A DNA stretch of 64,000 nt from a virus (IMGVR_UViG_2917762859_000001), one strand, 5' to 3'; counted from the first letter of the stretch, positions 1-64,000 are shown. Notes: generated by a model from the sequence alone, not told the origin. Numbers and translations: made by a program.

Positions 1-264
1 GTTTATGAGTACGGAAAGCAAGATAGTGATCTAGGTCGTGAGTTTTCGGACACGTTAGACGGGATTATGGCATTTCAGGAAATGAAGCTAATTAATAGCG
101 GATTGGCTGGCGACTTTAACGCAACAATCACAAAGCTAATGCTGGCTAATCACGGATACTCTGAAAAGCAAGAGGTAGATCATCAGTCATCTGATGGGTC
201 AATGTCACAGAAGCCAACAGTGATTAGGCTGGTAGGAGTATCACCTGATGGAGCAGACAGTTGA
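1..264 (+). CDS. Terminase small subunit (5' partial)
   Basis: Frame open from base 1; overlaps terL start; P22 gp3-like C-terminus. Confidence 0.75.
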   Translation, partial: VYEYGKQDSDLGREFSDTLDGIMAFQEMKLINSGLAGDFNATITKLMLANHGYSEKQEVDHQSSDGSMSQKPTVIRLVGVSPDGADS

Positions 265-1564
265 TTTACCAATTCCTGCCAAGTTAGTTCCGGTGTTCGC
301 AAAAGAAGGCGTTCGATATCGCGGTGCTTTTGGTGGTCGTGGTAGCGCAAAGACTCGCACATTCGCAATGATGAGTGCAGTAAAAGCATATCAGGCAGCA
401 GAACAAGGCATTAGCGGAGTCATTCTTTGTGGTCGTGAGTTTATGAACTCACTCGAAGAATCATCAATGGAAGAGGTAAAACAGGCGATACGGTCTATTC
501 CTTGGTTGAATGATTACTTTGATATTGGTGAAAAATATATCCGCACTAAATGCAAGAGGGTTAATTACGTATTCTGCGGGCTAAGACATAACTTAGATAG
601 CATTAAATCCAAAGCAAGAATACTGCTAGCTTGGGTGGATGAAGCAGAGTCAGTATCAGATTTGGCGTGGAAAAAGCTAAGACCAACAGTCCGTGAGTCT
701 GGTTCTGAAATATGGGTGACATGGAACCCTGAGAAGGACGGCAGTGCCACTGATAAACGTTTCAGAAAAACACCTCCAAAAAATTCAATCATCGTTGAAA
801 TGAACTACAACGATAACCCGTGGTTCCCTGATGTTCTGGAAGAAGAAAGGCTTGATGATCTTAACAGTCTTGAATATTCTGACTATGCGTGGATATGGGA
901 AGGGGCTTATCTTGAAAACTCCGATAAGCAGGTATTGGCGAATAAATACGTTGTTCAATCGTTCCCTGATAATCTGTGGCAAAAAGCAGACAGGTTACTA
1001 TTCGGTGCAGACTTCGGGTTTGCAAAAGACCCTAACACCCTTGTTCGTATGTTTATGTTAGATAGAAATCTTTATATTGAATATGAAGCATACGGTGCTG
1101 GAGTTGAGCTTAATGACATGTGGAAGTTCTACGCTGGTAAAGACGGGGCCACCGATAAGCAATTATCAGAATGGGAAGTAACTGATGACGCCAAGTTTGC
1201 AGGTATTCCAGAGGCTAGAAAGTGGCCCATTAAAGCGGACAACTCAAGACCGGAAACTATTAGCCATATTAAAAAGCAAGGTTTCAATATATCCGCAGCT
1301 AAAAAATGGCAAGGTAGCGTAGAAGATGGCATTACACATCTACGCGGATTCAAGCAAATAATCATTCATCCTCGCTGTAAAGAAACAGCAAAAGAAGCCC
1401 GTCTTTACTCGTATAAAACAGACCGGATCACAGGTGAGGTTCTTCCCATTATTGAGGATAAGAACAACCACTGCTGGGATGCGGTTAGATATGGTCTTGA
1501 TGGGTATATCACACAAAAATCAAATGCAGGCCTATTGGTTCCAAAACGATTACTGAGGCGATAA
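248..1564 (+). CDS. terL: Terminase large subunit (PBSX family)
   Basis: GGRGSAKT Walker A, WVDEAE Walker B, NHCWDAVRY nuclease motif. Confidence 0.95.
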   Translation: MEQTVDLPIPAKLVPVFAKEGVRYRGAFGGRGSAKTRTFAMMSAVKAYQAAEQGISGVILCGREFMNSLEESSMEEVKQAIRSIPWLNDYFDIGEKYIRTKCKRVNYVFCGLRHNLDSIKSKARILLAWVDEAESVSDLAWKKLRPTVRESGSEIWVTWNPEKDGSATDKRFRKTPPKNSIIVEMNYNDNPWFPDVLEEERLDDLNSLEYSDYAWIWEGAYLENSDKQVLANKYVVQSFPDNLWQKADRLLFGADFGFAKDPNTLVRMFMLDRNLYIEYEAYGAGVELNDMWKFYAGKDGATDKQLSEWEVTDDAKFAGIPEARKWPIKADNSRPETISHIKKQGFNISAAKKWQGSVEDGITHLRGFKQIIIHPRCKETAKEARLYSYKTDRITGEVLPIIEDKNNHCWDAVRYGLDGYITQKSNAGLLVPKRLLRR

Positions 1565-2919
1565 TGCAAGAAAATATGAAACTAGCCGTCAATCACATGG
1601 TGAGTGACGCGATAGCTCGTGCCCGTATGGCTTTGGTTAATCCAACCATGGGGCTTGATGCGAAGCGATCATCTGCTTGGTGTGAATACGGATTCAAACA
1701 AGATTTAACCTTTGAGGATTTATATAAACTATTTCGCCGTGGTGGGATTGCCTTTGGTGGGGTAACAAAACTCGTAGGTAATTGCTGGAAAACATCACCT
1801 CAAGTGATTGAGGGTGATAAAGCAGATAAATACAAGAAAGAAACAACTTGGGAAGCTTCATTTAAAAAGTACGTGAATAAGCGTATTTGGAAAGCGTTCA
1901 AAGAAGCAGATCAGAAGCGTCTTGTTGGTCGTTATGCGGGTTTAATTCTTCATATCAATGATAGTGGAAAGTGGGATGAGCCTGTAACGAAGTCAAAGTT
2001 ACTTAAAAAGGCAACGCCAGCATGGGCGAATGCAATTAAGCCTACTGATTGGGTGACTGACATTAATTCTCCTAATTACGGTCAACCTAGCATGTGGCAG
2101 TACACGGAAGCGCTACCAAATGGTGGGACTAGAAATATCAATATTCATCCAAACAGGATTTTCATTCTCGGTGACTATTCAGTTGACGCTATCGGATTTC
2201 TTGAACCTGCCTATAACGCCTTTGTAAGTCTTGAAAAGGTTGAGGGTGGTTCTGGTGAGTCATTCCTTAAAAACGCAGCAAGACAGCTAAATATCAACTA
2301 CGACAAAGAGTCTAGGTTAGATGAAATAGCAAGAATGTACGGCGTTGATGTTTCTGGCTTGCAGGAAATATATAACGAAGTTGCCAGAGAAATTAACATC
2401 GGTAACGATTCGGTTCTTGTTACTCAGGGGGCTAACGTTTCACCTCTGGTTAGTGCTGTATCAGATCCGACACCAACCTATATGGTTAACCTACAAACAG
2501 CATCTTCAGCGCTTGATATCCCTGCAAGGATACTTGCAATGACTCAAACAGGAGAGCGCGCCAGTACAGAGGATAACCGGTATTTCAATTCACGATGCCA
2601 ATCGCGCAGAGAAAGCGAGCTCGCTTTTGAGATAGAGGACTTCATCGACCACCTAATTAACATCAAGGTACTAGAGCCTATCAGTGAGAAAACGGTTGTT
2701 TGGGATGATTTAAACGAACAGTCATCGATGGATAAGCTTGATAGCGCTGAGAAGATGAGCCGAGTTAATCAAACTGCCCTCTCTACTGGTGAGCCAGTGT
2801 TTAGTGTCGAAGAAATTAGGGCGGCGGCTGGCTATGAAAATTATAGCGAAGAGCCATTAGGTGAAACTGATGAAAATACAGAAAATAAGGACGGCGATAA
2901 GACCCGGGACGAAAGCTGA
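1564..2919 (+). CDS. Portal protein (DUF1073-like)
   Basis: 451 aa directly after terL; typical position and size. Confidence 0.8.
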   Translation: MQENMKLAVNHMVSDAIARARMALVNPTMGLDAKRSSAWCEYGFKQDLTFEDLYKLFRRGGIAFGGVTKLVGNCWKTSPQVIEGDKADKYKKETTWEASFKKYVNKRIWKAFKEADQKRLVGRYAGLILHINDSGKWDEPVTKSKLLKKATPAWANAIKPTDWVTDINSPNYGQPSMWQYTEALPNGGTRNINIHPNRIFILGDYSVDAIGFLEPAYNAFVSLEKVEGGSGESFLKNAARQLNINYDKESRLDEIARMYGVDVSGLQEIYNEVAREINIGNDSVLVTQGANVSPLVSAVSDPTPTYMVNLQTASSALDIPARILAMTQTGERASTEDNRYFNSRCQSRRESELAFEIEDFIDHLINIKVLEPISEKTVVWDDLNEQSSMDKLDSAEKMSRVNQTALSTGEPVFSVEEIRAAAGYENYSEEPLGETDENTENKDGDKTRDES

Positions 2920-3799
2920 TCCAACATCAGTCGATAAACTAGAACGTGGCGCAATGAGAGAGTTTGCGAAACGCATTCGCAGAATATCAAAAGGCTACAT
3001 TCAACTTCTTAACAGGATCCCCTCTGAGCCAGTCGTCAATAGAAAATACCAATTCGATTTAGATCCTAACTATCTATCAATACTGTTGAGAGATGGTGAA
3101 CTAATGGTTGATGAGGTGCTTTTGAATGGTGGCGAGTTTGGTAACTTTCTTTTCCTTGAGTATGTGAGCACAGCATACGAAAGAGGAACAGCACAGCAGT
3201 ATGCAAACTTAGCACAGCAATCAACTGTCTACGCAGCAACTCAACAAAGTGTTGCAACGATACTGATGAGTGAGCCATATCAACTAAGAATGGCTCTAGT
3301 TCGCTCTCGTGTGTTCGAGGAAATGAAAGGGTTGTCTGGTCAGGTTAAAGCTGACATGGCTCGCATTCTTACGGATGGTATCGCGAGAGGTTTAAACCCT
3401 CGTGAAGTAGCGAGAAACCTAACCAATCAAGCTGGCATTGAAACTCGCCGAGCTAAGCGGATAGCAAGGACAGAGATACCAAGCGCATTGCGTAGGGCAC
3501 GATTAGATGAAGCTGACGAAGCCAAGGAAATGCTTAACCTTGAAACTCGTGAGATTCATGTTTCAGCACTAAGCCCAACAACAAGAGCTAATCATGCAGC
3601 TAGACACGGGAAGATGTTTACGTCTGATGAACAACGTGATTGGTGGGCTCGTGACGCTAACTCAATTAACTGCAAATGCTCAACTGTAACCGTTCTTGTT
3701 GATAAAGACGGCAAGCCTTACAACAAGACTCTCATCAATAAACTGTTAGAGGAAAAAGAAGCCATGAAAGAACGTGGTTATCAATGGGCGGAGGAATAA
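2861..3799 (+). CDS. Head morphogenesis/minor capsid protein (SPP1 gp7/Mu F family)
   Basis: RAKRIARTE and INCKC motifs. Confidence 0.85.
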   Translation: MKLMKIQKIRTAIRPGTKADPTSVDKLERGAMREFAKRIRRISKGYIQLLNRIPSEPVVNRKYQFDLDPNYLSILLRDGELMVDEVLLNGGEFGNFLFLEYVSTAYERGTAQQYANLAQQSTVYAATQQSVATILMSEPYQLRMALVRSRVFEEMKGLSGQVKADMARILTDGIARGLNPREVARNLTNQAGIETRRAKRIARTEIPSALRRARLDEADEAKEMLNLETREIHVSALSPTTRANHAARHGKMFTSDEQRDWWARDANSINCKCSTVTVLVDKDGKPYNKTLINKLLEEKEAMKERGYQWAEE

Positions 3800-3802
3800 C
3801 TG

Positions 3803-5077
3803 ATGCCAATTCAAGTAAACGTCACGACCAGGGTTAATAGCGCCTCTATTCGGCGTGAAACATACAACGGTCGTGAACACATTATTATCCCAAGTTATAC
3901 GCTTCCAGCAAACGTCATTATGAATGGTGGATTATATCCAGCAAGTGAGATTGACGCCCATTACCGAGAGTTAGAAGGCACTCCTGCGCCATTAGGCCAC
4001 CCTACGCTTGATGGTCAGTTTGTATCAGCGCTTTCTTTCGAGGGTCTTAATGTTGGGTATATCGGCGCAGCAAACAGAAATGTTTCCAAGGTCGGTAATC
4101 GTATCTATTTAGAAAAGTGGATAGATGTAGATAAGGCTAAAGAGTCAGAAGGAGGTAAAGAAGTTCTTCAGCGCGTCGAAGCGATTGAAAGTGGTGAAAG
4201 TTCAGAGCCAATTCATACGAGCGTTGCTGTTTTTCTTGAGCAGATCGAAGCAAACGAAGAACAGAAAGCGCAGGGTTATAACTGGATTGCAAAGATACAC
4301 AGCATGGATCATGACGCAATTCTGCTTTATGAGTCAGGCGCAGCAACACCAGCTCAAGGTGTCGGAATGATGGTTAATGCTGACCAAGCCACAGAGGTTA
4401 AAACTAACAGTGGCGCTCTAGTTGGTGAAACTTATCGTGAAAAATCACATCGCCTTGAAATGGCCGCAAAGAAACAGTTCGTTGCTGGTGATGGTTATGT
4501 GTGGGTATCTGATTTCACAGACACTCATGCAGTAATCGTTATCGATGGAGGAAATGCAAAACTACATTCCTACACAAATGAAAATGGCAACATCACCTTT
4601 GATGCGCAAGGCGAAGAAGTTGAGCGCCAAGAGTCATGGGTGAAGGTTGTAACAAACAAACTTAAATCTGCTTTCAGTAAACTGCAGGCAAGCCCTGCAA
4701 TCAATAACAGCACGGAGGGCGACATGCCTTTAACTCAAGAAGAAAAGAAAGAACTCGTAGGTGATATTACTCAGGCATTAGCAGCGAACCTTGCCGAGCA
4801 ACTAAAGCCAATTAACGAAAAGGTTGATGCGTTACAGGTTAACCACAAGAAGCTGGAAGAATCATTAACCGCAAATCAACGCGCAGAAGAAACCGAAATG
4901 CGCAAAGTAATTGCCGAAAAATACGGTGAAGTGGTGGCTAACTCACTGCAAGGTCAAGCACTGATCGACATGCATAAACAAATTGGTGACGCAGCAAGTT
5001 TGGCCGGCAACTCAGGCGCACAGCAAGAGCAAACTGGCGCACCAGATCCAGCAGCATACTTTGGAGGTGCTAAATAA
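3803..5077 (+). CDS. Prohead protease/scaffold (DUF2213-like)
   Basis: PLGHP and DHDAIL motifs; coiled-coil C-terminus; position. Confidence 0.7.
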   Translation: MPIQVNVTTRVNSASIRRETYNGREHIIIPSYTLPANVIMNGGLYPASEIDAHYRELEGTPAPLGHPTLDGQFVSALSFEGLNVGYIGAANRNVSKVGNRIYLEKWIDVDKAKESEGGKEVLQRVEAIESGESSEPIHTSVAVFLEQIEANEEQKAQGYNWIAKIHSMDHDAILLYESGAATPAQGVGMMVNADQATEVKTNSGALVGETYREKSHRLEMAAKKQFVAGDGYVWVSDFTDTHAVIVIDGGNAKLHSYTNENGNITFDAQGEEVERQESWVKVVTNKLKSAFSKLQASPAINNSTEGDMPLTQEEKKELVGDITQALAANLAEQLKPINEKVDALQVNHKKLEESLTANQRAEETEMRKVIAEKYGEVVANSLQGQALIDMHKQIGDAASLAGNSGAQQEQTGAPDPAAYFGGAK

Positions 5078-5526
5078 TGGCTACTAGTCGCTATCGCCGT
5101 GTAAACCTTGACGGTAAATCAATCACAGAAACTCGCGCAGCAAAAGCAGTTACGTTGCCGGGCACTTTTGTTGTTATTAACGCAGACAATGAGTTCGCTC
5201 AAGCCACCACATTATCTGGTCGCATTTATGTAGCCAATCCAGCATATCACCAAGGGCTATCTATTCGTGATGGTGTTCCGGTTGGTGATTCTCTGGTTGG
5301 TGAGTATGTAGAAGAAGGTCGAGAGATGGCTGTATTGGTTCCTGCGGGCACTTATAAAAAAGACTCTCCGATCAAGCTTGGTGCTGATGGTAAAGGCGCT
5401 CTTGCATCCGCTGATACGGAATCAGTAATTGGCTACTCTCAAGATGAAGTGACGCTAAAAGCTGATGATTTCATTCGTGTTCGCTTTCGTGTTGGCACTG
5501 TGGCTACTGCAACTACTGATCAATAA
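5077..5526 (+). CDS. Capsid decoration protein
   Basis: 149 aa just before the major capsid gene. Confidence 0.6.
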   Translation: MATSRYRRVNLDGKSITETRAAKAVTLPGTFVVINADNEFAQATTLSGRIYVANPAYHQGLSIRDGVPVGDSLVGEYVEEGREMAVLVPAGTYKKDSPIKLGADGKGALASADTESVIGYSQDEVTLKADDFIRVRFRVGTVATATTDQ

Positions 5527-5538
5527 AAAGGAAAAAAC

Positions 5539-6633
5539 ATGTTTTATACTGCTGAAACTTTAGCAACAAATAGCCGACTGCAACGTCAGTGGGATAGCCT
5601 ATGGGCTACACGTAATATCTATAATACGCAACATAACCTGATGATAAACCAGTATCGGAATGTTATGGATGGTGAGACTTTAGCGGCAAACCAGTCAGGC
5701 GGTTTCTCTAAGGACTTTTGGAAAGAAGTAGATAACAATATTATTCAGTTGCGCGACCAAGAAACAGGCATGGAAATCGTCAATGATTTAATGGGCCTAC
5801 AAACAGTGTTACCAATTGGCAAAACAGCGAAACTGTATAACGTGGTTGGCGATATTGCTGATGACGTATCAATCAGCATCGATGGTCAAGCACCATACTC
5901 TCATGATCACACCGATTATGGCTCTGATGGTGACCCAATCCCAGTATTTACCGCTGGCTTTGGTGTTAACTGGCGCCATGCGGCGGGGTTAAGCACAGTT
6001 GGTATTGATCTTGTTCTTGATTCTCAAACTGCAAAAATGCGTCAATTCAATAAGAAAGTAGTTAACTACTTCTTAAATGGTGATGCATCTATTAGTGTTG
6101 AGGGATACAAAGGCCAAGGCCTGAAAAATCACCGCAACACAGCGAAAATCGACTTAGGAGCTTCTGGTGCTAATATCGATTTAACCACAGCCGACTTGCC
6201 TGCATTGTTAGCGTTCTTTGGTTTTGGTGGTGCGTTCGGTCAGACTGCATTCAACAACAAAGTGGATGCTTACGATGTAATGTGGGTGAGTTACGAAGCA
6301 TGGGGCAACTTAATTAAGCCTGTGGTTGTTTCTGTCGGTGCTGGTGCTGGTAATAGCGTGGTAAATGGTCGCATTATCGATACATTGCTGCCATATGCTG
6401 GCGTGAAAGAAATTCGTCCTACTTATGCGCTTAAAGGCTCTGAGTTTATCGCTTATCAACGTCGTAAAGATGTAGTGACTCCGTTAGTTGGTATGGCAAC
6501 AGGTGTTGTTCCTAAACCTCGCTTTATGCCACAGGAAAACTATAACTTCCAAATCATGAGCGCAGCAGGTCTGCAAATTACTCGTGACGGTGACGGAAAG
6601 TCTGGTGTGGTTTATGGTGCCAAACTGAGCTAA
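5539..6633 (+). CDS. Major capsid protein
   Basis: 364 aa; position; good RBS. Confidence 0.8.
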   Translation: MFYTAETLATNSRLQRQWDSLWATRNIYNTQHNLMINQYRNVMDGETLAANQSGGFSKDFWKEVDNNIIQLRDQETGMEIVNDLMGLQTVLPIGKTAKLYNVVGDIADDVSISIDGQAPYSHDHTDYGSDGDPIPVFTAGFGVNWRHAAGLSTVGIDLVLDSQTAKMRQFNKKVVNYFLNGDASISVEGYKGQGLKNHRNTAKIDLGASGANIDLTTADLPALLAFFGFGGAFGQTAFNNKVDAYDVMWVSYEAWGNLIKPVVVSVGAGAGNSVVNGRIIDTLLPYAGVKEIRPTYALKGSEFIAYQRRKDVVTPLVGMATGVVPKPRFMPQENYNFQIMSAAGLQITRDGDGKSGVVYGAKLS

Positions 6634-6642
6634 GGATATGTA

Positions 6643-6816
6643 ATGACAAAGTACGAGGTTATTATCCCTTGGCATGGTGTCGAAAAGGGTCAGGTGGTTG
6701 AGTTAGAAAATCTTCATCCAGCCTTTAAGGCTAATGTTAGAGCATTATCTAATGATGCCGCTGAGTTGGTCCCAGCCACACCAAAAGCCAAGTCTAAAAA
6801 AGACAAAGACGAATAG
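6643..6816 (+). CDS. Small head-associated protein (57 aa; absent from ORF track)
   Basis: ATG..TAG with AAGGA RBS; MTKYEVIIPWHG...; followed by terminator. Confidence 0.7.
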   Translation: MTKYEVIIPWHGVEKGQVVELENLHPAFKANVRALSNDAAELVPATPKAKSKKDKDE

Positions 6817-6835
6817 CCGCGAAAGCGGTTTTTTT
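6815..6835 (+). terminator. Rho-independent terminator
   Basis: AGCCGC-GAAA-GCGGTT followed by T run. Confidence 0.8.
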
Positions 6836-6872
6836 ATGCCCTCGAAAGGGGGCTTTGCTTTGTGAGGTAATC

Positions 6873-7271
6873 ATGATCACAAAAGAGCAAGCCAAAGAGT
6901 ACCTGACAGGGCAGGGAATAGAATTACCTGATTTTATTCTTGACGCACTTATTGAGCAGGTAGGCAGTATTCAGGAATGTCTTGATAAACACTATCCATC
7001 AGCAACAGCACTATTAATCCAGATGTATCTGCTTTCACTTATGGCACTTGGTCAAGGTGATAAGTATATCAGCTCACAAACAGCACCTAATGGCGCATCA
7101 CGCTCATTTCGATATCAATCGTTTGGTGATAGATGGAAATCGGCTGCGTCACTACTGCGTGGTTTAGATAAGCACGGTTGTGCTAATGGGTTAATACCAG
7201 ACGATCCAACTCAAACTGCTCATGCTGGTTTGTGGATAGCGAAAGGTGGCTGTATGTGTAGGGGGGCGTAA
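6873..7271 (+). CDS. Head-tail adaptor
   Basis: GAGG RBS before ATG 6873; position. Confidence 0.65.
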   Translation: MITKEQAKEYLTGQGIELPDFILDALIEQVGSIQECLDKHYPSATALLIQMYLLSLMALGQGDKYISSQTAPNGASRSFRYQSFGDRWKSAASLLRGLDKHGCANGLIPDDPTQTAHAGLWIAKGGCMCRGA

Positions 7272-7612
7272 TGAGTTCAGTTGCTAATTGGGCTTACACC
7301 TCGTGGGCTACTTTATGGCGACCAAACGGAAAAGATAAATACGGCAAAGTTACATTCTCAGAGCCGGTTCATTTTCTTTGTGGCTATGGTAGTGAGCTTA
7401 AATCTGGAAAGTTGGATGTTGGCTCTGAAATCACCATTAAGTTGGTTTTCTGGACTGAGTATGCTGATGCTAAAAAAGGTGACTTTATCGCTATCGGCAA
7501 GCACTCAGGCGATCCGTTATCTGTCGGTGCTGATGAAATAAAATTCATCAAACGCGATGAAGACCTATTCGAGCATATTGCAGATGACTACACTCTGATA
7601 ACGGCGGTGTGA
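7271..7612 (+). CDS. Head closure/head-tail protein
   Basis: Position; coupled start. Confidence 0.6.
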   Translation: MSSVANWAYTSWATLWRPNGKDKYGKVTFSEPVHFLCGYGSELKSGKLDVGSEITIKLVFWTEYADAKKGDFIAIGKHSGDPLSVGADEIKFIKRDEDLFEHIADDYTLITAV

Positions 7613-7613
7613 T

Positions 7614-7982
7614 ATGGGCGCAGAAGTAAGGGGTATTTCTCAGGCTAACGCAAACCTTAGAGCACTTGTTGGTGATATACAAGGTAAGAAAGTGATGAGA
7701 GCTATTCAGTCTGCTTTGTTGATTGGTAGTACTCAGGCGGCTATATACACACCTATTGATACATCAACACTTATCAACTCCCAATTCAGGGAAGTCACTG
7801 TTAATGGCACTCGCGTTACTGGTCGTGTCGGATATACAGCAAACTACGCGGTTTATGTTCATGATCCAAGAATTAAGCAAAACTTTAGGCGTTCAAGTGC
7901 TCGTAAAGAGTTCTTGTCTCGTGGTTTTGAGGATGAACGCAAGGCTATTGATGAAGCGGTGAGACGGGAGCTTCAAATATGA
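7614..7982 (+). CDS. Neck protein (HK97 gp10-like)
   Basis: TPIDTSTLINS and YAVYVH motifs. Confidence 0.7.
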   Translation: MGAEVRGISQANANLRALVGDIQGKKVMRAIQSALLIGSTQAAIYTPIDTSTLINSQFREVTVNGTRVTGRVGYTANYAVYVHDPRIKQNFRRSSARKEFLSRGFEDERKAIDEAVRRELQI

Positions 7983-8347
7983 TACATGAGAAGTTTGAGC
8001 GCTACTTAAACAGAGGTAATTTACTAGATGGTTTCATCGTTCAATATCTGACGTGGAATGAGAAACCAGACGAAAAAACTCAGCAATATGCTGTTATTCA
8101 GCCTGATGATGGTAGTGGTCGATTTGCTGATTTGGGTGCTGATGATTTCGTGACGCTTGTTCTAGTATCTGCGCAGTATGATCCTGAGCCTGCATTGATA
8201 AGGGCTAATGAAATTCTAAACTTTGTTGCTGAATTTCCTGATGACTGCGAACTCAATTCAATCTACAACTTAGGTGGACTACCAAGGCCCATACCAACAG
8301 AAGAAGGCCGGTTTATCCTTAAGCTTTCTTTTCGCTGTACATCTTAA
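7979..8347 (+). CDS. Tail terminator/completion protein
   Basis: Position before the tail tube gene. Confidence 0.6.
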   Translation: MIHEKFERYLNRGNLLDGFIVQYLTWNEKPDEKTQQYAVIQPDDGSGRFADLGADDFVTLVLVSAQYDPEPALIRANEILNFVAEFPDDCELNSIYNLGGLPRPIPTEEGRFILKLSFRCTS

Positions 8348-8411
8348 ATTAAACACATCTCAACAGGTCGCTTATGCGGCCTTTTTTATTTGCAAATAAA
8401 GAGGTTATAAC

Positions 8412-9167
8412 ATGGCACAATGCCCTGATGATAAAGGCCTAGTGATGGGTAACGCAGGTATTCTGCGCATTGCAAAAGGCTGCCCTGACCAAGTACCAGC
8501 ACAAGATCAGTTCTTACGCTTAGGTGCATTAACAAGCAAGTCATTCGATTTCGGCATGGAGACAGTGACATCTAATGCTGATGACACTAAAGGCTTAACT
8601 GAATCAATTGTTACTGGCGCTGACTTTACCATTAGTTTTGATGGTGAATTAAAGAAAGCTGGTGTGACCGGTTCTACTTCCGCGTTTGATATTGCCAAAG
8701 AAATCCTTGATGAAATCAAAGCTGGTCGCCAACCAGATTATTGGATTCAACTTGATATGAAAGGTGATGGTTCTGATGTTGTTCAGGGCTATATGTTGTT
8801 TACATCTTGGTCAATGGAGTTTCCAACAAAAGAAATTTCTACCTATTCAGGTGAATTGAAAGTTGCTGATGCAGAAACGGTTGAATGGCTACAAGAAGAA
8901 ATCGTTGTTGAAAGTATTACTGTCGAGCCAGCCACTCTGGCTGTAAAAGTAGGTGAAACCAAGACATTTACCGTCAAATTTACCCCAACCGATGCTACGA
9001 ACAAAAACTACACTGCTGTGAGCGATAAGCCGAACTTTGCAACAGTTACTCAGCTTGTGAATGTAGTCACTGTACGTGGTGTTGCTGAAGGTACTGCAAA
9101 TATCACTGTCACATCTGAAGATGGTAGTAAAACAGCAAAATGCGTGGTCACTGTTACCGCTGCTTAA
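8412..9167 (+). CDS. Major tail tube protein with C-terminal Ig-like (Big_2) domain
   Basis: TP901-1-like N-terminus; VESITVEPATLAVKVG..GTANITVT Ig motif. Confidence 0.85.
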   Translation: MAQCPDDKGLVMGNAGILRIAKGCPDQVPAQDQFLRLGALTSKSFDFGMETVTSNADDTKGLTESIVTGADFTISFDGELKKAGVTGSTSAFDIAKEILDEIKAGRQPDYWIQLDMKGDGSDVVQGYMLFTSWSMEFPTKEISTYSGELKVADAETVEWLQEEIVVESITVEPATLAVKVGETKTFTVKFTPTDATNKNYTAVSDKPNFATVTQLVNVVTVRGVAEGTANITVTSEDGSKTAKCVVTVTAA

Positions 9168-9216
9168 TATTACAAAGGGTGCTTTCGAGTGCCCTTGATA
9201 ATATTCAGGAGGGATT

Positions 9217-9909
9217 ATGACGCCTATTTTAGAAATCGGGGAGATGGTTATCTCTACTGATAAAAAGGATTACTTATTTAGACCATCGTTCATTAATATG
9301 ACAAGAATCGGTGAGCCTAAACAGATTGTGAAAGCCTACGGTCAATTAAATGGTGCTGAGGTGCAAGAGTTAATTACTCGTGCTGTAATGAGCTACAGGG
9401 TTATTCCTGAGTGGTTAATAAAAGCCATTAGCAAGCCGACATATGGACGCAATATCCTACAAATTGCAATGATGGTTATGCAGGTGTGCTGTGATGATGA
9501 TTGTTCTGAAATTATTGGTGAATGGAGATCGGGTAAGCGCGGTATTGTCTATAAAAACGGTAAGATGCCAATCGCTGACATTATCGTCATTGCTCGAGAA
9601 TTATTCACTCACGGAATTATCGGTAAAGCGAAGATCCGTAAACTTCAACGCAATGAAGGCAAAAACGAATTCTCAGATGAGTTTATGGCAATTGACTACA
9701 TCAGCTCTGCTCGTGCGCACTTTGGTATGAATCGAGAGGAAGCCGAACAGCTAACCATGACTGAATTTCAGATGATGCTCAAAGCTAAATATCCTGATGA
9801 AAAAGGCTTCACCAAAGAAGAATATGACAACATCATGAAACAAGATGATAAACGGAATGATGAACTGATCAGTGGTAAGCGTCGATTGGTGAGTAGGAAA
9901 CGTAAATGA
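9217..9909 (+). CDS. Tail assembly chaperone
   Basis: Follows tail tube; EAEQLTMTEF motif. Confidence 0.65.
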   Translation: MTPILEIGEMVISTDKKDYLFRPSFINMTRIGEPKQIVKAYGQLNGAEVQELITRAVMSYRVIPEWLIKAISKPTYGRNILQIAMMVMQVCCDDDCSEIIGEWRSGKRGIVYKNGKMPIADIIVIARELFTHGIIGKAKIRKLQRNEGKNEFSDEFMAIDYISSARAHFGMNREEAEQLTMTEFQMMLKAKYPDEKGFTKEEYDNIMKQDDKRNDELISGKRRLVSRKRK

Positions 9910-9979
9910 GTTAGTTTGCTTTCTTTTGCATCGCTGTCTATATAACATAAGATTAAATTAACTTATTGATGGTGATAAT

Positions 9980-10211
9980 ATGACCGAGAATGAATGGTTG
10001 GACGGATTAAGAGGATTTCCTGACGAAGCGATACTAAAACTTCATTTTAGTCTTCAAGAAAAGATAAAGAAGCACTATAAAATGAGAGATAAAGCGAATA
10101 ATTTAAATAAGGCCATTGAGTATTGTAAGCGACAAAAAGCCTAATGCAGACGGAACTTTCAGCATCACAGCAAGTGAGTATTTTTCTGCAAAGAAAGATT
10201 ACAACGTTTAA
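9980..10211 (+). pseudogene. Deletion junction: truncated moron gene fused to 3' remnant of a tail-tip gene
   Basis: 54-aa ORF (9980-10144) ends abruptly; an overlapping frame reads KKPNADGTFSITASEYFSAKKDYNV* before a terminator. Confidence 0.6.
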
Positions 10212-10269
10212 TTAAATTCATTTCAATCATAGCCAGCCTAAGTGCTGGCTTTTTTTATTGGGAAAAATT

Positions 10270-12519
10270 ATGTCTACAATTCCAACACAAAATCCAGTTC
10301 CAAGTGAAGCGGCGAAAGACCTTAAATTTAACTCAGGTAAAATTGACGAATTCGTTACGTCAATGAAAAATAAATATATCGATAGATTCGGGCAAGAACA
10401 TTTTACAATCGAAGGATTGCGGTGGGTTGCTCAACAAGCAATATCTCAATTCGGCTATATCACATTAGAATCATTCCAAAAAGGTGCAGAAATAACACTG
10501 CCAAATCAAGTTTTACGCGATGAGGTAACAGGAGAGTATTATCGTTGGGATGGTGAGCTACCCAAATATGTTCCTTTAAATTCAAGCCCTGAAAATACAG
10601 GTGGGGTAGGATTGGGTAAATGGGTAAGTGTTGGTGATGCTAGTTTAAGGAGAGAGTTATCTGAAAATAGTGGTTCATCATTAATTGGCACAAAAACAGG
10701 AGATACAGTTGAAGAAAGATTTTCATCAATTGAGCAAGATGTGAAGGAGTCTGCAGGGAAATCTTTATCAAATATTAAAATTTTTGCAGAACTACCTCTT
10801 AGACCTGCCGGATATGGAGAGATATTAGAAAAATACAACTACAAATATATATACCCACAAGGAATGTGTTTTTTTGATGATGATAATGAAATATATATAA
10901 CGTGCTCTGGGGTTGGGGGGGATAATAACTGGGCATGGATATATGTTTATGATAGAGATTCACTATCTTTAAAATCGATATTCTCAGCTGGTGATACTAA
11001 CTCAGAGGGCTTATATGTAACAAAAATAGATGGTGATAAATATCTTTTTATTCTTGATTATTATTCTGGTTCTGGCAATGGTAAAACAGGAGTATATAAA
11101 TTACCTAATGATATATCTTCAGTTAATATGACAAGATTAACTGCATATAATGTTTGCAACACAAGGCAGTATTTTCAAATTGCTGGATATAATAATCAAA
11201 TAATAATTGAGGTTAATAATGGTTCAGATGCGCCGCAGTTTTTGCAAAGAAGAACAAAATTTAATTATTATGATGCGAGAGACTTGCTGGAAAATATAGA
11301 ACCTACTCCTATTGGAGCTATATCTGTTGATAAAAATATCGAAAAGATAGGTAAAAGACAAGGTATCGCAATTACTCCAAATGGATTAATAACATCAGGT
11401 GGAGCATATACTCCATACGGTGGTGATGTTAATGATGAAAATATTTTTTCATTCAGAACGTTAACTTTTTCAGGTAATGAGACAGGTTCTTTGTTATGCG
11501 ATCCCAATAAGTTGTGTGATCAGATAAACCCACACTTAAAGCAAAAAGCAACAAGGATGGAAAATGAAGGGTGTGCGTACACTGAAAATGGTGATGGTAT
11601 CATCCTTTCTTTAAACGTATTAAACACAGATAATGATGTTGGTGGTATTTTTCTTTTTGAACATTTTATTTCTTCCGCTGATAAAAATATTATTGATGTA
11701 TCTTCCGCAATCCTCTTGGACTGCTTAGATAATAATAATGATACAAATATTGATATATCTATAATTCCATACGATAAGTTACAAAATAAAAGATTAACAA
11801 CACTAAAACAAATACTAGATAGAATGAATCGTGATGGAGTTCAGGTTTATCAGTTTTATAATGGTTACACTCCATATGTGACTGATATTAACGGTATGGA
11901 AATAACACCAAGCTGTTCAGTAACTATAAAGAATTTTAATTCCTATTCTTATCTTGTCACAGTCTCAGGAAATAGAACCAACTATCAAATGTTTGTTACA
12001 GGAGATATAGGTGGGCCATATACTCAGCATATGGACTCAATAGCAACATCACCTTTTAATCAGATAAGACCTGAGTTTTTAAGTAGAGGTGTTAAAATTC
12101 AAGGGGTTAATGGGCTTCCGTGTGATAACTACTACACTAATAATCCAGGGCAAATCGCAATAGCCAGATATTACTCTGGAGATAACTCTTCTCCTATGCT
12201 AACAGGGTCTATTATTGTTGACGGGAGCTCAGGGAGAACATCATTCAATACAACATCAGACGAAAGGCTAAAAATTGACAAAGGAGAATATACCAATGGT
12301 TTAGATAAGATATTGAAACTGATAAACAATAATGCGCTAAGGAATTTTGAATGGAAGCATAATGGGCATGAACAGTATGGATTGATGGCGCAGAGAGTAA
12401 GCGACGTTATCCCTGATGCAGTGTCTTATGATAAAGATACAGACACATACATGGTTAACTATAGTGCTATCATACCTGACATAATCTCTGCTATAGCAGA
12501 ACTTTCAAAAAGAAAATAA
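10270..12519 (+). CDS. Tailspike/receptor-binding protein with C-terminal Peptidase_S74 chaperone
   Basis: Tailspike N-terminal motif YYRWDGELPK..WVSVGDASLR; propeller-like middle; TSDERLK autocleavage motif. Confidence 0.8.
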   Translation: MSTIPTQNPVPSEAAKDLKFNSGKIDEFVTSMKNKYIDRFGQEHFTIEGLRWVAQQAISQFGYITLESFQKGAEITLPNQVLRDEVTGEYYRWDGELPKYVPLNSSPENTGGVGLGKWVSVGDASLRRELSENSGSSLIGTKTGDTVEERFSSIEQDVKESAGKSLSNIKIFAELPLRPAGYGEILEKYNYKYIYPQGMCFFDDDNEIYITCSGVGGDNNWAWIYVYDRDSLSLKSIFSAGDTNSEGLYVTKIDGDKYLFILDYYSGSGNGKTGVYKLPNDISSVNMTRLTAYNVCNTRQYFQIAGYNNQIIIEVNNGSDAPQFLQRRTKFNYYDARDLLENIEPTPIGAISVDKNIEKIGKRQGIAITPNGLITSGGAYTPYGGDVNDENIFSFRTLTFSGNETGSLLCDPNKLCDQINPHLKQKATRMENEGCAYTENGDGIILSLNVLNTDNDVGGIFLFEHFISSADKNIIDVSSAILLDCLDNNNDTNIDISIIPYDKLQNKRLTTLKQILDRMNRDGVQVYQFYNGYTPYVTDINGMEITPSCSVTIKNFNSYSYLVTVSGNRTNYQMFVTGDIGGPYTQHMDSIATSPFNQIRPEFLSRGVKIQGVNGLPCDNYYTNNPGQIAIARYYSGDNSSPMLTGSIIVDGSSGRTSFNTTSDERLKIDKGEYTNGLDKILKLINNNALRNFEWKHNGHEQYGLMAQRVSDVIPDAVSYDKDTDTYMVNYSAIIPDIISAIAELSKRK

Positions 12520-12698
12520 AATATATAATGTGGCATATGCAAGTAAGTATTATCATGTTTGCGCTAATATATTCACTTGATATTGATGTGATATAATCAA
12601 CACGCGACATTAATTTACTCGCTTGCATATACATGATTATCAACATAAATTGTATTTTTTATGTTAATTTAATAATTAAAAAATAGCCTTATTAAAAC

Positions 12699-14768
12699 TT
12701 GATGTTTAAAAAATATAAGTTATCTGATATTTTTGATTTTATCAGATTTAACAATACAAGGCAGAGTTGCATGGTTTCTTATAGGAAAGAGCTTGATGGT
12801 ATAAGAGCGCTGGCTGTGATAGCTGTTATACTTTATCATGCTGATTTTCAATTGGTTGGAAAAACCCTTTTTAAGGGTGGTTATCTAGGTGTTGATGTAT
12901 TTTTTGTGCTTTCAGGGTATTTAATCACTGGTATCATAAGAGACAAGCTTGGAAAAGGAAATTTTTCGATAGTTGATTTCTATTGGCGAAGAATTAAACG
13001 TATAGTTCCAGCGCTACTTGTCGTTTTAATATTTACGTCAGTTTGTGCATATTTTGTTCTAATACCAGACTCTTTAATTGCTTATGCGAAATCATTAAGA
13101 TCGGCATTATATTTTGGTTCTAATTATTATTTCTTATCTGAAGATAGCTATATTGCTGAAGCGAGTATACATAAACCTTTACTTCATACATGGAGTCTTG
13201 CTGTCGAATGGCAATTCTATGTTTTATTCCCAATTATTATTTTATTCATAAACAAGTTTTTTAAAAGATACACGCTGGGTATCTTAATTATTATGATGCT
13301 TGCATCTTTACAGTATGCAAATATTATTGTTGGTGAAAGATCGGATGAAGCATTCTATTTACTTCCTTCTAGGGCGTGGGAACTATTTGCTGGAGGTATA
13401 GCCACGTTTTATAACAGATCAAATCTTGATACATTGAAAGATGGAACAATAGGTAGCTTAATTGCCAAAGCAATGCCAGTTTTTGGTTTGTTTTTAGTTA
13501 TTCATAGTATGATTTTTATTGGTCATGATAATCCTCACCCATCTTTTATAACTGCGATCCCTGTTATTGGGATATGCTTGTTTATTATCTTTGCAAATAA
13601 AGGAGATATTGCAAATGATATATTCTCAATTAAGCCTATTGTATTTATAGGTTTAATTTCATACTCATTATATCTATGGCATCAGCCTGTTTTTGTTTTT
13701 TTTAGATTACTAAAGTCTGATGAAATAAATCACTCTCAATTAATTATTTTAATAATAATCGCAATGTTATTATCTGTAATAACTTATTATTTGATAGAGA
13801 ATAAATTCAGGGTGAGGAAATTAAGTATTTTTAAAATAATAACACTTATATTAATGGCTTCTTTACTGTTTTCTTTTTACAAAGTAGCAATAGAAACCAA
13901 AGGCTTTTCTGATAGATTTAGTGGAAAATTAAAAGAAGTAAATGAACGATTCAGTGTATTAGAGTTTAGAAAATTAAAAGATGAAAATAATTTAGGTAAA
14001 GGATATTTATCTAGTCAACAACAATCACTATGTAATAATAGAACCGTTGATACAGCTTGTGCTTTTGGTGATAAAGAATGGATTAATATTGGAGATAGTT
14101 TTGCTGGTCAGTTAGATCCTGAATTGAAAAAGGCATTAGATGAAAAAGGCCATGGGTTTATTAGTATGACTTATGAGCAGTGTCCTTTTGTATCTCCTAA
14201 TATTTGGTTTGGTAATGTCCCTGAATGCGCAGTGGTTAATGAGGATAGATTAAAATACTTTTCTAACTTACAAGAGAAAAAGAAAATTATAGTCGCAGCT
14301 AATTACTGGCAGTTTTCATTGCCCAAAAAAAGGATACCTGTAAGCAATTTATCTTCATCTGCATTTCCAGAAAATGTTGATTTTGATAAAGAAATAGCGT
14401 GGAAAAGTTATGTTGACAACATTAAGTTCTTATTAAGTAAAGGTCATGATGTTTATGTCATCTATCCAATTCCTGTTCCTCATATTGATGTAAGGAATCA
14501 ATTACTAGGACAATTAAATACTCCTATCTCTACATATAGAGAGGAATTTTCACCGAGCAAATTATCATATCCAGATACAATAAGAACGACCAAAAAGCTA
14601 GATTCTCTTTTACCAGATCACCCTAATCTGCATAAAGTTTATACAGATAAGATTTTCTGTGAGAATGAGCAATGTTTAATTATTAATAGTGATGGTGCGA
14701 TATATAGCGGTGGAGGTGGTCACTTAACTGATGTTGGCGCTAAAATGGTTTTAAAAAGCTTTCTTTGA
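12699..14768 (+). CDS. O-antigen acetyltransferase, AT3-SGNH fusion (OafA/OafB-like; likely start 12771)
   Basis: YRKELDGIRALAV, GGYLGVDVFFVLSGYLIT, HTWSLAVEWQFY, SYSLYLWHQP and GDS motifs. Confidence 0.9.
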   Translation: MMFKKYKLSDIFDFIRFNNTRQSCMVSYRKELDGIRALAVIAVILYHADFQLVGKTLFKGGYLGVDVFFVLSGYLITGIIRDKLGKGNFSIVDFYWRRIKRIVPALLVVLIFTSVCAYFVLIPDSLIAYAKSLRSALYFGSNYYFLSEDSYIAEASIHKPLLHTWSLAVEWQFYVLFPIIILFINKFFKRYTLGILIIMMLASLQYANIIVGERSDEAFYLLPSRAWELFAGGIATFYNRSNLDTLKDGTIGSLIAKAMPVFGLFLVIHSMIFIGHDNPHPSFITAIPVIGICLFIIFANKGDIANDIFSIKPIVFIGLISYSLYLWHQPVFVFFRLLKSDEINHSQLIILIIIAMLLSVITYYLIENKFRVRKLSIFKIITLILMASLLFSFYKVAIETKGFSDRFSGKLKEVNERFSVLEFRKLKDENNLGKGYLSSQQQSLCNNRTVDTACAFGDKEWINIGDSFAGQLDPELKKALDEKGHGFISMTYEQCPFVSPNIWFGNVPECAVVNEDRLKYFSNLQEKKKIIVAANYWQFSLPKKRIPVSNLSSSAFPENVDFDKEIAWKSYVDNIKFLLSKGHDVYVIYPIPVPHIDVRNQLLGQLNTPISTYREEFSPSKLSYPDTIRTTKKLDSLLPDHPNLHKVYTDKIFCENEQCLIINSDGAIYSGGGGHLTDVGAKMVLKSFL

Positions 14769-14869
14769 TTAATAGAAAAGTCCACTTTAGTGGGCTTTTT
14801 CTTGTTCATTGCCAAATATTACTCAGCTAGTTACTAAAAGAATTCTTAAGGCTCACATTTATCATTTTT

Positions 14870-15979
14870 ATGACGGGCATCTTATTGATGCCTATTTTTC
14901 ATATATCACACTTTTATTTCATATTTCGTACAAGTATACTATTTATATGTAAATCAAATTACGAGGCTATGATTTTGTGGGCTGATAACTTAAGGTCAAT
15001 ATCGATACTTGCTGTTGTTTTGTTACACGTATCTTCAGGGTTTGTTGGAGATATAGATATTTCAAGTGATTTATATGGAAGCAAAAGCTGGTGGGCAGGG
15101 AATATCTACGAATCTATATCAAGATGGTGCGTTCCATCTTTTGTTATGATTAGTGGTTATTTTTTGTTAAACAAGAAAGAGGATAACCTGACTTTTTTTC
15201 ACAAAAGAGTAAAAAGAATATTAATACCACTTATCTTTTGGTCTGTATTTTTTTCTTTTTGGATGGTGTTAAGATATTTTGCTAAAGGTGCAGATGTATT
15301 GCCAGCTTTAATAAAAAACTGGCTCCTTGGTCAGCCTTACTATCACCTTTGGTTTTTATTCATGATACCATTCTTATATTTGGTGACACCGATTTTAAGA
15401 GTGGCGTTTAGTAACTCATCTAAAGGTGTTTTATTTTCATTTATAGTATTGTGTTTTTCGTTATCAATGCTCACTGTTATATTTTACTATATTGCATCCT
15501 TACTTAACATGGGTAGTAAGGTAACTTTATTCACAAATAACTTTCTGATGTTTTTGGGTTATTTTTGTCTTGGTGGGTATATTTGCAAGTACAATATAGA
15601 GTTAAAATTGGTAAATAGTTTACTTATCTTTCTTCTATCAATAATGGCGACAGCCATAGGTAGCTATTTTTTTACCTACGAATATTTTTACTCTTACTTA
15701 AGTATCACTACCGTTTTTTCATCTATATCTATTTTTTTCTTAATCAAGCAATCTTTAAATAGAAAATCATTCATTGGTTATTTTTCTGGATTAAGCTTCG
15801 GTATCTATCTTATACACCCTGTTTTTATAGATATAATCTCTTTTTTAGGGAAGGGTTTAATACAAGGGAAAATAAATGCATTCATTTATATACCGCTTGC
15901 AACAATTTGTGTCTATCTTCTTTCATATTTAGTGGCGCTATTTATGAGTAAATCTAGAATTCTTAATAAATGCATATGA
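14870..15979 (+). CDS. Acyltransferase_3 membrane protein (AT3 only; WecH/YiaH-like)
   Basis: DNLRSISILAVVLLH, VPSFVMISGY, YHLWFL and SFGIYLIHP motifs. Confidence 0.85.
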   Translation: MTGILLMPIFHISHFYFIFRTSILFICKSNYEAMILWADNLRSISILAVVLLHVSSGFVGDIDISSDLYGSKSWWAGNIYESISRWCVPSFVMISGYFLLNKKEDNLTFFHKRVKRILIPLIFWSVFFSFWMVLRYFAKGADVLPALIKNWLLGQPYYHLWFLFMIPFLYLVTPILRVAFSNSSKGVLFSFIVLCFSLSMLTVIFYYIASLLNMGSKVTLFTNNFLMFLGYFCLGGYICKYNIELKLVNSLLIFLLSIMATAIGSYFFTYEYFYSYLSITTVFSSISIFFLIKQSLNRKSFIGYFSGLSFGIYLIHPVFIDIISFLGKGLIQGKINAFIYIPLATICVYLLSYLVALFMSKSRILNKCI

Positions 15980-16007
15980 CCATAAAGCCCACTTCGGTGG
16001 GCTTCTA

Positions 16008-16228
16008 TTATTCACTCTTCAAATACTGCACCGATTTACTGTCAGGCAGCCTCTTACTTCTCTCACGATAAAACGTTAATCGTTCATTAAAATACTCACG
16101 CAAATGTGCTGGTTGTTGTCGTTCAACTTCTGAGGCGACAACTGGCATTCTTTATATGCGACACCACTTGCGGCCAAATCGACATTAATCTTGTCTTTTT
16201 CTTCTTGAATTAGGTTTGCGAGGTTCAT
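16008..16228 (-). pseudogene. holE: DNA polymerase III theta (HolE/Hot)-like, frameshifted
   Basis: MNLANLIQEEKDKINVDLAASGVAYKE continues in another frame as MPVVASEVERQQPAHLREYFNERL. Confidence 0.8.
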
Positions 16229-16264
16229 AGTAGATCCGGTTAGTTTTTGGAGAGTATAGCAGGG

Positions 16265-16347
16265 TGGGAGAATTGATGGGACTAATTTGGGACAAGCAAC
16301 ATGAAGTAGCATAAGGCAACTTCAAGTAACTTTAGGTAAGGTGGGAC
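16265..16347 (+). repeat. Putative integrase arm-type sites of prophage 1 (TGGGAC repeats)
   Basis: TGGGAC at 16277, 16288 and 16342, next to the att core. Confidence 0.55.
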
Positions 16348-16402
16348 GTGTGAACGCTTGGTGAGACTGTATTTAGTTGATATTAAAGCATAATTCTACG
16401 CT

Positions 16403-16459
16403 CTTCTAAGCCGTAGGTCACAGGTTCGAATCCTGTAGGGCGTACCATTTAAAATCAAT
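16403..16459 (+). repeat. att core: 3' half of tRNA-Arg(TCT); prophage 1/prophage 2 junction
   Basis: 57-bp direct repeat with 57163-57219; CTTCTAA anticodon loop, GGTTCGAATCC and CCA; no tRNA 5' half. Confidence 0.95.
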
Positions 16460-16494
16460 GAGTTACAGGATTTTAAAAAGAAACCCGCAAGAGA

Positions 16495-16518
16495 TGCGGG
16501 TCAAGTAACGGGTCAAGT
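16495..16518 (+). repeat. Putative arm-type sites of prophage 2 (left)
   Basis: TGCGGGTCAAGTAACGGGTCAAGT, identical to 57022-57045. Confidence 0.75.
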
Positions 16519-16523
16519 TAGCA

Positions 16524-16712
16524 TTACAGTTTTTCACTTCTAACCCACTCTTCATAGACATGTTCTGGCCAGCCTAAAAACGTACCACCTTTTGTTCTTT
16601 CTGGCCTGGGAAACTCATTTCGTTTTGCGTACATTCTCCAAATTGTAGGTTTGCTTTTGCCAGTTAACTGGATCATTTCCTTCCACTTAATATATCGAGT
16701 TGTAGTTGTCAC
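16524..16712 (-). CDS. xis: AlpA-family excisionase
   Basis: 62-aa winged-helix (EMIQLTGKSKPTIWRM..EFPRP) beside att. Confidence 0.8.
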   Translation of the reverse strand: MTTTTRYIKWKEMIQLTGKSKPTIWRMYAKRNEFPRPERTKGGTFLGWPEHVYEEWVRSEKL

Positions 16713-17026
16713 TTTTTGTCTCCCTTCCTATACCCGTTCTCCGTAATAGCCTGTGCGATAGTCGCTGGTGGGTTATCCCAATGAGCATCAAAAATGATAT
16801 CGTTTAAATGATATTTGCTAATGTCATCCAATGTCTTAGGCAAATTGTCATGAGGTAATTTTAAATAAATAGAATCACCGGTCATGCTCACCGTAATATC
16901 AATGATCTGTTCAGTGGTAAAATCTGTTTTACGATAACCAGCCTTCCAAACAGCATCTGTTATATCACTCGGATCAGTACCTGCATTTTTGATGACACTA
17001 ACGAGATTGAAATCTAAAGTTGTCAT
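16709..17026 (-). CDS. Phage hypothetical protein
   Basis: Coupled ORF; internal AGYRK/NGYRK repeat. Confidence 0.65.
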   Translation of the reverse strand: MTTLDFNLVSVIKNAGTDPSDITDAVWKAGYRKTDFTTEQIIDITVSMTGDSIYLKLPHDNLPKTLDDISKYHLNDIIFDAHWDNPPATIAQAITENGYRKGDKK

Positions 17027-17634
17027 TAATCATCATCCTTAATTAAACTGTAAACTTTATCAGTGATATCAAAAGCATTATCAGCCACTGGTAGTACAAG
17101 TAATTTAGGATCTCCAAATGCGTCTTTTGTCATAGATGAAAAATTAAAAAGCACATTCTTGTTATTTTTTGTTTTTAGTATTCCTGTAATAACACGACCA
17201 AATAATAAATAAGGTAAAGCTAAGTACATGGCCTGTATTAAAGGTGCTTCACCTTTAATAAATTCCTGCTCAAAAAGACAATTAAATGATGGGTACTTAT
17301 CTTTAATTAAAGTGAGCTTTGTTTTATAGGAGGGATAGAAATTTTCATCCTTCTCTTGTTTATAATGAATAGCGACATAAGAACCATCGTCATATGATTT
17401 AATATGTGTATATTCAGCATCTCTAGGAATTGCTTCATCAAATTGAATAACAATATCATCACTGAATTCAGAATTGTGTTTCATGCGCAATACTGCATGC
17501 CCATTAGATACTTCGATATATTCAGCGTTGATGTGGATGCAATTAGTAATAAGACGAACATCATCACTCATTTTTAATAATGTAAGTGCAGCTCTTAATT
17601 GGCTTGTCTCGATGTAAGGTAATTTAGTTGTCAT
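17026..17634 (-). CDS. Phage protein resembling a sliding-clamp (DnaN) domain
   Basis: DVRLITNCIHI..IEVSNGH resembles the beta-clamp motif DVRYYLNG..ATDGH. Confidence 0.45.
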   Translation of the reverse strand: MTTKLPYIETSQLRAALTLLKMSDDVRLITNCIHINAEYIEVSNGHAVLRMKHNSEFSDDIVIQFDEAIPRDAEYTHIKSYDDGSYVAIHYKQEKDENFYPSYKTKLTLIKDKYPSFNCLFEQEFIKGEAPLIQAMYLALPYLLFGRVITGILKTKNNKNVLFNFSSMTKDAFGDPKLLVLPVADNAFDITDKVYSLIKDDD

Positions 17635-17646
17635 TTTTTACCGTCC

Positions 17647-18228
17647 TTAGTGCATAGTTGGCATAGCTAGAAATCCGTTATTAGCTTCTAACTCGCGAAT
17701 ATAATCATCATGAAGAATACAAAGTCCTTCACGTCCTTTTTCTGATAGGCGAGGGCCATGCTCAAGAGAGATATCTAGAAAGCCGATATAGGCTTTTATG
17801 ATGAAGTCAGGGCAATAATCTTTATAGATACCCCCTAACTCTTCGATAAAAATGCTTTCAAAATGGCTTGCAAGACAAAGGCGCAAAGAAGCTGGGTAAA
17901 TGGTTAAAGCGTTTTCTCCGTTACTGTAAATAGTGGCAAGATCAACACCGCCTTCTTCATTACGAATTTCAGTGGTGCCATTTTTTTCTTGCAGTTCGCG
18001 GATGAAGCAAGTTGCTACCACCCAGCGCCATACAGAAATTCGCTGTTCAGGTGTTAATGTTTCAGGTTCATCAGCTAATTTACCCATGACTGCGGCGGCC
18101 AAATATAAACCTTTCAATAACTCTTTATCGTATTGACCTGATTCAAGCGCCATTACAGCTTCAGAGTAAGAAATTAAAGCACCATCATCAGAAATAATGC
18201 CATTACTAGTATCAGTAAAATAAGCCAT
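17647..18228 (-). CDS. Phage hypothetical protein
   Basis: 193-aa ORF in the early left operon. Confidence 0.7.
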   Translation of the reverse strand: MAYFTDTSNGIISDDGALISYSEAVMALESGQYDKELLKGLYLAAAVMGKLADEPETLTPEQRISVWRWVVATCFIRELQEKNGTTEIRNEEGGVDLATIYSNGENALTIYPASLRLCLASHFESIFIEELGGIYKDYCPDFIIKAYIGFLDISLEHGPRLSEKGREGLCILHDDYIRELEANNGFLAMPTMH

Positions 18229-18926
18229 TATTTATCCTCCCACCCAATAGCTTGAAATAGTCCCATTTTAGGGTGATGCCAGCGAGTGCCACGTTTCTCG
18301 GCTTCGCTCATCATTGCCTTGAATGCAGATATAAAATCAGCCTCATGAATAATGGCCATCGGTCTAGGCATACCTTCGGGCGTAAGAATAGTTATTGTAT
18401 TTTTGCGAACATTGAACTGTTTGGTGAGTGTTTTGCACTTATCCACCGTCATACCTGATTTAGTTCTAGCCAGAGAGTACCCGATCCAGCCAGTAGGGAT
18501 GGTTCCTTGTTTTATTTGCTCAACGACTTCATTTACTTGTTCAACTTTTTGCTCTACATGAGATATTCGGCGTTCACTTTCTAAGTTAGCTAGTGCCATA
18601 GCAGCAATAATTTCTGCCTGTGATTTAGGTTTGACTCGTTCATCTTCAAGTTCTTTCCAGCGATCAACTAACCGAGCTGTAAATTCAGGTGATAATTGAG
18701 CAACTACAATAATGCTGTCACGCTTACCTTCTTCACCTGAAAATAAATAGTGTTTTGGTATTACTCCGTTAGCTGATTTAGCTCCATCCTCCAATGGAGG
18801 GTGGGAAATCACACCGCTATTAGTTAGTCTTTCAATGGTTCTTTTTACATTGTCTTCACGAGCGCCGACTAAATCAGCGATTTCTTTTGAGGTCATTGAT
18901 AATTCTGTATTGATTAAATATTGCAT
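18228..18926 (-). CDS. Rha-family regulator/antirepressor
   Basis: MTSKEIADLVG..NVKRTIERL and VAQLSPEFTARLVDRW motifs. Confidence 0.8.
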   Translation of the reverse strand: MQYLINTELSMTSKEIADLVGAREDNVKRTIERLTNSGVISHPPLEDGAKSANGVIPKHYLFSGEEGKRDSIIVVAQLSPEFTARLVDRWKELEDERVKPKSQAEIIAAMALANLESERRISHVEQKVEQVNEVVEQIKQGTIPTGWIGYSLARTKSGMTVDKCKTLTKQFNVRKNTITILTPEGMPRPMAIIHEADFISAFKAMMSEAEKRGTRWHHPKMGLFQAIGWEDK

Positions 18927-18928
18927 AA

Positions 18929-19150
18929 TTAAATGTCCTTATTTATTTTGTTTATATGTCGCCGCATAGATCTATTTAGTGGCATTTCTACGAAATCAAT
19001 ATTGGATTGAAATGTTGATACGTATTTAGATATGTTTGGATGAAAGAGATTGTCTTCTTGCTTCATTCTCAACCAACAGTCAAAATCTGTGCCTTTATGT
19101 CCTTGTTTAGTTTTACTTCCGCCTCTTCTACTTTTTATTTTCTTACTCAT
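18929..19150 (-). CDS. Phage hypothetical protein
   Basis: Coupled ORF. Confidence 0.55.
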   Translation of the reverse strand: MSKKIKSRRGGSKTKQGHKGTDFDCWLRMKQEDNLFHPNISKYVSTFQSNIDFVEMPLNRSMRRHINKINKDI

Positions 19151-19374
19151 AACATGCCACCCGGTATTTTAATTTTGGCTTTATCTAAACAGCGCTTTGA
19201 TGATTGATTACTTATTTTTTGTTGATAACTCATTGCACCTTTGGCAGGTGGATCTGCAATAATGAAAGCTTGGTTGTAATGTTCTAATGCGCGCCTATAA
19301 AATCCTTTGCTCTCTAATTGTTTGCCCTTGCTCATGAATTCAGAATACGTCATGATATTTATATTCCTCTCCAT
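19147..19374 (-). CDS. PerC-like small regulator
   Basis: LESKGFYRRA motif. Confidence 0.5.
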   Translation of the reverse strand: MERNINIMTYSEFMSKGKQLESKGFYRRALEHYNQAFIIADPPAKGAMSYQQKISNQSSKRCLDKAKIKIPGGML

Positions 19375-19692
19375 TTAAGTAAGGCGGTAAATACTCAACA
19401 ATATAATCAATCATGTATTTACCCATATCGGAAATTGAGCCATTTAGGTTATATAACCACTCATAAGTATTGTAGATATCTTTATCACTCCACTTACAAC
19501 GTTGACGGCAATCTTTTTCTTCATAGACATCACGGAAGAAGTTATTTAAGTTTTCAAAGTTAATTTCTGTAATAACAGTTTTATTATTTACCTTTGATTT
19601 AAATTTAGCTTTCTTTCCATTTTTTTAATGTAAATAAGTACCGAATTGATAAAACGCTTTCTTCTTATTTCAAGTAAATTAACTTTATCCAT
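19340..19692 (-). pseudogene. ~117-aa phage gene frameshifted at an A7 run
   Basis: AGGAG RBS and ATG; adding one A at 19620-19626 gives a continuous ORF. Confidence 0.6.
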
Positions 19693-19766
19693 GTTGCTTA
19701 CTCCTAATTCAGAGCGCAGCAATCCCTAGCATGAACGCTATAATTAATTTTTATTTAGTAGATGAT

Positions 19767-20189
19767 TTATTTATTGGTCAACGCGTTATTTAATTCATAA
19801 TATAATCTATCAGCTTCTTTTTCTGCATCATCATATTTAGCGACAGCTTTAGCATATTCTTTTTGTAAGCGTTCAATATTACGTTCCTGCTTTAATCGCT
19901 CTTGGAGTTCGGTTAGTTTAGCTTCCTTGCGATCCATAAAGTGTTCGGTAGGTTCGCCACGCTTGAAAGCGACTGTGCCATTTTCAAGTTCGCATTGTTC
20001 ACCTTCATAGTTAGTCTCAATGCCTTCTTTATGAAATTCACGCTCGGTGAGAATATTTGCTAGCTTATTTAATGCTGAACGCTCACTTAAGTAAGCACGG
20101 TTGGCACCTGCAATAATATAAACAGGGCGCATAGCAATAGTAATTTGATTGTCAGTTGCTTTCTCAATAGCTTCGTGTTGTTTACTCAT
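19767..20189 (-). CDS. Phage hypothetical coiled-coil protein
   Basis: Coupled ORF. Confidence 0.65.
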   Translation of the reverse strand: MSKQHEAIEKATDNQITIAMRPVYIIAGANRAYLSERSALNKLANILTEREFHKEGIETNYEGEQCELENGTVAFKRGEPTEHFMDRKEAKLTELQERLKQERNIERLQKEYAKAVAKYDDAEKEADRLYYELNNALTNK

Positions 20190-20485
20190 TTTCTTGTTCC
20201 TTTTATTTTTCTATTTGATATTTCATATTCAATTCCGCCAAGTCTGTCATTTAATATTGATATCAATAATGACACTTGGCTTAAAAATAATCCCACATCA
20301 CCAAGTTGATCTTTACCGTCGGGATAATTTTCATTAGCATCAGCCCAAAACATAAAATCGCCGAATACCTTCATTCCTGTAATGAGTGAATCAATAGCTA
20401 AATCTAAATTACCTCTTAAGTTACCTAGTTCACCTTCTGTTAATTTGCTTAAGTCAGGAAGAGTAATTAATTCATCAATATTCAT
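20186..20485 (-). CDS. Phage hypothetical protein
   Basis: GGAGG RBS; coupled ORF. Confidence 0.65.
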   Translation of the reverse strand: MNIDELITLPDLSKLTEGELGNLRGNLDLAIDSLITGMKVFGDFMFWADANENYPDGKDQLGDVGLFLSQVSLLISILNDRLGGIEYEISNRKIKGTRK

Positions 20486-20883
20486 TGCGCCTCCGTGAAA
20501 CTTACTTTTTCATAAACGGTCTCTAAATTTAATTTGGCTGATTGGATTAAATTTGTAATTTGAATATCGTAATTTTTAATATGACCGCTTTCTTCAGCGA
20601 CTTTTAAATTAATTGCAGTTTCTAATGTATTTAAAATGCACCCGACAGCCGTTTCAATTGTATCGTTATCACTGATTTTAATTTCACCGATAGGCTTTGG
20701 TGATTTATCAGTGTTAATGCTTGATACACTTTCTTTAGCTCTTTCTATATTGGCTACTGCAGATTCAATCGCATTAAACATATTATCGCTAGGTGTTACG
20801 TTATCATTGATAATGAGATTTAAAATAGAAGTTGCATAAAGTAATTCATCACAAGCGGATTGCTTTAATTCAATGTTATTCAT
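20482..20883 (-). CDS. Phage hypothetical protein
   Basis: Coupled ORF. Confidence 0.65.
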   Translation of the reverse strand: MNNIELKQSACDELLYATSILNLIINDNVTPSDNMFNAIESAVANIERAKESVSSINTDKSPKPIGEIKISDNDTIETAVGCILNTLETAINLKVAEESGHIKNYDIQITNLIQSAKLNLETVYEKVSFTEAQ

Positions 20884-21070
20884 AACCTAGAGCCTCTCTA
20901 ATTTCATCTTCTGCTTGAGATAATAAGCTAAGTTGGATTGCTCGCTCTTCCTCATTACGAGAGAGAAATTGTGCCGTTTCTAGAAACGATTTGACTCTAT
21001 GTAATGTATCTTCGTATTTACCTAAATCAGACTTAATTTCTTTTGCCATGATTGCTATCTCTCTGTGCAT
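20876..21070 (-). CDS. Phage hypothetical protein
   Basis: Coupled ORF. Confidence 0.55.
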   Translation of the reverse strand: MHREIAIMAKEIKSDLGKYEDTLHRVKSFLETAQFLSRNEEERAIQLSLLSQAEDEIREALGYE

Positions 21071-21254
21071 TTTCTTCGATTAACCAGACTGAAATATCAC
21101 CTGATAATTCGTAAGCTAGTCCAATTAAGCTTTCTATCTCAGGCTGACCCGATATACGTTCAGCATTGAGCTGGAATAAAAGGGCGTTTAGTTGGTCGCT
21201 TTTTTTTGCAACAGCTTCTAAGTTGAGTTCGTGAGCCATAATTAAGCCTCGCAA
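21033..21254 (-). CDS. Phage hypothetical protein
   Basis: Coupled ORF. Confidence 0.55.
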   Translation of the reverse strand: MRGLIMAHELNLEAVAKKSDQLNALLFQLNAERISGQPEIESLIGLAYELSGDISVWLIEENAQRDSNHGKRN

Positions 21255-21448
21255 GGAAATTGAGCAGAGAAAACAACATTACCACCGAGTAATTCTTTAG
21301 CTTGTTCAGCGCTGGTGGCTATAACTTCTTTTTTCTCTGGACACTCTGTTTTAGTCCAGAAACGAAACAAGAACATAGGTAACATTACGCCTGTATGTAT
21401 GTCAGGTTTCGGTAAATCAGCTATTGCAGTAGAATGTAAAATGGTCAT
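21242..21448 (-). CDS. Icd-like host cell division inhibitor
   Basis: C-terminal ATSAEQAKELLGGNVVFSAQFP motif. Confidence 0.5.
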   Translation of the reverse strand: MTILHSTAIADLPKPDIHTGVMLPMFLFRFWTKTECPEKKEVIATSAEQAKELLGGNVVFSAQFPCEA

Positions 21449-21449
21449 C

Positions 21450-21902
21450 TTATAACTCCTCTGTTTTTGAGGTGCAAAAATCTGTCATTTCACCTTCTCC
21501 GTAAGCCAACCACCATTTGTTTATCCCTAAAGCGTTTGATATAGCAGTGCTATATTCAATCCCATGCCTTTTCCCTGTAACTAAAGAGCTGATAAGGCTC
21601 TGTGATACCCCCATGCATTTAGCTAATTCTGTTTGGGTTATTCCTGATTCACGTAAAACCAACTTTAAACGTTCTGCAAACGTGTTTTTAGTAGATATTG
21701 TTTCTACTGCCGGAGTCTTTGGTTGTTGGTAAGATTCAGGCTTATTTTCGACAATAGAGTTAATTGTCTTACTTTTCTCTATCGCCATTTCTATTAGCGA
21801 TTGAACTTCACTTGATGAACTTGACTCAAGTGCGCAATATAACAGCGTTTGTACCTGTGAATTTGTTCGTAACAATTTTGATTCATCAAAAATCTGGATC
21901 AT
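21450..21902 (-). CDS. XRE helix-turn-helix protein
   Basis: FAERLK..GITQTELAKCMGVSQSLIS..WWLAYGEG. Confidence 0.8.
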   Translation of the reverse strand: MIQIFDESKLLRTNSQVQTLLYCALESSSSSEVQSLIEMAIEKSKTINSIVENKPESYQQPKTPAVETISTKNTFAERLKLVLRESGITQTELAKCMGVSQSLISSLVTGKRHGIEYSTAISNALGINKWWLAYGEGEMTDFCTSKTEEL

Positions 21903-21924
21903 GGCACACCCTCAACAATTACCT

Positions 21925-21990
21925 TTCGAAACCTAGGTTACAAAAAGCTAGGTTTTGTGTCAATAGAAAGATGAAAGAAAAGTTTCGGGT
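21925..21990 (-). promoter_or_regulatory. Putative pL operators (OL)
   Basis: GAAACCTAGGTTAC and GAAAGAAAAGTTTC resemble the GAAA-N6-TTTC sites between cI and cro. Confidence 0.55.
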
Positions 21991-22050
21991 GAATAAAGGT
22001 GGGAAAGAAATGCGATAAGTTCCAGACAATAAAAAACCCACCGGAGTGGG

Positions 22051-22458
22051 TTAGTTGGAATTTGGTATCGATGCTTGCTTTTTACTTATAATTTCTATTA
22101 TTTTATTTTGAACATTAGAGCTGAGGTGGATAGCAGTTTCCGCATCTCTCTTACCAGAAGCAAACTTATTATCTAGCCTATAGTCTGCTATGATCCTGTT
22201 ATCTTTCAGTGTTTGCAACATAAATCCTATTGCTCTCAATGCTTTAGGATCGTATTTTTCACTACCCTTTGAGCCGTCACCAAGTAAATAATCTATTAAT
22301 CCCTGATGATTATCTTTTGGTCCATGTCTAAGTGCTGGATAAACACAATGATATGCAGCATAGTAGGCTCTTGATATGGCGTTTCTATACCCTACTTCAT
22401 CGTTCCTATCTAGACAGTCTCTAGCAAAATCCAGTAACTCACTGCATGTTATTGGCAT
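22051..22458 (-). CDS. HEPN-domain protein
   Basis: ISRAYYAAYH and RIIADY motifs of HEPN (UPF0332/MNT-associated) proteins. Confidence 0.8.
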   Translation of the reverse strand: MPITCSELLDFARDCLDRNDEVGYRNAISRAYYAAYHCVYPALRHGPKDNHQGLIDYLLGDGSKGSEKYDPKALRAIGFMLQTLKDNRIIADYRLDNKFASGKRDAETAIHLSSNVQNKIIEIISKKQASIPNSN

Positions 22459-23231
22459 GACGAAGCCTCCGATCCTGCATCGCTATCAGAGCCTTTAATA
22501 TAAACGCTAAACTTTTTACCTAAAAATTCCTCATGATCTGCGAACTTAAAAGCTAAATCCATGTTCATATCTGCTAAAGTTGATGCCGTTGAGCAGTTTG
22601 TTGTTACCATGTATGAATTTATAGGCTCATCGAATCTATTGTCACTAATGTACTCGACACTTAGCACCTGATAGTTATTGTCATCTATTAGATCCATGAT
22701 AATCCCTGACAACATCTCAGTTTCTGGCTGAGAGAACCCAGCCATATCTCTAAATTTAGACAGGGCTGAGCTAGCTTTTTTTAACTCTTCCTGTAATTTC
22801 ATGCGCTCCTCATTTAGAGATAATTTTATCCACTGTGTCATGAAAACACCCATCATTTTTAAATCAGCAAAAAACAAGCTATATTGGAATGCAAATTTAG
22901 CAAATATTTTTGATTCGTATTCCGTGGCAAGTCTCGCAGATAGCTCTCTTGCCTGCCTTGTCGATCCTAAATTGCAAATGATTGATAGATATCCAAGAGC
23001 ATAATCACCGTTAGGAACCTGTAGAGCTAATTCAAAATAATAAATTGATTTTTGGATATTTTTATTTAGTCCATAAGCAATACCAAGTGCGTAATTCTTT
23101 TCAAGCCCAGAAAAATACTTGTTAATATCATTAATGTATCTCATTAGCGACATATCATCGATTGTCTGTCCAGACTGAAGCATCGAGGCCATTTTGGAAA
23201 GTAATTCTTCAGACTTGTGTATAGGTTGCAT
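22449..23231 (-). CDS. TPR-like helical protein, partner of the HEPN gene
   Basis: YALGIAYGLNKNIQKSIYYFELAL TPR-like motif; overlaps HEPN start by 10 nt. Confidence 0.6.
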   Translation of the reverse strand: MQPIHKSEELLSKMASMLQSGQTIDDMSLMRYINDINKYFSGLEKNYALGIAYGLNKNIQKSIYYFELALQVPNGDYALGYLSIICNLGSTRQARELSARLATEYESKIFAKFAFQYSLFFADLKMMGVFMTQWIKLSLNEERMKLQEELKKASSALSKFRDMAGFSQPETEMLSGIIMDLIDDNNYQVLSVEYISDNRFDEPINSYMVTTNCSTASTLADMNMDLAFKFADHEEFLGKKFSVYIKGSDSDAGSEASSCQ

Positions 23232-23383
23232 ACTTTATTTATCTGCCTAGTTACGCAATTTGATAAAAATAACTGAGGCTATCGTAAAACAACATTTAGT
23301 TAACTTCAATAAAAGTTTGTGCCTCCGAGAGGAGTATCACTATCTATTATAAGAGATAAATCTCTATTTAGATGAGATTTGAA

Positions 23384-23399
23384 CTGTACATAAAAACAG
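23384..23399. promoter_or_regulatory. LexA (SOS) box
   Basis: CTGTACATAAAAACAG fits CTG-N10-CAG with an AT-rich core. Confidence 0.7.
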
Positions 23400-23551
23400 T
23401 GCCGCTACCCACAAAACGGCTCAAATCCACCGTTCGTTTATCTTCGGACTAGATTGGGATTGTGGCTTTCAGAAAACAACAAAGGGCACGGATGCCCTGA
23501 GTTTGAGCGATAAGAATCAAATACAGCAGTTTGTTTTGCAAGTTCAAGGTG

Positions 23552-24220
23552 TCATACGAAACGCATCATCATTTGAACCACGACGCCGATAATTTTACAA
23601 TTACCATTAATCGATATCATTGGCCACGCCGGATTTAGCCCCTTAAGAAAATGACTATTCCCATCTATTACTAATTTTTTAAAAGTAGCCTCATTTGTGT
23701 CAGTTAACTTGGCAATTACTAAGCTTCCATTTATTGGTTCTCTGCCCGTATCGACAAGTACAAGTGAGCCTTCAGGAATACTAACCCCAATCGGAGCCGT
23801 CATGGAATCTCCCTCCACTCGTAGCCAGAATGCAGAACCATGCATTTTGACTTCTGACTCATACCATTCATCTATTTGATCTAGTGTGTATGGCTCACAA
23901 GCCTCGTTCCAATTTCCCGCTTGAACCATACTCAATACGGGATATTTTGGGGACGGTTTGTATAGTCTTGGGTTTGATACATTATTATCGAATTGCTCAG
24001 TAACTTCCTGCTTTGGTTCTTTCCCATGAAGTAACCATTTAGGTGAACATTTCAGCGCTGCTGCAATCTTGAAAAGATTTGCCGATCTTGTGTCCTGAGA
24101 TTCACCGAGTTCAATTTTACTAATTGTTACTCTCGACACACCTGTTAATTTTGCAAGGTCATCTTGTGACATACCCAGCTCAGTTCGCCGCTCAAGCAAT
24201 CTTTCTCCAAATGTACTCAT
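23552..24220 (-). CDS. cI: CI-like repressor (HTH + S24 peptidase)
   Basis: N-terminal HTH, VQAG cleavage site, VEGDSM and ATFKKL catalytic motifs. Confidence 0.95.
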   Translation of the reverse strand: MSTFGERLLERRTELGMSQDDLAKLTGVSRVTISKIELGESQDTRSANLFKIAAALKCSPKWLLHGKEPKQEVTEQFDNNVSNPRLYKPSPKYPVLSMVQAGNWNEACEPYTLDQIDEWYESEVKMHGSAFWLRVEGDSMTAPIGVSIPEGSLVLVDTGREPINGSLVIAKLTDTNEATFKKLVIDGNSHFLKGLNPAWPMISINGNCKIIGVVVQMMMRFV

Positions 24221-24244
24221 TTTTTCGCCTCAAAAAGTTATCCC

Positions 24245-24315
24245 GAAACTAATATATCAAAAAGAATTGAAACTTAACTTTCTTTTTAATATGATTTAAC
24301 GAAAGAAAACTTTCA
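24245..24315. promoter_or_regulatory. Putative OR operators (pR/pRM)
   Basis: GAAACTAATATATC, GAAACTTAACTTTC and GAAAGAAAACTTTC between divergent cI and cro. Confidence 0.6.
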
Positions 24316-24325
24316 AGGATAAATT

Positions 24326-24544
24326 ATGAATTTATATGAAATCTTAAAAGGCATTCATAAAACGAATGCTGCGATAGGCAAAGCTTATCCGTTAAAAGGG
24401 AAGCCTCGTAGTAGCCAAGGGGTTGGCAAATGGAAGTGGCGTGGTGTTCCTGAAGATGTGGCAATTCTCTGTCATTACGATCCTGAAATTCCATATACAC
24501 ACGAGCGATTAAACCATGCACCAAATCAATATGCCGATGCCTGA
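24326..24544 (+). CDS. cro: Cro-like protein
   Basis: 72 aa, divergent from cI; SSQGVGKW HTH-like segment. Confidence 0.7.
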   Translation: MNLYEILKGIHKTNAAIGKAYPLKGKPRSSQGVGKWKWRGVPEDVAILCHYDPEIPYTHERLNHAPNQYADA

Positions 24545-24785
24545 TCACTACTTTCCTGATGATGCTAAGTGGATTCAGGAACAACTCACGAAGTTAAGCC
24601 CAAGCATGAGGCAAAAGGCATTAGTTAAATATTCAGAAGTGTATCAAACGGAATGGGAACGAGAACAAGTTCCCTACCGTAAAGACAACAAAGCTCGTCA
24701 TGAGGCTAACGTGAGATTAAGAGAGTTCATAAAGCGTTATCAGAGAGCAATGCAAGGGTACACAGCAAAGCCGTTATCGATTTAG
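24516..24785 (+). CDS. Phage hypothetical protein
   Basis: Follows cro. Confidence 0.65.
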   Translation: MHQINMPMPDHYFPDDAKWIQEQLTKLSPSMRQKALVKYSEVYQTEWEREQVPYRKDNKARHEANVRLREFIKRYQRAMQGYTAKPLSI

Positions 24786-24817
24786 TAGTAATTAAATTTA
24801 GGAGGCATTGGAAGTTA

Positions 24818-24833
24818 AGACGTTTAGCCGTCT
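24818..24833. promoter_or_regulatory. Tandem Met boxes (putative MetJ operator)
   Basis: AGACGTTT-AGCCGTCT (7/8 and 7/8 vs AGACGTCT). Confidence 0.5.
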
Positions 24834-24844
24834 AGATTGTTTTC

Positions 24845-24960
24845 TGGGGAAGAGGGGGAAACTTTCTAGGGGGGAAAGGGGGGTGATCTTTGAAAGGGGT
24901 GTTAGGGAAGGCACAGCCAAGGGAGTGAGCAGATCTTAAATATAGATCTCTATAGGAGCT
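24845..24960. other. G-tract/purine-rich non-coding segment, putative replication origin
   Basis: Multiple G4-G6 runs and an AGATCT palindrome pair upstream of helicase/primase. Confidence 0.4.
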
Positions 24961-24971
24961 AAAAAGCCAAC

Positions 24972-24987
24972 AGCCGTTTAGACGTCC
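24972..24987. promoter_or_regulatory. Tandem Met boxes (putative MetJ operator)
   Basis: AGCCGTTT-AGACGTCC (6/8 and 7/8). Confidence 0.5.
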
Positions 24988-25033
24988 AAAGAAATAAAAA
25001 TAAATCCCTTCCTTTGGCAATGCTAATTATCAG

Positions 25034-26611
25034 ATGAGGAAACCGATGTTAACAATCACACCAAATTTTGCACAGGAACGCGGATTGACGATGTTACGTC
25101 AGGCATGGAAGCAAAATAGAACATTCATGATTTATAGCCCAACAGGAAGCGGGAAAACGGCATTAGCTGCGTTTATTACTGATGGACATATTCAGCGTGG
25201 AATGAGAGTGATGTTTCTTGTTCCTTACACAATTTTGATTGATCAAACAGCCAGTCGTTTTATTGAGTATGGCTTGCCAGCTGAAGAGATTAGCTATGTA
25301 TGGCGTGATCACCCTAATTATGATCCGACTCGTTTAATTCAAATCGCATCAGCAGATACCGTTATTCGTCGAGACTTTCCAGACAATATCGATTTACTCA
25401 TTATCGATGAGGCGCATTTACGCCGTAAGAAAATATTAGAAGTGATCAGTGAGTGTGAATTCAAGGTAATTGGTTTGTCTGGTACGCCTTTTGCCTCATT
25501 CCTTGGACATTACTACGAAACATTAATCAAACCTACCACCATGAAAGAGTTAATCAAACGTGGTGATTTAAGCTCATACGAGTTCTATGCGCCGACTAAA
25601 CCCGATTTATCAAAAGTGAAATCGTCCAGCAACGCAGAGTTCGGTAGTGATTATAAAGAAGTTGAGATAGCTGAAATTATGAGTGGTGCTGATTTGGTGG
25701 GAGATATTGTTGATAACTGGCTTGTGAATGGTCGAAACCTACCGACGATTTGCTTTTGTGTCACGGTCAGTCATGCCAATTTTGTCACTGTCGAATTTAA
25801 CCGCGCAGGTGTGAATGCAGAGGTGATCACCGCAGATACGCCACATGATGAGCGTCAGATCATTATTCATCGGTTTGAGCAAGGCGCGACTAAGATACTT
25901 GTGAGCGTGGGAACATTGATTGCCGGCTTTGATAGTGATGTTCGTTGCATTATTTATGCCCGTCCAACTAAATCAGAAATTCGTTGGTGTCAGGCGATTG
26001 GTAGAGGATTGCGTACTGCGCCAGGGAAAGAAACTTGCCTTATTTTCGATCACTCCGGTTCTGTTCACCGCTTAGGTTATCCAGATGACATTGAATATGA
26101 CGAACTGCCTACCAAAAACGACGGCATGAGTGAATCCTCATCTATCCGAGAGCAAGAAAAACAAGAGAAGAAACCCAAAGAATGTTCCTCTTGCCACTAC
26201 ATGAAGCCTGCAGGTGTTTATGTTTGCCCTAAATGTGGGTTTAAACCTTTAGTTGGTGAAGATATTGATGTTGATACTAGTCGAAACATCAAAAAACTAA
26301 ATAAGAAAGAACGCACTTACACCCGAGAAGACAAGCAAAGCTGGTGGTCTCAATTGAAATACTACCAGAATCAACGCGCAACACAGGGCAAGCCGATTAG
26401 CGATGGTTGGGTTTCTAATACTTTCAAAGATAAATTTGGCGTATGGCCACAAGGCTTTCATAACACACCACAAGAAATCACACCTGAAGTGAGCAACTTT
26501 ATTAAATACAAACAAATCGCCTTTGCTAAGTCTCGCAAGAAGGCACAAGTCAATATTCAAAATCTACGCACTCAAATTAGCCACCAGCCACAGCAAGGAG
26601 GTTTACTGTGA
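25034..26611 (+). CDS. SF2 DEAH helicase with Zn finger
   Basis: PTGSGKT, DEAH, QAIGRGLR and CxxC..CPKCG motifs. Confidence 0.9.
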   Translation: MRKPMLTITPNFAQERGLTMLRQAWKQNRTFMIYSPTGSGKTALAAFITDGHIQRGMRVMFLVPYTILIDQTASRFIEYGLPAEEISYVWRDHPNYDPTRLIQIASADTVIRRDFPDNIDLLIIDEAHLRRKKILEVISECEFKVIGLSGTPFASFLGHYYETLIKPTTMKELIKRGDLSSYEFYAPTKPDLSKVKSSSNAEFGSDYKEVEIAEIMSGADLVGDIVDNWLVNGRNLPTICFCVTVSHANFVTVEFNRAGVNAEVITADTPHDERQIIIHRFEQGATKILVSVGTLIAGFDSDVRCIIYARPTKSEIRWCQAIGRGLRTAPGKETCLIFDHSGSVHRLGYPDDIEYDELPTKNDGMSESSSIREQEKQEKKPKECSSCHYMKPAGVYVCPKCGFKPLVGEDIDVDTSRNIKKLNKKERTYTREDKQSWWSQLKYYQNQRATQGKPISDGWVSNTFKDKFGVWPQGFHNTPQEITPEVSNFIKYKQIAFAKSRKKAQVNIQNLRTQISHQPQQGGLL

Positions 26612-27582
26612 ATACCATTGATGCGGTAAAAGGACTATGGGCAAAAATATTTGCACATTATGGGTTACCTCCTATAACGGGCCGTAAGCACTTTAAAGGA
26701 AAGTGCCCTATCTGCGGGCAGAAAGGAAAATTCCGTATTGATGATAAAGACGGACGAGGAACTTATATTTGCACGTGCAGTTCGGGTAACGGTTTTCAAT
26801 TGCTGGAAAGAACACAAGGCAAAGACTTTAAAACATTAGCAGATGAAATTGATGTATTGATTGGTAATCACCGAGAAAAAGAAATTATTCCACCCAACAA
26901 AGTCAATAAGAATAATTTATTCCAACGTATTACGGGCTGTTATTCCAAACTACCCATACTTAAAAATACACCCGCCATGCAGTATTTGCAGAATCGAGGT
27001 GTTTTTGAGTTACCACTTGATAATGTCCGTTATTGTGATCATCAACCTGTTCGTAATAGTTCTGACAAATTTCAAGCTATCTGGTCACTAGCTACTGATG
27101 CTAAAGGGCAACTCTGTTATTTACATAGAACGTATTTACAAGGGGATAAAAAAGCACCTCTTGATATTGTGAAGAAAATGACTGCTGTGCAGGATGACAA
27201 TTATTTAGAGTATGCAGAATCTGTCGCGATAAGAATGTTTCCTGTCGATACTACACTTGGCATTGCTGAAGGTATAGAGACCGCACTTTCTTGTAAGCAA
27301 CTCTATGGTGTAAATGCTTGGTCGGTCATTAATACTAACTTCATGAAAAAATTCAAAGCACCGAAGGGTGTTACTCATCTTGTTATCTTTACAGATATGG
27401 ATTGGAATGCGGCTGGTCATGCAGCTGCTATGGAGTGCGCGCATAAAAACCTACTTTCTAATAATGATGTAGAGACAGTAAGAGTGAGATGGCCCGATAG
27501 AGGTGACTTTAACGATATGCTAACAGAAGCTTGTGAGGTAAGAGAGTTAGTATTTTCAAGACAACATAAGGAAGTGGCATAA
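26608..27582 (+). CDS. DNA primase (Zn-binding + Toprim)
   Basis: [16 protein letters not shown] and GDFNDML motifs. Confidence 0.9.
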
Positions 27583-27965
27583 TGCGTGATATACAACAGG
27601 TATTAGAAAGATGGGGTGCATGGTCGGCAGATAATACAGAGTCGGTCCAATGGTATTCGGTTGCTGCGGGGTTTAGTGGATTAATACCAAGTAAAGTTAA
27701 GGCTCGCCCCCAATGTTGTGAAGACGATGCAATAATTATTTCTAGTTGTATGGCGCAATTGAATAAAAAGAATAGTGATATGCATGACCTATTGCTTGAT
27801 TACTATTTATTCGGAATGACATTTATGCAACTTGCTAACAAGCACAATTGTTCTGATGGGCATATAGGTAAAAAATTACAAAAGGCAGAAGGAATAATAG
27901 AAGGTATGTTAATGATGCTAGATGTTTCCTTAGAAATGGATCGATATGTAGAAAAAATCATATAA
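27582..27965 (+). CDS. Q: Antitermination protein Q
   Basis: [14 protein letters not shown] and LQKAEG motifs. Confidence 0.9.
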
Positions 27966-28030
27966 AAACTTTACGTACGTAAAAATGATGATATTGTGAT
28001 AAGACTGACATCAAGGTCAACTAGCTTATG

Positions 28031-28053
28031 AACCTCATTTAAAGTGAGGTTTT
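28031..28053 (+). terminator. Putative tR' late-leader terminator
   Basis: AACCTCA-TTTAAAG-TGAGGTT followed by T-rich tail, just after Q. Confidence 0.7.
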
Positions 28054-28100
28054 GTGTTTTTATTGGTTATTCTCTTTGTCTGCGCTTTTAATTTTTAAAA

Positions 28101-28135
28101 TGAAATAGCTTCATATTAAATATGAAATAGTTTCA
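28101..28135 (+). promoter_or_regulatory. Two MetR-type binding sites
   Basis: TGAAATAGCTTCA and TGAAATAGTTTCA fit TGAA-N5-TTCA, 22 bp apart, upstream of the methionine synthase. Confidence 0.7.
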
Positions 28136-28205
28136 ATATCCATTTTTTTTATTAATGCTATGTTTGGTAGCAAAATTCTTAATAAGAAAATATAGGATAT
28201 ATTGA

Positions 28206-29372
28206 ATGAGCACTAACATCCCTCCATTTAAAGCTGATGTCGTTGGTAGTTACCTTCGACCTGAATATCTACATAAAGCGCGTAGCGATTATGCTAATGG
28301 CACTATTTCTAGCCATGAATTAAAAAAAATAGAAGATAAAGCAATCATTGAGTTAGTAGAAAAGCAGAAAAAAGCCGGATTACATGTTATTACCGATGGT
28401 GAGTTTCGTCGTAGCTGGTGGCATTTAGACTTTATGTGGGGATTAAACGGCGTTGAAAAAGCCTTTTTATCTAAAGGATATTCATTCGATGGTATTGAAA
28501 CTCGTCCAGAGACGGCTCGATTAACAGGAAAAATATCTGGAAATAACCACCCTTTTATTGAACATTTTTCATTTTTGTTGAAATTTGCTGAGGATAATAT
28601 TGTTCCTCGTTTAACGATCCCTGCACCAGCTCAATTTTTCAAAGAGCTTTATCGACCAGAGAATTTAGATAGCACTAATGCAATTTATCCTTCAAAAGAT
28701 GAGTTAATTAACGATATTATTGGTGCTTATCAAGAATTCATAAAAGAGTTATATCTTGTAGGGTGTCGCAATTTGCAATTAGATGATTGTACTTGGGGTA
28801 TGATGGTTGATTCTCGATATCACAACTCAGGTATTGCTGAGAGCGAAAGTGTAAATAGTTGCTCATGCCATTCAGATCATACTGTAATAAGCAATGATAT
28901 AAACTCATTAGCGGAAACGCTTGTTTATTTGAATAATGAAGCGATTAAAAACGCACCATCAGATTTAGTGTTAACAACACATGTTTGCCGAGGTAATTAT
29001 CGTTCTACATGGGCCGCTAGTGGTGGCTATGGACCGATTGCTGAGATCCTTTTTGGAAGAGAAAATGTATCAGCATATTATTTAGAGTTTGATACAGATA
29101 GAGCTGGTGATTTCTCCCCGTTATCTTATGTTTCAGGCAATAAAAAAGTTGTTCTGGGATTAATTTCTTCAAAAACTGGAGAGTTAGAGAGTAAACAAAA
29201 AGTAATAGAGCGAATCTATGAAGCTAGTAAGTTCGTACCATTAGATCGACTATGTTTAAGTACTCAATGTGGATTTGCATCAACTGAAGAAGGGAATGCA
29301 TTAACTGAAGAGCAACAATGGGATAAAATTGCATTAGTAAAAGAGATTGCTCAAGAAGTCTGGAAATATTAA
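28206..29372 (+). CDS. Cobalamin-independent methionine synthase II (short MetE, YxjG/H-like)
   Basis: DVVGSYLRP, TDGEFRR, HVCRGN, LEFD and QCGFAS zinc-ligand motifs. Confidence 0.9.
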   Translation: MSTNIPPFKADVVGSYLRPEYLHKARSDYANGTISSHELKKIEDKAIIELVEKQKKAGLHVITDGEFRRSWWHLDFMWGLNGVEKAFLSKGYSFDGIETRPETARLTGKISGNNHPFIEHFSFLLKFAEDNIVPRLTIPAPAQFFKELYRPENLDSTNAIYPSKDELINDIIGAYQEFIKELYLVGCRNLQLDDCTWGMMVDSRYHNSGIAESESVNSCSCHSDHTVISNDINSLAETLVYLNNEAIKNAPSDLVLTTHVCRGNYRSTWAASGGYGPIAEILFGRENVSAYYLEFDTDRAGDFSPLSYVSGNKKVVLGLISSKTGELESKQKVIERIYEASKFVPLDRLCLSTQCGFASTEEGNALTEEQQWDKIALVKEIAQEVWKY

Positions 29373-29440
29373 TCCCACAGACTGAAAACGTTATTACTCA
29401 TAAAACTCCATATATCGTGAGATTATTGATAGTTTTTTTA

Positions 29441-29465
29441 AAACCTCGCTTCGGCGGGGTTTTTT
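29441..29465 (+). terminator. Rho-independent terminator
   Basis: ACCTCGC-TTCG-GCGGGGT followed by T run. Confidence 0.85.
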
Positions 29466-29747
29466 GTTATCTGCAATGGTAAGGTGTCTTTTGGTGAGTA
29501 AAATCACCCTTGCACTGCATGGAGAAGGCGCCTTAACCATTGTGGAGAATGCCAAGGCTGATTGGCTAACTCGCATGGGCTACTGCACTTATCAGGATAG
29601 AAGCACACACGCCATGGGGAACCTGAACGCATACACTCTCAGCGTATGCCTCCACAATTATTCCAACCATCCGGAATTACCGGATAGTTCACATTTTGAA
29701 GATCGCCTAGGCGGTCTTTTTTATTATCTAAAATAAGGAACGAAATT

Positions 29748-29996
29748 ATGTACGCACTTAAATTAATTACTGAACGTGAAGGTCGTAAAGTGGAAGAAGT
29801 CCACTGCTTAGGAGAAATGTACCGCCTAGAGTTTTACCCAGAATCAGAAAATAAAGATATCGTGGCGCGGGTTGAACACACAAAGAAAGATGCTATCCCT
29901 TCATTTGATATTAAGCGTACAGATCATGCTTACATTACGACAGTAACAGGTGATACTGTTCGGGTTATTTCCAGAGGCAGAAAAGCTTGCCAGTAA
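29748..29996 (+). CDS. Phage hypothetical protein
   Basis: AAGGA RBS; terminators on both sides. Confidence 0.7.
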   Translation: MYALKLITEREGRKVEEVHCLGEMYRLEFYPESENKDIVARVEHTKKDAIPSFDIKRTDHAYITTVTGDTVRVISRGRKACQ

Positions 29997-30061
29997 GGTC
30001 ATTTCGGTGGCTTTTTTTATTTCTACCATTTTGTTGATATCACCGAAATGGTTTCGTATAT

Positions 30062-30137
30062 GCTCCTTTAGTTTCAATATGGTAGAACGGCTATCTTCGG
30101 ATGGACGGCTTGGGTTCGAATCCCGAAAGGAGCCTCA
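30062..30137 (+). ncRNA. tRNA-like RNA with the anticodon loop replaced by a UUCG tetraloop
   Basis: Acceptor stem GCTCCTT/AAGGAGC, D arm, CTATC-TTCG-GATGG arm, T arm with TTCGAAT loop. Confidence 0.65.
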
Positions 30138-30235
30138 CTTATGCCGACCACAGAATCAATCACAACACCTCACGTTCACACAAGAGCTGTGAGTCGGCGT
30201 TCTATTAACTAATTCCTCCAAATAAGGGGGTGAGT

Positions 30236-30553
30236 ATGAATCATATGAAAGAAACCCCTGAATTTTGGGCTCAAGTATTCCAAGTTATCGACGCCCATAA
30301 GGAACAAGGCATTAGCGCAGCGCTAGCAACTAGCATGGCTATTCTACGTGGTAAATACAACGGAGGTGGCTGGAAGAAAACGTTATTTGATGGTGCTATG
30401 TGTGCGTTGTTTGCATGGTTTGTAAAAGACCTCTTGACGCTACTTGGCCTTAATCATGAATTGGCATATCTGGCTAGTGTATTCATTGGGTATGTCGGTG
30501 TGGATGGATTAAGTAAACTCATTAAGGGTAAGGCAGGGCTGAAAAATGACTAG
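30236..30553 (+). CDS. Holin (lambda S family)
   Basis: ILRGKYNGGGW..IGYVGVD; three TM segments. Confidence 0.9.
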   Translation: MNHMKETPEFWAQVFQVIDAHKEQGISAALATSMAILRGKYNGGGWKKTLFDGAMCALFAWFVKDLLTLLGLNHELAYLASVFIGYVGVDGLSKLIKGKAGLKND

Positions 30554-30965
30554 ACCCGCACGCGGTGAACGCAATAACAACCCAGGCAACATTGACTATA
30601 ACCCACGTAATAAATGGAAAGGTTTAGTCGGAATTGAAACGGGAGTTCCTAACCCTCGATTCTGTGTCTTTGAGTCGCCTGAGTATGGCATCAGAGCAAT
30701 TTATAAACTAACTCAAACATATCAACGTAAATATGGTTTGAACTCAGTATCAGCAATTATTAATAAGTATGCACCGCCAGTTGAGAACAACACGAATGGT
30801 TATGTTAGCCGTGCATCAAAAGAGATTGGTGTTGGTATTAATGACAAGATAGATACTCAATCAAAGTCAGTTGCTATCTCTTTAGCAAAAGCAATCGTGG
30901 GCGTTGAGTTGGGCTATCAACCGTATTCACAAAAAGTCTTTGAAGATGCTTGGTTGTTACTTTAA
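30546..30965 (+). CDS. Endolysin (lysozyme-like, RNNNPGNI family)
   Basis: RGERNNNPGNI and YAPPVENNT motifs; follows holin. Confidence 0.75.
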   Translation: MTRPARGERNNNPGNIDYNPRNKWKGLVGIETGVPNPRFCVFESPEYGIRAIYKLTQTYQRKYGLNSVSAIINKYAPPVENNTNGYVSRASKEIGVGINDKIDTQSKSVAISLAKAIVGVELGYQPYSQKVFEDAWLLL

Positions 30966-31164
30966 CTCAATAATTAATCCTATCTCATAGCCTCGCATTT
31001 GCGGGGCTTTTTTGTATCCACGTTTTACGCACACCGAAAGTGCAAATCACATCGAGCCAATATTTAGGTAATGAGCCTTTGAGGGGATCAGTTAAAGCTG
31101 GTGTCGCTTCGATGGGCTGATTTCCTATTTCGGCAAAGGTTCATTACTAAATAAGGTAGACACT

Positions 31165-31743
31165 ATGACTAATACAATTACTGTTCCATTTTATGATAAC
31201 GAGCTTTATGTTGTTGAGCATAACAATGAGCCGTATGTTCCCATGAAGCCAATAATTGAAGGTATGGGATTAAATTGGGCATCACAGTTTACTAAGTTAA
31301 AAAAACGCTTTAGTAAAGGTATTGTGGAAATCGCAATACCTTCTAAGGGTGGTGAGCAATCAATGATTTGCCTACAACTTAGAAAACTTTCAGCTTGGAT
31401 GCTGACTATTTACCCTAACAAAGTTAAACCTGAAATTAGAGGTAACGTTATTCGATTTCAGGATGAATGCGATGATGTCCTTTATCAATATTGGACAGAA
31501 GGGGTGGTTGTTAACCCTCGCAAGTTAAGCGTGATGGAACAACTCAATGAAGCTTGTGCTGATTTTAAAAGAGATGAAGCGATTGCGAGTAAGTTTGGCA
31601 AAGGGTTAAACGCTTGGAAGGATGTTAAGCCTCAACATGAAAATAAAATTCAGAGCCTAAAAGAAAAAGCAGGGGAAATGGTACTTGATTTTATTTTGAT
31701 GGAAACGGGTAAAGGTAAAATAACGAGGGGTAGTTGTGAATAA
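31165..31743 (+). CDS. P22 Ant N-terminal-domain protein (antirepressor-like)
   Basis: EPYVPMKPIIEGMGLNWASQ and FQDECDDVLYQYW motifs. Confidence 0.85.
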   Translation: MTNTITVPFYDNELYVVEHNNEPYVPMKPIIEGMGLNWASQFTKLKKRFSKGIVEIAIPSKGGEQSMICLQLRKLSAWMLTIYPNKVKPEIRGNVIRFQDECDDVLYQYWTEGVVVNPRKLSVMEQLNEACADFKRDEAIASKFGKGLNAWKDVKPQHENKIQSLKEKAGEMVLDFILMETGKGKITRGSCE

Positions 31744-32188
31744 GTTAAAGCCCTGGTTTCCCATTTTATTATGGGGAGCTTTGTGTGTTGCTCTATTCTT
31801 TTCAACCAAAGAAATGATTGAGCTTGGTAAAGAGAATAAAGAGCTAAAGAAAACAAACGACTCTCTTGTGGTTGAAATGGCCGATTACGAAAAGCGCATT
31901 AACTCACTTCATGAACTTGATACAACACACACGATGGAACTCACAAATGCAAAAGCTGAAATTGATAGGTTGCGCGTTAGTGCTGGGCGCAACCCTGAAC
32001 GGGTGTACATCAAAGCCGAATGTCCAAAGAGCGCTACCACTTCCACCTCCGGCGTGGCTAATGCAACCACCGCCCGACCTACTGACACCGCTATCAGAAA
32101 TTATTGGTTACTCCGAGAGCGAATTGCAGAATCAGAGCAAGTGATATTGGGATTACAGGATTATATTAGGACGGAGTGTGTGAACTAA
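31736..32188 (+). CDS. rz: Rz i-spanin
   Basis: N-terminal TM, coiled coil, LQDYIRTEC C-terminus. Confidence 0.9.
   Translation: MNKLKPWFPILLWGALCVALFFSTKEMIELGKENKELKKTNDSLVVEMADYEKRINSLHELDTTHTMELTNAKAEIDRLRVSAGRNPERVYIKAECPKSATTSTSGVANATTARPTDTAIRNYWLLRERIAESEQVILGLQDYIRTECVN
31947..32144 (+). CDS. rz1: Rz1 o-spanin lipoprotein embedded in rz
   Basis: Lipobox LNGC; proline-rich PPPAWLMQPPPD. Confidence 0.85.
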   Translation: MQKLKLIGCALVLGATLNGCTSKPNVQRALPLPPPAWLMQPPPDLLTPLSEIIGYSESELQNQSK

Positions 32189-32718
32189 AAAAAGCCCTAC
32201 GTAGGGTACGAGGGCAAACTAACAAGATATCAATTAAAGTATAGCGATGTTTACTTAGTATAGCTTAGGTAAATATATATACCAGATTGATTATTCTTAT
32301 CTATCTCCTACCTAAATAAACAGCGCAATATAAAAATAACCCTGTGAGTTTGGGCTCCCACAGGGCTTTCACTAGTATGTGTGAAAACAATAGATTATCA
32401 ATATCCACTAAGCCAATCTGTTAATAATCAACGTAAGTTTTTAAAAAACAATCTTTCTTTGCCTGTTTGTCGTAGAGCAAGTTACATGGCGGTAGATCAT
32501 TATCGTCGAAGTTCTCAAGCAAGTAGAAAAGGGCGAATGTTTGACGACTGCTTACATATTGCCAAAGTATGGGTGAATAAATTTGCTAAGGATATGATAA
32601 AAATATTTATATCTAGCGCGTTGTTATTTAGACATATTCTGTAAAAATAATAAGTTAACACAGGTTATTCAGCTATATTGGGCATGATTATTTTTTTAAT
32701 TAATTATTTTAATGGATT

Positions 32719-32805
32719 TTATTTTCGTTTGTTCTTTGAGTCAGATTTTGTAGTGGCGAGGGAAATCAAGAATACAATAGCGATAATTGTGTATAAAAAA
32801 TACAT
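32719..32805 (-). CDS. 28-aa hydrophobic peptide
   Basis: AAGGAGGT RBS; MYFLYTIIAIVFLISLATTKSDSKNKRK. Confidence 0.5.
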   Translation of the reverse strand: MYFLYTIIAIVFLISLATTKSDSKNKRK

Positions 32806-33180
32806 AATACCTCCTTGTTTGAATGTGTGTCAGAGAGGCTTTATTATTGATGTAAGGTCATTCGGGAAATAAACATCTATAACAAAAAACTAGCATTCTC
32901 ACATAAGAATATAAGCCTATATATTAACATTAAAAGTAATTATCGAGAGTGATGTGAGTCTAATTAATATCATGAGTGTAAATTATTTATTTATTAATCA
33001 TTTGGTTACAATGAAATAACATGCTGTAATTATCCATTACAAAGAATTGATTTTTTATTAAATTAATAGATGTAATTATAGTAATTAAATTCAATAAATA
33101 TCATGTATTGAGAGGCGTTGATAGAGTTTATAGAGATAGCCATCAGTTAATCACTGGTGGCTTTTTTATTGGAGAAGATT

Positions 33181-33612
33181 ATGTCAGATAAAAAAGAGAT
33201 AGGTGAATTGATCTATAAAGTCTCAGTCGATACAACAGAGTTAGATAAGTTAGAAGAGCAACTCACTCGCATTAAGCAACTGATGCAAGATGTAGGTATC
33301 AAGGTCAATATCAAACCAGAGCAAGGCAATGATTTCTTTATTGCAGGTTCAGGTGGTTATTTTATTAAAGATGCTGTTATTGATGGAGCAAAACTTAAGT
33401 GCTGTGTATCAGGTGATGCAGTGTTTAGTGGTGTGCTTGTCAGTAATAAGTCAGAGCATGACATCAATGCTCAACTGACAAATTTACGAATGCAAATTGA
33501 TCGACAAGATGTTGCTATCAATGAGTTAAAAAGAGTAATGGAAACTCAGAATAATGCATGGTCACAGGCTGTGAATGATTTAACTAACAGAACGTGGTGC
33601 AGTCAGAAGTAA
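33181..33612 (+). CDS. Phage hypothetical protein
   Basis: GGAG RBS; lies before the HNH gene. Confidence 0.65.
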   Translation: MSDKKEIGELIYKVSVDTTELDKLEEQLTRIKQLMQDVGIKVNIKPEQGNDFFIAGSGGYFIKDAVIDGAKLKCCVSGDAVFSGVLVSNKSEHDINAQLTNLRMQIDRQDVAINELKRVMETQNNAWSQAVNDLTNRTWCSQK

Positions 33613-33698
33613 AGGTGAAAATACCCTATGTTCAATAAAGGGTATTATCCTCTTCTTTAAAATGGCAGATATCTGCCCTTTAAATTATAGGAGATAAC

Positions 33699-34046
33699 AT
33701 GCCACCTCGCATACCTCGTGCGTGTCGTAAACAGGGATGCGCTAAGACAACAACAGAACGTAATGGTTACTGTGAAGATCATCAGAACTTAGGATGGGAA
33801 ACCCACCAGCGCGGTAAGTCTCGTCATCAACGTGGTTATGGTAGTAACTGGGATAAGTTACGAGTACGTATACTCAAACGTGATAAGTATCTGTGTCAGG
33901 AATGCTTAAGAATAGGACGAGCAACTGAAGCGAAAACGGTTGACCATATCATTGCTAAAGCACATGGGGGTACCGATGCAGACACTAACCTGCAGTCATT
34001 ATGTATTCCATGTCATAGAACCAAGACAGCAAAAGAAAGAATCTAA
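33699..34046 (+). CDS. HNH endonuclease (HK97 gp74-like)
   Basis: CQEC..VDHII..NLQSLCIPCH. Confidence 0.9.
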   Translation: MPPRIPRACRKQGCAKTTTERNGYCEDHQNLGWETHQRGKSRHQRGYGSNWDKLRVRILKRDKYLCQECLRIGRATEAKTVDHIIAKAHGGTDADTNLQSLCIPCHRTKTAKERI

Positions 34047-34124
34047 TATTAAATATAATCCATTGATATATAACAATTAAATAAATTTATGAAAAATATT
34101 TAATTTCACATTGATATTATAACG

Positions 34125-34205
34125 CACAGGGAGGAGGGGAGGGTCAAATCTCTACCACTTTCGCCTGATAGGACCGCCCCCTTAAGTCAATTTTTATACC
34201 CGCGA
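34125..34205 (+). other. Putative cos region
   Basis: GGGAGGGTCAAATCTCTA..GGACCGCCCCC between HNH and terS. Confidence 0.5.
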
Positions 34206-34279
34206 AAAATGAAATTAAAACTGGCTAATTGTTTAGCAATATTTATGCATTGGATCCTGAATTATTTGGAGGTTTATTT

Positions 34280-34774
34280 ATGGCTGGCACTCCGGGCAAA
34301 TCTGGTCGTCGCCCGAAGCCTACCGCCAGAAAAGAATTGGCCGGTAATCCGGGAAAACGAGCACTCAATAAAGACGAGCCGGTATTCACACCACTAAAAG
34401 GCGTGACGCCACCAGATTGGTTTACCGAAAACAAACTAGAGCTTGCTGTTGTTATGTGGGAAGTCACAATCAAGGAGCTTTGTGGTCAAGGCATATTATG
34501 TATTACCGATCTCGCTGTGCTTGAGCGTTGGTGTGTCGCCTATCATATTTGGCGTAATGCGGTAATTGCGATCATGCGTGATGGTACTCGCTTAATTGGC
34601 GCCACAGGAGGGCCAATAAAAAACCCTGATTTAACGACAAAAAAAGAACAAGAAAGTGAAATGGATCGCACAGGCGCAATGTTGGGTTTAGATCCGAGTA
34701 GTCGTCAGCGATTAATTGGCCTTGCGGGGCAAAAAAAGCAAGATAACCCCTTTATGAGGATTATTTCATCATGA
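34280..34774 (+). CDS. terS: Terminase small subunit (P27 family)
   Basis: GRRPKPT..GNPGKR and LGLDPSSR motifs. Confidence 0.9.
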
Positions 34775-36501
34775 GTCGTAAATCTTACCCGAACGTCAAT
34801 GCGGCAAATCAATATGCGCGTGATGTGGTGCGTGGCAAGATTGTGGCATGTCAGTATGTGATTGATGCCTGTCAGCGACATATTGATGATATGGCACAAG
34901 AGAAATCGCGAAAATTTCGCTATCGATTTGATAAGGATTTAGCCGAGCAAGCTGCAAAGTTTATTCAGTTATTGCCCCACACCAAAGGTGAGTGGGCATT
35001 TAAACGAATGCCTATTACGCTTGAACCTTGGCAACTCTTTATTGTTTGCAGTGCATTTGGGTGGGTTCAAAAAGGAACAAAACTTCGTCGCTTTCGTGAG
35101 GTGTATACCGAAATTCCGCGTAAAAATGGGAAATCAGCTATTTCCGCAGGCGTTGCGCTGTATTGCTTTACTTGTGATAACGAATTTGGTGCGGAGGTTT
35201 ATTCTGGTGCTACGACAGAAAAACAAGCATGGGAAGTATTTAGACCAGCTAAGTTGATGTGTAAGCGCACTCCGTTGTTAACCGAGGCATTTGGCATTGA
35301 GGTTAATGCAAAAAACATGAATCGCCCTGAAGATGGGGCGCGTTTTGAACCGCTGATTGGTGACCCAGGTGATGGTCAGTCTCCACATTGTGCAATCGTG
35401 GATGAATACCATGAGCATGATACTGACTCCCTTTACACAACAATGCTAACCGGAATGGGGGCAAGACGTCAGCCGTTGATGTGGGCTATCACAACGGCGG
35501 GTTATAATATCGAAGGGCCTTGTTACGATAAGCGCCGTGAAGTGATCGAAATGCTCAATGGAACAGTGCCTAATGATGAATTATTTGGTGTCATTTATAC
35601 CGTTGATGAAAAAGATGATTGGACTGATCCGAATACACTGAAGAAAGCTAATCCCAATATGGGGGTTTCTGTTTATAGTGAGTTTCTTATTAGTCAGCAA
35701 AATAGAGCTAAAAATAACCCTCGATTAGCCAGTATTTTCAAAACTAAACATTTAAATATTTGGGTTTCTGCTCGTTCGGCTTTCTTTAATATGTTGAGTT
35801 GGCGAGCGTGTGAAGATAAAACACTCACGTTAGAGATGTTTGAAGGTCAGTCTTGCTATCAAGCTCTTGACTTAGCTAGAAAAATCGATATGAATTCGCG
35901 GGTAAAGTTGTTTACTCGTGAAATAGAAGGCAAACGTCATTATTACTGCATTTCACCCAGTTTTTATGTGCCCTACAATGCAGTTTTTAGTGCTGATATT
36001 GAAAATCAGCGTACTGCAGAGCGATTTAAAAAATGGGTAGAAACAAAACATTTAACCCTCACTGATGGCGCGGAGATTGATTACCGCGTTATTTTGGAAG
36101 ATGCAATAGCAGATAACCTCAATACACCCATTAGTGAAAGCCCAATTGACCCTCATGGAGCAACTAACTTATCGCATCAGTTAGCCGATGAAGGGCTAAA
36201 CCCTATCACAATCGTTCAAAACTACACAAATATGTCGGATCCAATGAAAGAGCTTGAAGCTGCAATTGCTTCTGGGCGCTTTCATCATGATGGTAATCCG
36301 ATTATGACATGGTGTATGGGGAATGTGGTTGGTAAATATCTACCAGGTAATGACGATGTGGTGAGGCCCATTAAAGAGCAGAACGAGAACAAAATTGACG
36401 GTGCAGTTGCATTAATTATGGCAATTGGGCGAGCAATGCTACATGAAGAGCGTGACTTCCTTTCCTCTTTAGATCCTAACGAAGACCTTTTATTCCTATG
36501 A
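34771..36501 (+). CDS. terL: Terminase large subunit
   Basis: PRKNGKS, VDEYHEH and KIDGAVA motifs. Confidence 0.95.
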
Positions 36502-36648
36502 AAAACTTATTACTTGATATCACTGCACTGGCTGGTGTTGGTGCGGTTATGGCGGGGTGTTATCTAAAATATGGTGTTGCTAACACGCTGATTATCGGTG
36601 GTTGCATTGCAATAACCTATGCCTTGGCGGTAGCTATGAGGGGGAAAC

Positions 36649-37878
36649 GTGTTAATTGATGCTCTATTTCGCAACGACTCATCCAGTTTAGAGAACCCTA
36701 ACACACCGATTACGGCTGACTCTATTGATAATGACGGATTATTTACGGCTGATGTATATGTTAGCCCTGAAACATCCATGAAATTAGCAGCAGTTTATGC
36801 CTGTATTTATGTGCTTTCATCGTCTATTGCCCAGATGCCACTGCATGTAATGCGAAAGTCGGGTAATAGGGTAGAAACTGCGCGTGATCATCCTTTGTTT
36901 TATTTAGTTCATGATGAGCCTAACGAGTGGCAAACAAGCTATAAATGGCGCGAAACAAAAGAGCGTCATGTGCTGGGGTGGGGGAATGGTTATACGCAAG
37001 TTATCCGTAATCGAAAAGGCGAGGTGACAAATTTAGAAGCTTGTATGCCGTGGGAAACGACACTGCTTAATACTGGTGGTCGATACACTTACGGCGTTTA
37101 TAACGAATTGGGGAATTTTGCCATTAGCCCTGATGACATGATCCATATTCGGGCGTTAGGGAATAATCAAAGAATGGGGATCAGCCCAATCATTCAACAT
37201 GCGGAAACCATCGGCATGGGTATGTCCGGGCAGAAATACACAAGTTCGTTTTTCGGTGGTAATGCTCGTCCGGCAGGTATCGTCTCAGTGAAGGGTGATT
37301 TACAGAAAGACGGCTGGGAGCGACTGAAAGATATGTGGCAAAAAGCTTCCCGAATGTTACGAAGTCAAGAAAATAAAACCATGCTTTTACCTGCCGATCT
37401 GGATTACAAGGCGCTGACGGTTTCTCCTGTTGATGCTCAATTGATTGATATGTTGAAACTGAATCGCTCAATGATTGCAGGGATCTTCAATGTGCCAGCT
37501 CACATGATTAACGACCTCGAAAAAGCCACTTTCTCAAACATCTCAGAACAATCCATTCAGTTTGTACGGCATACCATCATGCCATGGGTAGTGAACTGGG
37601 AGCAGGAATTAAATCGACGCTTGTTTACTCGACAAGAGCGAGTGGCCGGCTTTTATGTGCGATTTAATTTAGCGGGGTTGTTGCGAGGGACACCGAAAGA
37701 GCGAGCCGATTTCTATCATTTTGCCATTACAGATGGTTGGATGAGTCGTAATGAGGCGCGTGCCTTTGAGGATATGAATCCTGTTGATGGTCTTGATGAA
37801 ATGCTAGTGAGCGTCAATGCGACTCAGTTCACAGGGGGAAAAACAGAAGAACCGAAAGGGGATAACGATGAGCAGTGA
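36649..37878 (+). CDS. Portal protein (HK97 family)
   Basis: AVYACI, IAGIFNVP and ATFSNISEQ motifs. Confidence 0.95.
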   Translation: MLIDALFRNDSSSLENPNTPITADSIDNDGLFTADVYVSPETSMKLAAVYACIYVLSSSIAQMPLHVMRKSGNRVETARDHPLFYLVHDEPNEWQTSYKWRETKERHVLGWGNGYTQVIRNRKGEVTNLEACMPWETTLLNTGGRYTYGVYNELGNFAISPDDMIHIRALGNNQRMGISPIIQHAETIGMGMSGQKYTSSFFGGNARPAGIVSVKGDLQKDGWERLKDMWQKASRMLRSQENKTMLLPADLDYKALTVSPVDAQLIDMLKLNRSMIAGIFNVPAHMINDLEKATFSNISEQSIQFVRHTIMPWVVNWEQELNRRLFTRQERVAGFYVRFNLAGLLRGTPKERADFYHFAITDGWMSRNEARAFEDMNPVDGLDEMLVSVNATQFTGGKTEEPKGDNDEQ

Positions 37879-38473
37879 AAAAGAAACACGATGTTATGTC
37901 GGTGAGGTTCGGGCGGAAGCAGGAGAAGAAAATAAACCGACACATATCGTGGGTTTAGGCTCTGTTTTCGATTCCCGATCTGAGCTGATTTATGGGTTCC
38001 GTGAAATCATTAAGCCGGGCGCATTTGATGATGTACTCAATGATGATGTGCGCGGGTTATTTAATCACGATCCAAATTATATTTTAGGGCGAACAACCGC
38101 AGGAACCTTGTCGCTTAGCGTCAATGAACGTGGGCTTGTTTACGATATTACGGCACCTGATACACAAACCATTCGTGATTTAGTGTTGGCACCGATGCAA
38201 CGTGGCGATATCAATCAAAGTTCTTTTGCATTTCGAGTGGCGCGGGACGGTGAAGACTGGTACCAGGATGATGAGGGTGTTGTTATTCGTGAAATAACCC
38301 GATTTTCTCGACTCTATGATGTCAGTCCTGTCACCTATCCTGCGTATCAAGATGCAGACTCTGCAGTTCGTTCAATGAATGCATGGAAAGAAGCCAGAGA
38401 TAGTGGCGATCTCCAAAAAGCAATTAATCAAAAATTGGCGCGTGAGCGTCTTATGACTTTACTCAATGCATAA
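37868..38473 (+). CDS. Prohead protease (HK97 family)
   Basis: LFNHD, SSFAF and DVSPVTYPAY motifs. Confidence 0.95.
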   Translation: MSSEKETRCYVGEVRAEAGEENKPTHIVGLGSVFDSRSELIYGFREIIKPGAFDDVLNDDVRGLFNHDPNYILGRTTAGTLSLSVNERGLVYDITAPDTQTIRDLVLAPMQRGDINQSSFAFRVARDGEDWYQDDEGVVIREITRFSRLYDVSPVTYPAYQDADSAVRSMNAWKEARDSGDLQKAINQKLARERLMTLLNA

Positions 38474-38482
38474 GGTAATACT

Positions 38483-39712
38483 ATGACTATGAAGCTTCAT
38501 GAATTAAAACAAAAACGTAACACTATCGCGATTGATATGCGCGCCATTCACGAAAAAGTGGGTGATGGTGTGATGACTGAAGAGCAACGCACTCAATGGA
38601 ATAAAGCGCAAACTGAACTTGAAAATTTAGATGCTCAGATTCAGCGTGAAGAGCAACTACGCTCATTAGATCAAGATTTGGTTGATGACAAAGAGAAAGA
38701 ACAGCGTGGTCAACAACCGAATAACCCTGAAACAGAGCAAGCAGAGCGTCGCAATCAAGCGTTTGACCGCTTCCTGCGCTGTGGTTTTGGTGAACTCACT
38801 GCAGAAGAGCGCCAAGCGGTCAAAGAACTTCGTGCACAGGGTACTTCGCCCGATGAGAAAGGTGGCTATACCGTTCCTACTCAGATGTTGAATAAAATTG
38901 TTGATCAAATGAAAGCCTATGGCGGTATTGCAAGTGTGGCTCAAATTTTATCAACTGCCACCGGTCAAGATATTACCTGGTCAACATCCGATGGTACTGA
39001 TGAAGAAGGTGAATTACTGGGCGAAAATACCGCAGCAGGTGAGCAAGATGTTGAGTTTGGTACTGCCATTTTAGGGGCTAAAAAACTTACATCAAAAATT
39101 ATTCGCGTTTCGAACGAATTATTGCAAGATAGTGGTGTAGATATTCAAGCGTATCTGGCTTCACGTATTGCTCAGCGCATTGGTCGTGGTGAAGCTAAAT
39201 ACTTGATTAAAGGCACTGGAAAAGGATCACCTGTACAGCCATCAGGTTTAGAAACCTCAGTGACAAATACGGTTGATGTAGCCGGCGCCTCATTAAGTTG
39301 GAAAGATATTACCGAGTTAGAACATGCGATTGATCCTGCGTACCGTAATAGCCCTAAATTCCGTCTTGCTTTTAATGATGATACGTTGAAAAACCTAAAG
39401 TTAATGGAAGATGCGCAAAAACGCCCTTTATGGCTTCCGTCTATTTCGGGTGTCGCACCCGCTCAAATTTTAGGTATGCAATATGTTGTTGATCAGGCTA
39501 TCGACAAAATGGAAGCGGGTAAAAAATTCATCTTCTGTGGTGACTTTGACCGCTTCATTTTACGTCGTGTGACCTACATGACGTTGAAGCGTTTAGTTGA
39601 ACGTTACGCAGAATATGACCAAACTGCGTTCTTAGCTTTCCATCGTTTTGATTGCGTACTTGAAGATACTTCTGCAATTAAAGCGCTGGTGGGTAAAAGC
39701 GCGACAAAATAG
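38483..39712 (+). CDS. Major capsid protein (HK97 family)
   Basis: Delta domain; GGYTVP and SNELLQDS motifs. Confidence 0.95.
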   Translation: MTMKLHELKQKRNTIAIDMRAIHEKVGDGVMTEEQRTQWNKAQTELENLDAQIQREEQLRSLDQDLVDDKEKEQRGQQPNNPETEQAERRNQAFDRFLRCGFGELTAEERQAVKELRAQGTSPDEKGGYTVPTQMLNKIVDQMKAYGGIASVAQILSTATGQDITWSTSDGTDEEGELLGENTAAGEQDVEFGTAILGAKKLTSKIIRVSNELLQDSGVDIQAYLASRIAQRIGRGEAKYLIKGTGKGSPVQPSGLETSVTNTVDVAGASLSWKDITELEHAIDPAYRNSPKFRLAFNDDTLKNLKLMEDAQKRPLWLPSISGVAPAQILGMQYVVDQAIDKMEAGKKFIFCGDFDRFILRRVTYMTLKRLVERYAEYDQTAFLAFHRFDCVLEDTSAIKALVGKSATK

Positions 39713-39800
39713 TTTTAAATAACACTGAATCAATCAAGTACCGCTTAATTGCGGTTTTTTTGTGCCTGCGATCTGGATGGTCGCAGGTATTGGGGGATTT

Positions 39801-40103
39801 ATGCCATTACCCACACTGGAAAAATTAAAGCAGCAATGTCGATTGGATGAGGATAATACCTTAGAAGATGAATTGCTGAAAACTTATCTGATGGCGGCGA
39901 AGCAACGAGCTGAAGGGTATACCAATCGACATCTCTACGAAAAGGATATTCCAGAGGGAGATCCTGACGGTCTATTAATCACTGATGATATTGAATTGGC
40001 TCTTATGCTGGCCGTTGGTAATTTCTATGAAAATAGAGAAACAGCCATATTGCCAGCAGGATTTAAATTACTGCTCGATCCCTATCGTCATATTAATCTG
40101 TGA
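39801..40103 (+). CDS. Head-tail connector (gp6-like)
   Basis: LAVGNFYENRE..LLDPYR. Confidence 0.85.
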   Translation: MPLPTLEKLKQQCRLDEDNTLEDELLKTYLMAAKQRAEGYTNRHLYEKDIPEGDPDGLLITDDIELALMLAVGNFYENRETAILPAGFKLLLDPYRHINL

Positions 40104-40106
40104 GGA

Positions 40107-40436
40107 ATGATGAAAGCCGGTGAACTTAATAAACGCATCTCTCTTTCTCACTATGTTACTGAACGTGATGATTTTGGGAGTCAAAAAGTCGTTTCAAAAA
40201 AAGTGGCAGAGGTATGGGCCAAAGCAGAATCGATGTCGAACCGTAAGATTCGTACAGCTGACCAAGATCAGGTAATTGAAACCTATCAATTCACTGTTCG
40301 CCCTCGCTCTGATGTTGATATGGGGTGGCTGGTGGGCTATCAGGGGCGACTATTTACCGTTCGGGCTGTTGATCGTAATCAGTCAGATAGAGCCATTATT
40401 ACTACGGAGGCAAATATTCAACATGATAGAAGTTGA
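40107..40436 (+). CDS. Head closure protein
   Basis: AGELNKRI motif. Confidence 0.85.
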   Translation: MMKAGELNKRISLSHYVTERDDFGSQKVVSKKVAEVWAKAESMSNRKIRTADQDQVIETYQFTVRPRSDVDMGWLVGYQGRLFTVRAVDRNQSDRAIITTEANIQHDRS

Positions 40437-40812
40437 TATTAAAGCCGATCTTGAGCGTATTACGGGGCTATTAGCTTATCCGCTGAAACTCCCTTCCGAT
40501 AAATTAGAAGGAGTTATCTATCAACGGATTAGTGATCCAAAGATAGACTCTGGATTAGCCCGCACATCACTGGTTCAAGCTCGTTTCCAAATCGTTATTC
40601 AAATTTCCGATGATTACCCAAAAGCATTAAAACTGGAATCGACACTCTGTCGTGAATGGGAAGCCATTCAACATGGTTATATTGGCAACTACCCTGTTCA
40701 AACTGTTCAGCGAGGTAACTTTCTGCAGGACATGACTGAGCAAACGGAAAATCGCAAAATCTACCGTATTTATCGTGATTTTATTATCACTTATCCCGAG
40801 GATGCAACGTGA
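40423..40812 (+). CDS. Tail completion protein
   Basis: YQRISD..RFQI motif; position. Confidence 0.7.
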   Translation: MIEVDIKADLERITGLLAYPLKLPSDKLEGVIYQRISDPKIDSGLARTSLVQARFQIVIQISDDYPKALKLESTLCREWEAIQHGYIGNYPVQTVQRGNFLQDMTEQTENRKIYRIYRDFIITYPEDAT

Positions 40813-41213
40813 TAACCAACCTTAGCGTGACAGGGTTGGATGAATTAGGTCGGAAATTAAAACAGTTAGAAGTTGAGTTAAAAACCAAGATATTACGTGA
40901 AGCAGGGCGAGAAGCCATGCAAGTTGTGAAAGATGATATGGAAGCGCATGCAGGGTTTGATGCAAAAAGCACTGAGCCTCATATGCGAGACAATATCACC
41001 ATCAAAACGACACGAGTAAAAAACACGAATGGGGCTGTTATGGTCACCGTAGGACCGACAAAACCTCATTATATGAAAGCTCGCGCTCAAGAGTTCGGCA
41101 CCATCAAACAAGTTGCCCGTCCTTTTATTCGTCCAGCCCTCGATTACAACCAACGTGCGGTGCTCAATACCTTAACTGAGCATATTCGCCATGCCCTTTC
41201 TTTATATACTTAG
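40809..41213 (+). CDS. HK97 gp10-family protein
   Basis: EFGT..ARPFIRPA. Confidence 0.85.
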   Translation: MITNLSVTGLDELGRKLKQLEVELKTKILREAGREAMQVVKDDMEAHAGFDAKSTEPHMRDNITIKTTRVKNTNGAVMVTVGPTKPHYMKARAQEFGTIKQVARPFIRPALDYNQRAVLNTLTEHIRHALSLYT

Positions 41214-41224
41214 GAGTAAAAATA

Positions 41225-41698
41225 ATGGCAGATCAAAAAACATCGCCAGAATACGCCATGCTTCCCGCAGGCACTATTGTGAAATTTGGTAAAGCAGGTG
41301 ATACCGTTGAACAAATGAAGCCACTGGTTAACTGTAAGGCATTAGGTGCCACAGGACAATCAGGGAGCTTTGTTGACGTCACGACACTCATCGATAAAAA
41401 CAAACAATTTATTTCTGATTTACCTGAAGGACCTGAAAAGTCGTTAGGCTTCATTGATGATCCAGAAAATGAAAACTTTGTTGCGTTCTTGAATGCAGCA
41501 GAAAAGCGTGAAACGGTGCAGTTTTACTGCGAACTTCCTAATAAACGTACCGCAACGATGGTCCTTTCATTATCAGGCTGGGAATTAAATGACATCTCAG
41601 CGCCTGCTAATGAAGCCATCCAGATCACCGTAAAAGGAAAACAAAATAACCTTGTATGGGGAACTTCTTCTGCAACATCAACAGGAGATCAGGGTTAA
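41225..41698 (+). CDS. Major tail tube protein
   Basis: DVTTL motif; position. Confidence 0.75.
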   Translation: MADQKTSPEYAMLPAGTIVKFGKAGDTVEQMKPLVNCKALGATGQSGSFVDVTTLIDKNKQFISDLPEGPEKSLGFIDDPENENFVAFLNAAEKRETVQFYCELPNKRTATMVLSLSGWELNDISAPANEAIQITVKGKQNNLVWGTSSATSTGDQG

Positions 41699-42048
41699 TG
41701 AAAGGATTAAAAGCCTCTTTACTTACAGCGAAACCTCAAATTATCGAAGTCGATATTCTATGTGGAGTAAAGGTAAACATTCGTCGTATGACGGCTAACG
41801 AGTTGATGAATTTGGAACTTGAGGTTTCTGAATTAAATCAACATGGCAAATTACGTGAGGCATCATTACGTAACGTAGGTATGTTGCTGAATTGCTTGGT
41901 TGATGATGAAGGTAAGCCGATAAGTAAATCGTTACTACCCAAACCAGAAGAATTGGTTAACGTCCATGATAACGCGATCCTCATCGAAGCGATTAACGTC
42001 GTGAAGCAACACTCCATTGGCACGTTAGACGAGGCAAAAAAAAACTAA
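41698..42048 (+). CDS. Tail assembly chaperone (G-like)
   Basis: Ends EAKKN* on an A9C slippery run. Confidence 0.8.
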   Translation: MKGLKASLLTAKPQIIEVDILCGVKVNIRRMTANELMNLELEVSELNQHGKLREASLRNVGMLLNCLVDDEGKPISKSLLPKPEELVNVHDNAILIEAINVVKQHSIGTLDEAKKN

Positions 42049-42302
42049 CGGATAGCCCATTACTCTATTTTGCTTATCAACTTTCTGAAGAGTTGGGTGA
42101 AATTGATCCCTATCGCGTTCTCAATTTGCCTGCCAATACATTACTGGGTTGGCAGGCTTATTTTGCGCTCAAATCAGAAAAACCAGGTGTAATACCACCA
42201 TCAGATATACCTCCCTCTCCTGAAAGCGCACATCAACCAACAAGCACCTCTAAATCTGTTGAGCAGCAATGTTCTGACGTAATGAGAATGATAGGAAGAT
42301 AA
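42036..42302 (+). CDS. Tail chaperone extension (GT-like) via -1 frameshift
   Basis: A-AAA-AAC slippery site; -1 frame open to 42302. Confidence 0.75.
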   Translation, partial: KKKLTDSPLLYFAYQLSEELGEIDPYRVLNLPANTLLGWQAYFALKSEKPGVIPPSDIPPSPESAHQPTSTSKSVEQQCSDVMRMIGR

Positions 42303-42306
42303 TATT

Positions 42307-45300
42307 ATGGCCACTAATTTAGCCGATTTACGGGTTGGGCTATTGCTGAATGACGCCAGTTTTAGAAGCAATATTACAGGCGCATTAAACCATGCAGGGC
42401 GTGAAACAGAACGTTTTTCTAATAAAGCAAAGCGTGAAACAAAAGCGGTTGCAGATGGTTTTTATTCAATCAGTCATCAAGTGACGAATGTTGCAGGACG
42501 ACTGGCGATGTTAGGTGGAGTGAGTTTATCCATTGGTAGCATTTTAAATATTTCTCGTAAGTATAGTCAGGCAATTTCTGATCTGAGTGCGATTACGGGT
42601 GCGTCTATTGAGCGCATGAAAGAGTACAGTATTGCCTCTCAAGAGCTGGGGCGAACAACAGAATTTGGCGCGATAAAAGTTGCGGATGCCATGAAACTTA
42701 TTGCGTCAGCAAAACCGTCATTACTGCAGACAGCGGGAGCCTTAGAAGATGTAACGGCTAAATCGATTACCTTGGCGCAAGCTTCAGGTATTGAGTTAGC
42801 CGATGCGGCGAAATCTCTTACCTTAAGTCTTAATCAGTTTAGTGAGTCCGCTGTCTCATCTGAGCGTTACATTAATGTGTTAGCAGCAGGTGCGAAATAT
42901 GGTGCATCTGAAATAAACGAAACAGCCCAAGCCATTGTGAAAAGTGGTACCGTTGCTTCTCAAGCCGGTGTTTCATTTGAGCAACTTAATGCTTCAATCC
43001 AAGTTTTAGCAGGAAAAGGGATTAAGGCTGAAACGGCAGGAACAATGTTGCGTAATGTCTTTTTAGCATTAGAACGTTCAGCAGATAAAAACTTGCGTCC
43101 ATCTGTTGTGGGTTTGGCCACGGCATTAGAAAACCTCGACAAGAAAAACTATTCCACTACTGCATCGACAAAGATATTTGGTCGCGCCAATGTCAGCGCA
43201 GGCACCATTTTAGTTAAAAATCGGGATCAGCTAGTTGATTTAACTAAGGCGCTTACTGATACCGAAACAGCGTATGAGCAAGCAGGGAAAAGGGCACAAA
43301 ATCTAAATGCTGACTTGGAGGTAATGGAAAGGTCGTTTGAGGGATTGGCGATTAAAGTTGGTACCAGTGCCGATGGTCCTTTACGAACAGGGGTGCAAAA
43401 TGTTACTTCCGCTGTAAATGCACTAAATAATAACTTCTCAACTTTAGCTAACATTGCAACTTACGCTGTTTTACCTGTCATTGGTGCCAGAATGACTAGA
43501 GGGCTTCAAGAGCAAACCAAAGAATGGGTGAAAAATGAAGCAGCAGTCAGAAGTAATGCTAAGCAACAGGCTGAAACCGCCAGAAGAGGGATTGCTTCAG
43601 CTGATGCCACCATCAATAAACTAGCTCAGCAAGGTCAGGCATTGACTCAACAGAGCGCCATAATGAATCGGCATGGTTTACAGATGCAAGGATTGGCTAG
43701 TGAACGTAATCGACTAGTTAGACAGGAAGCGGAAGCATTAGCGTTAAGATCCAAATATACCGATCAACTTACAGCAGCTAATAATCGACTTTCATATAGC
43801 CAAAGGGCATTACGAGCATCTAGCTTAGGACTCCGAAGTGTTGTTTCTGCCTTAGGTGGGCCAGTTGGTGTGTTGGCTTTAGCTGGTTCAGCTATTTATT
43901 ATTTTGCAACTAAAGCTGATGAAGCTAAGTTGAAGATTGATGGTTTACGGGGCTCAGTTGCTGAAACAATAGAAGAGCTTCAGCGTTTATCTAGAGTCAA
44001 ATTAGAAATACAGGCTGATGAAATCGCAGAAAATATTTCTTTATTAGAAGCTGAGAGATCTCGAATCTATGGTGAGTTAGCTAGATATTCTGAAGATAGA
44101 CAAACCTCGATGTCAGAAATAAAAGACAGCGGTTGGTTTGGTAACGCCATGGTCAGTGCTTTTGGGGATGATCCTGAAGAGGTGCTTCGAAATAGGCGAA
44201 GTGCGTTAGGAAAATTAGAAGATATAAATAAGGATTTAGAGACTCAATATCAACGACAAACAAGAACAAAAGAAGCCATAGAAAAAGGTGTTTTTAGTCA
44301 ACCGACTAAAGAAGATAAGCCACTGGGAGATAGCGGAGGCGGTGGAAATGATGGAGGGAATGACCTAGCTTCAGGTTCTAAACAAAAAGTTAGTCAATAC
44401 CATCAATTACGCATGCAAATAGAGCAAGAGCATGCAACAAGTTTAGAACGAATATCCTTAAGTGAATCGGAAACAATGCGCAAGCTTCAGGAAAACTTAA
44501 AAGCTGGTGGCATGAAGCAAGAAGAGTATGAGCGATTAAAAACACTCAATGCTGAAAATCACATGAAACAGCGTGCAGAGTTAGCGGAAAAATACTCTCC
44601 CATGCGCGCATCAATTCGAAATGAACAAGAGATGACAAAAGAGCTTAAATCACTCTTTGATCAACAGCTATTGACTGAAAAAGAATATCAATATGCACGA
44701 CGCCAAATGGCGCAAGATACGACAAAGTATCGATTATCAGAGCAAGCAAAAGGTATTTCTCTCCCTAATATCAGCATTCTTGGCGAAATAGATCCCGTTA
44801 TTCAACTCAGAAACCAACTGGAAGAACAAAAGGTGCTTTATCAGGCTTACTATGAGGATGGTTTAGTTAGCAAAGAACGTTATGAACAGTTAGTTATTGC
44901 GGCTACAAATAAGTCAAAAGAAGCACAATATCAATCAAGCAAAGAGCTGTATGCCTCCCAAGGTATGTGGCAACGTATGCAAATGAATTTAGTTGATGCT
45001 GTTGAACAACGAACCGCTAATGCAATGACAGGCATGTTGATGGGAACGAAGTCCTTTTCAGAGGGCATTAAAGAATTTTCTTCATCATTAGCCAGTTCAA
45101 TTATCTCTGATCTTATTCGTATTGCAATTCAAGCTCAAATTACCAATGCATTGACGGGATTAATGGGCGGTTTTGCTGGTGGCAGTAGCGGTGCGGCAAG
45201 TGGCGCTAAAGCGGGTAAGGTGGGTGTAAAAGCGAACGCCAAAGGGGATGTTTACAGCTCACCAAGCCTCAGCCAATATAGCAATCAGGTGGTTAGTTCA

Positions 45301-45618
45301 CCGACATTATTTGCTTTTGCAAAAGGTGGTACGCCTAATCTTGGCTTGATGGGGGAAGCTGGAAGCGAGGCGATCATGCCTTTAAAACGTGGACCTGATG
45401 GATCTTTAGGCGTTAGAGCAACCGGAAGCAACTCTGTTGCGTCAGGCGATACCATTATTCATCAAACATTTCATGTAACAGGTAATGGTGATGAAGCGCT
45501 TTATCAAGCTATACAGGAAGCAGCAAGAATGGGAGCAGAACAAGGTGCATCAAAAGCCAAATCTGACATTATGCGAGACTTTCAAACCAATGGAACATTA
45601 AGAAGGAACCTACGATAA
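42307..45618 (+). CDS. Tape measure protein
   Basis: 1103 aa, Ala-rich; MGEAGSEAIMPL motif. Confidence 0.95.
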   Translation: MATNLADLRVGLLLNDASFRSNITGALNHAGRETERFSNKAKRETKAVADGFYSISHQVTNVAGRLAMLGGVSLSIGSILNISRKYSQAISDLSAITGASIERMKEYSIASQELGRTTEFGAIKVADAMKLIASAKPSLLQTAGALEDVTAKSITLAQASGIELADAAKSLTLSLNQFSESAVSSERYINVLAAGAKYGASEINETAQAIVKSGTVASQAGVSFEQLNASIQVLAGKGIKAETAGTMLRNVFLALERSADKNLRPSVVGLATALENLDKKNYSTTASTKIFGRANVSAGTILVKNRDQLVDLTKALTDTETAYEQAGKRAQNLNADLEVMERSFEGLAIKVGTSADGPLRTGVQNVTSAVNALNNNFSTLANIATYAVLPVIGARMTRGLQEQTKEWVKNEAAVRSNAKQQAETARRGIASADATINKLAQQGQALTQQSAIMNRHGLQMQGLASERNRLVRQEAEALALRSKYTDQLTAANNRLSYSQRALRASSLGLRSVVSALGGPVGVLALAGSAIYYFATKADEAKLKIDGLRGSVAETIEELQRLSRVKLEIQADEIAENISLLEAERSRIYGELARYSEDRQTSMSEIKDSGWFGNAMVSAFGDDPEEVLRNRRSALGKLEDINKDLETQYQRQTRTKEAIEKGVFSQPTKEDKPLGDSGGGGNDGGNDLASGSKQKVSQYHQLRMQIEQEHATSLERISLSESETMRKLQENLKAGGMKQEEYERLKTLNAENHMKQRAELAEKYSPMRASIRNEQEMTKELKSLFDQQLLTEKEYQYARRQMAQDTTKYRLSEQAKGISLPNISILGEIDPVIQLRNQLEEQKVLYQAYYEDGLVSKERYEQLVIAATNKSKEAQYQSSKELYASQGMWQRMQMNLVDAVEQRTANAMTGMLMGTKSFSEGIKEFSSSLASSIISDLIRIAIQAQITNALTGLMGGFAGGSSGAASGAKAGKVGVKANAKGDVYSSPSLSQYSNQVVSSPTLFAFAKGGTPNLGLMGEAGSEAIMPLKRGPDGSLGVRATGSNSVASGDTIIHQTFHVTGNGDEALYQAIQEAARMGAEQGASKAKSDIMRDFQTNGTLRRNLR

Positions 45619-46218
45619 ATGGCAACGATATTATCGTGGCCACAATCCATCGTACCAGCCTCATTAAGCTGGCAACTCGTGAGTAATAGTAAAACCTTTA
45701 CATCAACTTTTACGGGGAGTGTGCAGACGGTACGCTTTCCCGGCTCGCGTTGGCGTTGCAGTATGTCATTTAATAATTTGACTGATGAGCAAGCAAGGGT
45801 TTTAGAGGCGTTTGTTGCCGAGTTAGATGGTGAAAGTGGTCGAGTGAAAATTAGTGATTGGGCGCGCTCTGGTTTAACTCAGCGTGGTAAACCTAAAGTT
45901 AGCCAACCCAATCAATCTGGAAAATCATTAGAAACTAAGGATTGGTTACCTAATAGTATTGTGCTACGGATCGGTGACTATATCACCGTTAATAATGAAT
46001 TAAAGCGAGTGACAGCTAATGTGATCAGTGATGCGCAAGGAAATGCAACAATTCCTATTGCCCCTATATTACGTTATGCACCTGCAGTAAATGATTTGAT
46101 AGAAAATGAAACGCCATACGGTATTTTTAAACTAACTAGTAACGATCAGGGTAATTTCCAACGTAAGCCGGGCATATTTACTAGTACTTCTTTGTCATTC
46201 GAGGAGGCATTAACATGA
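45619..46218 (+). CDS. Distal tail protein
   Basis: Follows tape measure. Confidence 0.65.
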   Translation: MATILSWPQSIVPASLSWQLVSNSKTFTSTFTGSVQTVRFPGSRWRCSMSFNNLTDEQARVLEAFVAELDGESGRVKISDWARSGLTQRGKPKVSQPNQSGKSLETKDWLPNSIVLRIGDYITVNNELKRVTANVISDAQGNATIPIAPILRYAPAVNDLIENETPYGIFKLTSNDQGNFQRKPGIFTSTSLSFEEALT

Positions 46219-46796
46219 AATATCATCCCTTTAGTAATGACATGGTTAAGGCAATTAACGAGGGGTATTATTTGGTTGTTGCCTCTCGTTTAGATCTCAA
46301 ATCAGGTGTTGTAAGAGCACATACTGGTGTGGGCAATATCATTATTGCAGGTGAAGTTTATCAAGGTGTAGGGCAATTTGGTGCCATTGAGTCTGTGGGT
46401 GAAAATATGACCACTAGCCCACAACAACTTATTATGAAACTCTCAGGTTTTGATTCTTCCTTGATTGGCGAAGTGATGAACGAGCGGGTTCGTGGGCGAA
46501 ATGCACAATTGATGTTAGTGGCATTAAATGAAGAAGGAAAACCTGCGCTTGCTGAGGTTTTATTTGCAGGCCAAATATCAACCATTGGTGTTACAACGGG
46601 TGAAGAGAATGAAATAGCAGTTACTGTTTCTAATCGATTTGAACGTTGGTCTTATGGATTACCAGACAGATTTACTGATGAATCATGGTCTAAACGTAAA
46701 AATGGAGATAGGATATTTCGTTATGTTGCGCAGATGGCTGATCGGGCGATTTATTGGGGCAGCAAGAAAAATGCACCTGCGTTTATTTATAAATAA
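46215..46796 (+). CDS. Minor tail protein
   Basis: Position; coupled start. Confidence 0.65.
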   Translation: MKYHPFSNDMVKAINEGYYLVVASRLDLKSGVVRAHTGVGNIIIAGEVYQGVGQFGAIESVGENMTTSPQQLIMKLSGFDSSLIGEVMNERVRGRNAQLMLVALNEEGKPALAEVLFAGQISTIGVTTGEENEIAVTVSNRFERWSYGLPDRFTDESWSKRKNGDRIFRYVAQMADRAIYWGSKKNAPAFIYK

Positions 46797-46819
46797 CTCT
46801 GATTATTGGTGTCGATTAA

Positions 46820-47428
46820 ATGAAAAAAAATATTATTATTTTATTATTCATACTTTTAATTTTACCTAATTTAGCTTCATGTGATAAATCTGACTCAGAT
46901 AAAAATAAATATAGCGCTCCTTTTGGCCTAGAGTGGGGTATGCCTATAAATAAACTTAAAAAAGAAATAGGAAACGATATTGAAATCTTAAATAATCAAG
47001 AAAATTGTCCATTTTTTAAAGTTAAATCTGAAAGTCTACCTAATGGTTTAAATAATAAAAATGAAACCTACACACTTATATTTTTACCAGAAAATAAAGT
47101 AATTGATTTTAACGGTCTTATGGGTGTGGAATATTATTACTTCATGGAAAATAAAGAAATATATGATATAGACTTTAAAAAAATGCTAAATAATCTTGAA
47201 TTAAAATACGGGGAACCAACTAGAAAAAAAGAAGACGATAAATTATTTGAATATGTTTATTATTTTGATTTGGAAAATAAGAACATTATTCTAGCTGGAC
47301 ATAAAACCGAGTACGGGTATACGATTTGGATGTTGCAAGCATTCTTGCCGAAAGAAAATAAAAATACCATAGATCAAGCTGTAGAAAAGTTAAATTTAGA
47401 GTGTAAAAAAGAAAGAAATCCTCTGTAA
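46820..47428 (+). CDS. AT-rich lipoprotein moron
   Basis: Lipobox LASC; PFGLEWG motif; followed by its own terminator. Confidence 0.7.
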   Translation: MKKNIIILLFILLILPNLASCDKSDSDKNKYSAPFGLEWGMPINKLKKEIGNDIEILNNQENCPFFKVKSESLPNGLNNKNETYTLIFLPENKVIDFNGLMGVEYYYFMENKEIYDIDFKKMLNNLELKYGEPTRKKEDDKLFEYVYYFDLENKNIILAGHKTEYGYTIWMLQAFLPKENKNTIDQAVEKLNLECKKERNPL

Positions 47429-47484
47429 AAGAAAATGAATATAAATACCCGCTTCGGCGGGTTTTTTATTGTCTGGAGAAAACC

Positions 47485-47883
47485 ATGAGACACCAACAAT
47501 GGACTACTCGCCTTCCTGAAACTTTAAAGAATGCCATAAATCGCCCTTTTGTATGGGGTGAACATGATTGCTGTTTGTTTGCCTCTGATTGCGTCATTGC
47601 TGTTTGTAATTTTGATCCTTGTGAAAACATTCGCGGGCGCTATAAAACAAAAACTGGCGCATTCCGAGTGTTACAAAAAGAGCTCGGAACATTGGAAAGT
47701 GCTGTGAGTCGTTTTTTTGATGAAATTCCAACAAGCGAAGCAGGGCGTGGTGACATTGTGATGTTTGAAGGGGATGAAGGAAATACATTAGGTGTTTTGT
47801 GGGCGGGTAAACTATGGGCTGTTTCAACAGATGGCGTTCGTGCGGTGAGCAATAAACCAATTAAAGCATGGAGAGTACAATAA
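47485..47883 (+). CDS. Tail-tip assembly protein (NlpC/P60-like)
   Basis: PFVWGEHDCCLF and AGRGDIV motifs. Confidence 0.75.
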   Translation: MRHQQWTTRLPETLKNAINRPFVWGEHDCCLFASDCVIAVCNFDPCENIRGRYKTKTGAFRVLQKELGTLESAVSRFFDEIPTSEAGRGDIVMFEGDEGNTLGVLWAGKLWAVSTDGVRAVSNKPIKAWRVQ

Positions 47884-50766
47884 ATGGGTAAGACAGTCAC
47901 AAGCGTTGTCTCTGCTGGCTTAATGATAGCAGGGGTTATTGCCACAGGTGGTTTGGGTACCGCATTAATTGTAGCCGGTATCGCTGTTCAGGCAGCAAGT
48001 GCGTTTATCTTTAAAGATAAAGTACCTGGCTCAGGTTATCGGGATCAGTCCGAACGTAAGCAAATGCTACGTTCAGCATCAGCACCAGAAACGGTCGTTG
48101 TAGGCAAAACAATGATGTCGGGCTTACTTTTCTTTGCTGAAGAAGAGGAAGGCGAGCAAGACGAAAATGAAGAACTCTACATGGCTTTAGCGATTGCATC
48201 TCATCCTATCCATAAATTAGGGCAGATTTATTTTAACGATGACAGAATCGAAGACTTAGGCACTAACGCACAATATGAGTTTCACAATGGTAGAACCGAA
48301 GCGGATCCTTATCTACTAAAAAATGCGCCATCATGGAAAGAGGATATGATCGGTAGAGGGCTTGCATGGTTACGTTTGACGTTACGCTTTGACCAAGAAA
48401 AATTCCCTTATGGTGTGCCTAATGTTAAAAGCGAATTATGGGGCAAAGAAATTTACGATCCCCGCACCGAAAAAACAGAGTGGTCGAATAATGGTGCTTT
48501 GGTCATATTAGATTACTATCGCCATTACTTAGGTGTTCCAGATTCCGATATTGATTGGGATGCATTTAAAAGTGCAGCAGATATTTGTGATGAAACCGTA
48601 CAAACGCCAGATGGAAAAAGTGAGCCTAGATATACCTTAAATGGTGCTTATGAACTTGAAGAAAGTCCTGCCTCTGTATTAGAGATGATGCATAAATGCA
48701 TTGCTGGTGAGCCGACCTATATTGCAGGCAAGCACGGCATTATGATGCAAGTTTATAATGGGCCTGCATTACTCACAATTGATGAATCACAAATTATCGA
48801 CACAGTGACTGTAACGCCTGAACTTTCATTGCGTGATGCAACCAATGCAATTTACGGCACTTTCGTTGACGCAGAACAGCAATATAACAAAACCGATTTT
48901 GAGCCAGTGGTTATTGAAGAGTGGATAGAAGAAGATGGCTTAGAAATCAAAGAGAATATGGACTATCGTTTTGTTACTAGCCCATACCAAGCCAATCGAC
49001 TAGCCAATCTCTATTTACGTAAAAAACGCGCAGGTCGTCGTATTCAATTGCGCATGAATTTAGATGGTTATGCTTATCGCCCTGGTGATGTTATCAAACT
49101 CGAATTACCTTCATTGGGGATCAGTGATTTAGAGTTTCGTATTGCCGATTGGAAATTTCATCCATCAGAAGGGGTAGAGATTACTCTCGAAGAAGATGGT
49201 TCTTATATTTATGAGGACTTAGCTAGTAAACCCTTTGTTAGACCTCCATTCACTAAATTACCCACCGGCGGTGTAGCAGCACCTATTAATCTTGCTTTTG
49301 TTCCTCTCTCTGTTACCGATATTGTTCAGGGATATATTTCATGGCAGAACGTGGCATCTGATATTCGCTATAACACGGTTAATATTCTCCAGAATGGCAA
49401 GGTTATACAGTCTATTCAGGTACCGGGTGAGCGTGTTGATATTAACGGTTTAACGAGAGGTACTTATCGTGTCGAAGTGAGAGCAATAAATGTTGCTGGT
49501 GCTATGTCTGCACCTGCTATCAGTGATTTTGCTATTCAAGCACCACCTGTGCCGATTGGTGTCGAAATAACACCGGGTATGTTCAGCTTAACGGCATCTC
49601 CTAAACAGGGGGATAGCGCTGTGTTTGGTTATACCTTTGAGTTTTGGTTTAGTGAGAAAAAACTCGCTAATCTCTCTGAAAATGAAGTGATCACCAAAAC
49701 AAACAAAGTTGGTCAAGGAAATTTCTGGACGCAAGAGAATTTAAAAGCTGGCCACACGTATTACTTCTATATCCGAACAATCAACAGCTATGGTAAATCA
49801 CCTTTTGTGGAAGCGTCAGGTATTCCAGTTTCATTGCCCTCAGATATTTTTGATGATTTAGATAACACAGTTAGAGAAACGGACGCGTTTAAAGAGCTGG
49901 ATAAAAAGCTGGATTGGAATGCTGAGACGGCAATTATTTTAAGTAACGCAAGTCATCGTAATTTCAGACAGTTGCTAATAAAAAATGCTGAATCTCAAGC
50001 CGGCATTAGTGAGCTATGGCAAGCTAATGCAACTCAAGAAGAAGCCTGGGCACAGGAAGTTAAAGAAATTTACTCCGCTGTGGGTGATAACACGTCTGCT
50101 ATTAAAGAGACTCAAACGTCAATTACCAAACTTGATGAGGCTATCGGTCAGCGATTTACTGAAATTCGCACGGAAATGGATAAGGCTCAAGCAGATATCA
50201 TTTCAAACTCTACTGCCATCTCTAACACAAACAAGGCATTTGCTGAAAACAAAACCCAAGTTCAGGCCAAGCTTGATGAGCAGGAAGGCATGATACAGGA
50301 GAAGATGCAAGCCACGTTTGAGCAATCTGGTGACGGTGTTGTCACTCACTCAATCAATATCACGATTGTTCATAACGGCACTAAATACAATGCAGCAGGT
50401 CAGGTCATTAGTGCTCAAGTTAAGAATGGGAAGCTTGAAAGTTTTATAGGCTATAACGCTAATAACTTTGCTTGGTATAACCCAGTAAACGGCAAGATGG
50501 AACTGTTTATGGCGGTTAAAAATGGACAGCTATTTGTTAGAGAGGCATTTATTGGTGATGCTACTATCACCAGTGCGAAAATTGCTGATGTATTGCAATC
50601 AACTAATTTCAGCAATGATAAAAAAATTGGCTATCAATTAAATATGCGCACAGGGGAGGAAATAAAATATGGAAATAACTCGCAGGGCTACTGGATTGAA
50701 ACAAACGTATTAAAGCGCTTGTTTGATAAAAACGGCACAATGCGTATCAGAATGGGGATGTGGTAA
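47884..50766 (+). CDS. Central tail-tip/host-specificity protein (J-like)
   Basis: FN3-like domains, coiled coil, FIGDATITSAKI motif. Confidence 0.85.
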   Translation: MGKTVTSVVSAGLMIAGVIATGGLGTALIVAGIAVQAASAFIFKDKVPGSGYRDQSERKQMLRSASAPETVVVGKTMMSGLLFFAEEEEGEQDENEELYMALAIASHPIHKLGQIYFNDDRIEDLGTNAQYEFHNGRTEADPYLLKNAPSWKEDMIGRGLAWLRLTLRFDQEKFPYGVPNVKSELWGKEIYDPRTEKTEWSNNGALVILDYYRHYLGVPDSDIDWDAFKSAADICDETVQTPDGKSEPRYTLNGAYELEESPASVLEMMHKCIAGEPTYIAGKHGIMMQVYNGPALLTIDESQIIDTVTVTPELSLRDATNAIYGTFVDAEQQYNKTDFEPVVIEEWIEEDGLEIKENMDYRFVTSPYQANRLANLYLRKKRAGRRIQLRMNLDGYAYRPGDVIKLELPSLGISDLEFRIADWKFHPSEGVEITLEEDGSYIYEDLASKPFVRPPFTKLPTGGVAAPINLAFVPLSVTDIVQGYISWQNVASDIRYNTVNILQNGKVIQSIQVPGERVDINGLTRGTYRVEVRAINVAGAMSAPAISDFAIQAPPVPIGVEITPGMFSLTASPKQGDSAVFGYTFEFWFSEKKLANLSENEVITKTNKVGQGNFWTQENLKAGHTYYFYIRTINSYGKSPFVEASGIPVSLPSDIFDDLDNTVRETDAFKELDKKLDWNAETAIILSNASHRNFRQLLIKNAESQAGISELWQANATQEEAWAQEVKEIYSAVGDNTSAIKETQTSITKLDEAIGQRFTEIRTEMDKAQADIISNSTAISNTNKAFAENKTQVQAKLDEQEGMIQEKMQATFEQSGDGVVTHSINITIVHNGTKYNAAGQVISAQVKNGKLESFIGYNANNFAWYNPVNGKMELFMAVKNGQLFVREAFIGDATITSAKIADVLQSTNFSNDKKIGYQLNMRTGEEIKYGNNSQGYWIETNVLKRLFDKNGTMRIRMGMW

Positions 50767-51128
50767 TGGGAATGGGATTAGAAATTTATGATGAAAAAGG
50801 GCGGTTAATTATTGGTGAAGATACTATCATTCCTCGTTATTTAGGAAAGTTTAATTTGCCATTATCACAGTATGGTTCATTGATTATTCCTGAAATTTCA
50901 TTCGGCGGGGAAATAGTTTGCCACTTTTGGATCCGTTATCGCTCTATATTCTCTAACTCATTCCACAAGATGGGGCCAAATGAACGAACTAGCCATTCAG
51001 TGAGCGGGACTACGTTAAATTATCGTTGTGATTATAACGTTTATCGATGGGAGCAAAATGGAGGGGGAGGTGGGCAAACGCAGACAAATGATAGTTTTTC
51101 AAATCATGTAGTTGTATGGGCGGTGTAA
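50766..51128 (+). CDS. Tail accessory protein
   Basis: GLEIYDEKGRL motif. Confidence 0.65.
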   Translation: MGMGLEIYDEKGRLIIGEDTIIPRYLGKFNLPLSQYGSLIIPEISFGGEIVCHFWIRYRSIFSNSFHKMGPNERTSHSVSGTTLNYRCDYNVYRWEQNGGGGGQTQTNDSFSNHVVVWAV

Positions 51129-51129
51129 T

Positions 51130-51744
51130 ATGATTGGTGCTGAAATATACACAAAAAATCGCTTAACTCAATTCACAGATAGTTTGGAGACGATGTGTGT
51201 TTTAAAGAAGCTTCTTCCGTCTGAGGTAACGACAGCATCAGGCCCTTATGATGAGTTTCCCATTATTTATGCACTGAGTGGGCAGTGGTTAGTAGCGCCT
51301 ATATCTAAAGTCGAAATCCCTACACATGGTGTTGGTTTTGAGGTGTATGACGCTGACGGTAAAGTAAAATTTTCATCATTGGCTAAGCTTGTCGCATTTG
51401 AAAAATATTATGATGTAAATATGGATTCTGCGGGTAAGGGAAAATTTCGAATTAATGGTAAAGCAGGGCATCGATATGGAATGATTCAAACGCGATCTCT
51501 AAGTTATTATCACAATACAAACATACGTAGTTATATTGATCCGGTCACTTGGGATGAGGTTTGGGCATTTAACAGATATATTGAACATTATGTTGTTATT
51601 GATGATTTAGGAGGGCTAACTTTTGAGTACAAATATGAATTTCTGGGTGAAGAAGATGGCTGGATTAGTATGCCACCCAGTAGGGAGGGCTCCGGATTAA
51701 TGCAACAGGGTCTAATGATAGACGTTTCAATGCTCGAAGACTAA
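51130..51744 (+). CDS. Tail accessory protein
   Basis: GFEVYDADGKVKFSS motif. Confidence 0.65.
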   Translation: MIGAEIYTKNRLTQFTDSLETMCVLKKLLPSEVTTASGPYDEFPIIYALSGQWLVAPISKVEIPTHGVGFEVYDADGKVKFSSLAKLVAFEKYYDVNMDSAGKGKFRINGKAGHRYGMIQTRSLSYYHNTNIRSYIDPVTWDEVWAFNRYIEHYVVIDDLGGLTFEYKYEFLGEEDGWISMPPSREGSGLMQQGLMIDVSMLED

Positions 51745-51794
51745 ATACCGCATACTGCGGTTTTTTTATATCTAAATTTCAGGAATAAATAAAA

Positions 51795-53291
51795 ATGATA
51801 TACACAACAGGCACTGTTAACACAGTGTCAGGGTCTGCTATTGTCAAAGGCACTGGCACTAAATTTAAAAATAATAATCCCACCATTAATATCGGAATGA
51901 CTATTTTAATTAAATCGGGAAACACGAATATTCCGTATATGATTAAATCCGTTAATTCTGACACTGAATTAGTATTAGCGCAACCTGCATTAGCCACAGC
52001 AACTAACACCACATTCTCAATTCATATTACTGAGCCAGATAATAATAGTGATGCAGCAAGAACGATGGTTGCAATAAATGCATACACGCAATATTTTCTC
52101 GACTCAATGAATACATGGATGACTCAGACCGGGCAAACAAAAATTGAGATGCCGAACGGTGAAGTTGTTACGCTCGATAGCATCAAAAAGATGCAGGGGG
52201 ATATTAGTAAAAAAGCGGATGACGAAAAAACTATTCATATTGGTGATTTTGGATTGGGTCGCTCAAATATCACTGGAGATAAGCATACCCCTAATGCAAA
52301 TAATATAAAATTCACAGGTGTAGCTACACCACCGGGTAGTAATGGAACTAACTATTGGAATAATTATTATCCATTGTTCAGTATGATTCGTGGCGGGGGG
52401 AATATAGGTAATAACGTCCAACTACAGATTACCCCTGAAGGAGTTGCATATAGACGAACATCAACTAATGAGTGGGCCAGTTGGATAAAGTTATTGAGTA
52501 CTGGGGATTATGGCTTAGGGCAGACAACACTAAATACAACCGGCCGTTTGTCTGATTTGCTATCTACTCCTACGGGGTTCTGGTCATATATAAATCCGTC
52601 AAATATGCCAAACGGCGTTGTCACTTATGGAAGTTGTATTTCAACTAAATACGCATCTGATAATTTTCAAAACATTCTTTTACCTAATTACGGCTCTGAT
52701 TATATAGCTATTCAGAGAATTACAAATGGAGAGGTCTCAACTGTTCAGTTGTTATCATCGAATAAATTTACTGTTGATTCAAATGGGTTTTATAAACGCG
52801 CCTCTCCAATCATCGACATTAACCCCGACGGCACATTTACAACTAACGACGAATCCGAAGGCGCTACGGTTACTCGAGTAGCTCAGGGTGAATATCTCAT
52901 CGAAGGCGTTTTAGGCTTTAACTCAGATGCAGGCTGGGGCGGTGTTGATGGTGGTATTGAAATTCCACTCGATGTAAATAAACAGTCTCTTATTTGGGTT
53001 AACTCTAAAATTAACAAAGACGGCTCTATTCTCGTTAAAACGTATCACCGTACTCACCCTAACGCGCCAGAGTTCGCCCGTAATGATATTGACGGTTACA
53101 GCGACGGCGACCCAATTGATATCCCTGATGGTCGTTTTATCTCTGTTCGTGTACAGATGCCAGAGCAATCAATCTATAACGTGAGAATGCGTGAGATGGA
53201 AGAAGCGCAGAAAGCGGAAGAAGAACGCAGACAAAAAGAAGAGGAGATGAAAGCACAATTCGGGTTAGGTGAAAATGATGCACTACTATAG
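51795..53291 (+). CDS. Side tail fiber
   Basis: YTTGTV..GTGTKF N-terminus; GDFGLG/GDYGLG repeats; VDSNGFYKRASP C-terminal domain. Confidence 0.85.
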   Translation: MIYTTGTVNTVSGSAIVKGTGTKFKNNNPTINIGMTILIKSGNTNIPYMIKSVNSDTELVLAQPALATATNTTFSIHITEPDNNSDAARTMVAINAYTQYFLDSMNTWMTQTGQTKIEMPNGEVVTLDSIKKMQGDISKKADDEKTIHIGDFGLGRSNITGDKHTPNANNIKFTGVATPPGSNGTNYWNNYYPLFSMIRGGGNIGNNVQLQITPEGVAYRRTSTNEWASWIKLLSTGDYGLGQTTLNTTGRLSDLLSTPTGFWSYINPSNMPNGVVTYGSCISTKYASDNFQNILLPNYGSDYIAIQRITNGEVSTVQLLSSNKFTVDSNGFYKRASPIIDINPDGTFTTNDESEGATVTRVAQGEYLIEGVLGFNSDAGWGGVDGGIEIPLDVNKQSLIWVNSKINKDGSILVKTYHRTHPNAPEFARNDIDGYSDGDPIDIPDGRFISVRVQMPEQSIYNVRMREMEEAQKAEEERRQKEEEMKAQFGLGENDALL

Positions 53292-53437
53292 TGGGGCATT
53301 ATAATGTAATGAATTTCATATTTTCACTATTGCATTATTGTTCATTTTTTTTATACTTTAATAGTAAGATTATTCATGTAAATATCATTAATAAATTGCC
53401 TTACCTTTCCCACTCCAAGAGTGGGATTTTTTTATTA

Positions 53438-53656
53438 TCAATAAATTCTATCAAAGTCTTCATAATTACTATCAAAAAAACAATCGATACGTTCCGATTT
53501 GTTTAGAATTCTTTGACATTTTTTCAATACATTTGCATTCCTATCATGTATATTTTGGTATTGAATTTTTTCTTGGGGGGATAATTCTGAATAAATAACT
53601 CGTTCTTGACATCCAATTAAAAATAATGATGTTAGTAATAATAAATAATACTTCAT
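53438..53656 (-). CDS. Small lipoprotein moron
   Basis: Lipobox LIGC; AT-rich. Confidence 0.6.
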   Translation of the reverse strand: MKYYLLLLTSLFLIGCQERVIYSELSPQEKIQYQNIHDRNANVLKKCQRILNKSERIDCFFDSNYEDFDRIY

Positions 53657-53831
53657 ATGCTTTTTGTTTTATAACTGTAAAGAAATATACTATTCTATTT
53701 AATTCTTATTTTTCAAGTGTTAATTATTAGATTTTTTGTTTTTTCTTAGTAGATGACTAAAAGCAAACAGGCTAGTTTATTTAATTACCCGTTTGCTTAA
53801 AATAACATTTTATACGTTAAATTTATTATAT

Positions 53832-55388
53832 TTAGTTTAATTTAAATTTTTCTACAGCATATTGCAATTGTTCTGATTGCGTTTTTAACTCTAGTGCCTC
53901 AGTTGTTGATTTTTGTACAAGCGTTGCATTTTGATGAGTAACTTGGTCTATTTGGGTGATGGCTACACTTATTTGCTCAATACCTTGGCTTTGCTCATCA
54001 GAAGCAGAGGAGATTTCATTTATAAGATGACATACATTAGTGATAGCACTTATAATTTCATCAATTGTCTCTCCGGCTTCATTAATTAAATTAGAACCAG
54101 TGTTTACTTTATTTTCTGAGTTTTCTACCAGAACCTTAATTTCTTTTGATGCTTGGGCACTGCGACTAGCTAAATTACGTACTTCATCTGCCACAACAGC
54201 AAAACCGCGTCCTTGTTCTCCTGCTCTAGCTGCTTCAACCGCTGCATTAAGTGCCAGAATATTGGTTTGAAATGCAATGCTATTTATTACATTTGTTATT
54301 TGTGAGATTTGTTGTGAACTATGAGTTATTTCCGTCATTGTATTAATGATTTTATTCATTATATGACCCCCTTTTGTCGCGATATCGGTAGTGCTTTCAG
54401 CCAATCTCGTGGCTTCTTTTGCATTTTGGGAGTTTTGTTTTACTGTTGTCGTTAACTCTTCCATGCTTGCTGCTGTTTCTTCTAATGAGGCAGCCTGTTG
54501 TTCGGTACGAGATGCCAGATCGGTGCTTCCTTTAGTTATTTCATCTATACTGAAATGAACCGCGCTAGTATTAGCATGTACTGCATTTACAGTGTTTACT
54601 AATGATGCTTGCATTTCGTGTAAGCTAGTAGCTAGTTGTCCCATCTCATTACGGCCCGAAATGGTTATATTATTAGTAAGATCTCCATTCGCTATATTAT
54701 GAATATGATACATAATAGATTTTAAAGGCTTTAATAAGAGGTGTTGTAAGCCAAACCAAACAATTATTAGGACTGTAATAATAACGATAGTAATTACACC
54801 AAGAATCCATTGCATTTGAATGAAGCTTTTATGATTTTCATCTTCAGCAATTTCTTGTAAAAGATTATTTTCATCTCTCCAGTTATTAAATGCCACCTCC
54901 ATTTCATTTTGTATTTGTTGTGCTTCTAAATTACTATATGATTGGTAGTCATTTGAGCTTAGATATTCAATAGATAAATTCATCGTCTCATACATATTTT
55001 TCCACGTTTTTTTGATGTTATCGATCAATTCTGTTTGTTTTTTATTAATATCAGAAGATTGTAACCAAGATATATAATGAGATTCAGCTTCATTTAATGT
55101 GGTACGAGCAACGCCTAACATATCATTGATATCTATTATATGATTTGAGTCTTGTTGACTTTTGAGATACCTAATAGCAACTCTTGCTATAGTTAAACGT
55201 GTTTTTATTAGGGCATTAACACTGTCACTTAATTTTTGTTGTTGTTTATTTAAGTTTTCAAAATTTTGAAAGTTATGGAGATCTTTATTTATAATGGAAT
55301 AAGAAAAACCAGCTGTGATTAGTTGTAATGCACAGAATATAGTTAAGGCAAAAATAATACTCTTAGTAATATTTAAATTATTTAACAT
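53832..55388 (-). CDS. Methyl-accepting chemotaxis protein, Tcp (citrate receptor)-like
   Basis: Two TMs, [31 protein letters not shown]; periplasmic [14 protein letters not shown] resembles Salmonella Tcp as recalled. Confidence 0.9.
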
Positions 55389-55425
55389 TTTGATTACCCT
55401 GTTATAATTTCATGATGATACAATT

Positions 55426-55452
55426 ATAACGGCTTATCTCAAATAACCTTTA
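55426..55452 (-). promoter_or_regulatory. Sigma-28 (FliA) promoter
   Basis: TAAA-N15-GCCGTTAT, ending 37 bp before the MCP start codon. Confidence 0.75.
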
Positions 55453-55769
55453 ATTTTAATACTCAATAAAATTATAACATTTTGATTTTTATAATGAAAT
55501 AAAATCAATAAGTTTTTTAACACTTTTGAATTATTGTTTCTTATTTTTCTATTTAAATCGAGTAGTTACCTATATGCGTATAAAATATTTTATTAACTCA
55601 TCATCTAAGATGAAAAATTCTTTATAATTAGTAACGTCTATTATATATGCTCATTATCTAGATATAAAAATTAAGAATATCGTTATCTAATTTTTAACTA
55701 ATTAGTAGAATTGTTTTTAAATCTAATTAATACTTTTCTATTACTCAAGTTTTGTATATGGATAATATA

Positions 55770-56996
55770 TTACTCTTTTTTTAGAGATAATAGCTTTTCA
55801 CACCATGTATCAAGTGTTTCCCGTTTTTCTCTTAAATAATCATATCGGTCATAGTGCTTTTGAGAAACGCCTGGTCTTTTGTGGTTTTGTACCATATCCC
55901 TTAACTCAGAACTTATTCCCATTTCTCCAGCTAATGTTTTGAATGTTCTTCTCACATCTCTAGGCGTAAATTTCTCAAATTCATTTTTCTTACAAAATTT
56001 ATTTAATTGTTTAGCGTATTCAGATGTTAACAGGTGCCCTTCTTTAGTTTCAGCAGGGAAAATATAATTAGATGTTGGATATAATAGTTCTTGGATATTC
56101 AGAATATTAATGGCAGGCTGAACCAAAGGGATCACATGATAATCGCCTGTTTTTGAAATGTGAGGAGGAACTGTTAATGTGTTGTTCTTTTTATCCCAAT
56201 TGTCGCGAGTATTAGCCAGAATTTCCCATGGCCTTTGTCCTGCGGAATAAACGCAAAATAGAAATAGACGCGCATAATCTGAGTTAATAGGGCATTCTAT
56301 GGTGGGCTTATTGAATAGTTCTAATAATAGCTTCAACTCATCCCATGATAAAAACCTATCTAACGCTTTATCTGCACCTTTTTGTCTAGGAACCACAGTG
56401 ACAGGATTTCGCTCCAACCCATAAATAACGCGCTCGTTTATTTTTGCTGGATCATTATCGGCAAATAAACCGAAATTGAATACCGCATGTAGGTTTGCTC
56501 TTACCTTGTTTGAGCCAGCTAAAGCACCTCGGGAGATAAACTCAGAAAGTATTCTTTTTATATGATCTGGAGTCACATCTTTTGCAGGCATAGACGCATC
56601 AATGTGTTTACTATCTAGAACCTGATTTAGTCTGTTTTGAGTTTTATCATATGAGCGCTTGCCTTGTCGTTTCTGATCTTCAATGTAATCATCAAAGAGC
56701 TGTTTTACTGTGGCGTGTTCGTATTTAATCTTCTCAGGGGATGATGATTCTGTAGCTGCAGCTAATGATTTTACTGCTGCATCAGCGAGTGATAAATTGG
56801 GGTAATCACCAAGCGATATAAATTTCTCTTTCCCATCTTTGAAGTAGCGGTAGACGAAAACTTTTCTTCCAGATGGATATGTTTTTACACCAAGGCGTCC
56901 AGTGCCTCTAGTCGCTGATGCTTGCCAAGTATAATACGCAGATTTCTTTGGTTTCAGTCCTCGTATTTTACTATCAGTCAGTAATACGCTAGCCAT
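55770..56996 (-). CDS. int: Tyrosine integrase of prophage 2
   Basis: Arm-binding N-terminus (LTDSKIR..LGDYP); R, RDVRRT, NH and Y catalytic motifs. Confidence 0.92.
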   Translation of the reverse strand: MASVLLTDSKIRGLKPKKSAYYTWQASATRGTGRLGVKTYPSGRKVFVYRYFKDGKEKFISLGDYPNLSLADAAVKSLAAATESSSPEKIKYEHATVKQLFDDYIEDQKRQGKRSYDKTQNRLNQVLDSKHIDASMPAKDVTPDHIKRILSEFISRGALAGSNKVRANLHAVFNFGLFADNDPAKINERVIYGLERNPVTVVPRQKGADKALDRFLSWDELKLLLELFNKPTIECPINSDYARLFLFCVYSAGQRPWEILANTRDNWDKKNNTLTVPPHISKTGDYHVIPLVQPAINILNIQELLYPTSNYIFPAETKEGHLLTSEYAKQLNKFCKKNEFEKFTPRDVRRTFKTLAGEMGISSELRDMVQNHKRPGVSQKHYDRYDYLREKRETLDTWCEKLLSLKKE

Positions 56997-57021
56997 AACT
57001 AATTTCCATTTACGGGTTGTT

Positions 57022-57150
57022 TGCGGGTCAAGTAACGGGTCAAGTAACGAAGAAATGATATGAAACTAGCTGAAATCATGCAAGGTATATAAATCCTTAT
57101 AAATCAAAAAGATGAAATCTTATGAAATTATATGAAACTCAATGAAATCA
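57022..57150 (+). repeat. Right arm: arm-type repeats and 10-bp-phased TGAAA repeats (putative Xis sites)
   Basis: CGGGTCAAGTAA x2; ATGAAAT/C x4 at 10-bp spacing (57112-57150). Confidence 0.65.
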
Positions 57151-57162
57151 GTATGTAACGCC

Positions 57163-57219
57163 CTTCTAAGCCGTAGGTCACAGGTTCGAATCCTGTAGGG
57201 CGTACCATTTAAAATCAAT
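57163..57219 (+). repeat. att core (attR of prophage 2), tRNA-Arg 3' half
   Basis: Identical to 16403-16459. Confidence 0.95.
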
Positions 57220-57228
57220 TAGTTACCA

Positions 57229-57600
57229 TCATTTAAAATTCTCTACTTTTCTTAAGTGGGACGCATTTGGGACACAAGTTCCGAAAATGGTGTCTATTTG
57301 CTTTGCATGTTCAGTTAAATGATTTGGTGCTAGATGAGCATACCTCCTAACCATTTCTATACTTTTCCAACCACCCATTTCTTGCAATACTGAAAGTGGC
57401 ACCCCTGACTGAATTAACCAACTCGCCCATGTATGGCGAAGATCATGAAAGCGGAAGTTTTCTATTCCTGCTCTTTTTAGTGCTGCTCTCCATGCTGTGT
57501 TAGAATCAATTCGCATTTTTCTAACACTTGGTGTTAATGTTCCGTCTGGTCTCTTCTTTGACTCCGTGTGAACAAATACCCATTTATGATGGTTTCCTAT
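57229..57600 (-). pseudogene. C-terminal integrase fragment of a third, decayed prophage
   Basis: [22 protein letters not shown]; N-terminus missing. Confidence 0.85.
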
Positions 57601-57625
57601 CTGGTGTTGGTGCAGTGGGTTACTG

Positions 57626-57871
57626 CTAAAGAGAGGATCCTAACTTAGCGACAACTTCGTCGTAATTAACTTCAAATTCTTCGCAGGTTTCTTGTAAGGC
57701 ACTAAATACAATAGCTTGGTTTACAGCTTGAGCCTCATCTTGAGTTAGTAAATCATCACGGTAGTCATAAAAGGCTACTGCTGATAATCTTTCGCCCAAT
57801 ATTTCCGTTCCTACATTTATAGACGGCTCCTTACCATCTTCATATTCAACTACAAATGTCATTTTTCCCAT
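57626..57871 (-). CDS. Phage hypothetical protein
   Basis: GGGAG RBS; 81 aa. Confidence 0.6.
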
Positions 57872-57938
57872 GTCATGCTCCCTTCGTTATTAATAAAAAT
57901 ACTGATATAATTCATTTGGTTAAAAATTAAATAGATTT

Positions 57939-58355
57939 ATGATTATGAAATTACTTATCGTTGCTGCACTCTTATTCTCTACGCCTGTTATGGCTGCAAA
58001 TCAGTGCAATCCTGATGATGTTTGTTTGAAATTTGAATCTAGTAATGCGTCAAAAGAAATTAGATGCAAATCTATTAGCACGGCTTCAATAGTCGATAAT
58101 GATGATCATGGGCGAGTGTTATCTGTATCGGTGTATAGGCGGCAGGCATTTCATGATTACAATCAAGAATACAATCATAGGGAATCAAAAATTTATATTA
58201 TGAATGAAGAGTTTAAGCTTCAATTCGAAACAGATAAAAATGTAATAATGGATTTAATGCTAATACTTGATAATCAGCGTAAAAGTAAAGCGGCAGAGGA
58301 GTTGATTTCATGTCATGATTATTTGCGTTCAAACAAACTATTATCTCGCAGTTAG
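57939..58355 (+). CDS. Secreted hypothetical protein
   Basis: Signal peptide; N-terminus similar to 62531-62905. Confidence 0.65.
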   Translation: MIMKLLIVAALLFSTPVMAANQCNPDDVCLKFESSNASKEIRCKSISTASIVDNDDHGRVLSVSVYRRQAFHDYNQEYNHRESKIYIMNEEFKLQFETDKNVIMDLMLILDNQRKSKAAEELISCHDYLRSNKLLSRS

Positions 58356-58463
58356 TATTTTGTATCTCATACTATTTATCAATTCACAACCAGTTATGCC
58401 CTGACAGACAAAAGAAAGGGGCCGTATAATTGATCTCTTAATAGAATATGTTATTGAGTAATA

Positions 58464-59132
58464 TTAATAATGTTCAATTCTAACTGTCCCGTCAGGAACG
58501 CCATATAGACTTAATGACCAGCATGCCTCTCCCACGGCGGAGACATATGGTTTGGCATCAGGAGGGATCCCTTCAAGCGAATTAACCCACTCATTAACAG
58601 ATTCCTTACTTTTTTCATCCCTCTGAGCTTTGCCCATCTGCCTGCACACCATTCTGGATAACGCATCAGCGCCATCCTGATCATGCAGATACCTGCTCTG
58701 TAATACGCTATACCCTCGATTTAATTGCCGTGTTGCAAATGATATTCCTTCGAGTCTAGCTATGCACTCAGGGTCATTTGAGCATAGTTCCGCGTGTGCT
58801 TCTTGTTGTTCCTTGTCTGCCAATTGTTTGGCTTTAATTCTATCTATTTCACTATTGTAATTAGCCAGCCATATATCGAAATAGCATTTAGAATCCCATC
58901 GGCATGACATGGTTGCTGGCTTTGCTAATTTATTGCCTGTTATATCGAAATACTCTTGCTGGAGAGCAAGGACACTAGACATGCTACCATCCGGCAATCT
59001 AAATCTTTCCTCGCTCATTTTTGCGTACTGTTCACCTTCGTTTTTGGGTGGAACAATGACATACCCGACAAAGAAGAAAACAGAAACCAACAAAAGCGGT
59101 TTCAGTATAGATACTGTAGCTTTTTTGTTCAT
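58464..59132 (-). CDS. Membrane-anchored Cys-containing hypothetical protein
   Basis: N-terminal TM; 222 aa. Confidence 0.65.
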   Translation of the reverse strand: MNKKATVSILKPLLLVSVFFFVGYVIVPPKNEGEQYAKMSEERFRLPDGSMSSVLALQQEYFDITGNKLAKPATMSCRWDSKCYFDIWLANYNSEIDRIKAKQLADKEQQEAHAELCSNDPECIARLEGISFATRQLNRGYSVLQSRYLHDQDGADALSRMVCRQMGKAQRDEKSKESVNEWVNSLEGIPPDAKPYVSAVGEACWSLSLYGVPDGTVRIEHY

Positions 59133-59279
59133 TTATCTGCCTAGTAGTTTAGCTATTGCCAGTGAATAAATCTTACTATGACATCAACGCAAATCCAAAC
59201 AAGCGCCGGGGAAATTCGATTTAATCCCTCGCCTGTTTTGTTTTAACGCCTGAAAATACTGCTACATTAGGTAAGCAAT

Positions 59280-59630
59280 AGTTAGGTGCTAATAAAGAAT
59301 TAATTACTGAGGGGCTTACACAAGTCATTCAGTTGGGACGCTAAAATCATTCAGATGGTTGTTAATTTGATTAAAACAGTTAGTAAACTAGTTGAAAGTA
59401 CGGTGGGCTGGAAAGGTGCCATTCTTGGTATCATCACCATTCTGGCTATACTCAAAAAATCAATGATCAGGGCGTTTATTGCTAACCCGATAACATGGGT
59501 GATTGCTGGCATTGTGGGCTTAATGCTCTTGTTTGATGATCTAATGGTTTACCTTGAGGGGGCTATTCACTCTTTGGTGACTTTTGGGAGCCCGCTAAGC
59601 AGGACATTAGAACAAGTGATGCTGTGAAAG
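59280..59630 (+). pseudogene. Tape-measure-like fragment
   Basis: ANPITWVIAGIVGLMLLFDDLMVYLEG motif; truncated. Confidence 0.55.
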
Positions 59631-59997
59631 CAGTCACCTTATCTGCCAGCGGAACTGATACGGCCATAAAACGAACATATCAAAATATCCAAAGTGCTAT
59701 AAATTCCAATTAAAAAAGTAGGGCTGAAGTAGAAAAATAACAAGATAACACCGCCAAAGCTAAAGCCTAGGCGGTAAACTTTGATGATTTAGATACTAGT
59801 ACGAGCGAGGGGAAAATATGCAGAAAACAACCAAGACGAAAACCAATCGTTATTTTAATGGAGTGCCGACAACGCGCCTAATCGTGACATGTGAACAATC
59901 CCTCATTAATAAGCTGTAGCATGAAATTTAATGATTTATGTAAGGGCACATATACAATATACAAATATAAAATTTAACTAAGTGGCAGGGTGGTAAG

Positions 59998-60354
59998 ATG
60001 AAAACAATCATAATGGTTAGTGTTTTTGTATTAAATTTGTTTTCTGTTAACGCAGAGGCAAAGTCGAATTATACGTTCGAAGAATTAGAACAAATGATCC
60101 ATGATGGTAATAAAATTCCTGATAGTAAAACGCCTGTTTTATCAAAGTTTTATAGTTTTGATAGTCCTTTTAAAGAATGTAGGAAGGGGGCTGATGTAGT
60201 AATAGAAAACGCCAAAGGTATGTTTCCCGTAGTGATAGATATCGATAACGAAAAAGAAAAGCATTTTAAATTTAGAGCTGCGCAATTACGTGATGTTTTT
60301 ACATTAGAATGCGTTAACGATGAACAGCGTGTTTATAATGCAGAATATAAATAA
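59998..60354 (+). CDS. Secreted hypothetical protein
   Basis: Signal peptide ending AEA. Confidence 0.65.
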   Translation: MKTIIMVSVFVLNLFSVNAEAKSNYTFEELEQMIHDGNKIPDSKTPVLSKFYSFDSPFKECRKGADVVIENAKGMFPVVIDIDNEKEKHFKFRAAQLRDVFTLECVNDEQRVYNAEYK

Positions 60355-60681
60355 AATTTCGGGAGACGTTAGGAGTGATGATTTATACATATCATAGAAG
60401 ATAGTTTTCGGACACGTTAGAAAGACTGTAAATATAGGGAGATAGAGACAAAAATAATTATTAAATCCTAACAAGTCTTTACGTTTTTCTAATGCCAAAA
60501 TCTTAAGGTTTCCCAAGGTTTATTAGTGTTGAATCTTAGGATATCTTAGGTATAAGATTTGATAGGGTAACAGCATAAGATAATGAGAGTTTACAATTGA
60601 AGGGATGAAAAATAGTTATACGAATATCTTTCCCCCTCTTTATAATTAGTACCGCATTGGCGTATTAGGCATTTATTGGTT

Positions 60682-61269
60682 TTAAAAACAACTCTCGTTT
60701 ACATGTTTAATAGCCTCACATCCACCTTGGTTTCCATTATCACAGGCTTTACAAAACCAATCTTTAGCCTGCTTATAATCTCTAGGAACACCTTCTCCAT
60801 TGAGATACATAAAAGCTAAACGAAGTTGCGCAAAGGAGTCTCCTTGATTAGCCGCTTTTTCAAACCATGCTCTAGCCTTATTATAATCTTGCGGCACTTC
60901 CTTTCCCTCTAAATACATTAGTCCTAGCATGAATTGAGCTATATTACTTCCCTGATCAGCCGCTTTTTCATACCACTCAGTAGACTTTTTGTTGTCCTGC
61001 TCCACTCCTTCTCCAAAGGAGTACATTAACCCAAGCATGAGTGATGCTTCTGCAACTCCCTGTTCAGATGATTTTTCAAACCATTTTTTAGCTTCCCCAT
61101 AGTCCTTCTGTATACCATCACCAGTCTTATACAACAGCCCCATCTTGAATTGTGCTTTAGCATCTCCTTGAGAAGCGTTATCACATAGCTCCGTATCAGC
61201 TATTTCACAAACCGCTGCTACCACTGACACTGAGAAAAATAGACAAAAACAGAATAATATTTTTTTCAT
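60682..61269 (-). CDS. Sel1-repeat secreted protein
   Basis: Four AQF.LG.MY..G.GV.QD...A..W..KAA.QG repeats; signal peptide. Confidence 0.9.
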   Translation of the reverse strand: MKKILFCFCLFFSVSVVAAVCEIADTELCDNASQGDAKAQFKMGLLYKTGDGIQKDYGEAKKWFEKSSEQGVAEASLMLGLMYSFGEGVEQDNKKSTEWYEKAADQGSNIAQFMLGLMYLEGKEVPQDYNKARAWFEKAANQGDSFAQLRLAFMYLNGEGVPRDYKQAKDWFCKACDNGNQGGCEAIKHVNESCF

Positions 61270-61549
61270 ATAACACCTTGTTAAAATTGATTCTTCTAAT
61301 CTCTTTTATGTTAAATGGGTGAGTTAGTTAGCAAAACCGCCCGTTGATACCTTATTTAATTTTAGTTTCCTGGCAATATCCCTATGACGCTTCCATGCAG
61401 AATAAATATCTTTATCCCATGCTTTACCTGCCTTAGTTTGATAAGCTGAAAAAGATAAGACAAGCATGTAACCAAGTATTCCGCTATGCAATCGTAACAG
61501 GGCGAGCTGAGTATAAACCTGCATCTGAATTAGCTGGCGCATTGTCTAC

Positions 61550-61645
61550 ACCGAAAGCCAAACATTTCCCTCATTTGAATGTTAATGAGTTACCTGAGTT
61601 TTTACAGGCGCTATCTATATGCAGTGGAAGTAAGATCACTCAGAT
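61550..61645 (+). pseudogene. P4-type integrase fragment
   Basis: KHFPHLNVNELPEFLQAL..SGSKIT motif. Confidence 0.5.
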
Positions 61646-61679
61646 TCCTTGTAGTGCTGTTAGCAGTACACCAGATTGA

Positions 61680-61790
61680 ATTAATCAACTTGCCCAAGTA
61701 TGTCTTAAGTCGTGAAAACGAAAGCTCTCGATGCTAACTTCTTTTCCACGTTGTGTTTGAATCAACTCGTATATTTCTAATTTGTGGTGT
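61680..61790 (-). pseudogene. Degenerate integrase fragment similar to 57229-57600
   Basis: [15 protein letters not shown] and RVDSNT. Confidence 0.7.
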
Positions 61791-61891
61791 CATTTTCGTT
61801 TGTTGTGCTGTACAACTAATTATTAACTCAGATATTAATAATTTAATAAAATAGAACTACATTAATATTATAAAAACCTTACAGGAAAATC

Positions 61892-62407
61892 ATGGTGTTT
61901 ACCTTAACCCAAATAACTGAAAATGATTGGGATTTTTTCAGAAAGTTATATGCAGATGCTGGGATAATGAGGTTTATTTCTGATCCACTAAATGAACAGC
62001 AAATTAAAGATGCCTTTGATAGCCGCCTGCCAGAATGGGATATAGAGTCTTCTCATTGGTTATGCTTTGTGATCCGAAGAAAAGTTGACGGGCTCCCAAT
62101 GGGGTTAACCGGCTTAGTAGTTCTTGATAATGTTGAACCTACAGCCGAGGTGGGATACATGATCGCGAGTGAATTTTCTGGTATGTCTTTGGCTACTGAT
62201 TCATTATCTGCCTTATTATCACTACCCGAACTATCTGCTATTTCGCGCTATCAGGCCGTGATCACGAGCGGAAACAATGCATCAGTACGCGTTCTGGAAA
62301 AAAACGGATTTACCCTTAAAGAGATCATTAAGGATAATTACACGATTGGCGGAGTTATGTTTGATGACTGTATTTATATGCTGAACAAAAAAACTGAGTT
62401 AAATTAG
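61892..62407 (+). CDS. GNAT acetyltransferase (RimJ/RimL family)
   Basis: AEVGY and NNASVRVLEKNGF motifs. Confidence 0.85.
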   Translation: MVFTLTQITENDWDFFRKLYADAGIMRFISDPLNEQQIKDAFDSRLPEWDIESSHWLCFVIRRKVDGLPMGLTGLVVLDNVEPTAEVGYMIASEFSGMSLATDSLSALLSLPELSAISRYQAVITSGNNASVRVLEKNGFTLKEIIKDNYTIGGVMFDDCIYMLNKKTELN

Positions 62408-62530
62408 TCAATAAATCTTAAAGGTCGCCATGTGCGATCTTTTTTCGTATATAGCCACCGCAAATCATCTAGTTTAATTACTGCTGAAATAAGGGATGAA
62501 ATTCATAAAAACACAAGGTGATCTACAAAA

Positions 62531-62905
62531 ATGAAATTCTTAGCTATTTTTTCGCTCTTATTCTCAACATTCGCAATGGCTGTTAATCAATGCAAGCCTG
62601 ATGATATTTGTTTATCTTTCAAAACGAGTAAAGGTGAGCTTTCTATTGCATGTAAAAATATAGAGTCAGTGGAAATTGCCACTCACATACAAGAAAATGA
62701 TTCTTTGGGAATTAGACTTAAAAATAATACTGAATTGAGTGATTTTTCTGTTAAAAATATCGGCCAAGTGGCAGATATTAATATTAATGGAATCAAGTAT
62801 ACTCATGCTGTCATTACATCTCGTATGGATACTTCTATTAGAATTACAATAACTTCAAACCCTAATTTTCAATTAGTAGATGATTTGATAAAGTGTGTTA
62901 ATTAA
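62531..62905 (+). CDS. Secreted hypothetical protein
   Basis: Signal peptide; NQCKPDDICL N-terminus. Confidence 0.65.
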   Translation: MKFLAIFSLLFSTFAMAVNQCKPDDICLSFKTSKGELSIACKNIESVEIATHIQENDSLGIRLKNNTELSDFSVKNIGQVADININGIKYTHAVITSRMDTSIRITITSNPNFQLVDDLIKCVN

Positions 62906-63004
62906 ACGTGATGCAGTAACCTAAATCTTCATGAAAAGCATAAACTATTTCATTATATTCAACAGTATACGAGTTTAATGAAAAGAGTATAAAAGGAATA
63001 AAAT

Positions 63005-63544
63005 ATGCCTTTACCTAACAGATTGAAACCAATAAAAACAAATAAAGCTAAACTTAATGAGTTGATCGATTTACTACAGAAGATAACTAATAAAATCGAT
63101 AATGGTGCAACTGAAAATGATCCTGATATTAAAACCATGATGGCAAATTGGAATGCAGAGGTAGTAACTCCTTGTGAGTTTTCAGATTTTCGTGATTATA
63201 ATTCTTGGACAAGTGCAAAGGAGTTTACAAAAATAGCGTTTAATCAGGTGAAATATCTGGGCGATCTGACTTATGAAGAGTTAATTAATATTGTTGATTT
63301 TATATGTTTAGCTGAAGGCAGTGAATCTGAACAATCTTACGCAATGAAGTTACTTGAGATAAACTTTAAATCCTTTTCTTCGGATCTTATTTATTGGCCA
63401 GATGAGTATTTTAATCTTGAAGAGGTCGATGATTTATCATCAGAAGAAATAGCGGCTTATTTAATGGAAGGATCTCATCGAAAATTATCTAATGCTCCAG
63501 AAATTCGATTAAAATATTTAATCGTTAAAGAGATTAACAATTGA
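63005..63544 (+). CDS. Orphan immunity-like protein (colicin/pyocin immunity-like C-terminus)
   Basis: LTYEELI..SDLIYWP..SSEEIA resembles Im-family proteins. Confidence 0.55.
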   Translation: MPLPNRLKPIKTNKAKLNELIDLLQKITNKIDNGATENDPDIKTMMANWNAEVVTPCEFSDFRDYNSWTSAKEFTKIAFNQVKYLGDLTYEELINIVDFICLAEGSESEQSYAMKLLEINFKSFSSDLIYWPDEYFNLEEVDDLSSEEIAAYLMEGSHRKLSNAPEIRLKYLIVKEINN

Positions 63545-63691
63545 TTTTTTATTTTAACAATAAATCAAGCGATTGATTTTATAAATAGATGAGGTTCTAT
63601 TTAAATAAAAGAAGATGAAAAATTGCGATATTCTTTAACTAAAATAGTTTAAATATTAAATTAGATAGCGCTAAATAATATTACTGTATTT

Positions 63692-64000
63692 TTATCTAAG
63701 ATTGCGGCGCTTCTTATTTCTTAATACAAAAATTTCATTTGATGACAACGTCGTTTCAGCACAAGCATTTAGCATTGGTGACATTATTTCAGGCGCAACT
63801 AACAAACTTTGTGGTGATATTCCTAATATTAAAGCAATAGCAATAAGCTGATCGACGGTTATTTTAAGATGCCCATTTTCCAAACGTGAATAGTGTTGCT
63901 GACTGATACCAAGCCTTCTTGCCATCTCGATACCTGTTATTTTTAATTGCTTTCTTTTCTGTTTAATTCTCTGACCTACAACAATATTAATTGAACTCAT
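63692..64000 (-). CDS. MrpJ-like XRE transcriptional regulator
   Basis: VGQRIKQKRK..GISQQHYSRLENG resembles the MrpJ SQQQFSRYE motif. Confidence 0.75.
   Translation of the reverse strand: MSSINIVVGQRIKQKRKQLKITGIEMARRLGISQQHYSRLENGHLKITVDQLIAIALILGISPQSLLVAPEIMSPMLNACAETTLSSNEIFVLRNKKRRNLR

Follow-up and report, generated by a model that had tools for sequence, protein, structure and literature searches.

Within the window, a 64,000-nt stretch of viral DNA, the replication genes of a Proteus-type prophage are preceded by a noncoding element (24786-25046) that consists of a G-rich conserved core with one operator-like cassette on each side. We consider it probable that the cassettes are operators of host aporepressors, here of MetJ with S-adenosylmethionine (SAM), placed beside a putative origin or initiation-control element of an Eru1-type replicon. 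Of the related loci, 98 possess the core, and in these the same two flank positions are occupied by Met-box arrays, by palindromes resembling TrpR operators (GTACT-N8-AGTAC), or by one of each.

The early-right region of the prophage is of the Eru1 type, i.e. an SF2 helicase and a primase lie beside cI/cro and replace O and P. It begins with a CI-type repressor on the minus strand (23552-24220), composed of an HTH domain and an S24 peptidase (Pfam HTH_3, 6.9e-15; Peptidase_S24, 8.4e-26). All the following features are on the plus strand: a pR-like early rightward promoter, TTGAAA-17-TATGAT (24267-24295), which is a consensus match only, at 10/12 the best in the region; a 72-aa ORF in the cro position (24326-24544), which has no match in Pfam and belongs to phrog_4749, a family of unknown function (PHROGs, 2.5e-36); and an 89-aa ORF in the cII position (24516-24785), assigned to phrog_852, likewise of unknown function (PHROGs, 2.6e-35). 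The noncoding element is followed, again on the plus strand, by the SF2 (DEAD/ResIII) helicase (25047-26611; Pfam ResIII, Helicase_C, DEAD), a Toprim/zinc-ribbon DNA primase similar to the primase part of P4 alpha (26608-27582; Pfam DUF7146, Toprim_3, Zn_Ribbon_Prim; phrog_510, DNA primase) and the antiterminator Q (27582-27965; Pfam Phage_antitermQ, 6.4e-50). The helicase had been proposed to start at 25034; the ATG at 25047, behind GAGGAAACCG, is the most likely start, and alignments with the relatives begin at residue 5 of the longer ORF. The helicase shows 67.6% identity to its counterparts in the Stx2a phages TL-2011c and P13374, 70.6% to that of Fels-1 and 79.3% to that of Providencia phage PSTCR3.

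The left Met-box array (24818-24841) reads AGACGTTT AGCCGTCT, continued in register by a weaker third box, AGATTGTT, and adjoins the core, while the right pair (24972-24987), AGCCGTTT AGACGTCC, lies 60-75 bp 5' of the helicase start. Each array thus comprises at least two in-register tandem 8-bp boxes close to AGACGTCT. The left pair, AGACGTTTAGCCGTCT (24818-24833), and the right pair, AGCCGTTTAGACGTCC, exhibit two and three mismatches, respectively, to two consensus boxes. The sequence-only reading had noticed two tandem pairs bracketing the noncoding segment ahead of helicase, primase and Q, and these are indeed the only tandem Met-box matches with up to three mismatches in the window, where 0.07 are expected; one of 100 shuffled windows reached two such matches.

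The search of the 4.4-Mb genome with the same threshold revealed 13 tandem matches in nine regions, six of which are met genes (metE/metR, metB/metJ, metA, metN, metK and a second metN-like gene), the other three being the phage element (matched twice), an integrase ORF and a region upstream of an OsmC-like gene. The phage pairs match as well as the met operators of the genome, and six of the eight non-phage regions are met genes. First-order Markov simulations of the chromosome (n=3) yielded 4, 5 and 7 matches with up to three mismatches versus the 13 observed, and none with up to two mismatches versus the four observed. The host encodes both metJ (194 bits) and metR. In five other host genomes the Met pattern was matched 7, 11, 10, 6 and 9 times versus 21, 5, 12, 7 and 5 times for the reversed control, so the argument rests on where the matches are located and not on how many there are.

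The left 16-mer is invariant among 21 distinct sequences of the Proteus group, with variable spacers next to it, and the variants of the right pair in relatives (AGATGTCT, AGACGTCT) remain similar to Met boxes. Among 34 distinct arrays from several genera the sequences differ, but the 8-bp register is kept, with 2-4 boxes per array. At positions 1-4, 6 and 8 the phage boxes resemble the operators of the host in composition. Position 5 is G in 93% of the phage boxes versus 48% of the host boxes, and position 7 is C in 51% and T in 47% of the phage boxes versus C in 86% of the host boxes, a divergence that could reflect a different binder or merely a shared ancestry of the cassettes. Because of the host-like composition, the conserved islands and the arrays of 2-4 boxes in 8-bp register across genera, the 8-mers look like real MetJ operators. 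Operators are usually placed over a promoter, and the consensus scan of the plus strand predicted no sigma-70 promoter at either array.

Could the cassettes be non-functional remnants, or could the left pair form a hairpin that acts as a weak intrinsic terminator between the early genes? The left pair was flagged as terminator-like, its 5-bp stem with a 6-nt loop being followed by a T-rich tail. However, the longer arrays (L014, L025 and L040 among the related loci) cannot form the hairpin and still keep the 8-bp register, the T tail is absent from the Trp-type flanks, and boxes that stay invariant amid variable spacers do not look like remnants; we regard both possibilities as scarcely credible.

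The core (24842-24960) contains three GATC sites and the AT-rich stretch AGATCTTAAATATAGATCT. Searches of 117 related loci with nhmmer profiles identified it in 98 of them, and about 70 nt are nearly invariant across phages whose helicases share 72-99% identity. Its features are reminiscent of an origin: G-run repeats, the AT-rich AGATCTTAAATATAGATCT, three GATC sites in 248 bp, and a position beside the replication genes. No match to the core was found in Rfam, and its predicted RNA fold is ordinary (z = 0.31). In the phages of class D the helicase is at least 98% identical, yet the core is absent throughout two complete proviruses, and the same slot harbors a different noncoding stretch together with an ORF similar to RepL/HTH_36 and an HNH endonuclease. 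Since phages with a near-identical helicase have a RepL/HTH_36-like ORF at this place, we take the position occupied by the core, from this comparison of loci, as the initiation slot. Only its position and analogy mark the core as a probable origin or initiation-control element of the Eru1-type replicon. The helicase-primase pair of class D manages without the core, which counts against the core as an origin.

The flanking cassettes are confined to the vicinity of the core. All 107 Met pairs found in the 98 loci (849,094 bp) fall within the flank windows, which cover 1.9% of this sequence, and so do all 18 exact matches to GTACT-N8-AGTAC, these loci being kin, many of them near-identical, so that the flank counts are not independent events. 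Trp-type flanks were found in Fels-1 and in Klebsiella, Yersinia YP3, Cronobacter ENT39118, Pantoea, Erwinia and Xenorhabdus prophages. In the mixed elements L013, L035, L038, L077, L083 and L100 the left cassette is of the Trp type and the right one of the Met type; the types of the two sides assort independently. A natural exchange is seen between L125 and L120, which share 95% identity over 7.4 kb: two Trp-type sites in one are cleanly swapped for three Met boxes in the other, the borders of the exchange being identical, with repressor, cro-like, phrog_852, helicase and primase proteins that are 95-99% identical. Some right flanks (L105-L125) fit neither type, and neither do both flanks of the Stx phage P13374.

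TrpR operators have the consensus GTACTAGTTAACTAGTAC, and this sequence was searched for in five host genomes, allowing up to three mismatches. There were 14 sites with GTACTAGTTAACTAGTAC at this threshold; those identified are four trpE promoters, one aroH site, one site upstream of trpR (L130) and three phage flanks. A further site (L134) shares its sequence context with L130, where the trpR gene was scanned, and another (L136) adjoins slt. One 4.8-Mb genome gave just two matches, one at the trp operator and the other at the phage flank. In the window's own genome the loose pattern GTACT-N8-AGTAC is about as frequent as expected by chance (4 matches versus about 5 expected) and the strict TrpR consensus has no match. 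Judged by the matches in the five host genomes, the Trp-type flank resembles a TrpR operator, and the presence of such TrpR-type operators at the same positions in relatives implies that the signal would be 'host amino-acid aporepressor' and not methionine specifically.

The repeats flank a probable origin as iterons do, and the phage boxes have a signature of their own, CGTTTAG, with a nearly invariant G5. They might accordingly be read as iterons for a phage-encoded protein (the helicase, the primase, the phrog_852 product or a factor encoded elsewhere, possibly outside the 7-8 kb loci) that resemble operators by accident. We find this unlikely: two unrelated operator types occur at the same positions, each matching a different host repressor; the cassettes of the two sides assort independently; and those of L125 and L120 are exchanged between phages whose candidate binding proteins are nearly the same. 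The phrog_852 ORF is located directly 5' of the element and is kept in all classes, but its clades do not follow the flank type, as exemplified by L025 (Met) and L038 (Trp), and the protein of L061, which lacks the core, is 98% identical to the window's copy. The structural model of the window's phrog_852 product (pLDDT 81.6) suggests three helices with no recognisable DNA-binding fold, and it has no match in the PDB at E<=0.001.

The sequence-only reading had also placed a methionine synthase right after Q, preceded by two TGAA-N5-TTCA sites. Both sites are present, TGAAATAGCTTCA (28101-28113) and TGAAATAGTTTCA (28123-28135), 22 bp apart, and a MetE-like gene does lie downstream of Q, but a terminator-like hairpin with a 10-pair stem and a T run (28030-28052, plus strand), in the position of tR', separates Q from the MetR-type sites. 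The gene (28206-29372, plus strand) encodes a single-domain protein of 388 aa from the PRK06520 subfamily (NCBIfam NF005085, 420 bits versus a cut-off of 313), and an intrinsic terminator, again a 10-pair stem followed by a T run (29440-29463, plus strand), closes the cargo unit. The scores for the models of true MetE equivalogs are far below their cut-offs (31 versus 541 and 30 versus 930), and NF004875 scores 392 versus 576; the protein is therefore a member of the superfamily and not a MetE equivalog. The closest solved structure (PDB 1YPX, 3.1e-104) is that of an uncharacterised Listeria protein labelled 'putative'. The bare TGAA-N5-TTCA pattern is not rare, with 3 occurrences in the window versus 2.73 expected, and among its 239 sites on the chromosome 28101/28123 is the only pair within 40 bp. 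Of 30 homologues from other genomes, 22 have the pattern no more than 350 bp upstream of the gene versus about 0.6 expected, which suggests that the gene probably has a MetR-type promoter and that the sites, as far as the upstream sequences indicate, are a trait of the MetE-like gene family.

The combination of the two motif sets had been interpreted as a methionine/SAM-sensing system in which MetJ at the replication genes and MetR at the methionine synthase are co-adapted. Both motif sets do occur in this prophage, all 13 cargo-bearing loci with the core have Met-type flanks, and the cargo family belongs to the methionine regulon elsewhere. On the other hand, the co-occurrence check across relatives that had been proposed speaks largely against it: 47 Met-flanked loci lack the cargo versus 13 that carry it, and L059 carries it with no core or boxes. 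That reading had itself named the presence of the boxes in relatives lacking the met cargo as an observation that would speak against it, and this is what we find. The MetE-like gene is present in 14 of the 117 related loci, always with one Q allele (98-100% identity), an association that appears to be linkage by position within a single Proteus phage lineage; in other loci the slot after Q harbors a DNA methylase (L063) or a Csp-like gene (L065), and in other phages the flanks become TrpR-type. The MetJ-operator-like 8-mers and the probable MetR-type promoter are therefore retained, while their co-adaptation appears very unlikely. As judged from this distribution, the boxes belong to the replication module and not to the met cargo, and the MetE-like gene is independent cargo in a variable slot after Q and its terminator, and not a co-evolved partner of the boxes.

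How could the cassettes act? MetJ binds its operators only with SAM as corepressor. If the core serves an initiator-less replicon as its origin or initiation-control site, host repressors loaded with their corepressors would occupy both of its sides, MetJ on both sides here and TrpR on one or both in the sister phages, and use of the element would depend, in either direction, on the methionine/SAM or tryptophan status of the host; the MetE-like gene would have arrived separately, with the MetR-type promoter of its own family. We suggest, tentatively, that this helicase-primase replicon without an initiator gene may use MetJ-SAM and TrpR-tryptophan as origin-flanking licensing factors, with the sensor being a swappable cassette exchanged by recombination. 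Whether phage replication fires or is blocked would then depend on host amino-acid sufficiency. Or perhaps the hundreds of operators on amplified phage genomes titrate MetJ or TrpR and thereby derepress the host's methionine or tryptophan synthesis for the production of phage proteins? Multicopy operators are known to cause derepression, and such titration would fit either type of cassette, the differing site numbers (2-4 boxes, 1-2 Trp sites) and the presence of a met gene in the phage. Yet titration needs no fixed place, and the cassettes invariably adjoin one and the same core at either edge; we consider titration rather improbable.

The cassettes may be compared with several known systems. 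In the enterobacterial met regulon, MetJ operators are tandem 8-bp Met boxes with the consensus AGACGTCT, separated from the start codon by about 75 bases on average (PMC3228920). The phage arrays likewise consist of 2-4 tandem 8-bp repeats with the same degenerate box variants as the host metE/R, metA, metN and metK operators, and the spacing of the right pair is similar to this average. They differ in that they are not located at a methionine gene, have no predicted promoter over them, bracket a noncoding element and favor T7 and G5 more than the host boxes do. The match of the sister-phage flanks to GTACTAGTTAACTAGTAC is of about the same quality as that of the chromosomal operators of the same genomes (trpEDCBA, aroH, trpR), but the flanks are single or paired sites beside a G-rich core, not over a biosynthetic promoter, and the type is absent from the window's prophage. 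The gene order, from CI through small ORFs, the SF2 helicase and the primase to Q, is that of the Eru1 unit of Stx phages (PMC8044961, PMC8951638). In a word search of the main texts of these two papers, neither an iteron nor an intergenic element turned up, and the main text of the 2021 paper contains neither 'origin of replication' nor 'ori' nor 'non-coding'. The similarity extends to the helicases of TL-2011c and P13374, with the difference that the flanks of P13374 are of a third type. Lambdoid phages have a slot for cargo genes (morons) after Q and tR', as for stx. The MetE-like gene conforms to this arrangement, with its own promoter region and terminator behind Q and its terminator, and sister phages have other genes in the slot; it differs in being a putative enzyme of a methionine-regulon family. 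Searches of the literature found no published description of host-aporepressor operators flanking such a phage replication element, and we know of no described case in which the operators of two different aporepressors are exchanged for one another, as cassettes, at a fixed pair of positions. Host regulators are, on the other hand, familiar at sites of mobile elements: LexA at the lambda oop promoter between cII and O, ArgR with PepA at ColE1 cer, and DnaA and IHF at phage and plasmid origins, with IciA/ArgP acting at oriC. The phage element would resemble these cases in that a mobile replicon uses a host DNA-binding protein, sometimes an amino-acid-responsive one, at one of its cis elements, and differs from them in that two aporepressor operator types replace each other at the same two positions.

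The region considered here forms the early-right arm of a prophage of lambdoid style, whose host genome (4.4 Mb, 38% G+C) is probably that of a Proteus, as the sole megablast match is a Proteus phage and the nearest relatives are Proteus contigs; the match to phage records spans 58 bp of a terminator and nothing more. The gene for a CI-type repressor (23552–24220, minus strand) is separated by a pR-like promoter from an ORF in the cro position, which is followed by an 89-aa phrog_852 ORF in the cII position (24516–24785), a gene-free stretch of 260 bp and then the genes for an SF2 helicase (ATG 25047 being its most likely start), a Toprim primase and the antiterminator Q. Beyond Q lie a terminator-like hairpin (28030–28052), a MetE-like gene of 388 aa (28206–29372) with its own terminator (29440–29463) and, further downstream, a holin. 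The replication module has no initiator gene of its own, and its counterpart in Stx phages is the Eru1 replication unit; in passages of PMC8951638 and in a word search of PMC8044961, neither iterons nor intergenic elements came up. In the RNA data, two contig runs contain pieces of the region (one of them a variant that lacks the core described below) and give no evidence of transcription, and two raw-read runs lack the prophage apart from the shared terminator.

The sequence-only reading had proposed two Met-box pairs at the replication module. Both are indeed present (24818–24833 and 24972–24987), and at up to 3 mismatches the window contains no further match (2 observed versus 0.07 expected). 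The same search of the whole genome, which encodes both metJ and metR, returned 13 matches in 9 regions: six correspond to metE/metR, metB/metJ, metA, metN, metK and a second metN-like gene, one is this phage, matched twice, and the remaining two are an integrase ORF and a site upstream of an OsmC-like gene. Three Markov simulations yielded 4, 5 and 7 matches at up to 3 mismatches versus the 13 observed, and none at up to 2 mismatches versus 4 observed. Passages of the MetJ regulon survey PMC3228920 name prophages solely in connection with the mmuPM genes and a cluster of mtn genes. As to the last two of the nine regions, the strong pair AGACGTCTTTACGTCT (G000:C1:710643–710658 in the window's own genome, 2 mismatches), located 33 bp upstream of the OsmC-related gene, could mark an unrecognised member of the MetJ regulon or be a chance match, and three in-register Met-box-like 8-mers lie within the integrase-family ORF (G000:C1:94929–94952).

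The two pairs flank a G-rich core (24842–24960) that separates the phrog_852 ORF from the helicase; two nhmmer profiles identified it at this place in 98 of 117 sources (33 genome-contig and 80 viral-contig loci, all reached via the helicase, plus 3 phage records and the window). About 70 nt of the core, which comprises G-runs, three GATC sites and an AT-rich stretch, are nearly invariant although the helicases share only 72–99% identity, and its conservation is tighter than that of the surrounding coding DNA. The left Met pair is identical in all 21 distinct versions from the Proteus group; variation is found in the spacer before it and in the bases around the right pair, and changes within the right pair remain Met-box-like. 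The 34 distinct Met-box arrays from several genera consist of 2–4 boxes in a strict 8-bp register, and in composition they closely resemble the 21 boxes that make up the six operators of the host itself, except at position 5 (G in 93% of the phage boxes versus 48% in the host) and position 7 (C 51% and T 47% versus C 86% in the host).

Several other explanations of the element were considered. A structured RNA in the intergenic transcript was rejected (MFE z = 0.31, with 119 of 200 shuffled sequences folding equally well), and Rfam searches of positions 23000–30000 (E≤1) gave nothing in the element, all matches being weak and located at the cargo terminator or other sites. The left Met pair was rejected as an intrinsic terminator, since the longer arrays of relatives cannot form the hairpin in question. 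Nor do the boxes behave as CI operators: CI alleles are 38–99% identical among phages with identical boxes, and the cI–cro spacer carries different repeats. A consensus scan found no plus-strand promoter at either cassette, as we call the flanking sites. On the minus strand, the promoter-like match TTGTTA-18-GATAAT (25026–25055) points leftward from the helicase start, across the right Met boxes and into the core, and could represent an antisense promoter or have arisen by chance. A further conserved motif, YTGGCAGTG...ATTATYCAAGTGAGG, follows the right cassette and precedes the next start codon (24995–25033); relatives have it at the same place, and even phages devoid of the core retain it.

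In many relatives the exact positions of the Met boxes are occupied by one or two copies of the palindrome GTACT-N8-AGTAC, which resembles the TrpR operator consensus. Tested on five host genomes at up to 3 mismatches, that consensus identified 14 sites, compared with 1, 1, 1, 5 and 1 for the reversed control. Family scans and sequence context placed four of them at trpE promoters, three at phage flanks and one each at aroH, next to slt, upstream of a trpR gene found by the scan and, by context alone, in the same setting as this trpR site; three were left without assignment. In one complete 4.8-Mb genome the matches are the trp operator and the phage flank and nothing else. The window's own genome contains no match to the strict consensus, and a loose Trp pattern occurs there at chance frequency. 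Across the 98 loci with the core, which total 849 kb, the flank windows make up 1.9% of the bases and contain every one of the 107 Met pairs and of the 18 exact GTACT-N8-AGTAC sites, and at up to 1 mismatch 27 Trp-type sites lie within these windows and 4 elsewhere; as the loci are kin, many of them near-identical, these counts show placement rather than independent events. One module with TrpR-type flanks is an enterobacterial-type prophage module on a contig labelled Chryseobacterium sp., i.e. Bacteroidota, which is probably a mislabelled or mixed assembly. The Stx2a phage P13374 (L045:2422–2630) exhibits a third flank type, long-spaced inverted repeats TTAGTTGC...GCAACTAA and ATAGTT...AACTAT, which fit neither Met boxes nor TrpR operators; comparison by eye with the ArgR, Fur, CytR and PurR consensus sites gave no convincing fit.

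The cassettes appear to be interchangeable. Of the 98 loci, 39 carry Met boxes on both sides, 9 Met on the left and weak Met on the right, 2 the reverse, 4 weak Met on both sides and 7 Met on the left with another sequence on the right. Trp-type sites occupy both flanks in 5 loci, with a weak right site in 7 and two weak sites in 12, while 3 combine a left Trp site with another sequence on the right; 5 have Trp or weak Trp on the left and Met or weak Met on the right, and in 5 the flanks are cut off or without assignment. The clearest swap is seen between locus L125 and loci L120 and L105, which share 95% identity across 7.4 kb: between the identical borders ...GAGATTGACCT and GGGGAAGAGGGG, the first has two Trp-type sites and the other two have three Met boxes. 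The proteins encoded around the swap are nearly the same (repressor 97%, cro-like ORF 97%, phrog_852 ORF 95%, helicase 99% and primase 97.5% identical). The phrog_852 protein itself was rejected as the cassette binder, as its clades show no covariation with flank type and its predicted structure is a plain three-helix model with no PDB match at E≤0.001 (best 1.9). Together, these results argue against a cassette-specific phage protein and in favor of host factors.

Seven loci (L061, L059, L070, L075, L093, L024 and L028), grouped as class D, possess neither the core nor the operators, with helicases that are 77–99% identical (96–99% for the four Proteus-type ones); two of these loci are complete proviruses, and the core is absent throughout both. 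Its place (L061:2059–3507) is taken by another noncoding stretch, a 218-aa ORF with a RepL match above the cut-off (23.6 bits) and an HTH_36 match below it, and, immediately ahead of the helicase, a NUMOD4/HNH homing-type endonuclease. Given these contents, we interpret the position as the slot in which the module has its origin or initiator, and position and analogy suggest that the core is an origin or an initiation-control element. The repressors could then license or block origin use, or could act as weak roadblocks to the pR transcript; alternatively, the amplified genome could titrate the host repressors.

The MetE-like gene is indeed preceded by two TGAA-N5-TTCA sites (28101 and 28123), as the sequence-only reading had stated; the bare motif is not rare (3 in the window versus 2.73 expected, 239 on the chromosome), but nowhere else on the chromosome do two such sites lie within 40 bp of each other. 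The protein matches the PRK06520 subfamily above the cut-off and none of the MetE equivalogs, and its nearest solved structure is 1YPX, an uncharacterised Listeria protein. Homologs occur in 58 of 151 genomes of the family, including the window's own. Among the best 30 homologs, 22 have TGAA-N5-TTCA within 350 bp upstream (about 0.6 expected at the genome rate), which suggests that MetR control is a trait of the family, brought in with the gene; a Met pair at up to 4 mismatches accompanies 13 of the 30, and no Met boxes were found at the phage copy and its four closest relatives. Most of the sequences upstream of chromosomal homologs (L146–L170) share a block running from TGAA-N5-TTCA through ATGAATTTTTCTCGTTTGC to Met boxes, and hence the single-domain MetE-like family looks like a regular member of the MetR/MetJ regulon in many Enterobacterales. 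The gene is present in 14 of the 117 sources, always with a Q allele 98–100% identical to that of the window, and in L059 it occurs where the core is absent. In other phages the slot after Q holds an N6/N4 DNA methylase (L063:6746–7789) or a cold-shock-protein-like gene (L065).

The idea that MetJ at the replication genes and MetR at the methionine synthase form a single methionine-sensing circuit finds little support in the comparison of relatives. Among 87 loci with the core and enough downstream sequence, 13 combine Met flanks with the cargo, 47 have the flanks but no cargo and 27 lack both; the boxes are thus found in relatives that lack the met gene, which counts against the circuit, while the case for the boxes as candidate MetJ sites is strengthened. 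On balance, the sequence comparisons moderately favor operator cassettes for host aporepressors next to what is probably an origin element; the met gene would then be cargo unrelated to them. A literature search, supplementary tables excepted, turned up no account of MetJ or TrpR sites within the replication region of a phage. The cargo, a smaller point, is a phage-borne member of a methionine-regulon enzyme family and itself a putative enzyme. If MetJ and TrpR truly bind, a widespread family of temperate phages (of Proteus, Providencia, Morganella, Xenorhabdus, Photorhabdus, Salmonella (Fels-1), Klebsiella, Yersinia and Cronobacter) would couple its replication region to host amino-acid status via plug-in operator cassettes, a natural example of modular sensor exchange. 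This would add a new nutritional input to phage replication or to the lysis–lysogeny decision, beside SOS and ppGpp, in a phage family related to the Eru1 unit that Stx phages carry.
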